From assembly GCA_964518475.1 (NCBI GenBank), contig CAZFGR010000008.1, positions 11,228-75,227 on the forward strand: DNA of 64,000 bases, given 5' to 3'. Below, one piece after another: positions 1-64,000 of the stretch; position 1 is the first letter of the stretch, and each line of letters begins with the position of its first letter. Source of the DNA: an uncultured Nitrososphaerota archaeon (GTDB lineage: Archaea; Asgardarchaeota; Njordarchaeia; Njordarchaeales; Njordarchaeaceae). The translations under genes and the position numbers were made by a program. The notes below the pieces were generated by a model. It ran no database searches. It was not told the DNA's origin and saw nothing but the letters and a program-made list of their open reading frames with translations.

Positions 1-624
1 GTAGAGGGAATCGAGTTAAGAGTATTTCTCCTACGTGATGCTGCTACGAAACTCATGAAACTATACGATGGTGGACTAGATTCTTTGTTAAGAAGCACTG
101 ATAATTATCTCTACAAAGATCCAGATGGAGGATTTATCGAGAAATTAAGAATCTTCAGGGCTTATGAAGATCCCGTAGAGAAAAAGCCTTTGCTACTGGC
201 GAAGTTCTTAGAGCGTAGAGGAATTTTAAGAATAAGGGATCCCGAGAACAAACACGTGCCAGTGGATAATCACTTAGTGAGGATAGCGATTAGGACGGGA
301 CTTGTGAAAATAATTGATAAAAATCTCTACGAGACATTCCGTTGGAAAAGAGAAGCTTCTTGGGAAGAGGATGTAATTATTAGATTAGTGATAAGGAAAA
401 GTTATGACCTCGTTTCAAAAGAGGCTTCCATTGACCCATTCATACTAGATGACTTCTTATGGAGCTTTGGACGAACAGTTTGTTTACCAAGAAACCCTAG
501 ATGTGAATTATCTAACAAATATGACCCAGTAAAGTGTCCTCTAGCAGAGATCTGCGAAGCATATAGAGAAAACGAGAAGAAGACCTTGAGGGAACATCTA
601 TACTTCTCTACATGGTATTACTGA
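1..624 (+). CDS. HhH-GPD superfamily (EndoIII-like) protein with C-terminal Fe-S cluster loop, 5'-partial
   Basis: The frame is open from base 1. It has the PVDNHLVRIAIRTG motif, LDDFLWSFGRTVC, and a C-terminal C-x6-C...CPL-x3-C cluster loop. Confidence 0.65.
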   Translation, partial: VEGIELRVFLLRDAATKLMKLYDGGLDSLLRSTDNYLYKDPDGGFIEKLRIFRAYEDPVEKKPLLLAKFLERRGILRIRDPENKHVPVDNHLVRIAIRTGLVKIIDKNLYETFRWKREASWEEDVIIRLVIRKSYDLVSKEASIDPFILDDFLWSFGRTVCLPRNPRCELSNKYDPVKCPLAEICEAYRENEKKTLREHLYFSTWYY

Positions 625-729
625 AAAAACATTCACTAACTCAAATCTTGTCAAGAATTTCTAGAGAGTCAGGCCTTTGGTTAAAAGAGGGATAGATTTT
701 TTAGAATAGTTTTATCACAAGCCTAATAG

Positions 730-1389
730 GTGAGGGCTATGGAGGAGTCGGTAGAAAGGTTGAAAGAGGAGATTGTTAAGGTCGGGAAATATCTGCTTGA
801 TAAGGATCTTACGATAGGTTCTTCAGGTAATATAAGTGTGAGGGTTCGAGAGAAGGAACTTGTCTTGATAACACCTAGTGGCGTGCCCTTTGATATCATG
901 AAACCTAATGATATAGTAGTTGTGGACATGAATGGGGAGGTAGTGGAAGGGGAGCGAAACCCGTCAACAGAAATGCCTACTCATCTCAGGATATATAAGG
1001 AGAGGAAAGATGTAAACGCTATTATTCACGCCCACGCAATCTATACAGGAGCACTCGCAGCCACTCACACATCAATCCCAGCAGTACTTGATGAGATGAT
1101 ACTTTATCTGGGTGGCGAAGTTGAAGTGGCGGAGTATGCACCACCAGGAACTGAGGAATTAGCTGAGAACGCCGTAAAGGCGCTTGGTAGAAAAAAAGCG
1201 GTCATTCTAGCTAATCATGGCGTACTAGTTTGTGGAAAGGATTTAAAGGACACATTAGAGATTCTTCTCAGAGTTGAACGTGTTGCTAGAATCTATATCC
1301 TATCAAAAATCATTGGAGAGCCTAAGAAATTGCCTAAAGAAGCTATAGAGCATGAGTTAGAGATATACGAGTTGCTCCTAGAGGGTTAG
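730..1389 (+). CDS. Class II aldolase/adducin family (L-fuculose-phosphate aldolase-like)
   Basis: Zn-binding motifs SGNIS, PSTEMPTH, IIHAH and ILANHG. Confidence 0.9.
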   Translation: MRAMEESVERLKEEIVKVGKYLLDKDLTIGSSGNISVRVREKELVLITPSGVPFDIMKPNDIVVVDMNGEVVEGERNPSTEMPTHLRIYKERKDVNAIIHAHAIYTGALAATHTSIPAVLDEMILYLGGEVEVAEYAPPGTEELAENAVKALGRKKAVILANHGVLVCGKDLKDTLEILLRVERVARIYILSKIIGEPKKLPKEAIEHELEIYELLLEG

Positions 1390-1393
1390 GGGT

Positions 1394-2362
1394 ATGGAGT
1401 ATGCGGAACTTGGTAGAACGGGTATAAAAATCTCTAGGATTGGGATAGGAACTTGGCAGTGGGGCTCGTCTTCATGGGGTTATGGAAAAGAATATACTGA
1501 GGAAGATCTTAGACAAGCTTTCGAAACGGCTATTGAGTATGGGATAAACTTTATTGATACGGCAGAGATGTATGGAGGAGGAAAGAGCGAAGAACTCATA
1601 GGAGAGTTTATGGAAGGGAGAAGAGAAGAGGTAATAGTCGCTTCCAAGGTATCGCCTAACCACTTAACTTACCGAGGCGTTTTGAAAGCTTTTGAATGCA
1701 GCAGTATAAGACTGAGAACAGATTATATCGACTTGTACTATGTACACTGGCCGAATCCACTCATCCCAATGAAGTGGACCGCTAAGGCGTTTCTAGAACT
1801 ATTGGAACAAGGTAAGATAAGAGCAATAGGGGTCAGTAACTTTAGTTTGAAGAGGATGATAAAGTTTAACGAATTAGTCGGGAATCAGCTTGCAGCTAAT
1901 CAGGTAGAATATAACTTGCTTCATAGAGAGCCCGAGAAGGATCTCCTCCCCTATTGCTTAGAACATGGAATCACTCTAGTCGCCTATAGTCCCCTAGCAA
2001 AAGGTGCAGTTCTAGGCAAGTATAATGAGAAAAGCCTCCCAAAAGATTTTTGGAGAAGACTTAGCACGATTTTTACTCCAGTCAATATGAGGAGACTACG
2101 ACCGTTGATAAATACTATAAAGGAGATAGCCGATAACTATGGCGTAAAACCAGTGAATGTTGTTCTTAGATACTTGATAGATAAAGGTGCTATACCTATA
2201 ATCGGTGTCAAGAGGAAGAGCCATGTAGAGGATCTAGTCCTAACCTTTGACTTTAACATGACCAGTGACGAGAGAAAGCTTTTAGAAGAAAAATTAGATA
2301 GTTTGAGACTTGTTAGATGGAGAGCTTATCCTTGGGTTATAAAAAGGGTTATAAAACCCTAA
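1394..2362 (+). CDS. Aldo/keto reductase
   Basis: GIGTWQWG, FIDTAEMYG, IDLYYVHWP, GVSNF, NQVEY, AYSPL. Confidence 0.93.
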   Translation: MEYAELGRTGIKISRIGIGTWQWGSSSWGYGKEYTEEDLRQAFETAIEYGINFIDTAEMYGGGKSEELIGEFMEGRREEVIVASKVSPNHLTYRGVLKAFECSSIRLRTDYIDLYYVHWPNPLIPMKWTAKAFLELLEQGKIRAIGVSNFSLKRMIKFNELVGNQLAANQVEYNLLHREPEKDLLPYCLEHGITLVAYSPLAKGAVLGKYNEKSLPKDFWRRLSTIFTPVNMRRLRPLINTIKEIADNYGVKPVNVVLRYLIDKGAIPIIGVKRKSHVEDLVLTFDFNMTSDERKLLEEKLDSLRLVRWRAYPWVIKRVIKP

Positions 2363-4188
2363 GCACCTTCCCATAATAGCTCTGCCAAATCCCTTAAGCC
2401 TAATTTTTCTAGCACTTCTTTCTTAGGTTTTCCAGTATCCCAGTCCCATCCTCGCAACTTATAGTACTCCATTAAAGCAGTTTCTAGTTGATCTTTAGGA
2501 GATTGCCCAGCAATAGCCCCCTTCTCGTAGGGTTTTAAGACGATTTCTGGTAGTGAGTCATCTTTTCTAGATATTCCATATAGGTTGTTTATACCTCTTT
2601 TCAAATTATAGATACGCTCTCCGATATTGTATAGTTTTTCTGGAGAAAAGTCCCACCCTGTGGCTAAGCTAAGTAGCTTAGAGATCTCTTTAGATGTTAG
2701 GTTTGTAAAGATGCACAAAATCAGGGAATTGAAGACTTCTCTAAGATTTTGAATCCCGATTATACTTGGGACTCTCTCAATGAGATTTTGTTGTTCTCCC
2801 AGAGTTAGATTGAAATATTCATCCTCTAACACTCCCATATCAACTGTGTAAGCATCTCCCCTTAAGTGGCATGCTCCTCTATTACCTGTCATGTAAACTA
2901 ATGCCATGCTAAAGAATGCTCTTGGATCATGCATGGGTATCTCCAAACCCTTCACGTGAGCTGCTTCATTGGCGTTGATACCGAGTTTCTCAGCAATATT
3001 CTTAACACCCTCCGCTAGCAAGTCCCCAATATCTTCCCGATACGCAATCTTCTTAATAACCTCTATCAACCCGTCACCATCTCCCCAAGAAATCCTGATT
3101 TTCTCTCTATTAAATACTCCTTTTTCAATCAAGTAGTTTAGGAAACTAATGCTTACCCCAGTTGAGATCGTGTCTAATCCAAGATCATTACAGAGATGAT
3201 TGGCTAGGACAATCTTCTCAATATCCATCACCAGATTTAGTGACCCAAGAGCAGCTAAGGTTTCGTATTCAGGACCATGAACTATTTTCTCGCCCAATCT
3301 AATCTCTCTACCACAACCAATAGGGCATGCGAAGCAAGCTTTTGGCCTCACTTGGAATAATTCATTTAGTTTCGACCCAGAAAGGCTCTCTGGGTCAAAA
3401 TCTAGACTCGTAAAATATTTTCCCGGAATATCGCCTAATTCGTATCCGACCTCGAAGTAACTCGCAGTACCTAATTCTCTTAGCGTTCTGGATACTAGCG
3501 AATCAGCGATTTCCTTGAATAAATTTCGGGCATACTCATAGAATTCTGATGAGTATACTTGGATACTCTTCTCCCCTCTTACCGCTATAGCTTTCAGGTT
3601 CTTCCAACCCATAACAGCGCCAAGTCCCGTTCTCCCAGCAGCTCTTCCATCATCATTTATAATAGCCGCGTACTTAACTAAGTTTTCACCTGCGGGCCCG
3701 ATGCATGCGATTCTGAATTCCTTACCGTGGTTCTTCTTGATGATTTTCATTGTTTCATAGACTCCTAGGCCCCATAATTCTTCCCCATCCTCAAAGATAA
3801 CATCCTCTCCATCGATAAGAATATATACAGGCTTCTCGCTCTTGCCCACGAACATTAATCCGTCATACCCCGTTCTCCTCAATTCTGCTCCAAAGAACCC
3901 ACCGGAAGTAGCCTCTCCTAAGATCCCTGTAAGAGGCGAGAGTGAAATCACTGCATGCCTGCCGCTAGCAGGGGCTAGAGTCCCAGTTAAGGGACCAGTC
4001 ATAAATATTAATGGATTTTCCTCAGAGAAAGGAGCGACTTTTTGGCCTCTTGTGTATTTGAGAAAAAGATATGCTCCTAGTCCTGCGCCGCCAATAAAGT
4101 TTTTAAGCATGTTTTCTTTGAGTTCTAGGATCTCTAGATTTTTCTTAGATAAATTAATTATAAGGATTTTTCCATGATAGCCGTACAT
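2359..4188 (-). CDS. aor: Tungsten aldehyde:ferredoxin oxidoreductase family
   Basis: GRTGLGAVMGWKNLKA, CFACPIGC, PEYET, GLDTIS, RGACH. Confidence 0.93.
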   Translation of the reverse strand: MYGYHGKILIINLSKKNLEILELKENMLKNFIGGAGLGAYLFLKYTRGQKVAPFSEENPLIFMTGPLTGTLAPASGRHAVISLSPLTGILGEATSGGFFGAELRRTGYDGLMFVGKSEKPVYILIDGEDVIFEDGEELWGLGVYETMKIIKKNHGKEFRIACIGPAGENLVKYAAIINDDGRAAGRTGLGAVMGWKNLKAIAVRGEKSIQVYSSEFYEYARNLFKEIADSLVSRTLRELGTASYFEVGYELGDIPGKYFTSLDFDPESLSGSKLNELFQVRPKACFACPIGCGREIRLGEKIVHGPEYETLAALGSLNLVMDIEKIVLANHLCNDLGLDTISTGVSISFLNYLIEKGVFNREKIRISWGDGDGLIEVIKKIAYREDIGDLLAEGVKNIAEKLGINANEAAHVKGLEIPMHDPRAFFSMALVYMTGNRGACHLRGDAYTVDMGVLEDEYFNLTLGEQQNLIERVPSIIGIQNLREVFNSLILCIFTNLTSKEISKLLSLATGWDFSPEKLYNIGERIYNLKRGINNLYGISRKDDSLPEIVLKPYEKGAIAGQSPKDQLETALMEYYKLRGWDWDTGKPKKEVLEKLGLRDLAELLWEGA

Positions 4189-4206
4189 GATGTATAGTCC
4201 CCCTTA

Positions 4207-5718
4207 CTACAAGTGTTTATTAACTCTCTCATAATAGTCACGCCAATCCATATATTTATTTCTCAAGGCACTTACTTTATCATCGTCTGGTTTTATCTCC
4301 TTACAAGGTACTAGGGTCTTCAACGCTTCTTCAATACTTGAGAATATGCCTGCGTTGGTATATATTATGGCAGCACATGCGAGAGCCGAACCATTATGTT
4401 TAGAGGTTACTCTACATTTCTCTCCCAATGCTGATGCTAGTAGGGTATTAAAACCACCTATTCTAGTAACTCCACCCGTTAATCCTACGCTCGATTCTTT
4501 TCTTCCTATAATTTCCCTGACTTGTTCTATATTACCTATCAATGCAAATACTAATGATTCTACAAAACCATAGGCTAAAGTCTCTAGAGTCTCTTTCTTC
4601 CCAAACGGAATGGATGGATTAGGAAGAATTATCGTGGAAAAGATTTTATAATCCATCATACGGCTAGAGTCCATTATATTTTCCCCAAAATAGAACTTGG
4701 CTAAAGACTGTTCTGGTGCGGCTTTTTCTATAACGTTACTTAGCCACTTGTACGGCTCTTCTAGCTCTTTTAGAAAGCTTTTTATAAACCAATCAATAAG
4801 TCCACCAAAGGTTCCAGTATTGCTTTCGACAACCCACTTGCTTTCCATTATATACTTCTCGGTCCATAATCTCCTCTTGGGATCTACTACTGGTTTATCA
4901 TAGATGCCTTGTACAGGAGCGGTATACCCAATAACGCAACCCACATCTCCAACATCAAACGCTTGAGTAGCCAGAGTCCCGAACTGTGTGTCTCCTCCCC
5001 CTAAGAAGACTGGAACATCTCTAAAGATATGGAGCTTATCTTTTACGTCCTCTCTCAGGTACCCAGCTAGTTCTCCAGTTCTTTTTATCTCTGGTAACAA
5101 GCTACCCTCAATCCCAAATATTGATAAAATTTCCTTGTCCCATTTGCAACTTTTGATATTCATGAGCATTGTGGCCGAGGAAATAGTTGGTTCTGTTAAA
5201 AATTCACCCGTCAAGAGATATATTATAGCATCGTGAATAGACATTATTTTGTCTATCTTCTCCACTAATTCTTTTTCATTCTCCACAAACCACATATAAC
5301 GATAAGGCGTGAATAGGAATGGTGGATAGTGGCCAGTTTTATTATAGATCTTCTCTAGATCTTCGCTAGATAATTGAAAATCAACTAGTGCTCCTCTAGA
5401 ATCAATATTTGGCCCAAAGTACAGTATATTATCATCCTTGTCCATGAACACAGCGTTCATTCTCTGGGAAATACATGAGATCCCGACTAGCTTCTCTCTG
5501 CTCTCTCCAACCTCCATAAAGAGTTCATTAATCAATCCTATTAGTAAGTCTCCTAGGTTTTTTTCCCCATATTCTATAACATTAGGAAAGAGTTCGTCAG
5601 ATACGATGGTCCATCGCTTTAATACACTTGCTAACGTGTTTCCTTCCTTATCTATCAGAAACATTTTCAAGGCACTGGATCCAGCATCGATTATTAGAAC
5701 AAGCTTCTCCTTTTTCAC
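4207..5718 (-). CDS. FGGY-family carbohydrate kinase
   Basis: IIDAGSSALK, GGGDTQ, LTGG; 503 aa. Confidence 0.88.
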   Translation of the reverse strand: MKKEKLVLIIDAGSSALKMFLIDKEGNTLASVLKRWTIVSDELFPNVIEYGEKNLGDLLIGLINELFMEVGESREKLVGISCISQRMNAVFMDKDDNILYFGPNIDSRGALVDFQLSSEDLEKIYNKTGHYPPFLFTPYRYMWFVENEKELVEKIDKIMSIHDAIIYLLTGEFLTEPTISSATMLMNIKSCKWDKEILSIFGIEGSLLPEIKRTGELAGYLREDVKDKLHIFRDVPVFLGGGDTQFGTLATQAFDVGDVGCVIGYTAPVQGIYDKPVVDPKRRLWTEKYIMESKWVVESNTGTFGGLIDWFIKSFLKELEEPYKWLSNVIEKAAPEQSLAKFYFGENIMDSSRMMDYKIFSTIILPNPSIPFGKKETLETLAYGFVESLVFALIGNIEQVREIIGRKESSVGLTGGVTRIGGFNTLLASALGEKCRVTSKHNGSALACAAIIYTNAGIFSSIEEALKTLVPCKEIKPDDDKVSALRNKYMDWRDYYERVNKHL

Positions 5719-6722
5719 GTTTTCAGAGCCTCCTTATTGTAGAGAAATTTCGGTTTCTCTCCCTTCAAGATCCGTATTATGTCGTAGGCAATCATGTAGG
5801 AGTGAATCTTAATAGTCTCGTAACTAGCTCCACCGATATGGGGGGTCAGAACAACATTATCCAATTGGAGAAATCTATTAGTAGAATCTATGGGCTCCTC
5901 CGCAGAGACGTCCAAACCGGCACCAGCTATCCATCCCTCTTTGAGAGCCCTAAATAACGCATCCTCATCAACGACTACGGAACTAGCTGTGTTTATCAAG
6001 ATAGCATTATTCTTCATCTTTTTCAGTTCCTCTTCCCCGATCATATCGATTGTTTCCTCCGTCGGGGGAACATGAATCGTAACAATATCCGATTCTTGGA
6101 GAAGCTCTTCCAAAGAAACTCTTCTTGCCCTCACACATCTTATTTTTTCATCACTCACATAAGGATCATACACAAGCAGTTTTACACCGAAGCCTCTAAG
6201 CTTTTTAGCCACTCTATACCCTATCTTTCCAAGTCCTATAATACCAACAGTCTTCCCAGAGAGTTCTGCTCCTCTTAAACTTTCGTAAAATTCTGCGAAT
6301 TTCTCGAAAGAATCAATAACTATTTTCCCAGATCTAAGCAATCGATCAGCACGAATAATTTTTCTAAGAACAGCCAGCATTAGCGCAATAGTTAATTCAG
6401 CGACGGCATTAGCATTTCTCCCTGGCGTGTATAGAACATAAACTCCTTTCCTATTAGCCGCTTCAATGTCAATATTCTTGCTTGGATCATTCCTACAAAT
6501 ACCAATAATTCTTAGAGCCGTGTTATCTATTATTTTATCGGACACATATTCAAGCTCAACAACAAGTATATCACAAGAGTCCTTGTTGAGAATCTCTATA
6601 AGCTCTTTCTCCCCAAGAATCCGCTTACTCCTGATCCATGGATGATAAGATACCTTGATATCATTCTCCTCTAACAACTTAAGAGCTGACGAGTAAAACG
6701 GAGCGGTGATAAAAGCCTTCAT
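5715..6722 (-). CDS. D-isomer-specific 2-hydroxyacid dehydrogenase (SerA-like)
   Basis: PGRNANAVAE, GIIGLGKIG, YDPY, LINTA, GLDV, TPHIGG. Start taken at MKAFIT (6722) rather than 6779. Confidence 0.88.
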   Translation of the reverse strand: MKAFITAPFYSSALKLLEENDIKVSYHPWIRSKRILGEKELIEILNKDSCDILVVELEYVSDKIIDNTALRIIGICRNDPSKNIDIEAANRKGVYVLYTPGRNANAVAELTIALMLAVLRKIIRADRLLRSGKIVIDSFEKFAEFYESLRGAELSGKTVGIIGLGKIGYRVAKKLRGFGVKLLVYDPYVSDEKIRCVRARRVSLEELLQESDIVTIHVPPTEETIDMIGEEELKKMKNNAILINTASSVVVDEDALFRALKEGWIAGAGLDVSAEEPIDSTNRFLQLDNVVLTPHIGGASYETIKIHSYMIAYDIIRILKGEKPKFLYNKEALKT

Positions 6723-6744
6723 AGCAACACCGAAAAAAAAATAT

Positions 6745-7071
6745 TTAGAAAAGAACCTTGCGTAGTTTGAGAAGATCACTAGCAGAGCCTTTTATTTTTA
6801 TTTTTCCAGTCATGTAGGCTTTGACTGGACTCATAGACTTATTTATTACTTTTACGAAAGTTTCAGAATCCATCGTAATAGTGACGTCGGGTGCTTCAAT
6901 ACTTCCCGGCTCAAATTTCTTAAGCTCACCATTCTCAATCTCTAAAATATATGAAGCGTTCCTATCCGGGAAATTCAACAAGATAGTCTTTGAGAAACCA
7001 CTTAAAGAACTTTTAATACTGGGATCAGAAAAACGTTCCTTTACAATATTTATGGCTTCTTCAAAACTCAT
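6745..7071 (-). CDS. SCP2 sterol/lipid-binding domain protein
   Basis: SCP2 signature PDVTITM...PVKAYMTGKIKIKG..DLLKL. Confidence 0.88.
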   Translation of the reverse strand: MSFEEAINIVKERFSDPSIKSSLSGFSKTILLNFPDRNASYILEIENGELKKFEPGSIEAPDVTITMDSETFVKVINKSMSPVKAYMTGKIKIKGSASDLLKLRKVLF

Positions 7072-7290
7072 AAGGGTTCCCCACCTAATTAAACCGATTA
7101 AGGAACGAAATTCATAGGAAGATGATGGGTTATTGGTTTAAAAAATATAACTAACGACAGTTCTAAACTGATATACTTTTAACTCAGAAACAGAACTAGG
7201 AATAAAAAACTATTTCATATGTCGGGCAAATTCTAAATAGTATATAGAACTGGTTTAAGAGATACGAACAGAAGCTTATCAGTAAGGATA

Positions 7291-7542
7291 GTGAAAGAGA
7301 AAATTGTGAAGGTAGGAGAGCACTACACAATAGTTATTCCTAAAGAAATTAGGAGGGAGCTAGGAATAAAGAAGGGGCAATTAATAAGGGTTATCAGTGA
7401 TGGGAAAAGAATTATCTTAGAGCCTATTTTCGAGAACCCGTTCGAGATTTTCGAGAGAATCTTAGGAGACTTCGTATACTCCCGCGAAACGCGTAAAGAA
7501 GCTGAGGAAGAACTACTGAAAAACGCCCTAGAATTTGCTTAA
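7291..7542 (+). CDS. AbrB/MazE/SpoVT family antitoxin
   Basis: VGEHYTIVIPKEIRRELGIKKG; lies upstream of a PIN gene. Confidence 0.85.
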   Translation: MKEKIVKVGEHYTIVIPKEIRRELGIKKGQLIRVISDGKRIILEPIFENPFEIFERILGDFVYSRETRKEAEEELLKNALEFA

Positions 7543-7873
7543 AAAGATAAGAGATGGGGAATCAAGAAACGTATTTATCAGCGACACAGCTATTCTGGAG
7601 CTCGTAATGGTGCTGAAGGCTAAGGGGTTCACTATCGATGAGATGCTAACACTATTGGGCGCGCTTAAGGCGATTATGAGAAAATACTCTATTAAACAGG
7701 TCAAAACATTAGACTTGGATACACTCGTTCTAACACTGGAATTCATGAAAAGAGGAGCATCGCTCTTCGACGCATTACTAGCAGCATCCGCGAAATCTCT
7801 CGATAATACCATAATATCAGATGACAAAATCTACGACAGACTAGGCATTACTAGAATACCCCTCAGAAAATAG
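7535..7873 (+). pseudogene. vapC: PIN-domain (VapC) toxin lacking its N-terminal strand
   Basis: Retains ISDTAILE, FDALLAA and ISDDKIYD. The first catalytic D-T/S/N strand is absent. Confidence 0.7.
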
Positions 7874-7956
7874 TAAAGAATGTTCGTTACATAATCTAGA
7901 GAGCTTTTAGCATTGCCGTTTAAAAACAGGATACTTAGATAGCATTATAGCTTGTC

Positions 7957-8334
7957 TTAAGCAAGGATCGTTGAGATAGCAGTTTGCAGTATTCGCTTAA
8001 GTTTCTTTTTATTCAATGAGTATACTCGATATTTTCCAACTCTCTCTTCCCTGGTGATTCCCAATTTCTTTAACACGGATAAATTATGAGAGACGAGTGT
8101 TTGATCAACGTTTAAAATTGAGGTCAAAGCGCATACTGGGAGTGCTGCCTGGGATAGGAGTATTAAGATCAAGACCCTTATTCTATTTGAGAACAATTTT
8201 TTAATAAGCATTAATTCGTCGATGAGTTTATCATCCGGTTTCTTAAGGACCAAATCTTTAAGATAATTATAGATTTCTCCAGAGCACTTATCTCCAAACT
8301 TTTTCTTAACTACTTCAACTACATCTATTTTCAT
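7957..8334 (-). CDS. ArsR/SmtB family transcriptional regulator
   Basis: FSNRIRVLIL, LPVCAL, QTLVSHNLSVLK, ERVGKYRVYSL. Confidence 0.88.
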   Translation of the reverse strand: MKIDVVEVVKKKFGDKCSGEIYNYLKDLVLKKPDDKLIDELMLIKKLFSNRIRVLILILLSQAALPVCALTSILNVDQTLVSHNLSVLKKLGITREERVGKYRVYSLNKKKLKRILQTAISTILA

Positions 8335-8396
8335 TATTACCTCCTCTGTCTTAGCAATATATTCATTAAGTTTTAATTCCTAAATATAAAAGTATC

Positions 8397-8438
8397 TTCA
8401 TATGAAAAAAATCTCATATGAAAAAGATTTCATATAAG
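8397..8438. promoter_or_regulatory. Three TCATAT(G/A)A palindromic boxes at 16-bp spacing, putative ArsR operator
   Basis: TTCATATGAA (8397), CTCATATGAA (8413) and TTCATATAAG (8429) in the divergent arsR/tauE intergenic region. Confidence 0.65.
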
Positions 8439-8443
8439 AGAAA

Positions 8444-9247
8444 GTGAGAAAGATGAATCCTATATTATTCTGGATTTATATTTTAATTATTGCATTAGTG
8501 CCAGGTTTCTTAGCTACATGGTTAGGAGTAGGAGGATGTTTTCTTAGAATCCCAATGCTAATGTATTGGTTGGGATTAAACATAAAGCAAGCATACTTTG
8601 TGAATCAAGCAGTAATAGCCGTTACTACCATTCCGGGCGTAATAGAGCACTATAGGAAAAAACATATATATTTAAAAGGCACTATCATAGCAGGTATAAG
8701 TGCAGCGCTTGGCGTGAGTTTGGGAGCATATATAGTAGCAAAGTATTTACCAACCAATATCTTAAAGATAATTTTTGGTTTTGCATGTATTGGAATAGGC
8801 ATCTATGTAGCAAGAAACACCATAAAGATGCGCAAAAAACTTACCAAACGTATAACTATCCAAGAAACTAAGCAGTTAGAATGTGGTCCTAGATTAATCC
8901 TTTTAATGTTTTTAGCGGGATTTGCTACAGGAATCTGTGGGTTTGGAGGAGGTATATACTATCTCCCGATATATTTCTTTCTACAATACCCGACTCACGT
9001 AGCTATAGGAACCTCAAGCGCTCAAATGATTATTACTGCTAGCATAGGAGCCTCTGTACTGGCATATTATGGATTCATGAATATCCTTATACTCGTGTAT
9101 GTTGGAGTCTTCACCCTTATAGCCTCTTGGATAGGGGCACGTTTATCGGCTAAAACGATGCCATGGATTCTTAGGATAGTGTATGCGGTCTTAATAATTT
9201 TAGCAGGAGGATACGTAGCTATTGATGGGTTAACCCGTGTACTCTGA
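8444..9247 (+). CDS. Sulfite exporter TauE/SafE family membrane protein
   Basis: Duplicated GxGGx motifs (LGVGGC, CGFGGG), AIGTS, about 8 TM helices. Confidence 0.88.
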   Translation: MRKMNPILFWIYILIIALVPGFLATWLGVGGCFLRIPMLMYWLGLNIKQAYFVNQAVIAVTTIPGVIEHYRKKHIYLKGTIIAGISAALGVSLGAYIVAKYLPTNILKIIFGFACIGIGIYVARNTIKMRKKLTKRITIQETKQLECGPRLILLMFLAGFATGICGFGGGIYYLPIYFFLQYPTHVAIGTSSAQMIITASIGASVLAYYGFMNILILVYVGVFTLIASWIGARLSAKTMPWILRIVYAVLIILAGGYVAIDGLTRVL

Positions 9248-9255
9248 TTATTTTC

Positions 9256-10560
9256 CTACTTTTCCTCTTTTTCAAAGAGATCTTTCAGTTCTATCTTAAT
9301 TCCATCAAATTCCCCCTTTATTGTTTTCGCTGCCACACCATATATTGCTTCTCTATTGTTAAGTTTTCTTCTCAATTCCTGGATTATTTCTTCTGCTTCG
9401 CTTGCTTTTAAGTCCCTCCATTTTACTTCTATCGCTAACAATTTATCATCCTCCACGCATACTATATCTATTTCTCTTTCCTTCTCCCAGTATCGTCCAC
9501 ATCTCCCTAAAATTGGTATCTTTCCAATTCTATACAAGTGTCTTAAGGAATGCCCTACTAAATCTTCGAAGACTTTTGGTAAGTAATTATTCATTTGTTC
9601 CTTTTTAAACCAGAAAGTTCCCCATTCAATCTTATCCTTGTTCGGGTACACGTACCTGACCCAGAACCTTATGTAATTGTCCTTAATGACATATATTGGT
9701 CGAGCCCTACCAATAATTGGTTTCTCTCTCACTACTATATCTAGTTTCTCTAATACATGGAGATACTTGGACAGATTTGTGATGTTAACCTTTGCTTTAT
9801 CCGATATCTTAGAATATGTTGTTGCGCCCTCTTCGATTGCTCTAATAATGTTAAGGTAGATATAGGGATCCCTAACCTCATATCGCAATAGGTTCTCGGC
9901 CTCTTCATAGAGGACTCCACCCTTATTGAAGAAGAGTCTGTTAACGTTTTCCTCAAAGCTTTTCCTCGGGTCAAATAGTGAGAGGTAATAGGGTATGCTT
10001 CCTACACACCCATATACCCTTACTAAATCTTCCAGATCATAGTTTGGGAGGAAATACTTAATATAGATAGGCTCTAATGGTCCAAGTTTCCACTGACCAG
10101 TTCTCCTACCATATAATCCGCTACCATAAGAGAAGCTCTTCTCCACAAGAGTAACCGTGGATGCCACTAGTATAAGGAATACAGAGCTCTTGCTTAAGTA
10201 CTCATCCCAGATCCTCTGCAGAATACTTAACACCCTAGGATCTTCCTCAATCCAGTAAGTAAACTCATCAATTACAACCACAATCTTCCCAGCTTCACTA
10301 AGTGCTGCGAAAATATTATCGAAGTCTGGCCTTACATATCTCCCTAAAGTGCGTGAAACTGCTTCTGCCAGCCTCTCTAACTCTAACTTAAGTGGTTGTT
10401 TCATAGCATAGAAATAAACTCCTTTCTTATCCTCCATAAATTTCTTAACAAGAACTGTTTTGCCTACCCTTCTCCTACCATAAATAACTACTAATTGAGC
10501 CTTATCCTCCCTATACAAGCTCTCGAGATAGCCTAACTCCTCCTCACGATCAATGAACAT
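9256..10560 (-). CDS. Archaeal ATPase (ATPase_2 + wHTH + DUF234/PD-(D/E)XK-like C-terminus), paralog A
   Basis: MFIDREEEL, YGRRRVGKT, VIDEF, LYGRRT, DNYIRFW, EIDIV..AIEVKW. True start is at 10560. Confidence 0.9.
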   Translation of the reverse strand: MFIDREEELGYLESLYREDKAQLVVIYGRRRVGKTVLVKKFMEDKKGVYFYAMKQPLKLELERLAEAVSRTLGRYVRPDFDNIFAALSEAGKIVVVIDEFTYWIEEDPRVLSILQRIWDEYLSKSSVFLILVASTVTLVEKSFSYGSGLYGRRTGQWKLGPLEPIYIKYFLPNYDLEDLVRVYGCVGSIPYYLSLFDPRKSFEENVNRLFFNKGGVLYEEAENLLRYEVRDPYIYLNIIRAIEEGATTYSKISDKAKVNITNLSKYLHVLEKLDIVVREKPIIGRARPIYVIKDNYIRFWVRYVYPNKDKIEWGTFWFKKEQMNNYLPKVFEDLVGHSLRHLYRIGKIPILGRCGRYWEKEREIDIVCVEDDKLLAIEVKWRDLKASEAEEIIQELRRKLNNREAIYGVAAKTIKGEFDGIKIELKDLFEKEEK

Positions 10561-10570
10561 CTCATCCAAT

Positions 10571-10615
10571 AGTATCACCATACTAAGTATCAAAATACTA
10601 AGTATTATAATACTT
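10571..10615. repeat. Triple 15-bp tandem palindrome AGTAT-N4-ATACT upstream of ATPase A
   Basis: AGTATCACCATACTA / AGTATCAAAATACTA / AGTATTATAATACTT. Confidence 0.85.
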
Positions 10616-10906
10616 AAAAATTCTAGTGCTCCGAGTTCAGACACTTTTTTAGCAAGTCCTATTTATCTTATAAGCGAGCCTTTTTCTTGCTTCCTAGGAA
10701 CCTTCAGGTAACTATCAACGCTTTATCTGCCGTCAAGACAATAGTTTTATAGGAATAAAGAAGTACCAGCTTTATATCCAATTTTGTCATAATTATTTCA
10801 TGAACCTGCTAGCCTCAGCTAGGTGTTAGTAGATAACACAGTGATTTTCTAGGTTTTAATAAGCCCCCATAAGTTCAATGAAGTTAGGAGATGTCCAAAA
10901 AGAATT

Positions 10907-11161
10907 ATGCAGGGCTCGGGGTTTCCTATGTCATATAGGGATCGAGTGATCTTCTTTTGCGTTGGTGATTCATCTAGGGTTTTTAGGAGGTTTGGAGCTA
11001 ATCTCTGGAAACTTTTAAGGGATCCTACTTACCAATCCATTATGTTGACTATTGCTGACGAGCCTTTATTCTTATCAGATATCGCTTCGAAAGTTTCTCT
11101 CAATAAAGCAGAGGTTTCTAAAAAATTTTCTGACATTTTTTCACGAGTAATGTTTATTTAA
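10907..11161 (+). pseudogene. Possible truncated winged-HTH protein fragment
   Basis: LLRDPTYQSIMLTIADEPLFLSDIASKVSLNKAEVSKK resembles a wHTH start, then the ORF ends abruptly. Confidence 0.35.
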
Positions 11162-11189
11162 ATGCAAGTCTCGTGGAGGTTGGGAATAA

Positions 11190-11462
11190 TTGTTTGAGAG
11201 TTTCAGATATAATATTACGGATAAACGGGTTATTCTTGAGAATGATTTTCCTAAGAAGTACACTGACTATATTCTCTTATCGGTAAGTCTCTCCTTTCTT
11301 CTTCCCTTACTCATCTTCATTATATTAGTGATTCCCGAGGCTCTAGCAACATTGTTAATGTTCAGCACGCTAGGAGGTATTCTTAGTGGTTTAATCAAGT
11401 TATACTTATTGTTGGTCGCTGGGATCTTTGTCTTTATCGTAATTTATTTCATCAGAGAATGA
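11190..11462 (+). CDS. Small membrane protein or fragment
   Basis: Two hydrophobic segments; no family recognised. Confidence 0.4.
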   Translation: MFESFRYNITDKRVILENDFPKKYTDYILLSVSLSFLLPLLIFIILVIPEALATLLMFSTLGGILSGLIKLYLLLVAGIFVFIVIYFIRE

Positions 11463-11659
11463 TGCGCATATGTATTGGTGCAATAGCTCTCCTAAAGTCA
11501 AAAGCACTCTTCATAAAAGTATACTACACATTGGAGGTATAGGTGTCTTAAGGAAGTTAGACATTATAGGTCTTCTTAACATCGATTCTCGAAATACTTA
11601 ATAACACTCGATAACCTATCTTATATATCGAGTTAAATTGTGATATTCTGGTGATATAG

Positions 11660-11896
11660 TTGCAATTCGAGGGAAAAGTCGGGTCAAAAGGAGAGTTGTT
11701 TATTCCAAAAAAGCTTAGAGAAGCGTTAGGACTTAAGCCTGGAGTTAAGGTACGGTACAAACTAGTAGGGAAGAAACTGATAGTTGAGCCGATTCCTAGT
11801 ATCGAGGATATTCTTACTGAAGACCCAAAAATCGTAATTGATCTTAAAGAATTTCTAGCATTCCGTCGCAAATTATCAAAGGTGTTAGAGGATTGA
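11660..11896 (+). CDS. AbrB/MazE family antitoxin
   Basis: KVGSKGELFIPKKLREALGLKPG; overlaps the PIN gene. Confidence 0.88.
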   Translation: MQFEGKVGSKGELFIPKKLREALGLKPGVKVRYKLVGKKLIVEPIPSIEDILTEDPKIVIDLKEFLAFRRKLSKVLED

Positions 11897-12369
11897 ATAT
11901 TCTTCTGGATACTTCATATCTATTACCATTAATCAGAGTGGGTATTAAGGGATTCGAGAGAAAAGACCTCATCAGGCTATTGGTGAAATATCAGATAAGT
12001 ATTTCTTCAATTTCAATCTTTGAACTCATTGCTAAAGGAGCTAAATTTGTAGCAAATGGAGTCTTAGACTTAGAAGATGTTATGGGTGGAATAATTGCTA
12101 TTCTATCTGATAAACGTATAAGAGTTATTGATTATGTGTCAAACAGGGATATTATTGAGATAAGTATTTTTCTTAGAAAGCTTATGGATGATTTCATTGA
12201 TTGCATTATTGTTGCTACAGCACTAGCTGAGACAAATATTCTATTAACTGAAGATAATAATATCCATCAACTCCAGAACAGTAAGGAATTCTTAAAAATA
12301 AGAGAAACTGTAAATGATTCATTACAAATTCTCAACTTGAGACAATTCAAAGCAACATTTAAGATATAG
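11893..12369 (+). CDS. vapC: PIN-domain VapC toxin
   Basis: LLDTS, SIFEL, FIDCIIVATA and LLTED supply the full acidic tetrad. Confidence 0.88.
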   Translation: MNILLDTSYLLPLIRVGIKGFERKDLIRLLVKYQISISSISIFELIAKGAKFVANGVLDLEDVMGGIIAILSDKRIRVIDYVSNRDIIEISIFLRKLMDDFIDCIIVATALAETNILLTEDNNIHQLQNSKEFLKIRETVNDSLQILNLRQFKATFKI

Positions 12370-12537
12370 GCATAATAGCTAGATCTTGATAAAAGCAAAA
12401 AGCAGACAATATCTAGAAGGAGAATAGTTAGACATTCTACGAAGACAACCATACAGTTCCGGAGACTGTATATCTTAAATAATAAAATTAGGAAAAAGTT
12501 GTAGTGTGGGTTACTTTGAAATTTTTCTGGAGTGTTC

Positions 12538-13533
12538 TCAAATTCCGAGATACCCAGGGGCTTTGGGAAACGGTATCGCATCTATTATATCTCGTACTCC
12601 CGTGATGTATCTGGTTAATCTCTCAACTCCTAGACCTATTCCAGAGCATGGCGGTACCCCACTGTACAATAATTCGAATAACCATACGTATTTCCTGGGA
12701 TCCACTCCTGTTTCTAACATTTTCTTCCTCACTCTCACCGGGTCTACTTCTCTTTCCCCTCCAGACGCTGCCTCACCAAAACCTTCTGGGTATAGAAGAT
12801 CCATATCTCTTAATTTGTCTCCTTCTCGTCTATAATAGAATCCTCTAACGTGGGGTGGGTAGTCAACTATCCACAGAGGCTCCTCATGTATCTGTGATAA
12901 GTATCTCTCCGCTTCCTTAGAAAGCTCACCACTTCTGTCTATTCCATAGCCGGCCTCAGAGACGATTTCTAGAGCCTTCTCGAATGTTATCACCTTGAAT
13001 GGCTTATGAGGAACTCTTAAATCTCGTCCAAGGGCCTCCAGTTCCTCGCTGCATTCCTTTTTAACGCGCTCTATTGTGTAAATTAATAACTCCTCGGTGA
13101 GTCTCATGATATCTTCTCTTGTAACATGGGCTACCTCTATATCTATTTGTCTGAACTCTGATAAACTTGTTGAGAAGTCATCGAGTCTAGGAGGTTCCTT
13201 TCTAATGTTAACAGCGACGTAGAATATTTTGTCATGAATCTTGAGACCAGCAAATTTGTAAAGTATAGCGCTAGTGACGAGTACGGCCTGCTCATCATAG
13301 AACTGTACAGTGAATTCTCGTGCCTCACGAATACCTGGATCCGTTACTGGAGAAACTGCTGGAGCTAGTAGCTCGACGAAGCCTTTATCGTACAAGAAGT
13401 CACGAACAGCTTTCAGTATGACTGCTTGGATACGGAAAACATTCTTATATTCGGGGCGGTCTAGAAAGAGATAACGTCTATAAATTCTTAGTTCAGGCAC
13501 AATCTTTTCTAATGTTTTCGCACTCCACTCCAT
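12538..13533 (-). CDS. Archaeal asparagine synthetase A (AsnRS-like, lacking anticodon domain)
   Basis: Class IIb aaRS catalytic core only: SPVTDP, EFRQIDIE, GEAASGGERE, GIGLGVERL, PFPKAPG; 331 aa. Confidence 0.8.
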   Translation of the reverse strand: MEWSAKTLEKIVPELRIYRRYLFLDRPEYKNVFRIQAVILKAVRDFLYDKGFVELLAPAVSPVTDPGIREAREFTVQFYDEQAVLVTSAILYKFAGLKIHDKIFYVAVNIRKEPPRLDDFSTSLSEFRQIDIEVAHVTREDIMRLTEELLIYTIERVKKECSEELEALGRDLRVPHKPFKVITFEKALEIVSEAGYGIDRSGELSKEAERYLSQIHEEPLWIVDYPPHVRGFYYRREGDKLRDMDLLYPEGFGEAASGGEREVDPVRVRKKMLETGVDPRKYVWLFELLYSGVPPCSGIGLGVERLTRYITGVRDIIDAIPFPKAPGYLGI

Positions 13534-13672
13534 TCACCTCCTGGAGGAGGGGGTCGATTTCTATAAACTCTCTTAACCATTTAAAACTTTTTCTGAACAT
13601 TCTTGTCAAAAATTAGTTGAGAATCTCCCCACGAGGTCCCCCTACTTTTACCTATTAGCAACTTTTGGATAA

Positions 13673-14893
13673 TCATGGTCCTATATGACCCATATATGTT
13701 TGAACAATCACCGTTTTTAGTCCGCTCTCCTCAAGTATTTTCTTGACCTTTAACATCTCTTCAACACTCGGTCTACTGATGTCGAGCCTCCTAAACTCTG
13801 GTCTATAGTCCAGAACAACCACTTGAACCTCTGGATCCATACGTGCTATTTTTTCACCAAACTTGTACAGTTTTTCGAGATTCGGGTAAAAAGCTTTGTT
13901 GTACGGTATCCCGATACCAAGAAACACTTCGTGTGGGTAATAATTGTCTATGATGTATTTTACTGCCTTCCATGAAGTCTCCAGATATTTTCTTGCTAGA
14001 GTATCGTCCGAGATATTAGTGATTATTTTAAAGGTTTCAATATCTACTGCTTTTAGATCTGCCCCAATATCGGTTACTCCTGCATCCACTAATTCATCTA
14101 TGTAATCGGGCGTTAGTAGCGTGGTGTTTGTGTCTAGGTGCAACCTCGCCTTCTTATCTGGATTCCTCCTCTTTAATTCCCTGAAAAATTCTACAAGCCA
14201 TCTGCGATTAAGTGTTGGTTCTCCTCCACTTATAGCTAATCTATCAACACCATATCTTCTCCTATACAAGGAGAGAATACCAGCAGCTTCACTAGGAGTA
14301 AGAGGCTTCGCATTGCTTTTATAAGTCACTAAAAAGTTTTGGCAAGTAGGGCACCTCAAATTACAGCCAGCCGCAAAACAAGCAACCTCTACGAAGTAAC
14401 CACTCCCCTTTACCCAATAGGGAGTGCCCACTCCACCCACTGGGTGCGGTTGGAAACCCTCAACAATTCTTAATGGGGTTTTATCAGCTACAGCAGTAAG
14501 AATAGTAGTTCCTTCCCGCACAGCAGTATGGCATGAAGGTTTTAATTCACCATCAATGATCAATGCGCACGCGTAACAACCCCCAGTTTCACAAGGAGAA
14601 AAAATGGCTCCCTTCTCTGGAAACTTCGTGAATCTATACCCAATGATTTCTAATGCCTTTTTAACAGTAATGTAAGCCGGTACCGAGAATTCCATGTTAT
14701 CCACTATTATCCTTACAGTCTCTCTCCACTCCGTATCTATTTCCTCTCTTATAGCCATATTAGGACATGCAAGATAGCAAGATGCACAACCTATGCACCT
14801 ATTAGGGGATGGACAAGCAACTATGCTCCTACAGATTCCACAATTTACGCACTCCCTCGAATCCCTAGAGTACTTCTTAAATATTACACTCAT
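13673..14893 (-). CDS. Radical SAM protein (PFL-activase-like) with N-terminal 4Fe-4S and 2Fe-2S-like domains
   Basis: GCNLRCPTCQN, SGGEPT, LDTN; N-terminal CVNCGIC, CIGCASCYLACP and CETGGCYAC. Confidence 0.85.
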   Translation of the reverse strand: MSVIFKKYSRDSRECVNCGICRSIVACPSPNRCIGCASCYLACPNMAIREEIDTEWRETVRIIVDNMEFSVPAYITVKKALEIIGYRFTKFPEKGAIFSPCETGGCYACALIIDGELKPSCHTAVREGTTILTAVADKTPLRIVEGFQPHPVGGVGTPYWVKGSGYFVEVACFAAGCNLRCPTCQNFLVTYKSNAKPLTPSEAAGILSLYRRRYGVDRLAISGGEPTLNRRWLVEFFRELKRRNPDKKARLHLDTNTTLLTPDYIDELVDAGVTDIGADLKAVDIETFKIITNISDDTLARKYLETSWKAVKYIIDNYYPHEVFLGIGIPYNKAFYPNLEKLYKFGEKIARMDPEVQVVVLDYRPEFRRLDISRPSVEEMLKVKKILEESGLKTVIVQTYMGHIGP

Positions 14894-14995
14894 AGAATGC
14901 CCTGTTCCAAAACAATCAATCTCTTATAACATACTTTTGTTTATGAAATATAGTTTTCTATTGAGTTTTTGAAAACTATGACGGAGAGTATTATT

Positions 14996-15877
14996 ATGTA
15001 TAACAAAATCATTAAGACAGCTACCTTTTCTATTGTGGCTGCTGATCTTGAAAAGGGTGATTGGGGAGTAGCAGTCTCATCCAAATTCATAGCAGTAGGT
15101 GCTCTTGTTCCATGGGCAAAAGCTAAGGTTGGAGCCATAGCTACGCAGGCATGGGCGAATATTTCTTTTGGTCCCAGAGGTTTAGAACTTCTAGCCAAAG
15201 GCTTATCTGCTAAAGAAGTTTTGGATAAATTGCTGGCTGACGATGATATGCGAGATCACCGCCAAGTAGGTATTGTGGATTGGAAGGGTGAAGTAGCTGC
15301 ATGGACTGGTCCCAAATGCTTCGGATGGGCTGGACACGTTATTGGTGAACACTATGTGGCCCTTGGAAATATTCTAGCAGGACCCGAAGTAGTTGAGGCT
15401 ATGGCGAAGGCCTTTGAGACAACCAAGGGTGAGCTGGTTGATAAGCTTTTAGCAGCTTTGGAGGCGGGGGATAATGCTGGTGGGGATAGGAGGGGGAAAC
15501 AGTCCGCGGCGATACTAGTGGTTAGGGAGAAGGGTGGTTACGGAGGTTATACTGACCGGTACGTTGATCTGAGAGTTGATGATCATCCGGAGCCGGTGAA
15601 GGAGCTGAAACGAATATTCAGGATATGGGATCTTACTCTCCTCTCCAGGGAGGATCCTAGTGATGTAGTTAAGTTAGAGGACGTGGCCGAGAAGATTCAA
15701 TTAGCTCTTAAGAAGCTCGGTTATTACAAAGGAGAAGTAACGGGGAAGCTAGATGAAGAGACGTTAAAAGCATTGGAGAATTGGATGCTTATAAACAATT
15801 TCGAGAATAAAATGAGGAAGGACGGGTATATTTGGGGAAGCATCTATAGATACCTAATGGATCTAGCAGGATTATGA
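14996..15877 (+). CDS. DUF1028 Ntn-hydrolase-like protein with C-terminal peptidoglycan-binding-like domain
   Basis: TFSIVA, GAIATQ, RQVGIVD, GGDRRGKQSA, DLRVDDH; tail LKKLGYYKGEVTG. Confidence 0.88.
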   Translation: MYNKIIKTATFSIVAADLEKGDWGVAVSSKFIAVGALVPWAKAKVGAIATQAWANISFGPRGLELLAKGLSAKEVLDKLLADDDMRDHRQVGIVDWKGEVAAWTGPKCFGWAGHVIGEHYVALGNILAGPEVVEAMAKAFETTKGELVDKLLAALEAGDNAGGDRRGKQSAAILVVREKGGYGGYTDRYVDLRVDDHPEPVKELKRIFRIWDLTLLSREDPSDVVKLEDVAEKIQLALKKLGYYKGEVTGKLDEETLKALENWMLINNFENKMRKDGYIWGSIYRYLMDLAGL

Positions 15878-15984
15878 AAAACAATTTTTTTCTTACTTAT
15901 TTTTAGAGTATGTTTTCCAGATTCTTATCTCATCAGCCCGCCAAAAATAGTGTCTAAAAAAGTGGTTTTCATCTAGGAGTTATT

Positions 15985-17097
15985 CTATACTTGTATTCCT
16001 AGGAGGGTTGTGGCTAGTTTACCTATTGTGTAAGTGGCTAAGGTTGCTCCCAGGATTATTGCTACGTTCTCGAGGGCTTTTCTACCAATCTTGCTTCCTG
16101 AGAGGATTGCTGCGAAAATTCCTGCTAGGAAGGAGATTATTGATGCTAGGAGTACCGAGATGATTGCTATGTAGATTACGTCTATGGATAACCAGTGCCC
16201 AATGAAGAAGGGGGTTATTGCTGGGAGTGCGCCTAAGATATAGTAGAGACCCGTGGTGGTGGCTACTTCTTTGGGATTTGTTGGAGTTTCTGATATGCTT
16301 AGACTCTTGGTTAGGGTTTCTAGTGTGGTGGGATCTTCCTTCACTGCCTCAACAATTTTCTCGATAACCTCGATGTTCGCTCCCTTGTTCTCAAGCGCCT
16401 CTCTCAAATCCTCTGCCAAGACTTCAGGCATGATTATTCTCTTAGCCTCTATCTCTTTTAATGATCCTTTGTAAACATCGTTCTGGCTCTTAGCTGATAA
16501 ATAAGCACCAGAAGTCATCGAAAAAGTACCGCCTATGGAGGATATCAATCCAGCGAGGCCTATTGCTAATGGGTTCGAAATAACTCCCGCAAGACCTATC
16601 ACGAGGGCGAGTATCTCTACGAGAGAATCCGTCATGCCATATATGGCGTCCTTAACTTTTGCGATTTTGGATTCTTCTCCCATTATTTTCTTAGCGAGTT
16701 CTGATTCGTGTTTTATCTCGTCTATAATGATTTCTTTTACTTGTTTGTACAGCTCTGGCTCATCTTTCAGTTTCGATAACATATTGGAATAGCTTATTGT
16801 AGCGTCTTTTTCCCCAAACTCTAAATAATAAATCATGAAGGTAATTGGTGTGATAGTGGCTAAAACCTTGTTGAGAAGTTTCTTAATTCTTAGCTTGAGT
16901 CCTGGAGTGAGTTTTACACCAAAACGTTCATTGGCGAGGCGGGCCCAGAACTCGGCATGTTTTTTCTCCATCTGAGCCAATTCGAAGAATGTCTCTTCTT
17001 TGCTTTTCTTACCTAAAAAGGAATAGATATCTTGAGCTAGGACCTCGTCTTCCCAAAAACTCTTTATTATTTCTAGATCCAAGCCCGCTAGTGGCAT
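15985..17097 (-). CDS. Rubrerythrin/ferritin-like domain + VIT1/CCC1 iron transporter
   Basis: ExxH pairs (EKKH, EIKH), DAIYGMTDSLVE, SMTSGAYLS, C-terminal TM helices. Confidence 0.88.
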   Translation of the reverse strand: MPLAGLDLEIIKSFWEDEVLAQDIYSFLGKKSKEETFFELAQMEKKHAEFWARLANERFGVKLTPGLKLRIKKLLNKVLATITPITFMIYYLEFGEKDATISYSNMLSKLKDEPELYKQVKEIIIDEIKHESELAKKIMGEESKIAKVKDAIYGMTDSLVEILALVIGLAGVISNPLAIGLAGLISSIGGTFSMTSGAYLSAKSQNDVYKGSLKEIEAKRIIMPEVLAEDLREALENKGANIEVIEKIVEAVKEDPTTLETLTKSLSISETPTNPKEVATTTGLYYILGALPAITPFFIGHWLSIDVIYIAIISVLLASIISFLAGIFAAILSGSKIGRKALENVAIILGATLATYTIGKLATTLLGIQV

Positions 17098-17135
17098 ATT
17101 TTTATCCCCCTCGAAAAACGTTTATGATCCTTGGA

Positions 17136-19991
<2,856 letters not shown>

Positions 19992-20116
19992 GCCTTAGCC
20001 TCCAGAAAAAGATTATTCCTAAAAACTAAAAACATATTTTTAAAAATTTAACCAATTAGGATCAAGATAAAATCTAAACGAGACTCTTTCTATATTTTTC
20101 CTCTTCTAATCTAACT

Positions 20117-21498
20117 TTATTGGGCCTTATTAGCATATTGTTGTGCTTGAGCTTTCATTACCCCGACTTTATTGATGATTACTGTTGCCGCCACCACCAT
20201 CGCTAACTGTGCCATCACCGCCACGCTCCATGTCGTCGTCACGTAGTCCCCAATGCTAACAAGATTGATCCTTATTATTAGCATTATTGCTGAGCCCTCT
20301 ATTTTCCTGATGAATGATTTATGTTTGTGAAAACTATCTTCGATTCTTGGTCTCTCGATCTTTGCACTAATGGATATCCATACCACATCGAGTGGCGTTA
20401 GGAGTTTTTTCCATTCATCTGGCTTAGTTTTCCTATCCCTACACGAATGCTCCCGAGTTCTGGATGGATCCAATATATCCCTATTTCACATATATTTAGT
20501 GCATCCATGCTAACTGCTCTGGCCTTAACAAGAATCCACGTCAGCGGGAGATACGTAATCATCAAATCTTTGTCAATCAACTCACTCACGCGAATGCTCT
20601 CGCCAAGCTCGAATATTTCCTCATAAGAATCCTCTAATAATTTGAATGTGAAATTTATTGAGCCGTTTAGTTTCTCAATATAAAGTTCAACATTCATTAG
20701 GGAGAATGTCATCATAGAGACTTTCCTTATAAAAACTCCATTGTTAGTAACGAGTCTCGCCTCAGCAAGTATCTCTAGGCGAATATCATGTGGTTGGTCG
20801 AGAGGTTTAAAACAATCGGCTATCTTTTCCCCAATCATATCATGAGGTTCTATCATGAGCCTTAGAAAGCCTCTCGGTGATTCTGGAATAATAGTTATTC
20901 TTCTCACGAGGATCGAGGCTCTATCCCAAGACGTTACTTTTATGCGAAATCTTATCCAATTCATGCAGGTGTTATTCACGAGTGATAAATCAAGTTTTCC
21001 TTCATAAGTGATTAATTCTCCAGATTTATTAAACCTAAAAGATACCGTTTCAACAATTATCTCTTCTTCCGATGTTAGGTAGCTGATCTGCATGTCAACA
21101 ACTTCATTACTGCTTAATGCCTCAATCTCGGCATGGACGTTTAGAGGTGATGCTAGGATGTGTATTAATGCCAGATCGATTATCGCGCCCGCTACCTCGG
21201 AATCACTATATATTAGGAGTCCCTGATCAGTAAGATTTAGTTTCGTACCTTGTATTAATGGGTAGAAACCGCCTCCGTGGTTATATGGGAAGTCTTTAAA
21301 GATTGGCTTTTCGATGAATTTTCCACTCCCAGTTAATGTTACTCCTGGAGAATGTTTTGCCTCAGCAACTACTCTTGATTCGACAATTATTGATAGGCCT
21401 CTAAGGGGGTTTGCGAGGAATATTACCGTTGCGAATAAATCTATGAGTGTCAGCAAAATTAAAAAGCCTCTTAATTCCTCTCTAGTCACCCTAACCAT
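20117..21498 (-). CDS. Membrane-anchored secreted hypothetical protein, apparently one gene split by a frameshift near 20405-20410
   Basis: ORF 20398-21498 has an N-terminal TM and overlapping ORF 20117-20473 has a C-terminal TM. One extra A in an A6 run joins them (MNGKKLLTPLD). Confidence 0.55.
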
Positions 21499-24230
21499 GT
21501 CTCAACACCTCGAAGCAGTTCTAATGAGTGTGCACACAAATCAGTTATCATATGCTGGAGAGTTGAAAACATCAGGATGCTCCTAATTCTTAGCTCCCAG
21601 ACCTGTATGAGAAAGTCCTTGACCAATATAATCTCGGGAAATTCATCATCATCCACATTCAGCATGCGAATGCCCTTGATATCGCCCTTAGCAATGAGGT
21701 GCTTAGTACTACCACCATAGGCTAGATTATGAACAACAATGTAATACTTCTTGATCGACTGGCGTTCTAAGATATTTTCCTCAAGTAATACCTCAACACC
21801 AAACAGCTTATTATTCACGATTGCTACATATGCTTTCATTGGAATGATCCATGGGGGTGGCGTTGACCTCCGAGATACACGCTTATCCACGATTATCGAG
21901 CCATCAAGGCTTATCAGCATGAATCTCGTATGTACAATTCCCGAGAATATGTCCCCGTACACGTAGTTTAGTGATATAAATCTCTCGCCCCCAACACTAA
22001 CAATATTTATGAAATCTTTTGATGGTCTAATCTCGCTCATATCCGTTATGTTTGGGTGATCAAGCTTTATTCTCCAAATTTCGCCATGACCAAGCTTCAA
22101 AAGTCTTATTGTGTGGTATATGTCAAATGTTGTCATTATGATCTCACTTGAACTATCACCATCAAGATCCTTAACAAACACGCTTATTGGGATAGAGAAC
22201 ATTGCTGACAAATCATATCTCCAAGCAATTGAGCCGTTGCCTGATATTGTCGGTAATGAATACTTGTGAAGATTCACCCTATATATTAGCAGAATTACGC
22301 GGGAGCCATTCAAGACTCCCGAACCAAAATAAACTAGTCTGAAGTTTTCCTCGTCCCAGTCGACTGCAAGACTGTTGATTATTGATCCATTATTGTCCCT
22401 AAGCTCAATAATCATCGAGTCTGTGGCGAAGCTCTCTCCGAAAATGCCTATCTCATCGAATCCGTCGCCGTCAATATCCGTTGCAGCACATTTAATCACG
22501 AGGACTTTTTCGTGAAATGGTTTAGTCAAGAATGCTATGGATCCATTGTCTAGGACTCCAATTAGTCTGGATGCGTAACTGTCCATTATTACGAAGTCCA
22601 TTAGAGGATCTCCATCAAGATTTGCCGCTACGAACTTTACCAGATTAGGCTGAACAATCGGGATTTTAACTTTTCTCACAGATCTTTCGACGAAGTCGTA
22701 TGCGTATATGAAGCCTCCAGACGAAATTATTGATAATTCACATTCATTATCTAGATCGATGTCACTAAATAGCAATTCTCCCTTAATCTCAGGAACGATC
22801 ACTTCTTCATTATTTAGGACCCCTAGGACGCTACCCCTTTCAATAGAGTATATACTAATGTATTTCTCTGCACCAATCGCAATATAGTATGAGCCTCTTA
22901 TTTCTGCTAGCGCCTTATAATACCAGACACTTGGAATCGGAAATGATTTGATTATGCTTAAATCATGGTCAATAACAAAAAGTTTTGAAAGAGCATTAAT
23001 GTTTCCAGCAGCCAATATCTCGTCATAGTGGTCAGAATCTATATCATGAACAAATACTATTTGCGTAGAGGACGTGTTAAGGTTTATCGAATTCAGGACA
23101 GCTCCATTAATGTCCATTAGAATTATTCTTCCCGCCGCGTTAAATAGTAGATGTGTTTCGCCATCATGATGCACAAGTGATGCAAATTCTCCTTCAAAAC
23201 TAAATCTGACTGTCTTTATTATCGAGTTTTCATTTGATGCTAAAATGAGGGCTGTGTTGTTCTCGAGGAAGATTGTGAAAACGAGCTCCTCCTTAGAGTC
23301 GTTGTTGATGTCCTCGAAAAACATTGAACACGTTCTCATCCCGTCGGGCCCAACATCAATTCTTGAAAGAGTGTTTATTGATCCGTCATTCCTCATAACG
23401 ATGAGGGATAGATAACCATTCATCCACGAAGCCATAAATATTTCATCGAGATGATCATTGTTGAGATCCCTAGCACCAATTAGAATTTCTTCAATAGGGG
23501 GTATAATTGGTCCAAAATCGTAAGTTTTCTCCCATAATATATCTCCATGAGATATTGCTAGAATATGAGTCTTATGTTCCCAAATCCATCCACCATCCCT
23601 CTGCACTCCGAATGATATTAGAGCAAGGATCTCTGGAGACCCATCACCATCCAGTTCAGCTTCAGCAAACGTTACAGACCATAGTCTATAATTCTCTTCA
23701 TCCTCACTCACACCGTATCTAAAAATCTCTCTACCATCAATCCTCCTAACAACGACGTCGCATCGAGACCACCCTTGCTCACCTTCCACGAAAATTAAAT
23801 CCTTTAATCCATCTCCATCAACATCACTGAAAAACACATCAAAGAGCGGATCCGTTACGATAACCACCTTCCCGAGGATTCTTAAATTGTCATCAAATAC
23901 AACAATCTTATTAGAGCCTCTACAGATAATCTCTGGGAGAGAATCAGAATCAACATCCATAACATCGTAAATCCTTATGTCGCTTTCCTTTTCTCTCTCA
24001 TAGACTATGGTAACATACTCATTAGCAAGCATTATTTTTGTGTACTCATCAATCAGGAAGAGATCATCGCTACCAATCCTTAGGGTGCAAATACCGAGAA
24101 AACGCATCTCATAATAACCTTCAAACTCATGTTCAAGAACCAGCTTAGCCTGCGGAAAAACAACAAAATACACGAGTACGGAGAAACAAATAATAAGAAT
24201 CACGGCGAGAGCCTTGATCTCTCGCCTCAT
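21486..24230 (-). CDS. Secreted FG-GAP/VCBS repeat (beta-propeller, Ca-binding) protein
   Basis: N-terminal signal/TM and about 11 DxDxDGxxE/D motifs (e.g. DVDGDGLKDL, DIDGDGFDEI). Confidence 0.8.
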   Translation of the reverse strand: MRREIKALAVILIICFSVLVYFVVFPQAKLVLEHEFEGYYEMRFLGICTLRIGSDDLFLIDEYTKIMLANEYVTIVYEREKESDIRIYDVMDVDSDSLPEIICRGSNKIVVFDDNLRILGKVVIVTDPLFDVFFSDVDGDGLKDLIFVEGEQGWSRCDVVVRRIDGREIFRYGVSEDEENYRLWSVTFAEAELDGDGSPEILALISFGVQRDGGWIWEHKTHILAISHGDILWEKTYDFGPIIPPIEEILIGARDLNNDHLDEIFMASWMNGYLSLIVMRNDGSINTLSRIDVGPDGMRTCSMFFEDINNDSKEELVFTIFLENNTALILASNENSIIKTVRFSFEGEFASLVHHDGETHLLFNAAGRIILMDINGAVLNSINLNTSSTQIVFVHDIDSDHYDEILAAGNINALSKLFVIDHDLSIIKSFPIPSVWYYKALAEIRGSYYIAIGAEKYISIYSIERGSVLGVLNNEEVIVPEIKGELLFSDIDLDNECELSIISSGGFIYAYDFVERSVRKVKIPIVQPNLVKFVAANLDGDPLMDFVIMDSYASRLIGVLDNGSIAFLTKPFHEKVLVIKCAATDIDGDGFDEIGIFGESFATDSMIIELRDNNGSIINSLAVDWDEENFRLVYFGSGVLNGSRVILLIYRVNLHKYSLPTISGNGSIAWRYDLSAMFSIPISVFVKDLDGDSSSEIIMTTFDIYHTIRLLKLGHGEIWRIKLDHPNITDMSEIRPSKDFINIVSVGGERFISLNYVYGDIFSGIVHTRFMLISLDGSIIVDKRVSRRSTPPPWIIPMKAYVAIVNNKLFGVEVLLEENILERQSIKKYYIVVHNLAYGGSTKHLIAKGDIKGIRMLNVDDDEFPEIILVKDFLIQVWELRIRSILMFSTLQHMITDLCAHSLELLRGVETWLG

Positions 24231-24543
24231 TGGAATCCCAGTAAGTAAATATTTATATCAAATGGTATAATAAGCTACGTTTCAAATTTATATTTTTACC
24301 CCTCGTCTCGTGCGACCTCTTCGAGTCCGATATCAGCCCCATTCATAATCATCAGTAATTTTCCATGGATCCTCGCCCTCGCCAATCTGTAGAAAGAGAG
24401 TCCTAACAAAAAGCCATTAACTGTCAAGAACTTGTGCGGAGAGACGATGATCATATTTTTGATGAATCCCAACTACATCTTTTCTTTTTTAAAAAATAAA
24501 TTTAAAAAATAAAATGATTATGGATAAGAATCTCGACTAATTT

Positions 24544-25845
24544 CTAGTAGGGTAGTCTGTAGTGCTTAATAACTATGTCTGCTAATCCTAGTTTCTCTAA
24601 AGTACTTATCGGGACTTGTAAGGACACTTGTACTATTCCCGGTAATCTGCCGATTTCAACAGCTCCTGTGATAGTAACTCGGTTAAGAACTTCTTCGTAA
24701 CTCATGTTGAATAGTTTCGCAGCTCTCTCAAATCCTCTTTTAGCAGCATCATTTATGGTTGGGCCAGAACCAATTACTTGGAGCGGGGCTACTTGTTCGA
24801 TATCGATACCCAATTTCTTAGCTAATCCACTCACATACTCCCACTCGTCTTTTCGCCACGGTTTTGCGAGAGGAGGCAAGTCCTCCTCTGGGGGCAGTAG
24901 TAATGGACCATCTAAATTCAGGTTCTTCAACACTTCAAGCTTTAGGGTGACCCTTGCTGAAATATCAGTGGTGTGACCAGCTACTTCTCCATCTCCCTGC
25001 ATAGCATGTGCGTCACCAGCGTATACCCCCGCTCCCCTTACTTTAACTGGAGCTATAACAATAGCGCCTTCCCTCGCAGAGTCGATATCTAAGTGTCCAT
25101 CGGTTAGAGCAGTCTCGTATTGTTCCTTAGTTATTCTGTAGGGGTGAGGAGCATCTATTAAGAAGTATCCGAAATCACCAGCATTGTGAGAATCGGGAAT
25201 ATCCACTGCTGGGACTGTTCCTAGTTGACCTAGGAACGGTCTTAATCTGGTAGGCACACCTACCAAATCAGCTTTATTGAAAATAAGTATCGGGACTTGC
25301 TTGGATTTTTCTGGAATAGCTCCCCATTCCCAAGCATTCTCCGCTATTTTCCTCGCAAACTCGGGATTCACTGTGATAGCGTATTTTTTCTCATCATCAA
25401 AAACTATAGTGTATCCGTGAACCATATCAAAAGGCGCTGCCGCTGCCCCGCATTTCTTACATTTTATCGCCTCTCTGCCAATTCCCTTCACTTCGAATTC
25501 CGGCCATGGTTCTCTACAGACTGGGCAACGCTTAGCAACGTATGGATCACCGACAAAAGCTCCCTCAACTGGTTTATCAACACCTGATGAAGATGCTTTT
25601 GAACGCACCTCGATCTTTTCAATCCTTATTACTACAGCATCACCTATTTCCGCCTTCTCAACAGCTACAGGAGTATTAACCTCATGACCACCTCTCAGCG
25701 TTGGCGTAATCATAGGCCCCCAGCATCCAGGGGTCGTAATAAAAACTACTCTTCCCCCATCACTCACCGGACCCAGCATGCGTGAATGCGGCCCAATAAT
25801 ACCATTTGTATATTCATCCACAACTAACTCGGAAGAGCTAGTCAT
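24544..25845 (-). CDS. Acetamidase/formamidase family protein
   Basis: PVAVEKAEIGD, PFLGQLG, GHLD, GDAHAMQGDGEV. Confidence 0.88.
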   Translation of the reverse strand: MTSSSELVVDEYTNGIIGPHSRMLGPVSDGGRVVFITTPGCWGPMITPTLRGGHEVNTPVAVEKAEIGDAVVIRIEKIEVRSKASSSGVDKPVEGAFVGDPYVAKRCPVCREPWPEFEVKGIGREAIKCKKCGAAAAPFDMVHGYTIVFDDEKKYAITVNPEFARKIAENAWEWGAIPEKSKQVPILIFNKADLVGVPTRLRPFLGQLGTVPAVDIPDSHNAGDFGYFLIDAPHPYRITKEQYETALTDGHLDIDSAREGAIVIAPVKVRGAGVYAGDAHAMQGDGEVAGHTTDISARVTLKLEVLKNLNLDGPLLLPPEEDLPPLAKPWRKDEWEYVSGLAKKLGIDIEQVAPLQVIGSGPTINDAAKRGFERAAKLFNMSYEEVLNRVTITGAVEIGRLPGIVQVSLQVPISTLEKLGLADIVIKHYRLPY

Positions 25846-26065
25846 AAAGAAGACCCCTATAAAGCAGTCTATAAAATGTTGAAGTTAAAAGAGTTAAAAA
25901 ATGTGTGCATTCTAAAAATTCAGCAATTTTTTCACACCGCATATGGAGAGTTTTTCAACCTCATTATAACGATGCTATATTTTCCTAAATGCCAAGTAAA
26001 GACTTATAAAATATTGTAAACTTAGCTTATATTGAATAGGATCTCTGTCTCGGAGATGCTTCTCT

Positions 26066-26344
26066 ATGAATTGCAAGAATTGTAAATTCTACATCCCCTC
26101 TGAAATATTTCCAAAAATAGGCACTTGCTCGGCAACGGCAACCACAGTATTCGCCGACGACTCCTGCGAAAAAATATCACCCATAGACATAGAAGAAGCA
26201 ATCAAGGAGACAGGAAAAATCTACTGCCTAACATGCAGAACATGGGTCTTTGAGTGGAACCTAGATAAGCATAGAGACCATGTATTCTCCTTAGACGTCA
26301 TTGATGATGAATTCCTCCACGAAGAAATCAACGCTGTTGACTAG
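26066..26344 (+). CDS. Small Cys/His-rich metal-binding protein
   Basis: CKNC-x14-C-x12-C plus CLTC..H..H; acidic tail. Confidence 0.65.
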   Translation: MNCKNCKFYIPSEIFPKIGTCSATATTVFADDSCEKISPIDIEEAIKETGKIYCLTCRTWVFEWNLDKHRDHVFSLDVIDDEFLHEEINAVD

Positions 26345-26635
26345 AAATTCCCACGCTAGAGACCTCGAGCAAAGTTGTAAATAACTAATTGACTTGCAAC
26401 CAAACTAGAAGAAAAGATATATAGTACTTCCTTATAGAATTTTCAGGATCAGAGAAGTCAAGCCTAATATGTAAATCGGATTCTCTGGGCATAATAAAGA
26501 AAATCCTAAAAAGGAATTGAGAGTATTCTAAATCTAATCTATTGGTATTTTCGTAAGGTTTTTAAGGAATTAATAATATGTCTATTATGTAATGATTCCC
26601 TTCAAGTAATGACTATTTAAGAGAGATAACGATGC

Positions 26636-26986
26636 TTGACCTCAGCTCTATCTTGTCTATTCTTTATAGTGCGTCTTTATAGTGCGGCTTTTATCGCCCT
26701 CTGGTTAATGTTAACAGTTTTTGCCATAATAGGTTACCAAAATAAGAGAAAAACAGGATTTCTACTATTGAGCATCTCAGGACTGCTTCTTATAGCTGCC
26801 CGTGCTTTTAATCTATACTTGTTTTACCTCCTGATCTCGTCCGAAGGTATTGGAAACATCATAAATACTATAACCACAATAAACATGATCACAACTATGA
26901 CTGCCTTATTAGGGACAATCCTATTAGTTATTGGGGTCGCTCTATTGGCTTTTGAGCGGGAAAGTCCAAGTCAGTACCAGATGTAA
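26636..26986 (+). CDS. Hypothetical membrane protein
   Basis: Three hydrophobic segments. Confidence 0.5.
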   Translation: MTSALSCLFFIVRLYSAAFIALWLMLTVFAIIGYQNKRKTGFLLLSISGLLLIAARAFNLYLFYLLISSEGIGNIINTITTINMITTMTALLGTILLVIGVALLAFERESPSQYQM

Positions 26987-27061
26987 AAGATAGAAAACAT
27001 AAACAACATACATAATTCTTTTTCCGCAAATCATTTTTTTTCTCTTTGATCAAGCCTAGTT

Positions 27062-27895
27062 TTATACTGTAGGGGGTATGACTCCTCCTAATCTGAGGAC
27101 TTCGAGTCCTTCTTTTTCTAATCGGTCTAGGAATGGGTTGATGCCTACGGAGTCGCTCGCGATGTGTCCGGAGATTATTAGGTTGCCCTTGTTTTCTGCT
27201 CTTAGTTTCATTAAGTCTCCTGGGGATATGTGTATGTAAACAACTGTGTCAATGCCGTATTCGAAGTATTTGGATGCTACTTCGTAGCCTCCGTTTGTTA
27301 ATGCTCCGTGGGATACTACTACTTTCCCTACTGGATTCTCTGGTGATCCAACCTCTACTAGGATCTTTGTTTTTGCGTATTTGAATTCTTTAAGCGTGTA
27401 CAGTGCGTCGATAACGTCTTGAACCTTTGGATTCTGCCTTCCCTTTAGGTATTTATCAATTGTTTCCTGCATTATTCTGCGGCCTATCTCGTCTAGTGGG
27501 TTATGAATATTCATGAATGGTATTTTGAGAAGTCTGGCTATTGAGTCTACTAAATCATAATTGCGGATATGCCCAGTTATCTTTATTTCCAATAATTTCT
27601 TCTGCACAGCTTTTTCAGCTTCTTCTCTAGGAACCCCTGCTTTAACCATCTGATCTACGTGTTTTAGGAAGACTTTCCAGGCGTTAACGCAGGCAGATGT
27701 ATAGTGGTGTGAAATTACTAAATCATAGCCTAGTTGTTTTGCTAGGATGAGGATTGATGGATCCGGATCTATTGTGAAAATTACTCTGTTAATATCTTTT
27801 CCCGGGACATATATGGCGCTGTCAGGGGGCACTTCATCGAAACCAGCCATTTCTAAGGCGATCTGCATGATTTCTTCAGTATCCAAACTAATCAC
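27062..27895 (-). CDS. NIF3-like dinuclear metal-centre protein
   Basis: FTID, ISHH, IHNPLD, GHIASDS. Confidence 0.7.
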   Translation of the reverse strand: MISLDTEEIMQIALEMAGFDEVPPDSAIYVPGKDINRVIFTIDPDPSILILAKQLGYDLVISHHYTSACVNAWKVFLKHVDQMVKAGVPREEAEKAVQKKLLEIKITGHIRNYDLVDSIARLLKIPFMNIHNPLDEIGRRIMQETIDKYLKGRQNPKVQDVIDALYTLKEFKYAKTKILVEVGSPENPVGKVVVSHGALTNGGYEVASKYFEYGIDTVVYIHISPGDLMKLRAENKGNLIISGHIASDSVGINPFLDRLEKEGLEVLRLGGVIPPTV

Positions 27896-27971
27896 CCATG
27901 ACTAGGGATTAAACTAGAGAAAGGATTGTAGAATTAAAAATTAACGCACTAACTTTATGGATTACGAATCA

Positions 27972-28256
27972 TCAAGATCTCAAATGCTGGTATTCCTTTA
28001 CTTTTCCATGAGCACTACTTTTGAGGAATAATATCCGTCTCTTGTAGGATTCTCTGGTAACTAGGTGTATCGTATAGATTATTGAGAAGATTAATAATAC
28101 ACCAAGTTGCATAGAGATCATTAAAAGGTAAGCTGGAGTAGCTAATGCTGGGGCCACTGTTTTTAAGGCTAGGTACGCGAAGCCTCGTTCTGTTTCTCCG
28201 ATTATTGATTGAAAAAGGGCTCCTGCGAAAAACGTTGTCGTCAACGCTAGAGTCAT
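27972..28256 (-). CDS. Small membrane protein
   Basis: Hydrophobic segments; co-oriented with 28273-28524. Confidence 0.45.
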   Translation of the reverse strand: MTLALTTTFFAGALFQSIIGETERGFAYLALKTVAPALATPAYLLMISMQLGVLLIFSIIYTIHLVTRESYKRRILFLKSSAHGKVKEYQHLRS

Positions 28257-28272
28257 TGTTGTTATAATTGGT

Positions 28273-28524
28273 TTAGTCAGTACTTCCGCTTCTTTGAAAA
28301 AACACTTTATTTATCCATCTTATCACTATTTCACATCCTACCATTCCAACTATGCCAAATACCATAGTTCCTATAGAGGCTGTTGAGATGGGTAATTCAA
28401 GTATTTTTAATAGATCCGTGATTAGCCATGAAAAGCCAAAGGCGAAGATAGAAAAGAATATAAACTGAATAATCCTAACCCTAAATATGAGGTTTATCCG
28501 CCTTATCTCCTGCTCCGAGCTCAT
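28273..28524 (-). CDS. Small two-TM membrane protein
   Basis: Two TM helices; upstream GCGGTGA SD-like sequence. Confidence 0.6.
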   Translation of the reverse strand: MSSEQEIRRINLIFRVRIIQFIFFSIFAFGFSWLITDLLKILELPISTASIGTMVFGIVGMVGCEIVIRWINKVFFQRSGSTD

Positions 28525-28572
28525 AATGGTTCACCGCAACCTGAATTCTCAAAAGCCTTTAAATGACTTGCG

Positions 28573-28908
28573 GTGATAAAAATATACGGTGTTAAACAAT
28601 CATGTTCGAAAAACTTGAACAGGTCTAGGGCTAGAGGGCCCGTATTAAAGATTTTTGCGAAATATTTTGTATCGGGAATCTTTTTAGGTCTCTTACTGGT
28701 TCTCAATGCCTATCTTATCTTCGAAAGAACCACTATATCGGGAGAACCATTTCTCGGCAGAGGAAGAAAAGCAACTCTTCCTGCTGCTACGCCAATATCT
28801 TTTCATACATGGATTATTATCGAGCTTTTCTTGGTACTTCTACTTGTTATTATTCTTCTGGTTAAGTCGTTAAGGTCTCAGGAGACTCTTCGGTACCTGG
28901 AGATCTAA
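28573..28908 (+). CDS. Small two-TM membrane protein
   Basis: Two TM helices; start uncertain. Confidence 0.5.
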   Translation: MIKIYGVKQSCSKNLNRSRARGPVLKIFAKYFVSGIFLGLLLVLNAYLIFERTTISGEPFLGRGRKATLPAATPISFHTWIIIELFLVLLLVIILLVKSLRSQETLRYLEI

Positions 28909-28912
28909 TTTT

Positions 28913-29380
28913 TTGGTGGTGATGATGAGTAGTTCCGAGGATATCTTGAGAGGCAATACTTTGAGAATTTACTTATATATGTTAAGGAAGCGGGAGCCTG
29001 TAGGTGTTAGGGAGATTATGCGTGCACTCGGGCTTAGAAATCCAAGCCTTGCTCATTATCACCTAAACAAATTAGTTCAAGCAGGTTATGTTAAGCAGCA
29101 AGGTAGTAAGTATATTTTAGTCAAACAAGTTAAAATAGGTATTCTTAAGCAAATAATGATTATCCAGGGTATTCTATTTCCCCGATTCGCACTATATTTT
29201 GGCCTTTTTCTCAGCTTTTTTATGACGGAGATAGTATTGGTTCTTCATGAGCAATTCCAAATAGCTTCTCTTATCTCCCTCGTATCTTTAGGCATAGGAG
29301 CTGGCATCATGTTATTGGAGACCGTTAATCTAATAAAGGAACTCCAGCCCTACATAAGAGAGACCAAGGAGAATGACTAG
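28913..29380 (+). CDS. Winged-HTH regulator with two C-terminal TM helices
   Basis: LRGNTLRIYLYML..PVGVREIMRALGL.NPSLAHYHLNKL followed by two hydrophobic helices. Confidence 0.8.
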   Translation: MVVMMSSSEDILRGNTLRIYLYMLRKREPVGVREIMRALGLRNPSLAHYHLNKLVQAGYVKQQGSKYILVKQVKIGILKQIMIIQGILFPRFALYFGLFLSFFMTEIVLVLHEQFQIASLISLVSLGIGAGIMLLETVNLIKELQPYIRETKEND

Positions 29381-29430
29381 AGACCAAATTATTTTGTGGG
29401 CAGTTGTTGAAGTTTCCGGACATTCTTTTA

Positions 29431-29475
29431 TCTAATTTTGATTAGTCTAATCATGCTTAGTCTAATCTTATTTAG
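29431..29475. repeat. Triple 15-bp tandem palindrome CTAAT-N4-ATTAG upstream of decayed ATPase B
   Basis: TCTAATTTTGATTAG / TCTAATCATGCTTAG / TCTAATCTTATTTAG. Confidence 0.82.
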
Positions 29476-29484
29476 ACAGCAATT

Positions 29485-29740
29485 GTGATAGATACTTTTT
29501 CATCAATAGGGGGCCGGAATTAGAGTACTTAGAGAAATGCTGGAGGACATATAGGACGGGTTGGTTATTGTGTGGGATCGTAGACGTGCAAGAAAACGTG
29601 TCTATTACTAGAGTATTCCAGAAACAAGAACCCACTTTCCTTTGGTGTTTTTATGAGTCCAAGTCTTCGCTTCTAAGTTTTTTACCAAAAGAGATTAGGA
29701 GACGACTAAATATCTCACTCCCGGCTATATTTTTTCCGAT
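29485..29740 (+). pseudogene. Heavily decayed N-terminal remnant of an archaeal ATPase (paralog B)
   Basis: Manual translation across frameshifts gives FINRGPELEYLEKCW..LVIVWDRRRARK.CLLLEY, matching FIDREEEL..LVVIYGRRRVGKT. The end point is approximate. Confidence 0.7.
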
Positions 29741-30042
29741 CAGAATAAAACTACAAGATTGAAAATGAAGTCAAGAATTATTACCTTTATCTAGGGGCAT
29801 TAAAAAATACGAAAACAAAAAAGTAAAAATGATACAAGAAGAATCGAAGCAAATTAAGCCATAGAGAACTCAAGTTAGAAAATATATTTTGTAAAAGAGG
29901 GATAATTTTTTTGAAACTGGGGAACGAAAATAAAACCATAAAAAATAAATATTCTTTACTAATTTGTCGTCAATGATATGTAATAATAACTTACCTATTT
30001 ATCGTTAAACACCTCTACGGGACTGAAATATAGGGGTGAATT

Positions 30043-31155
30043 ATGAGAAAAAGTATAGCCATCCTTGCAATTGGCCTAGTTTCTGTTTTGCTCTTGTCTT
30101 TGCTTTATACATCTCCCCAAATTCCCATTAATGCTGATCCTGACGGAGATGGATTACCAACTGTAAAAGAGCAATCCTTAGGTACTGATCCTAATGACCC
30201 AGACACCGATAATGACGGATTAAACGACGGAGAAGAAGTCGATAGATATGGAACTAGTCCAGTAGATTTCGACACTGACGGAGACGGGCTTGGAGACGGA
30301 GAAGAAGTTAAGAAATACGGTACAGATCCCAAAGACCTTGATACAGACGACGATGGATTAAACGACGGAGAAGAAGTAAAAAGTTACGGAACCGATCCGA
30401 AAAAAACAGATACTGATGGAGACGGACTAAACGACAGAGTTGAAGTAAAGAATTTTCTCACAGATCCTAATGACCCGGATACAGACGACGATGGATTAAA
30501 CGACGGAGAAGAAGTATATGAGTACAAGACAGATCCCAGAGACCCGGATACAGACGACGATAAACTTTTAGACGGCCAAGAAGTAGAGAAAGGGACTGAT
30601 CCTAATGACCCAGACACCGATAATGATGGATATTCTGACGGTAATGATCTTTTCCCACTATTCGATGCTCATCTCAAGATACACATGGATTACTGGAAAG
30701 AATGGCGAGCAGGAGACACGTTAAACGGTGGGGATCCGTATTTCGTAATCTCAATCTATATTAAACAGGCTAATAGCTTAGTTCAATATTACTCTACAAC
30801 TATTGATGTTCAAGATGATATTATAGAAGCTTGGGACCTATTCACATTAACGGTCAATATTCCAGATAGTGCCCACTATTTACTGATAGTGATAGATGCT
30901 TGGGATGCCGATGTAGATGCCGATGATCACTATGATATAAATGGAAATGATCCATCAAAATATGCCCTTGAAATAGAATTCAATGTGCTTTCGAAGAAAT
31001 TAACAGTTGAAGGAAATGGGCTTTCGGATGGAGAAGAACCGACAGGAGGACTTACAGATGCCTATGCTAAAGTTACGATAGAAATCGTAAAACCTGTTAC
31101 TGTATCACTAACTCCTTTCAGTATAGTTTCAACCTTTCCTTTCTTTTTATCCTAA
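30043..31155 (+). CDS. Secreted protein with about seven 23-aa DxDxDGLxDGEE (TSP3-like Ca-binding) repeats
   Basis: Signal peptide; repeated [20 protein letters not shown]; near-identical DNA copies. Confidence 0.85.
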
Positions 31156-31289
31156 ACTCCAAAACTCGGTGTTTGAAAAAGAAGAGAGCTTAGAAAGAGA
31201 ATGCACTTCTTCAGTTTCTAGGGAACGCTAGGAAATTACTATAGCTAAAGAAACTACAAAGTTTTAAGAAGGATTAATTAAAAAATTTC

Positions 31290-33026
31290 TCATAATTCTC
31301 TTAGCTCATAATAAGTGTTGAGTGCGTGTTTAAATTCTTCTTTGCTCAGTCTACGTTCTTCTGTTCCGATTTTGATAGGTTCTTTAAAGAATCTTTCTGG
31401 AAGATAGTCTTTGGAAAGACCAGTTTTTTCATTAAAGTTTCTGGCTAAAGAAACTATCTCTTTCAGAGCATTCCTGAAGTTTTCGTAACTTATGTTAAAC
31501 CCAGTCACGGTATTATAGAGTTTCCACATGAGTTCTAGGGACATGATATCTCTAGAAAACTTGCACAGTATTAGACTATCGAAACCCGTCATAAAGTCCT
31601 CAAATTCCACGAGTTTGGCGATTTTTCTTCTACTTAGATCATTCGGGGGGCCTGCTAGACCCTTAATATCAACGTAATAAGCCATCATTCTTAAGTGGCA
31701 GGCACCTCTCTGAGACGTAGCGTAGGCAAGAGCCATTCCTTTTAATGTTCTAGGATCATAGCCAGGGGGCTCGAGTCCTCTTACGTGCACAGCTATGTTT
31801 TCAAGTCCCAGCTTTTTTGCTGCCTTGGCTACACCATTAGCTAGTAAATCTCCGATGCCCCGACGATACGTTATATCCTCTATTAACTGGATTGCTTTTT
31901 CCACATCTCCATAGCTTATTTCAAGCGAGAGTTTTCCTCTCTTAGAAGCCTCAGCGGCAAAACCAAGGACGTTACCTAGGGTTATCGTGTCTAACCCATA
32001 AGCATCCGCTAGATAGTTAAGGTATACCAATTCTCCTAAATCATCTATTCCGAACAGACCGCCAAGAGCAAAAATGGTTTCATACTCTGGCCCATCCATC
32101 TCGATTTTTCCCCACTTAGTCTGTACGCTAACGTACCTACCACAAGCAATAAAACAGTTCCAACAAGCATATGTGCGTTGCAGAATAGACTTCACAGCCT
32201 CGGGACCAATATTCTCCCAACGCTCAAAACGACCTTGTGACCAGTAATATGTAGGAAAGAATCCCATCTCATTAGCTAATGCAACCATAGCTGAGGTTCC
32301 ATACTCATGCATGCGTTGGATGCCAGGAGTTTTGTTCCGTGCATCTATTAATCCCTTAATGAGATCCTCAAGTTCTCCTGGATTCGCTGGCTCGATCCAA
32401 TTATCTCCACTGACAAAGACCAGTGCTTTAAGATTTTTAGATCCCATGACAGCTCCACCGCCACACCTCCCAGCCTGTCTCCATTTATCGACACATATGG
32501 ATGCGAAGTATACCTTGTTCTCTCCCGCTGGACCAATTGTAGCTATGCTTGCTTTTTGCCCGTGTTCTCTTCTTAGAGCTTCATCAGCTTCATCAACCTT
32601 CATGCCCCATAAATCCCTAGCATCCCTAAACTCTATCCCATCCTCCGTGAAGAGAATATACACGGGTTTCTCAGATCTTCCAACTATTATTACTACGTCA
32701 TATCCAACCCATTTTGGGTATTTAGGTAGAGAACCCCCGACAAAAGATTCCCCATACCCACCCGTAAGAGGTGAGCGAAAAACGAAAGCCACCTTGGAAG
32801 TCATCGGTACTCTAGTCCCATTCAATGGGCCAGCCGCCATAATAAATGGCTGCTCAGGAGCCAAGAGATCAGCATCCACTCTGGCTAATTCAAGAAGATA
32901 ATAAGCCCCAAAACCTTTCCCACCAATAAAACGTCTAGCCAAGCCTTCTTTAAGCTCCTCGACACGCCATTGCTTTTTAGAAAGATCAATAAACAATGTT
33001 TTCCCAGTATATCCATGCAAGACCAA
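31290..33026 (-). CDS. aor: Tungsten aldehyde:ferredoxin oxidoreductase family (second copy)
   Basis: GRCGGGAVMGSKNLKA, CWNCFIAC, GPEYET, GLDTI, RGACH. Confidence 0.92.
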   Translation of the reverse strand: MVLHGYTGKTLFIDLSKKQWRVEELKEGLARRFIGGKGFGAYYLLELARVDADLLAPEQPFIMAAGPLNGTRVPMTSKVAFVFRSPLTGGYGESFVGGSLPKYPKWVGYDVVIIVGRSEKPVYILFTEDGIEFRDARDLWGMKVDEADEALRREHGQKASIATIGPAGENKVYFASICVDKWRQAGRCGGGAVMGSKNLKALVFVSGDNWIEPANPGELEDLIKGLIDARNKTPGIQRMHEYGTSAMVALANEMGFFPTYYWSQGRFERWENIGPEAVKSILQRTYACWNCFIACGRYVSVQTKWGKIEMDGPEYETIFALGGLFGIDDLGELVYLNYLADAYGLDTITLGNVLGFAAEASKRGKLSLEISYGDVEKAIQLIEDITYRRGIGDLLANGVAKAAKKLGLENIAVHVRGLEPPGYDPRTLKGMALAYATSQRGACHLRMMAYYVDIKGLAGPPNDLSRRKIAKLVEFEDFMTGFDSLILCKFSRDIMSLELMWKLYNTVTGFNISYENFRNALKEIVSLARNFNEKTGLSKDYLPERFFKEPIKIGTEERRLSKEEFKHALNTYYELREL

Positions 33027-33262
33027 ACACCTATGAAAAACAATCTAATGAAAGCTCAGAAAAATACCAAACTTAAGAATTACTAATAAACAAGCTGAGA
33101 CTGAGAATATGAATTACCCTAATACCTTCGATTTTAATTATTTCTTCCAACTTATTACTTTGTCTACTCATGAGAGAAACTTAACGAAGTGATAAAACTA
33201 TATAGGAGAAAACATTCCTGACCTATTTTGGTTCGAGAAGACGTAAAACATAGTTAGGATGG

Positions 33263-33982
33263 TTGTTCACCATGAATAGACTTGATTACGTGTTTCTCAT
33301 CGGTGCTGCAACACCCATAATAATTGGAATCCTTTTAGCAATTTTCACAGATTTTGTAGCTCCCACTAGTGGCGTTGCTGTAGCTTTTCTCGACTTGATA
33401 ATAAATGTTATAGGTTTCCTCGGGTACATTGGCATCTTCGTACTAGCGTTTCTCGATATCGTAGTTCCTGGATTTTTAGGGGAACTTTTTTTGCCTTTTG
33501 TGGGATTCCTAGTAGCTAACAAGCAGTTAAATTACATACTATGCGTCTTGATGGCCTCCCTAGGCAATGTCCTAGGAATGTTCGTTATATACCTTCTAAG
33601 CCTCCATTACGGTCGGCTATTCATCATAAAGTACGGAAAATACTTATTAATGGATAGGCGACATATAGAGCTGACCGAAGAACTATTCAACAAATATGGT
33701 GAGATTGCTGTAATGTTCGGGAGAATACTACCCGTCTATAGAGAGCTCGTATCTGTTCCAGCGGGTCTTGCCAGAATGAGAGTATCGAAATTCTTCATAT
33801 TCACATTCATCGGTTGTTTTGTCTGGGACGCAATACTTATCTACACGGGATCTCTACTAGGAGAGCACTACGTAATCATCAAGTACTGGCTAGATAAACT
33901 TGATATTTTCATATGGATATCAGCGATAATAACTATTATATGGTTCATAATCAAGGGAAGAATAGAGCAGCAAAAGGGCTAA
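33263..33982 (+). CDS. DedA family membrane protein
   Basis: ELFLPFVGFL, FNKYG..AVMFGRILP, SVPAG, FTFIGCFVW. Confidence 0.88.
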   Translation: MFTMNRLDYVFLIGAATPIIIGILLAIFTDFVAPTSGVAVAFLDLIINVIGFLGYIGIFVLAFLDIVVPGFLGELFLPFVGFLVANKQLNYILCVLMASLGNVLGMFVIYLLSLHYGRLFIIKYGKYLLMDRRHIELTEELFNKYGEIAVMFGRILPVYRELVSVPAGLARMRVSKFFIFTFIGCFVWDAILIYTGSLLGEHYVIIKYWLDKLDIFIWISAIITIIWFIIKGRIEQQKG

Positions 33983-34067
33983 ACCAGAAAAAACGCTCAC
34001 CATATTCTAAATAAAAAACGTGAAAACAAGTTTGTAAAAAAAGGGAAGGAACTTAGCATAAGTTCCC

Positions 34068-34424
34068 TTAGGACCTTTTCGCTATTCTCAGTCCTATGTA
34101 TCCAAATATTATTCCAGTGATTATTGCTATTATAGTTATTATTAAGATGAATATATCTAGGAACGAGTATGCTACAAGTATTATTAGAGCGAATAATTGA
34201 AGATTTCCTTGCAGGTAATTCAAGAGTAACGGAATTATATAGGGAGATAAGTAAATCCAAGGAGCTGTTAGGAACCCTATTGCCCCGCCACCCTTCTTAG
34301 ACGCTGCTAGTAAAGAACCGATAATTATTCCTAGAAACATTCCAGCTAACTCGTGAACCATCGCTACGGGTATACCTACGACATAGCTAATTAACCAACC
34401 AGCCAGAAAACTTTTCTTAGTCAT
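34068..34424 (-). CDS. Small multi-TM membrane protein
   Basis: Gly-rich hydrophobic helices. Confidence 0.6.
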   Translation of the reverse strand: MTKKSFLAGWLISYVVGIPVAMVHELAGMFLGIIIGSLLAASKKGGGAIGFLTAPWIYLSPYIIPLLLNYLQGNLQLFALIILVAYSFLDIFILIITIIAIITGIIFGYIGLRIAKRS

Positions 34425-34426
34425 TT

Positions 34427-35422
34427 CTAATACCTCCTCCTCACAACATATACCAATACTACAGCCATTATTACCCCAACGATCACGAACGTAGTGTAAG
34501 CTGGCAATCCAATTATCTTATCAATAAGTGTTCTCCCGCCAACCATTACGGTTCCGGATTTCTCCAGTGTCAATCCACCACTTATATCCGTGGACACCTC
34601 TAAGTCGCTATTTCCTGTACTACTTCCTAGCACGTATGGAACCACCTTCAGTAACCACCCAGATCTCTTCTCATAGTAAAAGTCCACTCCAAAATCAAGA
34701 CTAGGTGGCAAATCTATAGGTACGCCATTGATTAATTCTATAACTTCTAGTATGTCTTGTGCCGTGATTTTAACTACCCACGCAGAGAAAGTACCTTCTG
34801 GAACACTAACACTATCTTCTCCTGCGATTGTCCCATTAATTATTAGTCCCTTCTTAGCTGTTTCATTATATACTCCATATGGTATTTTATCGCCAACTCC
34901 AGAATTTATTGGGATATAGAAAGGATTATAGATATAGAAGCCTGGAACTGGTTTATTGTACGGTAATCTTCTTATTATTTCAGAAAAACTAGTGTTTTGC
35001 AATCCACCTCCCAAAACATCGAGAATTATCTGTGTAAGATATATTTTCCTAGTACCTACTTTCACAGCTAGAATAGGAGGGACAGGCACTTGCAGTTCTG
35101 CTTGAGAAGTTATAGTGTTGTTCTCCTTCACAACGTATGAAATACTCACATTCGCGCCCCATGCATAGTGATTAAGATCCAATCGCTTACTAACAAGCAT
35201 TATAGAGCCATTAATTGATATTCTGAGATCGTACACATATTCTCGCGCTGATGTATTATACGCACTTATGTGCCCAGATATTTTGATATCGTATATCACG
35301 TTATTAGGCGAGAAAACAGTCATTTCATAAGCTGGTGCTGCTACTGTTACAGTTATAGGACTAATAAATAAGATCACTAAAAGTGTTACATACAAAACTA
35401 TACTTCGCATTTTTCTCAACAC
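34427..35422 (-). CDS. Secreted protein with C-terminal TM anchor and basic tail
   Basis: Signal peptide; C-terminal TM followed by VRRRY. Confidence 0.7.
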   Translation of the reverse strand: MLRKMRSIVLYVTLLVILFISPITVTVAAPAYEMTVFSPNNVIYDIKISGHISAYNTSAREYVYDLRISINGSIMLVSKRLDLNHYAWGANVSISYVVKENNTITSQAELQVPVPPILAVKVGTRKIYLTQIILDVLGGGLQNTSFSEIIRRLPYNKPVPGFYIYNPFYIPINSGVGDKIPYGVYNETAKKGLIINGTIAGEDSVSVPEGTFSAWVVKITAQDILEVIELINGVPIDLPPSLDFGVDFYYEKRSGWLLKVVPYVLGSSTGNSDLEVSTDISGGLTLEKSGTVMVGGRTLIDKIIGLPAYTTFVIVGVIMAVVLVYVVRRRY

Positions 35423-35564
35423 ATTTTATTAAAAGCAATAAAATAAAAGGAGTTTAGAGTATATAAAGACATCTGTGCTAGTGTTGAAAGTATGAGTACA
35501 AAAGCAAAACCTTTTATTTTGTATTAACTTATATATGGTGACTAATTATAAATAGCTATTAAAA

Positions 35565-36572
35565 GTGCTCGGAATGCGCGTGCATCGTCGTGTTATTCTT
35601 GCTGTATTAATGATTGGTCTCTTCTTTATCGTCGCAGCATATTCTTTCACTAATTGGTTTTTGTCAAGCAAGTTGGTTGAGGAGAAAACATATCTCTTCA
35701 GTGGAGACTTCTCCTTTTATGTTTGTAAAGCATACATCCATGATCCACCAGGGGACCACAGTTTCCAGAATTTCACGATAATCCTTAACAATTCCGAGTA
35801 CATAGTTAGGGCCTACCTAAATATTTCAGCTAGTGATGGAGCAAAAGTCGTAGCTACCTACACACCACCAGAGGACTCCGAGGAATGGTACTTTACTTCT
35901 GTATTGGGAAAAGACAATTATTTCTACATATCGGAAACTGTGGAAAAACCCAGTGAAACGATTCAAATGAGAACTAGATCTAGCATAGTGACTAATTATA
36001 CCAAGTATATGGGACCCACAAGGATAGTAAATAATACTATCTACTCAGGTGCAACTTTTTGGGGATTCAGGATTAGACTAAAGTACAAGCTATATCATGT
36101 AAAAATAATCAATAGATTCAGAGAAAAAGTCGATGAGTACTTACTCTTCGAGTTTTCTCCATACCTTGTAAGCGAAGTACTGACGTCTTTCGATAGAACA
36201 GTTTCTACGTTATCAGATAAGAAAGTCTATGAAGTGTTCGACTCAGCCTACAAAGGTCTATTCGAGAAACTTATTGATGAATACCAATTTAATGGTACAC
36301 CCGTATATTCTCCTGTATATTCTTACGAGAATTTCCAGGGAGCACCAATATCCTTCAAGGTCGGAAAGATCATTACGCGGGATCGCACCCTATCGATAGT
36401 TCTTACCCAGATCGTTGAAACAAGAGGTTTAGCAGCCAAAGCTTCCTTCGTTCTCAACGATGACGAAAGAGATGATTACCATGACGTAGAGGTTTACCAA
36501 GACCCATTCTTCCCATGCTTAGTATTCAAGGTAGTGAATGCAAAATCAACAAACCCTGACGAGATGTACTAA
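35565..36572 (+). CDS. Hypothetical secreted/membrane-anchored protein
   Basis: N-terminal TM and several N-x-S/T sequons. Confidence 0.65.
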   Translation: MLGMRVHRRVILAVLMIGLFFIVAAYSFTNWFLSSKLVEEKTYLFSGDFSFYVCKAYIHDPPGDHSFQNFTIILNNSEYIVRAYLNISASDGAKVVATYTPPEDSEEWYFTSVLGKDNYFYISETVEKPSETIQMRTRSSIVTNYTKYMGPTRIVNNTIYSGATFWGFRIRLKYKLYHVKIINRFREKVDEYLLFEFSPYLVSEVLTSFDRTVSTLSDKKVYEVFDSAYKGLFEKLIDEYQFNGTPVYSPVYSYENFQGAPISFKVGKIITRDRTLSIVLTQIVETRGLAAKASFVLNDDERDDYHDVEVYQDPFFPCLVFKVVNAKSTNPDEMY

Positions 36573-36727
36573 AATCACCAATATTTTTACTTGTGGTAAA
36601 AAATTTTCTCATCACTATTTTTTCGAAGTTAGGTAATTACTCTAATTATTAAAATGGGAAAATATCCAAACTTTTTATTCATTTACAGTTTTTCTACATC
36701 ATGATTCATCGTTTCGGGTGATTACGT

Positions 36728-37951
36728 TTGTTCGCAATAAAAGCTACTACTCTATTTGATGGAGTAACTAAGCGCGAAAACGTCTATATAGTTATTGAGG
36801 GAAACAAGATTGTTAAGATTGCGGAGAAAAAACCAGATACTGAAATACTGTTCGAGGGGGTAGTAACTCCTGCTTTTATCGATGGTCACAGCCACATTGG
36901 AATGGCGAGGCATGGAGAACCATCCGACGAAGAAGAAACTAATGAACCCGCGGACATCTTCTTACCCACACTGAATCCTCTAGATAGTATCTATTTCGAT
37001 GACAAATATTTCCAAGACGCTATAGAGTTTGGTGTTTTATACTCTTGCGTAACTCCTGGAAGCGGTAACTTGTTAGGAGGTAGAGCATTAATAATAAGAA
37101 ATTTTGCAAAGGCTAGGGACGAGGCTCTTGTTAGGGATCATGGATACAAAATGGCTCTCGGTTTCAATCCGAGAAGCACTTGGGAATGGAAAGGAAAGAG
37201 ATACAAGACTCGAATGGGAGTCTATGATCTCCTCAGAACAGAATTAACGAACGTTCTAAGGAAGAAGAGGAAGCTTGAGATTGAGAAGAAGGAAGAGCTT
37301 AGAGAAGCCAAGAAAAAACTTGATAAAGGAGAGATTACCAAGGAAGAGTATGAGGAAATCGTGAGAGATGCGGAAGAAAAAATGAAGCTCGAATTCGAAC
37401 CGTATGAGAAAGCCTTGTTAGAAATTCTTGAGAGAAAGAAAGTTTTAAAGACACATGTTCATAAGGAAGACGACGTGCTATTCCTGATAGAGCTTGTCAA
37501 AGAATTCAACCTACGAAGCACAGCCGATCACCTAGGAGATGTGCACAGAGTAGAGATCTTCAGAAAATTAAAGGATGCCGGAATTCCAATAGTGTATGGT
37601 CCAATAGACTCCTTCGCATACAAGACAGAGTTAAAGCACGATACCTACAAAAATGTGAAGGCCCTGATAGAGTCTGGTGCCAAGTATACACTTATGACCG
37701 ACCACCCAGTAGTGCTTGCAAGAAATCTACATCTCCAGTTGAGATACTTCTTAATGTATGGAGTAAGCGAGGAAAAAGCAATATCAATAATAACTAAGGA
37801 AGCCGCAGAGATCCTCGGCATATCAGATATCTTAGGAACTATCGAGCCAGGAAAATTAGCAAGCCTAGTAGTATGGAATACAAACCCATTCTACCTAGGC
37901 GCCCACCCCATCGCGGTAATTGCGGAAGGAGAAGTAATATACAAAGTATAA
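36728..37951 (+). CDS. Metal-dependent amidohydrolase
   Basis: PAFIDGHSHIG, KMALGFNP, HVH, TDHPV, GTIEPGKLASLVVW. Confidence 0.9.
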   Translation: MFAIKATTLFDGVTKRENVYIVIEGNKIVKIAEKKPDTEILFEGVVTPAFIDGHSHIGMARHGEPSDEEETNEPADIFLPTLNPLDSIYFDDKYFQDAIEFGVLYSCVTPGSGNLLGGRALIIRNFAKARDEALVRDHGYKMALGFNPRSTWEWKGKRYKTRMGVYDLLRTELTNVLRKKRKLEIEKKEELREAKKKLDKGEITKEEYEEIVRDAEEKMKLEFEPYEKALLEILERKKVLKTHVHKEDDVLFLIELVKEFNLRSTADHLGDVHRVEIFRKLKDAGIPIVYGPIDSFAYKTELKHDTYKNVKALIESGAKYTLMTDHPVVLARNLHLQLRYFLMYGVSEEKAISIITKEAAEILGISDILGTIEPGKLASLVVWNTNPFYLGAHPIAVIAEGEVIYKV

Positions 37952-37972
37952 TTTCCTCTTTAATTTCTTATT

Positions 37973-38941
37973 TTAGACCCCTAGTCCGTGCTTCCATAGA
38001 GTTAATGGTGCTGCCTCGTTTGGGAATGAATCCAATTGCTTACCCTTCCCCAACATATTTAATAAATTTCCAATAGGCTTAGCCGCGGTGATAATTGTTA
38101 TCATAATCGCTACTAGACCTGCCCATTGCCCCCATTTCTTCTTAGCGAATTCCTCTACCTTCTTAATACTCCACTTTTCCTCTCCAGCATATACCCGAGG
38201 AATAAGTGTTGCGAACCATCTATCAACCGGGAATTCTCTGTAATCCCTTTTTCCAAGAACCTTGGCTAGTCTAGCCGAGTACTGGCCTATCCCCTTAATT
38301 TCTAGGAGATCAGGCTCTTCTTCTCTGATAAACGCTTTTGCCGCATTTAGAAACGTCTTCTCCCTATAACCAACGCCACATCTTCTTAAAGACTTCGACC
38401 TTTCAATTATTGTTCTTGGTGTAGGATACGTGTAAAATACTGCATCGCATTTGGGAATCCTTACTTCTTCTCCGAGATTTTTCCTTATCAGAGATAACAT
38501 TCTCCAGCCTTGCTTGAAGCTAGCGTTTTGTTGAGATATACTTATCAAAACACCTTGCCATAGATTCTGAACCCCCCTCATGTGTATACCATACAGATTC
38601 TTGCTCAGAGGATCTAGGAGAGGATCACCTCTACATAATTCATAAAACTCGGTTAAATCCTCCTTAAGCCCCATAATAAATTCCGTATCACGGATAGCAC
38701 TCTCTATTAGAGTGGAATCATGAGAAACCGAATAAACATCCGCCTTAATCAGACTATTGCTGAGACTCAGTTTTACAACGACGGGATAATCATCGTAACT
38801 CAATACAATATATGCGTGCTCACCATCATACTCATAAGGCATCGCATAACAAGCCGCGGTCAAATGGAAATTATACGGTCCAAACCATTTCAGTTTGGTA
38901 CTATACACAAAATCCAGCAACATAAAGACCCTCTCGTTCAC
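37973..38941 (-). CDS. AlkA/Ogg-like HhH-GPD DNA glycosylase
   Basis: SISQQN, YPTP, GVGYR, LLEIKGIGQYSA, FPVDRW. Confidence 0.82.
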   Translation of the reverse strand: MNERVFMLLDFVYSTKLKWFGPYNFHLTAACYAMPYEYDGEHAYIVLSYDDYPVVVKLSLSNSLIKADVYSVSHDSTLIESAIRDTEFIMGLKEDLTEFYELCRGDPLLDPLSKNLYGIHMRGVQNLWQGVLISISQQNASFKQGWRMLSLIRKNLGEEVRIPKCDAVFYTYPTPRTIIERSKSLRRCGVGYREKTFLNAAKAFIREEEPDLLEIKGIGQYSARLAKVLGKRDYREFPVDRWFATLIPRVYAGEEKWSIKKVEEFAKKKWGQWAGLVAIMITIITAAKPIGNLLNMLGKGKQLDSFPNEAAPLTLWKHGLGV

Positions 38942-39183
38942 GAATTAATTAGGTCTAATAAAAAAAGATTCAAAAGAGAAATGTTCTAAGTAATCATGTA
39001 TAGATAGATAATTAATCTTGATGCATAGTGAATAACTAGGGGCAAAAGAATACTTCTCTTCATATTCACTTTATAAACAACGCTTATCCCAGAACTAAAT
39101 ATTATCAAGGAGAGAGTTTGGAAAAAGGATAAGAATAATTAAACCTTTTAAAAAAGGAGAAATGAGAGCAGAGCATCTTGCCT

Positions 39184-40608
39184 CTAGAATCCTGGTGTTA
39201 TCAGGTCGCCTCCGCCTCCTGTACCTCCACCGCCCCCTCCATATCCCAGCTCGTCAATGAAGATGCTCGTCAAAGGCACGTAGAAACTCTTCCCATACCT
39301 ATCAAAGTACCATCGCGTACCAGTGGAGTAGACATAGACATTAATCGTCGTACCCTCCGCCCCATCAAGACAGACCCAGAAACCATAGAACTCGACACCA
39401 ACCGTCAGATAAGTAAGAATAAATGACGGGTCGAAGGGAACCACGTAGCCGAGGAATTTCAAGATGAGATTGATAGGCACGCCTACGGATACCTCATTAA
39501 CGGAGACGCCGAAGATATGGCTACCAACGTCCTTAGCAGTAAAATCATTGGGTGAATCCCATACATCACCGGTATCGTTGTGTTCTCCTGTCCCTATGTA
39601 TGTCTTGTACAATGTCTTGTCGAATCCCTCTGGCTCGACAAAATAATTGAACCTCCACGATATCTCGTTTGTCTCGAAATCCTTCACATAGACCTTCTCA
39701 ACATCGTACAGATGCCTCCCAGTCCAATAGTCGAAATAACTCCATTTCTCATAGGCAATAGTAACATTAACATAAAACGTCAAAGCATACCTAATAGAGG
39801 GATCGTAAATACCAAGAGTCTCGCAAAAATCATTCGTCCAAATAACCTTAGAATCAACGTCACTGAATTTCCTCTGGACAGTCAATCCACCTATATGATA
39901 CTCGGTCTCCACACCTGTCGTGACACTATACGCCAACTCCCAACCAGACGATGAACCAACAATAAAATATACCGATGGGTCGACGACTAGGGTGTCTTCA
40001 TCAATCGTAGTGTCCTTCTCCAGCGAGTTATCGTCAAGCAGAATGGATAAGAGGGGAAACATTACGTTGGTCCATTCCTCATAATCCGTCAAGACCGGAA
40101 CCGGGGCCTCCAAGAACGAGTTAGTACTGATCTCAGCGGATGCCCTTAAGTACTCGCTGGGCGTACTCCTATCGTGAACCCATGTTGGTTTGAGTACGAC
40201 TCTCCTATACACGTATTCCCTAGACAGGGGATCCACCAAGATGGTGTTTCCTAGACTCGCTACAATCTTGGTCTCGTTCACCCAGACAGCATCAATCATG
40301 ATTGCGATTCTAAAACCACGAGCCAATCCACGCCTAGAAACATACTCCCTCCAAGACTTAAACAGCTTGGCCTTATCAATCCTCACCCTCAAAGTGCCGG
40401 TATCCGTCGTCTCATTAACCACTATAATCGGCCTCGCCTCCCCAGGAGGTTGAGGAATAGTTACTAGAATCCTAGCCCCACTCAAGACTTTACCATCCTC
40501 ACCAGTAACGACTATAACAATGTCGGCTCTGTCATACAGAGTAGTGAGGGAGAGAGAGGGTATGATCATCGCCACGATGATCATCGTGGCGATGATCATA
40601 TTTTTCAT
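39184..40608 (-). CDS. Secreted hypothetical protein with Gly-rich C-terminus (GC-richer than its flanks)
   Basis: Signal peptide, carboxypeptidase-regulatory-like start (VVTGEDGKVLSGARILV) and tail GGGGGGTGGGGDLITPGF. Confidence 0.7.
   Translation of the reverse strand: MKNMIIATMIIVAMIIPSLSLTTLYDRADIVIVVTGEDGKVLSGARILVTIPQPPGEARPIIVVNETTDTGTLRVRIDKAKLFKSWREYVSRRGLARGFRIAIMIDAVWVNETKIVASLGNTILVDPLSREYVYRRVVLKPTWVHDRSTPSEYLRASAEISTNSFLEAPVPVLTDYEEWTNVMFPLLSILLDDNSLEKDTTIDEDTLVVDPSVYFIVGSSSGWELAYSVTTGVETEYHIGGLTVQRKFSDVDSKVIWTNDFCETLGIYDPSIRYALTFYVNVTIAYEKWSYFDYWTGRHLYDVEKVYVKDFETNEISWRFNYFVEPEGFDKTLYKTYIGTGEHNDTGDVWDSPNDFTAKDVGSHIFGVSVNEVSVGVPINLILKFLGYVVPFDPSFILTYLTVGVEFYGFWVCLDGAEGTTINVYVYSTGTRWYFDRYGKSFYVPLTSIFIDELGYGGGGGGTGGGGDLITPGF
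40561..40600. repeat. Perfect 40-bp palindrome
   Basis: TATGATCATCGCCACGATGATCATCGTGGCGATGATCATA equals its own reverse complement. Confidence 0.95.
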
Positions 40609-40745
40609 GAAAAGGCACCTTTTTAAAAAAAAGCGAGATTTTTTCTTGAAATATCCTTGTTATTGATAACAGAAAAATGATAATAAAAAGGTTTTTTTAA
40701 CAATTATTTGTTAACTCCCTTATGTATGTGTTTGGAGGTATGTTT

Positions 40746-41738
40746 ATGCGAAAGATATATGTTGGAATAGATGTTGGGGCTACATGGACGAGGCTTGGAT
40801 TAGCGGATTCTGGTAAGATTCTCCAGACGGCAAAAATAAGAACGCCTAGAAGAGGGGGAGAGTTAGTTAACGTATTGATTGAAAGCACTTACAAGTTATT
40901 ATCGAGGCTAGATAAGAAGGGAGTAAGGCTGGAAAGTATAGGTATAGGCTCTATCGGGCCTCTTGATCTCAGAAGAGGTGCTTTAAAGAATCCACCTAAT
41001 TTACCAGTAGGAGAGGTGGAGATTGCAAAACCACTTAGAGATGAGTTTGGTGTTCCAGTATATCTCCTTAATGATTGCTCTGCGGCGGTGATTGGGGAGA
41101 AATTCTTTGGCCGTGGTAAGAATATTTCTAATCTCGTCTACATAACCATAAGCACTGGGATTGGTGGAGGGGCTATAGTAGATGATCACTTACTTCTTGG
41201 TAAAGATGGTAATGCTGTTGAGGTAGGGCATATAGTCGTTGATTTTGAGGGTAGATTACGGTGTGGTTGTGGTGGTTATGGTCATTGGGAGGCTTACGCT
41301 TCTGGCAATAATATACCTAGGTTCGCTAAATGGCTTATCGAGAACAAGTATACCGATCTTTTAGAACAAAGCATGCTCCGCAACCTCATTAAGAATAATC
41401 TCGAAGAATTGGACGCCAAAACAATATATAGTGCTGCTAGGAAAGGTGATGAATTAGCATTGAAGATCGTAGATGAGATAAACAGGATAAACGCTGCTGG
41501 TATAGCAAGTGTGGTAAATATTTATGATCCAGAACTCATTACTCTCGGAGGAGGTGTCTTGCTCAACAATAAAGACTTAATACTCCCACGCGTCATGGAA
41601 CTCTTACCTACTTATGCCACTAACAGAATTCCTCGAATAGAAATAACATCTCTTGGGGATGAAATTGTTCTGTATGGAGCAATAGCTCTTGCAATGAATC
41701 CAGACGTCATTCCAGAAGAATTTAGAAAATGGGAATAG
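40746..41738 (+). CDS. ROK-family sugar kinase (glucokinase-like)
   Basis: GIDVGAT, LLND, ISTGIGGG, EVGH, CGCGGYGHWEAYASG. Confidence 0.92.
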   Translation: MRKIYVGIDVGATWTRLGLADSGKILQTAKIRTPRRGGELVNVLIESTYKLLSRLDKKGVRLESIGIGSIGPLDLRRGALKNPPNLPVGEVEIAKPLRDEFGVPVYLLNDCSAAVIGEKFFGRGKNISNLVYITISTGIGGGAIVDDHLLLGKDGNAVEVGHIVVDFEGRLRCGCGGYGHWEAYASGNNIPRFAKWLIENKYTDLLEQSMLRNLIKNNLEELDAKTIYSAARKGDELALKIVDEINRINAAGIASVVNIYDPELITLGGGVLLNNKDLILPRVMELLPTYATNRIPRIEITSLGDEIVLYGAIALAMNPDVIPEEFRKWE

Positions 41739-41762
41739 AGATAAAAAAAAATAATGAAATTC

Positions 41763-44378
41763 TTAAGAGTTGTTGGCTCTACTCCTTAGTCGGAGGGCGA
41801 TTGTCTCTATTCTCCAAGGCTTTATTTCTAATCTAATACTGTCTTCTGAGGAAGTTATTCTTCTTATTCTTTCCTCTTTTAGATTAGTTATCCAGGCCTC
41901 TTCTATCGGGAAATAGGATTTTATTACTGCTTCTTTAGTAGTATTTGATCGGTTAAATAGCCTTAGTATTACATAGTTACCGTCTTCGCTCATCTTTAGA
42001 GCTGAGACATAAACTGTGTTAGGGGAAATTTCGAAGAAACTATTCTTGGGCGGTAATGAGCCTTTTTTCTCAGCAAATACTCCCACGAGTGGCTGTGTAA
42101 AATTCTTCGCTTCTTTGACCCCCTCATCTAGATCGATTATCGGAATTATTGAGTACTCTACCTCTATCTTACCGATGCATTGGGCTTCGGGCACCGGTAG
42201 TGGTGGTCCAGCATGACCCTTACGGCTCCTTAAATTATCCTTAGATAGACTACCCACGCTCCTTAACAAGGTTATGTAGAGGAGTACCTTATTTCCATTC
42301 TTCTTGACGGAGTACTCATGTAACCCTCTAGTAGCGATTAATATTCCTCCTTCATCATCAAAGACCGCGACATAATCCTGCATTGGGTGAACTTTAGGAG
42401 ATTGCTCTATCCAATCACTTTCCTCTGGTTCCTCGATTTTTCTGTAATAATCATAGAAATGGACTTCAGACAATGCTTTATCGCTTCTAGTATCTATTGG
42501 GAATAATGCCCTCATTCTATGGTCGCGAGCTGTGTTAGTGATTACGATTCTCGTATCTATCCGCGGGATATCTTTGTAGAACGTATAGTATACCTCTACT
42601 TTCACGGGTACTTTCTCGGAACTCCTTTCTCGATTAATGGCTTTTTCAGGAATCATCATCACGTACTCGGCTTTAATTATCGCATATTCGGGATTCTTCT
42701 CTATAAGCTCGATGCTTGCTTTCGCATCTAAACTCGATACATCCTCTCCCTCATCTGGTCTATCATAGTTATAAACGTCGCCCACGTCTCCCTCATCAAC
42801 GATAATATTTAGTCCTGAGTACACTCTTCCATTTCTTTTATCCTTTATTACTAATGAAGCACCGTGCTCCATGTCAATGAAGACTTCGAAAAATCTCGTC
42901 TCAACTCTGGATTCTTGAATCCTTAATCCATTGTTTATGGATGGTTTATCTCTCGTGATTCCGTATACTTTGTATCCCATAGGGGGTATATCCCGTGCAA
43001 TAAACGTTACCTCTTTAAACTCTCCCTCTGGTAGCTCTCTTGTATTAACAGGTACTACTGAACTATCAGGATCTACTACCGCGTCTACATCAACGAAACC
43101 TGGGACAATTACTTTAACTGGTCCCGTGACGTTCCAGTTATTGGGGTTAAACACCAGTATTTTCGGCCCTTCCTTGTTTGTGAGATTTCCTAAATAATAA
43201 AGCTCTTGAAGCATCATGTTACTTGCGGCGGCGATGACTTCTTGGAACCTAGCAACGTTCTCTCTGTGTACTTCATCCACACTAGTGCCACAAATACTAT
43301 CATGTGCGTGATTCAGAAGAAGCTTAATCCATAAAGTTCTGATTAGGGGTTGGGGATACTCGTAACCTAGCTGAGAAACTATAACGGAGACCGGCTCGAG
43401 ATACTTCTCCAACAATTTCTGAGCCTTGAAGTTTAGTTGTTTAAGATAGATTCTTGTGGAGAGAACATCCGCTAGAATTGGTCTATATTTGCATTTCCGA
43501 AGTTCTCCTCTATAGACTGGGAGATCCGGTATAGCCTTTATATGATCAAAGAACTCTTCTAATCCACCAACTATTATATCAATCTTGAGAGTCTCCTTTA
43601 TCTTCTTGAGGTACTTCATTAGTTTTATCTGAGCTGGTAAGTGGTCACATCCATTCATGATAAGGTAATAATCTCCTCTCCCACATTCACGCTCTCTCTT
43701 AATTATTTGGGTGATTCCCTCAATAATCTTACCAAGATCCGGCTCTGGCTCCTCGAAATAGTAGGTATAATAAATCGTTTTCCGAGAATAAGGATTCGTG
43801 AACACTCTCATGAATCGTCTATACGGTTCCTCAATCCCTAGGAAATGACCATTGCAGTAACCATCTCTCATGAAGTAAGAGAAAACCCTAGAACCATCAG
43901 GCGCTTCCCATATAAACTGGCAAGGGACCTCATCATCCATGCCTCTGGAAAAAAGAAACGTATCTATTCCAAAACCTCTAAGAATCTGGGGTAATTGTGG
44001 AGTGTGGCCGAACGCATCTGGTAGGTATCCAATCCTAAATACGCCACCGAATTCCTCAGCTATCCTAATCCCTAGCAACAAATTTCTTATGAGAGATTCC
44101 CCAGATACTAAGAATTCATCGGGTTGTGTGAACCAAGGGCCTATGCTTAGTTTTTTCTCTTTCACGAGTCTCTCTACTCTTCCTCTCATCCAAGGTCTCA
44201 GCTCTAGATAATCTAGTAAGGCGGATACTTGACCATCAAGCAAGAAATAATCTATGTCGCCTCTTTCTAATCCCTCAATGACCTTATCTAATACTCTAAC
44301 AAGATATAGCCTGTATTCATTAAACGTTAGGTACCATTCCCGATCCCAGTGAGTATGGGGAATTATGAAGACTCTCAT
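41763..44378 (-). CDS. Glycoside hydrolase family 38 alpha-mannosidase
   Basis: HTHWDREWY, LLDGQ, PDAFGH, NGCDH, HAHDSICG. Confidence 0.92.
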   Translation of the reverse strand: MRVFIIPHTHWDREWYLTFNEYRLYLVRVLDKVIEGLERGDIDYFLLDGQVSALLDYLELRPWMRGRVERLVKEKKLSIGPWFTQPDEFLVSGESLIRNLLLGIRIAEEFGGVFRIGYLPDAFGHTPQLPQILRGFGIDTFLFSRGMDDEVPCQFIWEAPDGSRVFSYFMRDGYCNGHFLGIEEPYRRFMRVFTNPYSRKTIYYTYYFEEPEPDLGKIIEGITQIIKRERECGRGDYYLIMNGCDHLPAQIKLMKYLKKIKETLKIDIIVGGLEEFFDHIKAIPDLPVYRGELRKCKYRPILADVLSTRIYLKQLNFKAQKLLEKYLEPVSVIVSQLGYEYPQPLIRTLWIKLLLNHAHDSICGTSVDEVHRENVARFQEVIAAASNMMLQELYYLGNLTNKEGPKILVFNPNNWNVTGPVKVIVPGFVDVDAVVDPDSSVVPVNTRELPEGEFKEVTFIARDIPPMGYKVYGITRDKPSINNGLRIQESRVETRFFEVFIDMEHGASLVIKDKRNGRVYSGLNIIVDEGDVGDVYNYDRPDEGEDVSSLDAKASIELIEKNPEYAIIKAEYVMMIPEKAINRERSSEKVPVKVEVYYTFYKDIPRIDTRIVITNTARDHRMRALFPIDTRSDKALSEVHFYDYYRKIEEPEESDWIEQSPKVHPMQDYVAVFDDEGGILIATRGLHEYSVKKNGNKVLLYITLLRSVGSLSKDNLRSRKGHAGPPLPVPEAQCIGKIEVEYSIIPIIDLDEGVKEAKNFTQPLVGVFAEKKGSLPPKNSFFEISPNTVYVSALKMSEDGNYVILRLFNRSNTTKEAVIKSYFPIEEAWITNLKEERIRRITSSEDSIRLEIKPWRIETIALRLRSRANNS

Positions 44379-44479
44379 TTACTAATCCCCGAATCAGATA
44401 ACTCAAGAAACAGCCAGTAAGTTTTAGTGATTATAAACCATACCTATTAACGCGGATAATCCCTAGCATCACTACAGCT

Positions 44480-45286
44480 TTATTTGCTAATACTTTTTGC
44501 CGCATTAACAAGTTTTTTGACCTTATCCTTCACTACTGGGCTGAGAATCCCTTTCTCTTTAAAATAAGTGCCTACTATAGCGCCATCAGCATAGCGGAGA
44601 AGTTTCGTGTTCTCTGGTGTTAAACCGCTACCTATTAGAACAGGACCCTTCCCAAGCTCTTTTACCTTGCGTAGATCCTCCATAGATGGTGGCTCCCCTG
44701 TTCTCGACCCAGTTATAACTACTGCAGTAGCTAGGCCTCTTTCAAAAGCATCCATAGCCGTATCTTCGAGTGATCTCTCAACTAAAGGTCTTGCATGTTT
44801 TACATGAATATCGGCGAGAATCCCTATCTCCGCCCCTAAGATTCGTGCGTTCCTAAGAACTCTTGGTGCGCAAGGTTCTATGATCCCACTATCAGTTACT
44901 ATTGTTTCTACATACGCGTTTGCCCTGATAAACTTTCCTCCAGTAACATAAGCTATCGCTAATGCTTCCTCTGCACTATTCCTTAAAACATTCACTCCTA
45001 CGGGAACACTTAATTCCCTAACCACTTCTTTAACGATTATCGCCATAGCCGCTACTGTCTCGGGGGATCGAATTCTCTTGAGAAATGGTCTGTCTCCAAA
45101 ATTCTCTACAATTACCCCGTCTACTCCTCCATCTTCAAGAGCTTGTGCATCTCGTAAGGCACTTTCAATAATATCTTCAAAGTTTCCTTCATATAAGGGC
45201 GCACCCGGTAGAGGTTTTAAATGGACTACTCCTATTATTATTGGGCGGTTTTCTCCAAAGATCTCATCTAGAGAAAGAATCCTCAC
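44480..45286 (-). CDS. BtpA/SgcQ family TIM-barrel protein
   Basis: GVVHLKPLPG, ENFGDRPF, GVNVLRN, DIHVKH, IVGTYFK. Confidence 0.9.
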   Translation of the reverse strand: MRILSLDEIFGENRPIIIGVVHLKPLPGAPLYEGNFEDIIESALRDAQALEDGGVDGVIVENFGDRPFLKRIRSPETVAAMAIIVKEVVRELSVPVGVNVLRNSAEEALAIAYVTGGKFIRANAYVETIVTDSGIIEPCAPRVLRNARILGAEIGILADIHVKHARPLVERSLEDTAMDAFERGLATAVVITGSRTGEPPSMEDLRKVKELGKGPVLIGSGLTPENTKLLRYADGAIVGTYFKEKGILSPVVKDKVKKLVNAAKSISK

Positions 45287-45374
45287 TCATAATCCCTCAG
45301 TAAAAATTTTAGTCTATGTAAAAGTATTAATTAAAAGCGTTGTAATGCCTTTTTGGTTATAGAGGTTAGGGATA

Positions 45375-46499
45375 ATGACTATAAATATAGCTCTTATAGG
45401 CTTTGGGGATGTAGGATCAAGAAAATTTGTTCCCGCATTAAAAGAGTACGCATCATTAGCACTCAAGAAAAACTATCCCTTGTTAAAGAAGAACCGAGAG
45501 ATCACTCTATACATTGTTGAAATTGATGAGGAAAAGCGTAGATCTGCCGAAGACCTTTCCAGGGAATGCAAAGAAAAGAATCTCTCATTAAAGATTGTTT
45601 TTCTTAACCCTAGGGTGCAAAAAGATAAACAAGTGTTGCATGAATTATTGCAGGAGGAGAGTTTCACCCTTACCTATATCGCGTCTCCTAACAAAACCCA
45701 TGCAAAGTATATCACGGAATTCCTGAATGCCTCCGAGAGGATAATTGTAGAGAAGCCATTATCGGACACTACTGATGATTTGAGGAATCTTTTAGATACT
45801 GACGCACCATCAAAGGTCAGAATGATGGATCATTACTTATACAAGGATGCTATTAAGCAGTTTCTAGAGTTTTATTCTACATACTTGCCAATAAATGATC
45901 TCCGAGAAATAGAGTTCTATCTCCTAGAAAAGGGCCCAATTTCCTTATCAAGATCATGGCTCTACGAGAGTGGAGTTATTAGGGACTTACTCCCACACTT
46001 CCTCTCGCTACTCTTCAAACTATTCGAGAAAGGTGTAAAAATCTTCGACCCAGAAAAAATCGAGATAAAAAACGTCTTTAAGGCAATATACCAGAGAAAC
46101 GCTATTCCACCACACATTAAAGAGGTCAAGGAAACGTTCGCTTCAATAGAGTTGCTAATGAATAATATTCCAGTAAAAGCAGTGGTTGGTAAAGGAGTAC
46201 CAAGTGACAAGAAGCAATTCGTTTTTCGAGGAGAAGAAGTAACAGTCGTCATCAATACTATAGAGAACTCTATCAGATCTATACGGAAAGGAAAGGTGGA
46301 GATGATGTATCACAGATATGTCAAGAAGGGTCACGAGTACGTATACTTGATGGATGATATATTCAACATGCGATGGGATGAGATAGGTCTAAGCTTCTAT
46401 TCAGCATATAAGGAAGTCGAGATTATGGAAAAAATGGATGCTTACCCAATCGTTCGAGAGTATAAACTCGGGACCGCTCCGATACCTATCGAGTTCTAA
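45375..46499 (+). CDS. Gfo/Idh/MocA-fold NAD(P) oxidoreductase with glucose-6-phosphate dehydrogenase-like motifs
   Basis: IGFGDVG, VEKPL, RMMDHYLYK, GVIRDLLPH, ETFA. Confidence 0.7.
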   Translation: MTINIALIGFGDVGSRKFVPALKEYASLALKKNYPLLKKNREITLYIVEIDEEKRRSAEDLSRECKEKNLSLKIVFLNPRVQKDKQVLHELLQEESFTLTYIASPNKTHAKYITEFLNASERIIVEKPLSDTTDDLRNLLDTDAPSKVRMMDHYLYKDAIKQFLEFYSTYLPINDLREIEFYLLEKGPISLSRSWLYESGVIRDLLPHFLSLLFKLFEKGVKIFDPEKIEIKNVFKAIYQRNAIPPHIKEVKETFASIELLMNNIPVKAVVGKGVPSDKKQFVFRGEEVTVVINTIENSIRSIRKGKVEMMYHRYVKKGHEYVYLMDDIFNMRWDEIGLSFYSAYKEVEIMEKMDAYPIVREYKLGTAPIPIEF

Positions 46500-46524
46500 A
46501 TTCGCTATGAACCTCCTTGAATAA

Positions 46525-47092
46525 TTATAAATCCTTCTTTTTCAAGCCTCTTTGTAATCCCTCTAAGCCAGTACAAAGAGGGAACTTATTAAACTCGGGA
46601 CAACTACTACATGTCTTATATATAGAGTATAGCCTAATACCAGAAATCGCACCATTGAACGATCCGAATAGGATAATAAAAAGCGCTACTTTATCAAGCG
46701 ATGAGACGAGGAGATAAAATACGCTTAACAAAACGATGCTAGCGAAAAAAACCGAGGAAAATCTTGGAGATTATCTTCAGAGTTTTATTTCTTCTCCAGA
46801 CACCATAATAAAAGACTTGAACAATAAGAGTGATTATCAGAAGTTGGAGAATATGTTTTCCAAAAACTTCCCAGAGATCGAATATAACACCGACTACAAG
46901 AGTGATTAACGCGGGAATATATCCAAATGTGCAACCAATACAGAGTTTAGTGCCACGAATAACAATGTAGTCATTGATGTAATTGGAGCATTCGGGGTGA
47001 TAAGAAAGAATAAAAGGTTTAGCGGATGAAAAGAATACGAAAGGCCTCCTAAGTATGCACTTGAAACATATCCTTATTGTTTTGTTCTCCAA
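46525..47092 (-). CDS. Cys/His-rich membrane protein (DUF2085-like), frameshifted at a T7 run (46745-46751)
   Basis: HPEC..LCIGC, four TMs and C-terminal CSSCPEF..C. Changing T7 to T6 joins the two ORFs (GFFASIVLL). Confidence 0.6.
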
Positions 47093-47132
47093 GAAATCAC
47101 CATAAAAAGGAAAAATGTGTAAGAAAGATCCC

Positions 47133-47495
47133 CTAATATCCAGGTGGGGCGACAGCGTACGTTGGGATTATCCATATGAAGTATAGTGTTCCGATGATTA
47201 TTGCTGGAATGATTATGGATATCAACCAAGCTAGAATAGCTTTGCCCCAAGAGTCCGTGTGGCGTATTTTAATTATATACCAAGCAATTATACAGCCGAT
47301 TATTGGGATAAATGATTCAACAAGAGACGCCAGTAAAGCTGTAATCATTACACTACCAAAACCTAGCTTTTCTTCCGGAGTGCCTGCTAATTTAAGCCCC
47401 AACAATAGGAAGATAGAACCAATGATCCAACCAATTATGAAAGAAATACCCATCAGCATTATGAGCGCTGCCATAGGAAGGGCCGGAAATTGCAT
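47133..47495 (-). CDS. Small multi-TM membrane protein
   Basis: Three to four TM helices; SWGKAILAWLI. Confidence 0.65.
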   Translation of the reverse strand: MQFPALPMAALIMLMGISFIIGWIIGSIFLLLGLKLAGTPEEKLGFGSVMITALLASLVESFIPIIGCIIAWYIIKIRHTDSWGKAILAWLISIIIPAIIIGTLYFIWIIPTYAVAPPGY

Positions 47496-47675
47496 TATTT
47501 ACACCTTGTTATAGTAGAATTTATAGATGTGCAGAATAATAGAGAAATTTCTGTTTTAAAAATTTTCCTATTAAGGAACAACTCTCAAAATAAGAAGTGC
47601 AAAAATTGATCTTTTTTTTAAAAAAAGAAGGAATAAAAAGAGTATGTGAGTAAAACTATTCATAACTTTTCTAGC

Positions 47676-50600
47676 TTATTTCTTCCTAGCGTGCTTCAGA
47701 GCTATGAGAATTACTATTCCTGCTCCAACGATACCTATTACAATAGCTATAACCGTGGATATCGTGATTGGAGGTCGAGGCGGTGGATTTTGAGAACCAG
47801 GCGGTGGTTGTTGAGGTACTACCTCTACTGTTAAGGAGATACTAGCTATGTTCTCTAAGCTATCTGTTGCTTTGATAGATATTATATGAGTACCTATCTC
47901 CAAGTTATCAAGGGAAATATTTACTATTTGTCTTTCCGCTGGTGTCGTATTCTCATAGATAAGTGTTTCGTTTCTGAAAACTGTTATTTCTGATAGGTGG
48001 GGATCCTCGACTACGGATTCCAGGTAATTTCCTGTTGTTCCATTGATTATCTCTGTTGGGTACGATAGAGGTGTTATGCTGGGGGCTATCTGATCTCCTG
48101 TGGAGTTTATGAATACGGAATACACTGAGCTATCCCTTATTTCTCCTATGGATTCTCCAAGGAAGGCAAGGGATGTGTTTACCTCATGCACTATTGCGTC
48201 CTCTAGCGAGAATAAGTATGTATATTCTCCACTTAACAATCCAGAATCCATGTATAGTTCGTCTCCAGTATAGGCCAGAGTCTCTGTCGAGTTTATTTCG
48301 GTAGCACTAATCGTTATCGTTCCAAAATCTGTCTGTGCGACTGTAGAGTGGTGGAGGTAATAGATATTCAAGGTATCTATTAAGCAATTCTGAATACTAG
48401 CGGAGATATCCATTCCTAGGAATAGTTCAGTTATATTCGTGTCTATGAGTAAGAGTGAGGAATATTCATTCACAGTCATATACTCTACCTTTGAGTCTTG
48501 GACAACAAGATCCGATGAGCCACTAGTCGTCATATCCATAATTTGAGAAGTATAGATGTAGGATTCCGTGGACTCTATCCACATCCACTTAATCTGACTT
48601 CCCCGTATTTCCGCAAAGCAACTGCTACCATAACTAGCAAAACTTGCTATGTTTGATTTATCTAGATTAGCGTAAGCAGCTCCGTAAAGGTCTAGAGATT
48701 CTATTGTTGTGCTGTCTCCAGTCAATGCTGAAGTGTAATAAGCTACTACACTCCCTATGCTTGAATCGTAGATTTCTAGATCGCCTGAGTAGAGGTATAG
48801 AGAATATATTCCGAGAGAACTCATGCTTGTGTTTACTATTACTAGCCTAGAACTGTTATATAACTCGATTGCATTGCTAATAACTCCACCAACTAGTACA
48901 TTATCGCTGTATTCTACAGGAATCTCTAGTACTCCATCTATCGTGTTTTCTGTGATATTAACGTCTGAGGATACGTAACGGTTGTACTGGATATTATTGA
49001 CTACTTGGCTATCATTTATTTGCGCCCGTGCTAGTGTGTCTACGGTTATTTTATCTATCGATGAGTTATATATCCAAGCTATTGATGAGTTTCTAAGTGT
49101 AATTATTCCCCCACTACCATCAAATGCTGTTCCGCATTTTTCAATCAGGATCGTACTGTTATATGCTGTTAGATACCCTACCAGATACGGTTCTCCCCAG
49201 AACCATGAAGCGGAGTAAACGTCAGAGTTTCTCATCTCAAGATCGCTGGAATATATAGTAATCGATGATAAGATTTGAGTACTGTTGATTGTTAAGCTTG
49301 AATCGTAGGCTGTAATACTGTCTATAATTGACCCAGTTATTTCAACCTCTGAGTCATGTAGATTCATCGCAATATCATTTATATCGGAATTTACAATGGT
49401 CAGTCTCGAGTTTTCAAGTATCCACGAGTTAGTTAGGTAACCCCATAAGACAGTATTGTTCACCGTGACCGTTGAGGAAATCACATGTAACCATCCATTT
49501 GACATATCGACATTATCCAAATAAGCTATTGTGTTCCCTATAAGGAATTCTCCTTCAAAAGCTACTGAGAATACTGAGGAATCAGAGAATGTTGTTCCAG
49601 GAATATCTAAACTATCAATACCACTAACCAATTCCCCACTATGTATAATTACTTCTTTAACGGCTCTAGCATAAGTAGTTCGCAGATTTGTTATATTCGT
49701 GGATATAATTTCTAGCCCCTCGTTCTGCTCCACGTATAACTCATCAATTAATGAATCAAATATTCTGCCACTGCTATAATGCGCACCCAGCATCGTAATG
49801 TTGCTTGCAGTAATAGTTATAGAGGAATTGTAGATACTTAGATAATGGCTATTAAGTACTGCTACATCAGCGAGACACGCGTAAATATATACGCTATCAA
49901 ATGTTGTATCATTTAGAAGAATATTAGCGAATAGACCTCCTACCTGATAACCAATCGAGTTACTAACAATCATTGACATGTTATAGGCGGCGAGTGTTGT
50001 ACCCGTTAGATTCGATCCAAATACCTGGATATCGGGATTCGCAAAGGAGTCTTCGGCCAAAGGTAATATGGTCAGTCTCCCTCTTAGGCCAGATACCATA
50101 CTATCGATTAAGCTAGTATTATTTATCAAAAGATACGAGGCTCGGAGAGCTACTCCTATATTCGAGGAATTCTTTATTACTATTGTTGAGTCTATTGCTC
50201 CATATTTGTACAATCCAGTAGCACTACCGTTAACGTTTCTTATTTCGAGAGAACCGCTCTCAAGAACAATACCTGTTACATTTCTGATATTATAGGTTGT
50301 TGCAGAGTCCAGACTCACATAGTAGTTATTGCTAGGTGCTGGGCTTATCGTTGCCCCATTCACTATCACATCGAGCTCACGATAAAACCATGCATCTTCT
50401 AGATAATCTATGTGTGAGGATTTTACAGTAATGTTTGCGAAATCATTAATGATCAAGGATGATATGTTTGAATCCATTATTTGTACGGTTAAGTCGCTGT
50501 ATGGGAGAGGGTACTCATACCCAATTTCTAGAGCATTTCCGATGGTTACGTTGTCGAGTAGCACGGTTCCAAAACCAACCATATAAAGCTTGTCAAAAAT

Positions 50601-51350
50601 TACGTCTTGGAAAACACCGTTCTCCAGAATCTCAAAGGATCCACTCGAAAGATTTGTTCCGCGTACCTCAAGAATCCTTGCCCTTAAACCGAATATATCG
50701 GAGATATTTGCTACGTTATCAAGAACTACTTTATCAATCGCTCTTCCTTCTGAAATCTCATCTCCCTCTCCGTATGTCACTTCGAAAGAAACTGAGGAGG
50801 CCCATATATTCCGAAGCACTATGTACGTAGTGGCATTGCTCATAGCCCATATGGAGACTGTTTCCGCAGAGACTTTCTCGGCATGGAACCTTGCTGATGT
50901 TGATAATAAAGATCCTTGAAGCTCCATATTTGTAATATTGATCATTGTATTTTCTGTGCAAGAAAGCTCGAAAGCCGTGACGTTATTAAATGTTGCAGAT
51001 ACGTTATCCCAGACATCAATATATCCATCTACATGAACATTATTTAGGGATATTTTGGTGTTCCCACCAATTATTAAGTCCCCGACAATGGTCGTATTAG
51101 TTACTAGTACTCTTGCCGATCCATAAATCATTACATCGTGCATGATTTCTACATCTTGAATCACTATGTCGTAAATGAGAGAAGTACTAGAAGGTACTGA
51201 GTAATTACTTATCTCTGCCGCTTTAAGTTCTTCATTAAGGAGCGGTTTATCAGGCATTGTTGCGAGAGGAAGCATCGCTATGGTTAAGATAACCAGAACG
51301 GCTGCTAGTATTCTTATATTATTCTTCTTACTTACCAATGTTCGCACCAT
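47676..51350 (-). CDS. Large surface glycoprotein, probable parallel beta-helix with Ig-like domain, Pro-rich linker and C-terminal TM anchor
   Basis: 1224 aa; signal peptide; repetitive I/V-x-N/D-S pattern; many sequons; PQQPPPGSQNPPPRPP, then TM and KHARKK. Confidence 0.78.
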   Translation of the reverse strand: MVRTLVSKKNNIRILAAVLVILTIAMLPLATMPDKPLLNEELKAAEISNYSVPSSTSLIYDIVIQDVEIMHDVMIYGSARVLVTNTTIVGDLIIGGNTKISLNNVHVDGYIDVWDNVSATFNNVTAFELSCTENTMINITNMELQGSLLSTSARFHAEKVSAETVSIWAMSNATTYIVLRNIWASSVSFEVTYGEGDEISEGRAIDKVVLDNVANISDIFGLRARILEVRGTNLSSGSFEILENGVFQDVIFDKLYMVGFGTVLLDNVTIGNALEIGYEYPLPYSDLTVQIMDSNISSLIINDFANITVKSSHIDYLEDAWFYRELDVIVNGATISPAPSNNYYVSLDSATTYNIRNVTGIVLESGSLEIRNVNGSATGLYKYGAIDSTIVIKNSSNIGVALRASYLLINNTSLIDSMVSGLRGRLTILPLAEDSFANPDIQVFGSNLTGTTLAAYNMSMIVSNSIGYQVGGLFANILLNDTTFDSVYIYACLADVAVLNSHYLSIYNSSITITASNITMLGAHYSSGRIFDSLIDELYVEQNEGLEIISTNITNLRTTYARAVKEVIIHSGELVSGIDSLDIPGTTFSDSSVFSVAFEGEFLIGNTIAYLDNVDMSNGWLHVISSTVTVNNTVLWGYLTNSWILENSRLTIVNSDINDIAMNLHDSEVEITGSIIDSITAYDSSLTINSTQILSSITIYSSDLEMRNSDVYSASWFWGEPYLVGYLTAYNSTILIEKCGTAFDGSGGIITLRNSSIAWIYNSSIDKITVDTLARAQINDSQVVNNIQYNRYVSSDVNITENTIDGVLEIPVEYSDNVLVGGVISNAIELYNSSRLVIVNTSMSSLGIYSLYLYSGDLEIYDSSIGSVVAYYTSALTGDSTTIESLDLYGAAYANLDKSNIASFASYGSSCFAEIRGSQIKWMWIESTESYIYTSQIMDMTTSGSSDLVVQDSKVEYMTVNEYSSLLLIDTNITELFLGMDISASIQNCLIDTLNIYYLHHSTVAQTDFGTITISATEINSTETLAYTGDELYMDSGLLSGEYTYLFSLEDAIVHEVNTSLAFLGESIGEIRDSSVYSVFINSTGDQIAPSITPLSYPTEIINGTTGNYLESVVEDPHLSEITVFRNETLIYENTTPAERQIVNISLDNLEIGTHIISIKATDSLENIASISLTVEVVPQQPPPGSQNPPPRPPITISTVIAIVIGIVGAGIVILIALKHARKK

Positions 51351-51361
51351 GCATTTCTTAT

Positions 51362-51410
51362 CCCCGCCTCCACTCCTCTCCTAGAAAAAGAAGAATGGAG
51401 ATGCTTGGGG
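51362..51410 (-). promoter_or_regulatory. Putative 5' UTR RNA hairpin occluding the ribosome-binding region
   Basis: 15-bp stem 51400-51368 with four G-U pairs, plus outer CCCC/GGGG pairing; TTTATA at 51442-51437. Confidence 0.6.
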
Positions 51411-51489
51411 GCTGGATTAAAAAGAAAGAAAGAAACTATAAAAAACTTATGATAGTAAAGAGCTCTAAGAAATGATTATTTTTGGCTAT

Positions 51490-52080
51490 TTAGGATGTTT
51501 CTAGGAGTCTTTTTATTGCTAGGATAATCACCCATATGGATCCTGTCAGGGAGGATAAGAACTCTGGTATAGCTACCCCTATTACTCCGTAGTTTTTCCA
51601 TGGAAAGGTCCATATTATTAGACATGCGATGAAGACGAATATTCCGTAGATCCCTAGTAATATATCTTTTCTCCGAAGAATATTTGATCCGCTTATTATA
51701 CCCATGCCAATAGGGAACGTTACGAAGAAACCTACTGAGACATAGTAATGGATCCTCCCAGCGGTCTCTGGGAATAGTCCTATCAGGAATAAGAATACGG
51801 CACTTAGTAATAAGATGAATACTCCTATTTTTTCCACGATGGTCTCAAAATCCTTCATAATACCGATTAAAGAGATGAAAAACAGGATTCCAGAGATTAT
51901 TAAGCCGCTGTTAAATATTATATTGGCTCCATATCTGATCCCGAGGGGTCCTCCAAGATCACTTAAGGCGTTATGGATCCAAGAGAATTCGGGAGTTTTA
52001 GCGATGGCGATGAATATGAAGGTATAAGCTACAATGGGAGTAAGAATCGCGAAGTAGTAGAATATCTTCAAATTCTTCAT
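51490..52080 (-). CDS. DUF998 family membrane protein
   Basis: FSWIHNALSDLG, IFNSGLI, IGLFPE, IHYYVS, VAIPE. Confidence 0.85.
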   Translation of the reverse strand: MKNLKIFYYFAILTPIVAYTFIFIAIAKTPEFSWIHNALSDLGGPLGIRYGANIIFNSGLIISGILFFISLIGIMKDFETIVEKIGVFILLLSAVFLFLIGLFPETAGRIHYYVSVGFFVTFPIGMGIISGSNILRRKDILLGIYGIFVFIACLIIWTFPWKNYGVIGVAIPEFLSSLTGSIWVIILAIKRLLETS

Positions 52081-52212
52081 AGAACTCCCTCCTGTAAATG
52101 TTAAACATCTTTTTTAATATGCAATACCCAGAACTTGTTTATTTGATACCTTTTATTCATGATTATGTATATATCCATGAGTGTTTAGAAGTTACCCTTA
52201 ATAGATAGGATC

Positions 52213-52478
52213 ATGACTATTCGCGTCCCTAAAGAATAAAAAAGGAAGATGCGGGTGCTAAGTGGTAAGGTCAATTGGAATGCTGAGGTTTAAAAATTTT
52301 TAGAAAAAGGAGGTAAAGAAGTTGTGGCGAGAAAAAACTCTAGAAAAAATAGATGAGTTAATTAATCGATTACCAGAAACTCCTCGGGGCACCGCTAGTA
52401 AGTATGTGAGGGAGGATCGTGATAGTCATTGACACATCTGCGTTGGCTAAATATTTAGTGAGAGAAGAAAATGATTAG
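52213..52478 (+). pseudogene. Decayed vapBC toxin-antitoxin pair
   Basis: Antitoxin MTIRVPKE*KRKM..VNWNAEV*..ASKYVREDRDSH has internal stops; overlapping PIN stub (V)IVIDTSALAKYLVREEND*. Confidence 0.78.
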
Positions 52479-52508
52479 GTATAAAAACTCATTATGTTCC
52501 CCAGAATT

Positions 52509-53264
52509 CTAGGAAGTTCTTAATGAGAGTTCTTCACGTAACTCTTCATGTTCTAAACCTGATATATTTTCCTCTATAATTACTATTTTAATAGGTAAAC
52601 TTCGCTGAAGAGCCCTAAGTGATTCCCTAATGAAGAGGTAGAAAAACGTTATTCCAAGTGCGAATAATGCTCTTTCTGGCAATACGTAAGGTATAGCCGT
52701 GATCCAGTAGATTGGAGGAATATTTAGGTAGTACAAATACATAACCGAGCCCACAGCATGATCAATGAAGGTCGCTGAGAGGGAGTATAAATAGATTAGT
52801 GGTATATCGTGTTTTCTAACCAGTCTCCATAGGTAAGGTCTCGCAAAAGTGATTATTATTGGGATTAGCCAGAATAGGCTGAAATACCATACTTGCCTAC
52901 CGATTGGGTGGATGATAAATAGGAAGATTATGATAATAGGCATAATGGCGTGATTTGCTTTCTTCTTAAACATCCTAGCAAAATAGATGCCCGCTAGGAA
53001 AAGTGGTGTGTATGAGATATACGAAAACCAGCTTTTTGCCTGAGAGATACCGATCAGCAACTGGATAAATCTTGCCCCAAATATAGCTATAGCACCAAAG
53101 GATCCCCCGACAAAAGCGGGTATTACAGGCCCAAGCATCGCAAGAATCGAAAATCTGCCGCCAGTACCGAATATTGGGTGGAGTTTTATTTTTGAGAAAA
53201 CTATCACACCTAGCATAAAGAAGAAAGTAAGAAAGCTTCTACTCAGCGTTTTTTCGTGTTTCAC
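52509..53264 (-). CDS. Integral membrane protein, ECF S-component-like
   Basis: About 7 TMs; GP..FVG..FGA pattern; HPIGRQVWYFSLFWLIP; ATFIDHAVG; coupled to thyX. Confidence 0.55.
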   Translation of the reverse strand: MKHEKTLSRSFLTFFFMLGVIVFSKIKLHPIFGTGGRFSILAMLGPVIPAFVGGSFGAIAIFGARFIQLLIGISQAKSWFSYISYTPLFLAGIYFARMFKKKANHAIMPIIIIFLFIIHPIGRQVWYFSLFWLIPIIITFARPYLWRLVRKHDIPLIYLYSLSATFIDHAVGSVMYLYYLNIPPIYWITAIPYVLPERALFALGITFFYLFIRESLRALQRSLPIKIVIIEENISGLEHEELREELSLRTS

Positions 53265-54136
53265 TTCTTTTTCACCTCCAATATCACGTTGATATCCAAG
53301 TTAATTGGTACACCTATTTTCTCGGAAACTTCTTTTTCTATATCATCGGGGGCCTTATATCCGAGGACGTCTGTTAAATCAAGTTTAAGGAACTCTCCAG
53401 GTTTTAGGGAGTCAAGATTTTTTCTTGCTTTATTAGCTATTTCTGTTAATTTTCCTATCAACTCTTCAACATCTTTTTTGCATTTATTTTTCCTCGTTCC
53501 TCTGCAGATCCCTTCATAGATACACGGGGGACCTACTCCTTCGAAAATATTGGGGTGAACTATGAGACCGGCAAGGAGTAATGCGTTAGCGACTGTTCTT
53601 ATTTCCCATTGTGCATCAAAGCACATCCTTTGATAAAGGATATGAATATACTCCTCAGCGTCGAAGGCGGATGCTAAATGAGTCTTGACGCCAATAGGTA
53701 AGGCGAAACGAGCATCCTCGGGTGGAATACCCATCTCTAACAACTTTAGGTATGTTTCTCCAGCTCTGAACTGGTTTGAAACGTATTCCAAGACCGCATT
53801 TACTCCTTTCCTCGTTATTGTTGGGGGAACAACAAACCAATCCGTGCGTCTAGGATCTATTTTAACAAATCTCAGACTCTGTTGCATATGTGCGGCTATT
53901 CTATATCTAACCCATTGATGAGTGAAGCTTCTTGAGACTCCCTCTATCGTGATTATGTAGTATGAGAAGTCTAGAACAGAGGATAATCTCATCTTCTTTG
54001 TCCACTTAAGCATTTTTCTAATATCTTCTAGAGATGGTGTTATGTCAGCAGCGCTTCTTTGCGATCTTGTCGCTAAGGCCCCAGCTGTCATTACTTCTTC
54101 GCTATTCTCCAAATAATCTAGCAAGATAATCCTCAT
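53261..54136 (-). CDS. thyX: FAD-dependent thymidylate synthase
   Basis: SVLD, GVSRSFTHQWVRYR..MQQSLRF, EDARFALP, R.C.DAQWEIR. Confidence 0.88.
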   Translation of the reverse strand: MRIILLDYLENSEEVMTAGALATRSQRSAADITPSLEDIRKMLKWTKKMRLSSVLDFSYYIITIEGVSRSFTHQWVRYRIAAHMQQSLRFVKIDPRRTDWFVVPPTITRKGVNAVLEYVSNQFRAGETYLKLLEMGIPPEDARFALPIGVKTHLASAFDAEEYIHILYQRMCFDAQWEIRTVANALLLAGLIVHPNIFEGVGPPCIYEGICRGTRKNKCKKDVEELIGKLTEIANKARKNLDSLKPGEFLKLDLTDVLGYKAPDDIEKEVSEKIGVPINLDINVILEVKKK

Positions 54137-55391
54137 ACCTACTCACCGGGAAACAATATTTTATTTCCCTATACTCTTTCCTAAACTCCACAACTTCGTT
54201 AACAACGTTCTTGTTTTCGTGGAGAGCCTTGTGGAAAAGTTCAGCTATGTACCTCATTTCACTCTCTTTCATACCCCAACGCGTCAATTCCTGAACTCCT
54301 ATCCTTATACCGCTGGGGTTCTGGGTAGCATCTTTGTCCGAATCCCATGGCAACGCAATTTTTGTCACAATAATGTTGTTTTCTTCAAGCTTATTCGCCA
54401 CGACTCTACCACCACCCAGTCCCTTCACATCCACCAGTACCTGATGAGACTCGGTAAATCCTTTGTGTGGGCAAAGCACTTTGAATCCAAGGGAATATAA
54501 CTCATCCGCAAGCGCCTTGGCGTTTCGAACCACTTGACTAGCATACTCTTTCCCAAACTCATTCATTTCTAAAGCAGTAATACCAAGTGCTGGGAATCGA
54601 TGAATATGATGATTATAAACGACTCCCGGGAACGCTGTTCTCTCAATTTTGCTCCATAGTTTCTCGTCAAAATCTTTCCTAGCAATTATTGCTCCGCCTT
54701 GAGGCCCAGGGAAAGTCTTATGAGTCGAGGTAGTTATAATGTCAGCACCCTCAATTAAGGGATCCTGAAACCTTCCTCCCCAGATAAGACCAAATACATG
54801 GGCAGCATCATACATTATCTTGATCCTAGGATCAATAGCCTCTCTTATCTCCTTAATGGGTTCAGGGAATAGAAATACAGAACGACCAAAGATTACGATC
54901 TTCGGCCGCACATTATTTATAAGTTCAATAGTCTTGTCCACATCCACGACCATTTCATCAGAATCAAAATACATGGGAACCTCAGCTAGTCCTAAAATGC
55001 CTGCTACTCCATATCTAGTGTGAGAAACATGAGCACCAGCGGTCAATTTAGGAGAAATGATAGCATCTCCGATCTTAGTTAAAGCCCTCATAACAATTAG
55101 ATTAGCCATCCCACCACTCAAAGGTCTTAATTCGACATAAGGTGTGTCAAATTTTTCACGAAAAATCTCCTTCACAACACTCTCTATTTCCATAGCATAT
55201 TTTGTTCCTTGGTAGTGAGACTCTCCATTGTGCTCATTATAGCGGCCCATGAAATCCGACACATATAGTTTCTCTGCTAGCGGAGACATAACATTCTCAG
55301 AAGCTACCATATTCAAGCATTCATAACGTCTCCACTTGTTATGGTTCTCTACAATTGCAAGAATTCTCTCTAAAATGCCCTCAATGTCCAT
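54102..55391 (-). CDS. glyA: Serine hydroxymethyltransferase
   Basis: VASENVMS, GAHVSH, YDAAH, STHKTFPGPQGG, PSGIRIG. Confidence 0.95.
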   Translation of the reverse strand: MDIEGILERILAIVENHNKWRRYECLNMVASENVMSPLAEKLYVSDFMGRYNEHNGESHYQGTKYAMEIESVVKEIFREKFDTPYVELRPLSGGMANLIVMRALTKIGDAIISPKLTAGAHVSHTRYGVAGILGLAEVPMYFDSDEMVVDVDKTIELINNVRPKIVIFGRSVFLFPEPIKEIREAIDPRIKIMYDAAHVFGLIWGGRFQDPLIEGADIITTSTHKTFPGPQGGAIIARKDFDEKLWSKIERTAFPGVVYNHHIHRFPALGITALEMNEFGKEYASQVVRNAKALADELYSLGFKVLCPHKGFTESHQVLVDVKGLGGGRVVANKLEENNIIVTKIALPWDSDKDATQNPSGIRIGVQELTRWGMKESEMRYIAELFHKALHENKNVVNEVVEFRKEYREIKYCFPVSRYEDYLARLFGE

Positions 55392-55540
55392 GATTCCGCC
55401 TCTAAAAATCCTTAATGATCCATTAGAACGGGATCTTGGGTTAAAAAATAGATGATATTAGGGAAATACAGGTCAATGTATCTACAATAATCGTATATGA
55501 GAATCAACCTTCATCATATGGATTACTAGGAAATCGTAAC

Positions 55541-56906
55541 TTATTCACTCAGTAACTTGTTCAGTGTTTTCAAATCGATCAATACTCTGTGTTCATTAAT
55601 TTCTAGATCACTAGGAGCTTTCTTAGTTACTATTATGTAATAATTTCTTGGAGACATTAATCCCGTTCTCGCAGCTTTATCTTCTAATTCTCGAAACGTA
55701 TTTAGGGCCTCTTCTTTGTCCAATTCTCTCCATTTTATCTCAACAAATGTGGTAGATTTTCCGGGATCCCTGATTACGGCATCTATCTCTTCACCCTTAT
55801 ACCACCATTTACCAATTTCTATTGGTCTAGTCTTTACTACTCCTATCTCGTAGAGTTTTGGAATGAGTTCTAATACAACATCCTCAAACACGTTTGATAA
55901 GTAGTGAGATAGAGTATCTTTTATGTAGGAGAGTGCATCCTCTATATAGCCCATCTCCAAAATATTCCTTAACCTACGTATATACGTGAACCAAAACCTA
56001 AAGTAGTTATCTTAAACATGACTTTAACGGGTTTTCGAAAACCTAGAGGTCTTATTCTCCTCAGAATATCCAGTTCCTCAAGAAGTTCTATATACTTAGT
56101 TATGCTCCTAACATCTATTCGAGCTGCAGAAGCCAGCTCACTCGGGGATGTTCTCCCCTCCGCAATCATTGATAGTATTGTGAAATAGGTTCTAGGCTCC
56201 CTCACTTCTTGTCGAAGAATATTTAGAGCTTCATCATATAGGTAAGTGCCGGGAGTTATGACTGTTTTAATGTTCTCATCCACACTTTTCTCAGCACTCA
56301 GTTTCTCTAGATACGCTGGAATTCCCCCAACTACACCATAAATTGTTAGTAATTCTGTGAAGGTATATCGTGGAAAGAACCCTCTAATCTCTAGAAAATT
56401 CATTGGTTTCATCTTTAGGGAAGCCTCCCTTCTTCCAAATAATGGGCTCTTATACCCTAGTAGTTTCTTTTCGAAGAAGGAAACAGCAGAACCACACAAA
56501 ATAAGCATAATTTTGGACCGTTTGAGCTTAGTATTTATAAGTCTCTATAACCTAGAAGGAAACGTGGGATCCCCATCCACAATGTACTGAAACTCATCAA
56601 GAACTATCAAAAGCCTTTCTCTGTAGATATCAGCGATCGCATCAAGAACCTCGACTAAATCCCCAGAAATGGGCATATGTAGGAACTCCTTAACACTATC
56701 TGAGAACTCCTTAGAAATGATTTCGTAGGGAAACTCCGTCGCTATATAATAGATATGAGGCTTATCTTTAGCAAATTCAGCCAAAAGTCTCGTCTTTCCA
56801 ACCCGTCTCCGACCGTAAATAATCACAAGAGAAAATTCTTCTTTTCCCAGATACTTTCTAGGAGCCTCATCTCGTATTCTCTATCGACGAATATTTTTCG
56901 TCTCAA
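55541..56906 (-). pseudogene. Archaeal ATPase paralog C disrupted by two frameshifts and an in-frame TAG
   Basis: FVDREYEM, YGRRRVGKT, LDEFQY, SRL*RL (TAG at 56545-56547), DNYFRFW, EIDAV..VEIKW. One-base losses near 56842-56845 and 56012. Confidence 0.88.
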
Positions 56907-57222
56907 AAGACGACACCTATAGATACGCTAAGTATAATACTACTATATCAAAGAAGAGTATCACTCTATTTATTATTTGTTTTCGAAAAGACGAGAAAGC
57001 GTTTCTAGTAAGTAATATCAGGTTAGATATTGAAATATCTTCATAAACGCTATTTTTGTTAAATGAAAATATCATAAATTGAGAACTAGGATTAACTGTT
57101 CGTTTATTAAATCTACAAAGTAGAATTTATTTCCTTCTTTGCTTGGCGAAGTTTTAAAAGAATTTAATACTATATTATCTTAATGCTTCGAATTATGTAA
57201 TATGTGTGTTAGGTGACTTTAT

Positions 57223-57630
57223 TTGGCTCCTCGACTTGCTGGTGCAAAAATTATTGGTTCTTTATTTGTTTTGGCTGGTATCTTTCTTATACTAGCAGGG
57301 ATCTCTAGTTACATAACCTTACCCGGTCTTCAAACTGTGTTAAAAGATGTAGCTACTTATTTAGCGACAGTGGGTGCTGTTAGATCTGTTATATATGGAA
57401 TATTAGCTATGGCTCTTGGTGTAGGTCTTATCAGAGAGGAGGAGTGGGCTGCGGGAGGAACCTTTATCCTGTTACTCGTGCTTCTAATTGATTTGATTCC
57501 GCAGACATGGTATCTGATCACGAGTTTTAGTATAGCTAACCTACCGCTCGCTGGATGGCTCTATCTGGTAACTACAATAATCTCTGTGATAATCCTAATA
57601 TACCTAATAGTCGCGAAGGGTTGGAGATAA
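57223..57630 (+). CDS. Four-TM membrane protein
   Basis: Four hydrophobic helices. Confidence 0.65.
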   Translation: MAPRLAGAKIIGSLFVLAGIFLILAGISSYITLPGLQTVLKDVATYLATVGAVRSVIYGILAMALGVGLIREEEWAAGGTFILLLVLLIDLIPQTWYLITSFSIANLPLAGWLYLVTTIISVIILIYLIVAKGWR

Positions 57631-59313
57631 GCTCTTCTCTATTATATCTTTTTTCTTATTTTGTTTAGTAGCGTCATGATGCCTTCTTCTTGTTTTTGAC
57701 CTAATTAGATAACCAGTAATTATTACCATAACTACTATTGCTCCAATTAAGATTCTATGGATAATTGCTCTTGGGTAATTCCACTTGTTCAGCGGGTCAG
57801 TACCTAGATCCACCTCCGTCCCATCGAGATAGGAGTCACCATCAGAATCCGGTTTATAAGGATCTGTTCCATAGAAATGTTCGGAATAATCAGAGAGAAA
57901 ATCGAAATCACTATCAACTAATTGAAGAGAGTTCGTTCGCGAAACATTGCCTCCAGGAATCCAGTAAATACGGTGACCAGATGGATTTGGCTTTAAGCAG
58001 TAAATTAACGCGTAATACTTTTTCATCTTTAAAGACTCGGTGAGATTCTCTCCAACGACGACGACTTCATTGAATCCATCACCATCGACATCGCCTATCA
58101 TTGGGCCTTGACCGAGAGATATTTCATCAGGAAACTTATAGTACCAAGATAAGGAACCATCCTCAATATTCAATGCAAACAGTAGAGAGCCAGATGTAAA
58201 TAGTGCTTCGAGTCTATTATCGCCATCAACGTCTCCTAGTACGAATCCTCTAACATAAGCCTCGTCTCCAAACGGTGGTAGAGTAGTTCTCCAGATGACC
58301 TTTCCGTTAATAACATCATAAGCAACTACAATACTTTCGCTAAAATTGGATCCAAAAGCTATTATTTCTGGATAACTATCATGGGTAATATCATATAGCG
58401 CGATGAAAAAAATGATATGCTCAAAAAATATTGGGGTTCTTATTAATTTGTTACTCATTATTTTCCAAACAAGAACTCTAGGAGTAGCAAAAATTGCATC
58501 CGGATAGCCGTCACGATCAATATCTGCGATCAGAGAAAACTCCCCCGATGATCCTCCCCATTCCTCTCCAAGTGAGGGAGCACGTCTATAGAACACCAGC
58601 TCTCCCCTATAAGTCAATACAACTACTGATAATTTACTAGTGGTTAATAATACAATATCTAATCTACCATCATTATCAAAATCATAGATCGAGAACCACG
58701 AGTGAAAAAGTTCTGGAAATTCGATAACTCTTTCCCACATTATTTGGCCGGAATAATCTAATAAAGCGATGTATCCATAACCATTCCCAACAATTATTTC
58801 TGTAAAACCATCATCGTTAATATCGACCGCAGCCAACATGTTAATTATTCCCGCTTTGGGTAAATCTCTCCGCCAAATAATCTCTCCATTTAAACCATTC
58901 AAAGCCAGTAAAGTGGTATTTGAGGTAGAAAGTCCAATTCCTGAGGCGAGAATAACATCTTTGACACCATCTCTGTTAACATCTATGAAAACCGGATAAA
59001 CATTAGGAGGAGGATTTTGGGGGTATTCCAGACATTTACTCCACAAAATCTTGCCAGATATACCATCAAGAACGACGACTCCATAACCCTCTAGAATTAC
59101 TTCATTTATCCCGTCATGGTTCAAGTCAGTAATGCTTATTAGTGTTGTTAAAGGACTCACATAAGGGATTGTTGAATTCATTACCCAAAGTACAGAGATC
59201 TCGACATTTTCGCGATATCTGCCATCATTCTGTGCTGTGACTCCTTTACTATAGGTAAGGCTAAGAAATAGAAAAGAGAAAAGGAGAAGATATAGGAGGA
59301 GTGCTTTTTTCAT
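57604..59313 (-). CDS. Membrane-anchored FG-GAP/VCBS beta-propeller protein with TSP3-like repeat
   Basis: Signal peptide; about 8 D(L/V/I)xxDGxxE motifs; DSDGDSYLDGTE..GTDP; C-terminal TM and basic tail. Confidence 0.82.
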   Translation of the reverse strand: MKKALLLYLLLFSFLFLSLTYSKGVTAQNDGRYRENVEISVLWVMNSTIPYVSPLTTLISITDLNHDGINEVILEGYGVVVLDGISGKILWSKCLEYPQNPPPNVYPVFIDVNRDGVKDVILASGIGLSTSNTTLLALNGLNGEIIWRRDLPKAGIINMLAAVDINDDGFTEIIVGNGYGYIALLDYSGQIMWERVIEFPELFHSWFSIYDFDNDGRLDIVLLTTSKLSVVVLTYRGELVFYRRAPSLGEEWGGSSGEFSLIADIDRDGYPDAIFATPRVLVWKIMSNKLIRTPIFFEHIIFFIALYDITHDSYPEIIAFGSNFSESIVVAYDVINGKVIWRTTLPPFGDEAYVRGFVLGDVDGDNRLEALFTSGSLLFALNIEDGSLSWYYKFPDEISLGQGPMIGDVDGDGFNEVVVVGENLTESLKMKKYYALIYCLKPNPSGHRIYWIPGGNVSRTNSLQLVDSDFDFLSDYSEHFYGTDPYKPDSDGDSYLDGTEVDLGTDPLNKWNYPRAIIHRILIGAIVVMVIITGYLIRSKTRRRHHDATKQNKKKDIIEKSLSPTLRDY

Positions 59314-59339
59314 AATATATCCCTTAAGTAATAACCATC

Positions 59340-60500
59340 TTATCCAATCACTATTAAGTTTCGGTCGCCACCAGAGCTTGAATCTCCATTAGAATCTCCA
59401 GTGGAGTAATTTATATCCTCTGGGGAGTCCGCTGACTTTGTCATCCTGTTAGGCCAAATATCATCTGAATTCGCATCACTATAATAGTCATATTGAGTAA
59501 AGCCTCCGTAAAGTTCGCTTTTCATCAGACTATCTCCGATATATTCGATGGCCTTATTGTTCATAACATTAGTTATAACAGCTTCTAATGTCTCTATTAC
59601 TGTTCTTACAGTTACATCTTGCTTGAAAGTCCATAATACGGTACCAGTCGTGTTATCTAGAACATCTAAAGTATATGCATCAGCAAAGTTATCTGAATAA
59701 CAAGCTGCGATATATACCCAATCTAACGCTGGACCTATCTGCATTAGCCAGCTTCTAAGCGTTGACCAAGGTATATAGCAATCCACGTATCTATTTCCAT
59801 CCCAGTACGGAACTATTAATCCATTTGAGCAGCCATGAGCTATAATTGTTAATCCTACCCTATCATATATATTTGTGCTCTTATCAAGTTGCAAGAGAAT
59901 GTTTTTTATATCATTTAAGGATACAAATTTCAGTGTTTCACGATAATAAATGAATTTCTTAGCGTCGGAAGAATACGAATACTTCTTATCTTCTTCAATT
60001 TCTGGATGTTGTGCGAACGACGTAAGCCACCATACTCGCCAATCGTAAGTGCTAAATACTTTATAGAGACTATTAGTATTGGGATGTATTGTCACGGGGT
60101 ATAATCCTTTTGGTGGGTTCGTTTTACTAAAGTAGATATCATCATTAGGTATGTCTAATGTATCATTAACATAATTGGTTATTGCTATTATGAGTAAAAT
60201 TCCGTTTCCTAATTTATCCCACCTAGATTCCTCCTCTGGAATGTCCTGAAGTTCTAGTAGATCCGAAGGAATTCTATTTATTGTAGAGGCACTTAATGTA
60301 TAATTTAGAAAAGTATCACCCACATTTATCAAAGAGAACTCTCGGTGAGAAGTAAGATAATCGTTCCAATATATGTCTAATGAATGATGCGAGATAGTTA
60401 ACCTTACTTGATAATCTGCAATCTCTTTATTTTCATAGAAAGGCATTGATACAAACGCTAATATCAAAAGAACCGTTACAAAGAACTCTCTCTTCTGCAT
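59340..60500 (-). CDS. Secreted caspase-hemoglobinase fold (clan CD) cysteine peptidase
   Basis: ILLIIAITNY first strand; His-Cys dyad LTIIAHG and VYIAACYS; signal peptide. Confidence 0.65.
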   Translation of the reverse strand: MQKREFFVTVLLILAFVSMPFYENKEIADYQVRLTISHHSLDIYWNDYLTSHREFSLINVGDTFLNYTLSASTINRIPSDLLELQDIPEEESRWDKLGNGILLIIAITNYVNDTLDIPNDDIYFSKTNPPKGLYPVTIHPNTNSLYKVFSTYDWRVWWLTSFAQHPEIEEDKKYSYSSDAKKFIYYRETLKFVSLNDIKNILLQLDKSTNIYDRVGLTIIAHGCSNGLIVPYWDGNRYVDCYIPWSTLRSWLMQIGPALDWVYIAACYSDNFADAYTLDVLDNTTGTVLWTFKQDVTVRTVIETLEAVITNVMNNKAIEYIGDSLMKSELYGGFTQYDYYSDANSDDIWPNRMTKSADSPEDINYSTGDSNGDSSSGGDRNLIVIG

Positions 60501-60704
60501 CTCACCACCATTAGCAGAAGTAGAATAAATTAGAATAAATTAGGATAATGTTATCATATTTAGTAATGACTTTTTGTAATAGATAATTAATAAATGTAAT
60601 GGATGGTTAATAAGTATGGATCTTACTTGATCTACTTATGAAAAGCAGAGAGAGTTCTCTTGGGGAGATAATAATTTATTAAACCATCATTCTTGATCGA
60701 GAAG

Positions 60705-61049
60705 CTAATCTACTTCAATACTAAATTCTTCTAGTTCACCCTTTTCGGATTTTATTAAGAATGTCACCTTTTGTTTCTCTTTTTCGAGTTTTTTAAGAGT
60801 GTAGATAACTATCCACCCAGTATAACCATGATTTAGAGGCAATTTATCCTCTATAAATACTTCCCTATTAACAAGTTTGCTAAGAACTTCTCTGAAATCT
60901 TCAAAGTAATCATGAAGCCCACAAGTTAGGCAGAAATGACCAGTAAAGAGCAGAGCCACATTATCTTTTCCCTTCCCAACGAACTCCACTCTTACCTCTG
61001 GATAAAATCTAGCATGGAACTCGTTTATGGCTTTCTTAACGATTTCCAT
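60705..61049 (-). CDS. Conserved archaeal hypothetical protein with CxxC
   Basis: FTGHFCLTCGLHDYFEDF. Confidence 0.65.
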   Translation of the reverse strand: MEIVKKAINEFHARFYPEVRVEFVGKGKDNVALLFTGHFCLTCGLHDYFEDFREVLSKLVNREVFIEDKLPLNHGYTGWIVIYTLKKLEKEKQKVTFLIKSEKGELEEFSIEVD

Positions 61050-61102
61050 GCTTAGCAGGATCGCTCACCCCAAGCAATAAATTGCTTGAGCAGGAAGAGC
61101 TA

Positions 61103-61333
61103 TCATCTTTTGGGTGATTTACTCGCAATACCCACTATGGCTATGAGAATACCTATTATTATCAAGAAGAGCCCCATTCCAAGTCCTTGGACAAGAGTTA
61201 GACCTAGTTGACCAGTAATAAAATCTACCATAGCGGGTTCTCCTTCACGAATTCCCATCATTATAACGAAACCTATTAAGGCAATAAAAATAGCTTGAAC
61301 AATTCTATTCGTATTCAATTCTTTCACACTCAA
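61103..61333 (-). CDS. Small two-TM membrane protein
   Basis: Two hydrophobic helices. Confidence 0.55.
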   Translation of the reverse strand: MSVKELNTNRIVQAIFIALIGFVIMMGIREGEPAMVDFITGQLGLTLVQGLGMGLFLIIIGILIAIVGIASKSPKR

Positions 61334-61461
61334 TACTCAGTCATAATAAAGAACTCTTTACCTTCTATATAAACCCGACTAATTTTTTCTATACAACTAA
61401 AACATACGTAATAAAAAATGCGTAATAAAGAATGAGGAAAATTAGCGAATTTAAAGAAAGA

Positions 61462-61848
61462 CTACTCAACTTTTAGCTCTCTCTCACTTTTCCACAATCC
61501 ATGAATGTTGCAGTAGGAGAAAGCAATTAACTTGCCAGGTTTTTCAGTTTTAAAAGCAAATACTGCTATAGGCTCGGTATACACTCCACCCTTGTTAGGA
61601 CCTTGTGCAGATTCTCCATGAGCTGTAAACTCCGCTTTCCCAATCTCGTAAGGAAAGGCTTCTCCCTCTGGCCAGAAAATCAGTTGAATCCAGCGAATAT
61701 GGTGCTCTGTTGTGTTTGGGTGAGGAATTTCTTTGCCTACGCTCACCGTCACTCGAACAAGTTCGCCTTTTTTAACACTTTCTGGAGCTTCAATTACTGG
61801 TACATGCTTCTCTGTTTTCCAATCAGCTGTTCTGAAAAGTTCAGACAT
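61462..61848 (-). CDS. sor: Superoxide reductase (neelaredoxin type)
   Basis: EKHVP, HPNTTEHHI, CNIHG. Start taken at MSELF. Confidence 0.93.
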   Translation of the reverse strand: MSELFRTADWKTEKHVPVIEAPESVKKGELVRVTVSVGKEIPHPNTTEHHIRWIQLIFWPEGEAFPYEIGKAEFTAHGESAQGPNKGGVYTEPIAVFAFKTEKPGKLIAFSYCNIHGLWKSERELKVE

Positions 61849-61913
61849 AGAAGACACCGTTACTATTTTGAAACATTTCAATCAAAAAATGTGAAGAAAA
61901 AAGGTTTTAAGTT

Positions 61914-62579
61914 TTATTCTAATGGTTTATAGCAGAACCACCAATCAAAACATTCGTACTGTTTAAGTCTCTCTTCTGCGGTTTTTATGTCTGATGCTGG
62001 GGGGACGATAACTTTGTCTCCTATTAACTCATTATTTGGCCAATTAGCTGGTAATGCCACATTGTACTTATCGGATATCTGGAGCGCTTTGATGATTCGG
62101 AGAATCTCATCCATATTCCTACCGATCTCCTGTGGGTAGTAGAGAATAACTCTCAGTATTCCATTTGGGTCAATGATAAAGACGGCTCTGACAGTATTAG
62201 TTCCTTTCGCGGGATGAATCATCCCAAGCATCTTAGCGATTCTTCCTTGACCATCAGCAATTATTGGGAACTTTATTTCAATACCTAGTTTCTCCTTTAT
62301 CCATTCAACCCACTTAATATGCGAGAATACTTGATCAATAGATAAACCGATGAGCTCGGCGTTTAGTTTCTTGAACTCTTCGTACCTCTTCTGAAACGCA
62401 ACAAATTCTGTGGTACATACTGGTGTGAAATCTCCTGGGTGACTGAAGAGAACTAGCCACTTACCCCTATAATCATCTGGAATCTTTACTCTACCCATTG
62501 TAGTTTGAGCTTCAAAACTGGGAAATTTCTCTCCGATTAACGGCATTCGTAATTGAGTTGTCTCATTCATATTTAACAC
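61914..62579 (-). CDS. Peroxiredoxin (archaeal Prx6-type)
   Basis: [22 protein letters not shown]-terminal CFDWWFC. Confidence 0.94.
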
Positions 62580-62776
62580 CTATTTTGGTTCGATTATTTT
62601 ACCAATATGGTTCAATAATTATAACACCTATGGATGATATATAAAGTTTTCTGTTTAGAATGAGTACAAATATTGAGAAAGAGATTCATCAGAGAAGATC
62701 TTACATTCATCCAACGTAATGAGATTTTTTATATTCTTATATTATATTAGTCTTTCTAAATACTGAACGTCTTTAT

Positions 62777-62820
62777 CTACTATTTAGTAGACTACTATTT
62801 AGTAGACTACTTATGGGTAG
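62777..62820. repeat. Triple 15-bp tandem palindrome CTACT-N4-AGTAG upstream of ATPase D
   Basis: CTACTATTTAGTAGA / CTACTATTTAGTAGA / CTACTTATGGGTAG. Confidence 0.88.
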
Positions 62821-62825
62821 GTATA

Positions 62826-64000
62826 ATGAAATTTTTTGATCGCGAATTAGAATTAATAAGCTTAAGAGACATCTGGCATGTGGTGAAGAGTGGTAAGTTT
62901 AATTTTGTAGTTATTACGGGTCGTCGAGGAGTTGGTAAGACAAGATTATTATTTGAATTCGCTAATCGAGAAAATGTCCCAATGGTTTACCTATTTGTGG
63001 AGAAGAAGGGGGTAGAGAGTCTTTTATCAAAATTTATTCAACGAGTAGAGTATAGCCTTAGTATCCGTGTACCAAAGGTGAAATCCTTTGAGGATTTTTT
63101 ATTTCTTTTGAAGAATATTGCTAAGACCCGAGAAGTGTTAGTTGTGTTCGATGAATTTCAAAATTTTAAATACTGCGACACAGAGATTTTCTCCGTTTTT
63201 CAGGAAGCGATAGACGAGATGAAATTCGAGAAAAACATAAGATTGATGATTGTTGCAATAGGGTCGATGATTGGTATGCTTAGAGAAATTTTTGAAAGTG
63301 AGGCTTCACCGCTTTACGGACGGAAGACATCCGAAATCTTCTTAAAACCCTTCGAATTTTGGGAGATAAGATCATTATTAAAGGATTTAGGAGTGATCTC
63401 GGAAGAAGAGATCATAGAGATCTACTCAATGCTGGGAGGTATGCCTAGGTACTATGATACCATGGATAGGTTAGAGTTAAAAATAACGAAAGAGAACGTT
63501 ATTAAATATTTTACAATAAAAACATATCCAGGGTGGAGAGAGGTTAGAAATGAGTTAATAGAGGAGTTCAGAGAAGCACATGCTACCTATTTCTCCATCT
63601 TAGAAGCCATTGCCGCTGGAAATGTTACTAGTAATGAAATTGCGAATTATACAGGAATCCGAGAGAAAAGTATTCATAAGTATCTAAATGAATTAGCTAA
63701 TTATTTTGAGATAATAGAAAAGAGGGTACCAGCATTAGCATCTAAGAGAGCAAGAGGAGCAAGATATTTTATTAGAGATCCATTTTATAGCTTTTGGTTT
63801 AGGTATATCTTCCCAAATAGCGACTTAATAGAACTCGAACAACACAAAATTGTTCAAGATGAAATAATGAAAGACTTACCAAATTACGTATCCTTTATAT
63901 TTGAGGAAATTATTAGGAGAACAATACTAAAAATTGCTGGAAAGAATATTCAAGGCGTAAAGATACCAATTGTGAATTATGTAGGTAGCTGGTGGGATCG
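62826..64000 (+). CDS. Archaeal ATPase paralog D, 3'-partial (not in the ORF track)
   Basis: Manual translation: MKFFDRELELISLRDIW..VITGRRGVGKTRL, VFDEFQN, PLYGRKT, GGMPRY, DPFYSFWF. Runs off the window end. Confidence 0.9.
   Translation, partial: MKFFDRELELISLRDIWHVVKSGKFNFVVITGRRGVGKTRLLFEFANRENVPMVYLFVEKKGVESLLSKFIQRVEYSLSIRVPKVKSFEDFLFLLKNIAKTREVLVVFDEFQNFKYCDTEIFSVFQEAIDEMKFEKNIRLMIVAIGSMIGMLREIFESEASPLYGRKTSEIFLKPFEFWEIRSLLKDLGVISEEEIIEIYSMLGGMPRYYDTMDRLELKITKENVIKYFTIKTYPGWREVRNELIEEFREAHATYFSILEAIAAGNVTSNEIANYTGIREKSIHKYLNELANYFEIIEKRVPALASKRARGARYFIRDPFYSFWFRYIFPNSDLIELEQHKIVQDEIMKDLPNYVSFIFEEIIRRTILKIAGKNIQGVKIPIVNYVGSWWD

Follow-up and report, generated by a model that had tools for sequence, protein, structure and literature searches.

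Which factor would read the rows of short palindromes that precede several ATPase-nuclease genes in this archaeal genome, and what would such reading do to the genes behind them? The window, i.e., the whole 64,000-nucleotide stretch of DNA analysed here, corresponds to C8:11228-75227. A preliminary description of this stretch had proposed that three paralogs of the family, A, B and D, carry triple palindromic arrays, that each array is read by the winged-helix domain of the protein encoded behind it and that the half-sites form an orthogonal, diversifying code. We compared the window with the rest of the genome and with homologous loci of other archaea and bacteria.

The ATPase-nuclease genes and their arrays

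Paralogs A to D and the associated sites lie in the window as listed below; paralog E is encoded on a different contig.

9256-10560, minus strand: paralog A, intact, with ATPase_2, winged-helix and DUF234 PD-(D/E)XK domains
10569-10567, minus strand: in-frame TTG, possible alternative start of paralog A, giving an N-terminus equal in length to that of its 92%-identical ortholog
10571-10614, gene A on the minus strand: array A, three perfect AGTAT-N4-ATACT units (10601-10614, 10586-10599 and 10571-10584), each followed by 1 bp; 15/15 pairs, period 15
10613-10620, minus strand: TATA-like box TTTTTAAG, adjoining and overlapping the first unit of array A; putative promoter
29425-29432: TATA-like box CTTTTATC at array B; putative promoter
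29432-29475: array B, CTAAT-N4-ATTAG, CTAAT-N4-CTTAG and CTAAT-N4-TTTAG; 13/15 pairs, period 15
29485-29737, plus strand: remnant of paralog B with a GTG start, delineated by three-frame translation and blastn
55541-56905, minus strand: pseudogene copy (paralog C), disrupted by two or more frameshifts and a TAG codon in frame
56898-56913: single palindrome TCGTCT-N4-AGACGA (6-N4-6), covering the TTG start of paralog C
62771-62777: TATA-like box CTTTATC at array D; putative promoter
62777-62820: array D, two CTACT-N4-AGTAG units followed by CTACT-N4-GGTAG; 14/15 pairs, period 15
62826-63998, plus strand: paralog D, with ATPase_2, winged helix and the start of DUF234; open for 391 codons and cut by the end of the contig, which is also the end of the window
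Contig C19: array E, ATACC/ATACT-N4-AGTAT/GGTAT, upstream of the full-length paralog E

The domain order originally claimed for these proteins, a P-loop ATPase followed by a winged helix and a C-terminal PD-(D/E)XK domain, is borne out by Pfam matches, by the AF2 model of A and by the nuclease residues D365, E378 and K380 (paralog A numbering), which are invariant or nearly so in 119 homologs. The Walker A motif GRRRVGKT and the Walker B DE of paralog A are likewise invariant or nearly so in the same set. The ATPase_2 profile (PF01637, gathering cut-off 33.2 bits) matches A with 90 bits and D with 81.5 bits, and the DUF234 profile (PF03008, cut-off 22.5 bits) matches A with 79.6 bits and D, which is cut by the contig end, with 45.4 bits. 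Pfam matches of A to HTH_45 and HTH_5 are below the cut-off; homologs of A give ArsR-, IclR-, MarR- and TrmB-type HTH matches. Both A (E = 4.6e-48) and D (E = 1.5e-44) also match the PADLOC profile PDC-S27, a single-gene phage defence candidate (ATPase_2 + DUF234; COG1672) that shares their domain order and nuclease motif and is abundant in archaea and bacteria. In the phylum, the family is present in 27 of 151 genomes, and the public record most similar to A (92% identity) carries the label Candidatus Njordarchaeota. The copies in the window are found among housekeeping genes, with no obvious defence island around them.

The picture of three paralogs with arrays has to be amended with respect to B, which is not an intact gene. 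Its reading frame is shifted in a T-run after codon 4, the P-loop is degenerate and only about 250 bp remain. Homology to the intact ortholog from a congener (L243) stops at 29737, blastn identity being 74.7% over 482 nt (window 29266-29737). Decay after the death of the gene was considered as the source of the imperfect units of array B and was rejected, since L243 carries the same imperfect units. The palindrome at the start of paralog C also precedes C-type homologs in related genomes (L197, L199, L235 and L238-L241).

Reading of all three sites confirmed tandem 5-N4-5 triple palindromes before A, B and D, with a common unit geometry of 14 bp plus 1 bp, which gives the period of 15. The preliminary description had placed array D exactly, had started array B one position too early (29431) and had ended array A at 10615 rather than 10614. 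Array D ends 5 nt before the ATG of its gene; the distance from array A to its gene is 10 nt if the ATG is the start and 1 nt if it is the in-frame TTG. The whole 2.33-Mb assembly was scanned for three 5-N4-5 units with a period of 15, common half-sites and at least 13 of 15 complementary pairs. Exactly four triple arrays were found, namely those of A, B, D and E, and all of them precede ATPase_2 + winged-helix + DUF234 genes; thus, one gene family stands behind every triple array of this genome. Ten out of ten simulated order-2 Markov genomes contained no triple array, even at 12 of 15 pairs. Single perfect palindromes are found elsewhere in the genome at the rate expected by chance (for the A type, 8 observed versus 6.9 expected), so that specificity must lie in the tandem arrangement. 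A wider regulon for each protein, or avoidance of its palindromes by the genome, was also considered and rejected based on this chance rate.

Arrays across the family and their position at the promoter

The suggested check for 15-bp periodic palindromes upstream of ATPase_2 + DUF234 genes was carried out on 167 loci of homologs, which are spread over many phyla of archaea and bacteria and were gathered as relatives of A, relatives of D or relatives of an A-centred alignment. Each upstream region was scored for a two-unit 5-N4-5 array with period 15, taking into account palindromy and direct repetition (maximum 20). Scores of at least 16 were obtained for 97 of the 167 regions (58%) versus 10 of 1670 dinucleotide shuffles (0.6%), raw counts being inflated by some 42 Bacteroidales loci that are nearly identical. 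Nevertheless, the pattern is seen in each of several other lineages taken separately, among them Thermoplasmata, Aenigmatarchaeota, Methanocellales, Thermococcus, Thermoproteales, Firmicutes, Chloroflexi, Caldiserica and Thermotogae. When periods from 11 to 20 were combined with spacers from 0 to 8, enrichment was confined to period 15 (at most 42 loci for any one spacer, where about 0 were expected) and a minority at 16; periods 11-14 and 17-20 were not enriched among the 167 loci. Two units are the commonest arrangement (88 loci) and three are found in 19 loci, including those of this genus. About 40% of the loci have no array at the 5-N4-5/period-15 geometry.

Half-site types are shared over large distances. 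AGTAW-N4-WTACT accompanies A-like proteins in Njordarchaeota, Thermoplasmata, Aenigmatarchaeota, Methanocellales and Thermococcus, and the CTACT, ATACT and CTAAT types recur in bacteria. Two-unit arrays of the ATACT type were also seen on viral contigs; the family gene is not encoded beside these arrays.

The arrays adjoin or overlap the predicted core promoter of their own genes or, in one relative, the mapped transcription start. As had been proposed, a T/A-rich, TATA-like box adjoins each of arrays A, B and D. A search of public sequencing runs for the A locus listed none derived from RNA. In many archaeal members, a canonical TTTAAATA-type box precedes the first half-site by 0-2 bp, and many have the ATG within the spacer (CATG) of the last unit. 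A mapped start is available for a relative, TK1465 of Thermococcus kodakarensis, which is 43-48% identical to A depending on the measure. Its array, AATAA-CGCG-ATATT-A-AATAC-CATG-ATATT, consists of two units directly after CTTAAAAT. The primary transcription start of TK1465 lies at position 1295688 in the published primary transcriptome (PMC4247193 supplement), which is the A of the ATG within unit 2. Thus, the array spans the interval from the TATA box to the start, and the transcript has no leader. The 29-bp sequence GCAAC-N4-GTTAC-A-GTAAC-N4-GTTGC of Bacteroidales follows directly on a TAnnTTTG motif, and about 8 nt separate its end from the ATG; in several other bacteria the AGTAT-A-ATACT junction reads TATAAT.

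The best reading of the arrays, and one that we consider probable, is that they are self-operators, at which each protein would bind and repress its own gene. The winged-helix domain of each ATPase-nuclease would recognise the 5-bp half-sites, with a dimer on each 14-bp palindrome and two or three dimers placed side by side, cooperatively, in the fixed 15-bp register. The array would then fill the interval from the TATA box to the transcription start or start codon or, in bacteria, from the -10 region to the ribosome-binding site. Occupancy of this interval would block initiation, and the protein would limit its own synthesis. The arrays with their statistics, their place at the promoter elements, their inheritance along with the gene and their co-variation with a recognition-helix residue are observed; from these we infer physical binding, the stoichiometry of dimers and oligomers, repression rather than activation, and any link to nuclease control or antiviral defence.

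One clade of Methanosarcinales does not conform to this arrangement: its repeats have a period of 16 bp and lie upstream of the TATA box. This position is commoner for activation and therefore counts against autorepression. It would fit a protein that binds its own array but uses it chiefly for docking or assembly, or for positive control, and less for repression, for example by nucleating an ATP-dependent oligomer that checks or licenses the nuclease; any effect on transcription would then be secondary or activating. The Orc1/Cdc6- and STAND-like architecture of the protein is in line with such a role, as ATPases of this kind oligomerise on ligands or DNA, and the arrays offer four or six half-sites in strict register. 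In addition, TK1465 has RNA-seq read counts in a published per-gene table, so that any repression of this gene, such as that of a potentially toxic nuclease envisaged in the preliminary description, falls short of complete silencing. On the other hand, the array fills exactly the TATA-to-start interval in most archaeal members and the -10-to-ribosome-binding-site interval in bacteria, which is the classical position for repression, and nothing in the sequence requires a second role. We thus regard the docking or activating role as unlikely, if worth keeping in mind, and repression as the better account of the arrays.

The gene and its array occur together across distant lineages. This co-occurrence could also be expected if the arrays were the ends or recombination sites of a mobile cassette moving jointly with the gene or, considering the resemblance of the ATPase to Orc1/Cdc6 initiators, which bind repeated origin boxes beside their own gene, if they were replicon iterons. 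However, the arrays are found on the 5' side only, and no second A-type palindrome was detected on contig C8 outside array A. No integrase or transposase is conserved nearby, and several copies sit among housekeeping genes on one chromosome contig. The presence of several arrays per chromosome and their position between the TATA box and the start codon also count against a replicator-initiator pair. An origin of the arrays as mobile ends or iterons is therefore extremely improbable.

Evidence for the gene's own product as the probable reader

If the arrays are operators, the identity of the reader can be sought among the genes that accompany them. No flanking gene family within 1.2 kb is common to more than 4 of 164 loci, even among the Bacteroidales loci, whose operators are near-identical. 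Thus, of all candidate trans factors, only the ATPase-nuclease gene accompanies the site from locus to locus. Paralogs within a genome have different half-sites, which their orthologs keep across phyla. Between A and its 92%-identical ortholog (L001), 30 of 30 half-site positions are identical, with differences in two spacer bases and in the flanks. In the more distant pair of E and L175 (77% protein identity), 28 of 30 half-site positions are the same, the N4 spacers disagree at about half of their bases and the flanks are no longer alignable. A homolog from the same phylum (L172) is preceded by three perfect units of the array D type, CTACT-N4-AGTAG.

Conserved 'stems' around variable 4-nt 'loops' would likewise be seen in orthologs if the palindromes acted as RNA, folding into a row of small hairpins within the 5' leader and thereby controlling translation or stability. 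However, all units of an array have one and the same stem sequence, which orthologs keep with no compensatory changes. Stems of 5 bp that are rich in A/U would also be very weak; the closest homologs are in records named after thermophiles (Thermoproteus, Thermococcus), though the growth temperature of the host itself may differ. Moreover, the first unit overlaps the TATA-like box, and transcription of TK1465 begins at the ATG in the last unit, so that most of its array is not transcribed. We give the hairpins next to no credence, and the palindromes are better read as binding sites in DNA.

A further link between protein and site comes from the predicted recognition helix. Comparison of half-sites with recognition-helix residues, another of the checks suggested at the outset, revealed that position 265, directly ahead of the invariant Tyr266, is occupied by Lys wherever the half-site is of the xxACT type (35 of 35 loci) and almost never where it is of the xxAAT type (1 of 17 loci). 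In a tree built without the winged-helix columns, phylogenetically independent pairs were concordant with this association in 4-5 cases, opposite in none and tied in one (sign test, p = 0.06-0.125, the limit attainable with 4-5 independent transitions). The intact ortholog of B (L243), which has a CTAAT array and was examined after the rule was set, carries Pro at 265, as predicted. Lys265 is also present in A-type proteins, in which the half-site is oriented differently, indicating that the contact model is incomplete.

These data bear on the possibility that one or more separate host regulators bind the arrays and that the ATPase-nuclease is merely the target gene. Candidates do exist, since small ArsR/MarR-type winged-helix genes are found nearby, at 28913-29380, directly upstream of array B, and at 7957-8334, near A. 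However, a separate regulator is difficult to reconcile with half-sites that differ between paralogs in one genome and yet are common to orthologs across phyla and domains, with the lack of a neighbour gene conserved across loci, and with a residue in the ATPase's own recognition helix that tracks the half-site. We therefore consider it very unlikely. The claim that the winged helix of each paralog reads its own array gains support from comparison: family-wide enrichment, the strict 15-bp period, the missing conserved neighbour, half-site conservation in orthologs, co-variation at Lys265 and the start of TK1465 within its array are all consistent with a private operator in front of each gene that would be read by its own product.

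How private these operators are is a different matter. A (AGTAT) and E (ATACT) have the same pair of 5-mers, facing the N4 spacer in opposite orientations, and the two sites are not superposable. D (CTACT) and E (ATACT) show a single difference, in the outermost base of the half-site, and B (CTAAT) and D (CTACT) are also one base apart. Outer half-site bases are strictly kept within arrays (6/6 in L172 and 6/6 in L175), so that discrimination between D and E is possible; nevertheless, strict orthogonality is doubtful because D and E are only one base per half-site apart. The xTACT-N4-AGTAx class is common to many archaeal and bacterial members, suggesting a code conserved in classes rather than a fast-diversifying one. 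The notion of an orthogonal, diversifying code was thus overstated. Several paralogs in one genome keep separate, though not fully distinct, putative operators, a point of interest for the question of whether duplicated defence genes escape cross-regulation or make use of it.

Predicted structure and known systems

The AF2 model of A obtained with a 119-row homolog alignment (pLDDT 95.5) superseded the one from the single sequence (pLDDT 33). In it, a P-loop ATPase and a helical lid are followed by a canonical winged helix and, at the C-terminus, by an alpha/beta nuclease domain. The predicted winged helix comprises helices 232-243 and 249-256, the recognition helix 260-272 and a two-strand beta wing. 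In Foldseek searches, the top matches of the model are 2qen and 2fna, followed by Orc1/Cdc6 bound to origin DNA and then by NLR resistosomes, Apaf-1 and MalT (E-values of 1e-7 to 1e-9); at the sequence level, phmmer against PDB sequences yielded only a marginal match to 2qen. In this model, the core formed by the ATPase, helical lid and winged helix of A resembles NB-ARC or Orc1.

The closest folds are those of the ATPase_2 structures 2qen (P. abyssi PABY2304) and 2fna (S. solfataricus SSO1545), with TM-scores of 0.63-0.67 over the target. They share the ATPase and winged-helix core with A and, unlike A, lack the DUF234 nuclease domain; neither a function nor a DNA target is given for these two proteins in the sources consulted. 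Archaeal Orc1/Cdc6 proteins (PDB 2qby, 2v1u; Foldseek ranks 3-5) have ORB repeats beside their own gene and combine AAA+ with a winged helix that reads repeated dyads, as proposed here for A. However, their identity to A is only 13-18%, A has an extra C-terminal nuclease, and the arrays described here lie between the TATA box and the start codon, with no origin context. A point against self-binding is that in STAND and NB-ARC proteins the winged helix often serves as a module within the molecule and does not read DNA.

A bolder version of self-binding would take the array as a template for four or six ATPase protomers, one per half-site (a tetramer on two units, a hexamer on three), which would hold the PD-(D/E)XK nuclease inactive and parked on DNA. 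Infection or a change of nucleotide state would release the oligomer, derepressing the gene and arming the nuclease at once. We assign a rather low probability to such a template. If it existed, sensor, switch and effector would be united in one self-sufficient protein, with a protein-DNA code that could be read (e.g., Lys265 with the G:C of ACT/AGT).

Self-repression, the reading favoured here, has precedents. Winged-helix autorepressors with palindromic operators over their own promoter include MarR/ArsR-type regulators, the AbiEi antitoxin and C-proteins of restriction-modification systems. That a winged-helix protein can repress the promoter of its own gene via tandem palindromes is thus well known. 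As in those systems, the half-sites are palindromic, tandem sites imply cooperative dimers, the operator lies over the core promoter and the gene is a candidate for a self-regulating harmful or defence gene. By contrast, the putative DNA reader is an internal domain of an ATPase-nuclease of about 435 residues instead of a small dedicated regulator, and the 15-bp register is conserved across both prokaryotic domains. What appears to be new is a probable self-operator within this ATPase-nuclease family, its fixed 15-bp register across both domains and the Lys265 rule.

In the published record, PDC-S27 is a predicted defence candidate only (PMC12988326; bioRxiv 2024.01.29.577857), and we found no mention of an operator, autoregulation or DNA-binding specificity of PDC-S27 in these two sources. 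The literature searched also yielded no functional or regulatory study of DUF234, COG1672, PF03008/PF01637, PABY2304/SSO1545 or PDC-S27, and no published description of self-operator arrays for this family of ATPase-nucleases. Several literature matches to 'DUF234' actually concern DUF2341, DUF2342 or DUF2345. A 2026 survey of archaeal and bacterial genomes lists PDC-S27/COG1672 among the ten most prevalent systems (detected or candidate), with thousands of copies. The family has so far been without known function or ligand, and the array provides a predicted DNA target for every member, as well as a first specificity rule in which a recognition-helix residue would be linked to a half-site base. 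This conserved cis-element keeps its register strictly and accompanies the gene in both prokaryotic domains, and TK1465 of T. kodakarensis offers an entry point for experiments in a tractable host.

A fourth triple array and related repeats

The genome that carries arrays A, B and D contains a fourth triple-array locus, located outside the window on contig C19 (locus L007) and formed by paralog E and the array that precedes it.

C19:30132-30175, array E, triple, of the ATACT-N4-AGTAT type
C19:about 28.7-30.12 kb, minus strand, paralog E, intact

The ortholog of E from the same genus (L175) has three perfect units, the spacers of which differ from those of array E. The habit of placing an array at the promoter may also reach past the DUF234 subfamily, as judged from repeats on contig C9 of the same genome. 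The gene behind them encodes an ATPase_2-only paralog, which is related to the family and is devoid of the DUF234 nuclease domain.

L009:1093-1144 (C9), three 16-bp-phased repeats with CATATG/ATGCAT palindromes, immediately 5' of the ATPase_2-only gene start

Methanosarcinales relatives of D (L020, L022, L025, L029, L034, L039-L043) have TTGTTATTAACAA-like repeats in 2-4 copies with a period of 16. These precede the TATA-like box instead of filling the interval from box to start, suggesting that the regulatory logic in this clade is different.

Similar repeats at other loci

Repeats with a 15-bp period are also found on contig C76 of the genome, within or just past a MarR-type winged-helix ORF, and may be either repetitive coding sequence or an array of binding sites.

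L008:909-2015, minus strand, MarR-type winged-helix ORF
L008:1724-1790, 4-5 T/A-rich, TTTTTCRAAATA-like repeats

Exact two-unit ATACT-N4-AGTAT arrays are present on 12 IMG/VR viral contigs (L203-L214), including L212 (2936-2964), L213 and 10 others, with no family gene nearby. In one case a Mu-like portal gene follows 26 nt downstream of the array. The viral arrays may be chance matches, sites of other regulators, or targets or decoys.

Neighbors of arrays A and B

Array B is preceded by a small winged-helix gene, the 3' end of which is 52 bp upstream of the array.

28913-29380, plus strand, small ArsR/IclR/MarR-like winged-helix gene

DNA similarity of the B region to the congener locus starts at 29266, and thus the 3' end of this gene is syntenic there too; distant B-type loci showed no link between such a gene and the array.

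Two further genes were observed near arrays A and B, in a genome that seems to be Asgard (Njordarchaeia-like).

11893-12369, plus strand, PIN-domain (VapC-like) gene, about 1.3 kb from array A
30043-31155, plus strand, ORF with five bacterial thrombospondin type-3 (TSP3_bac) calcium-binding repeats
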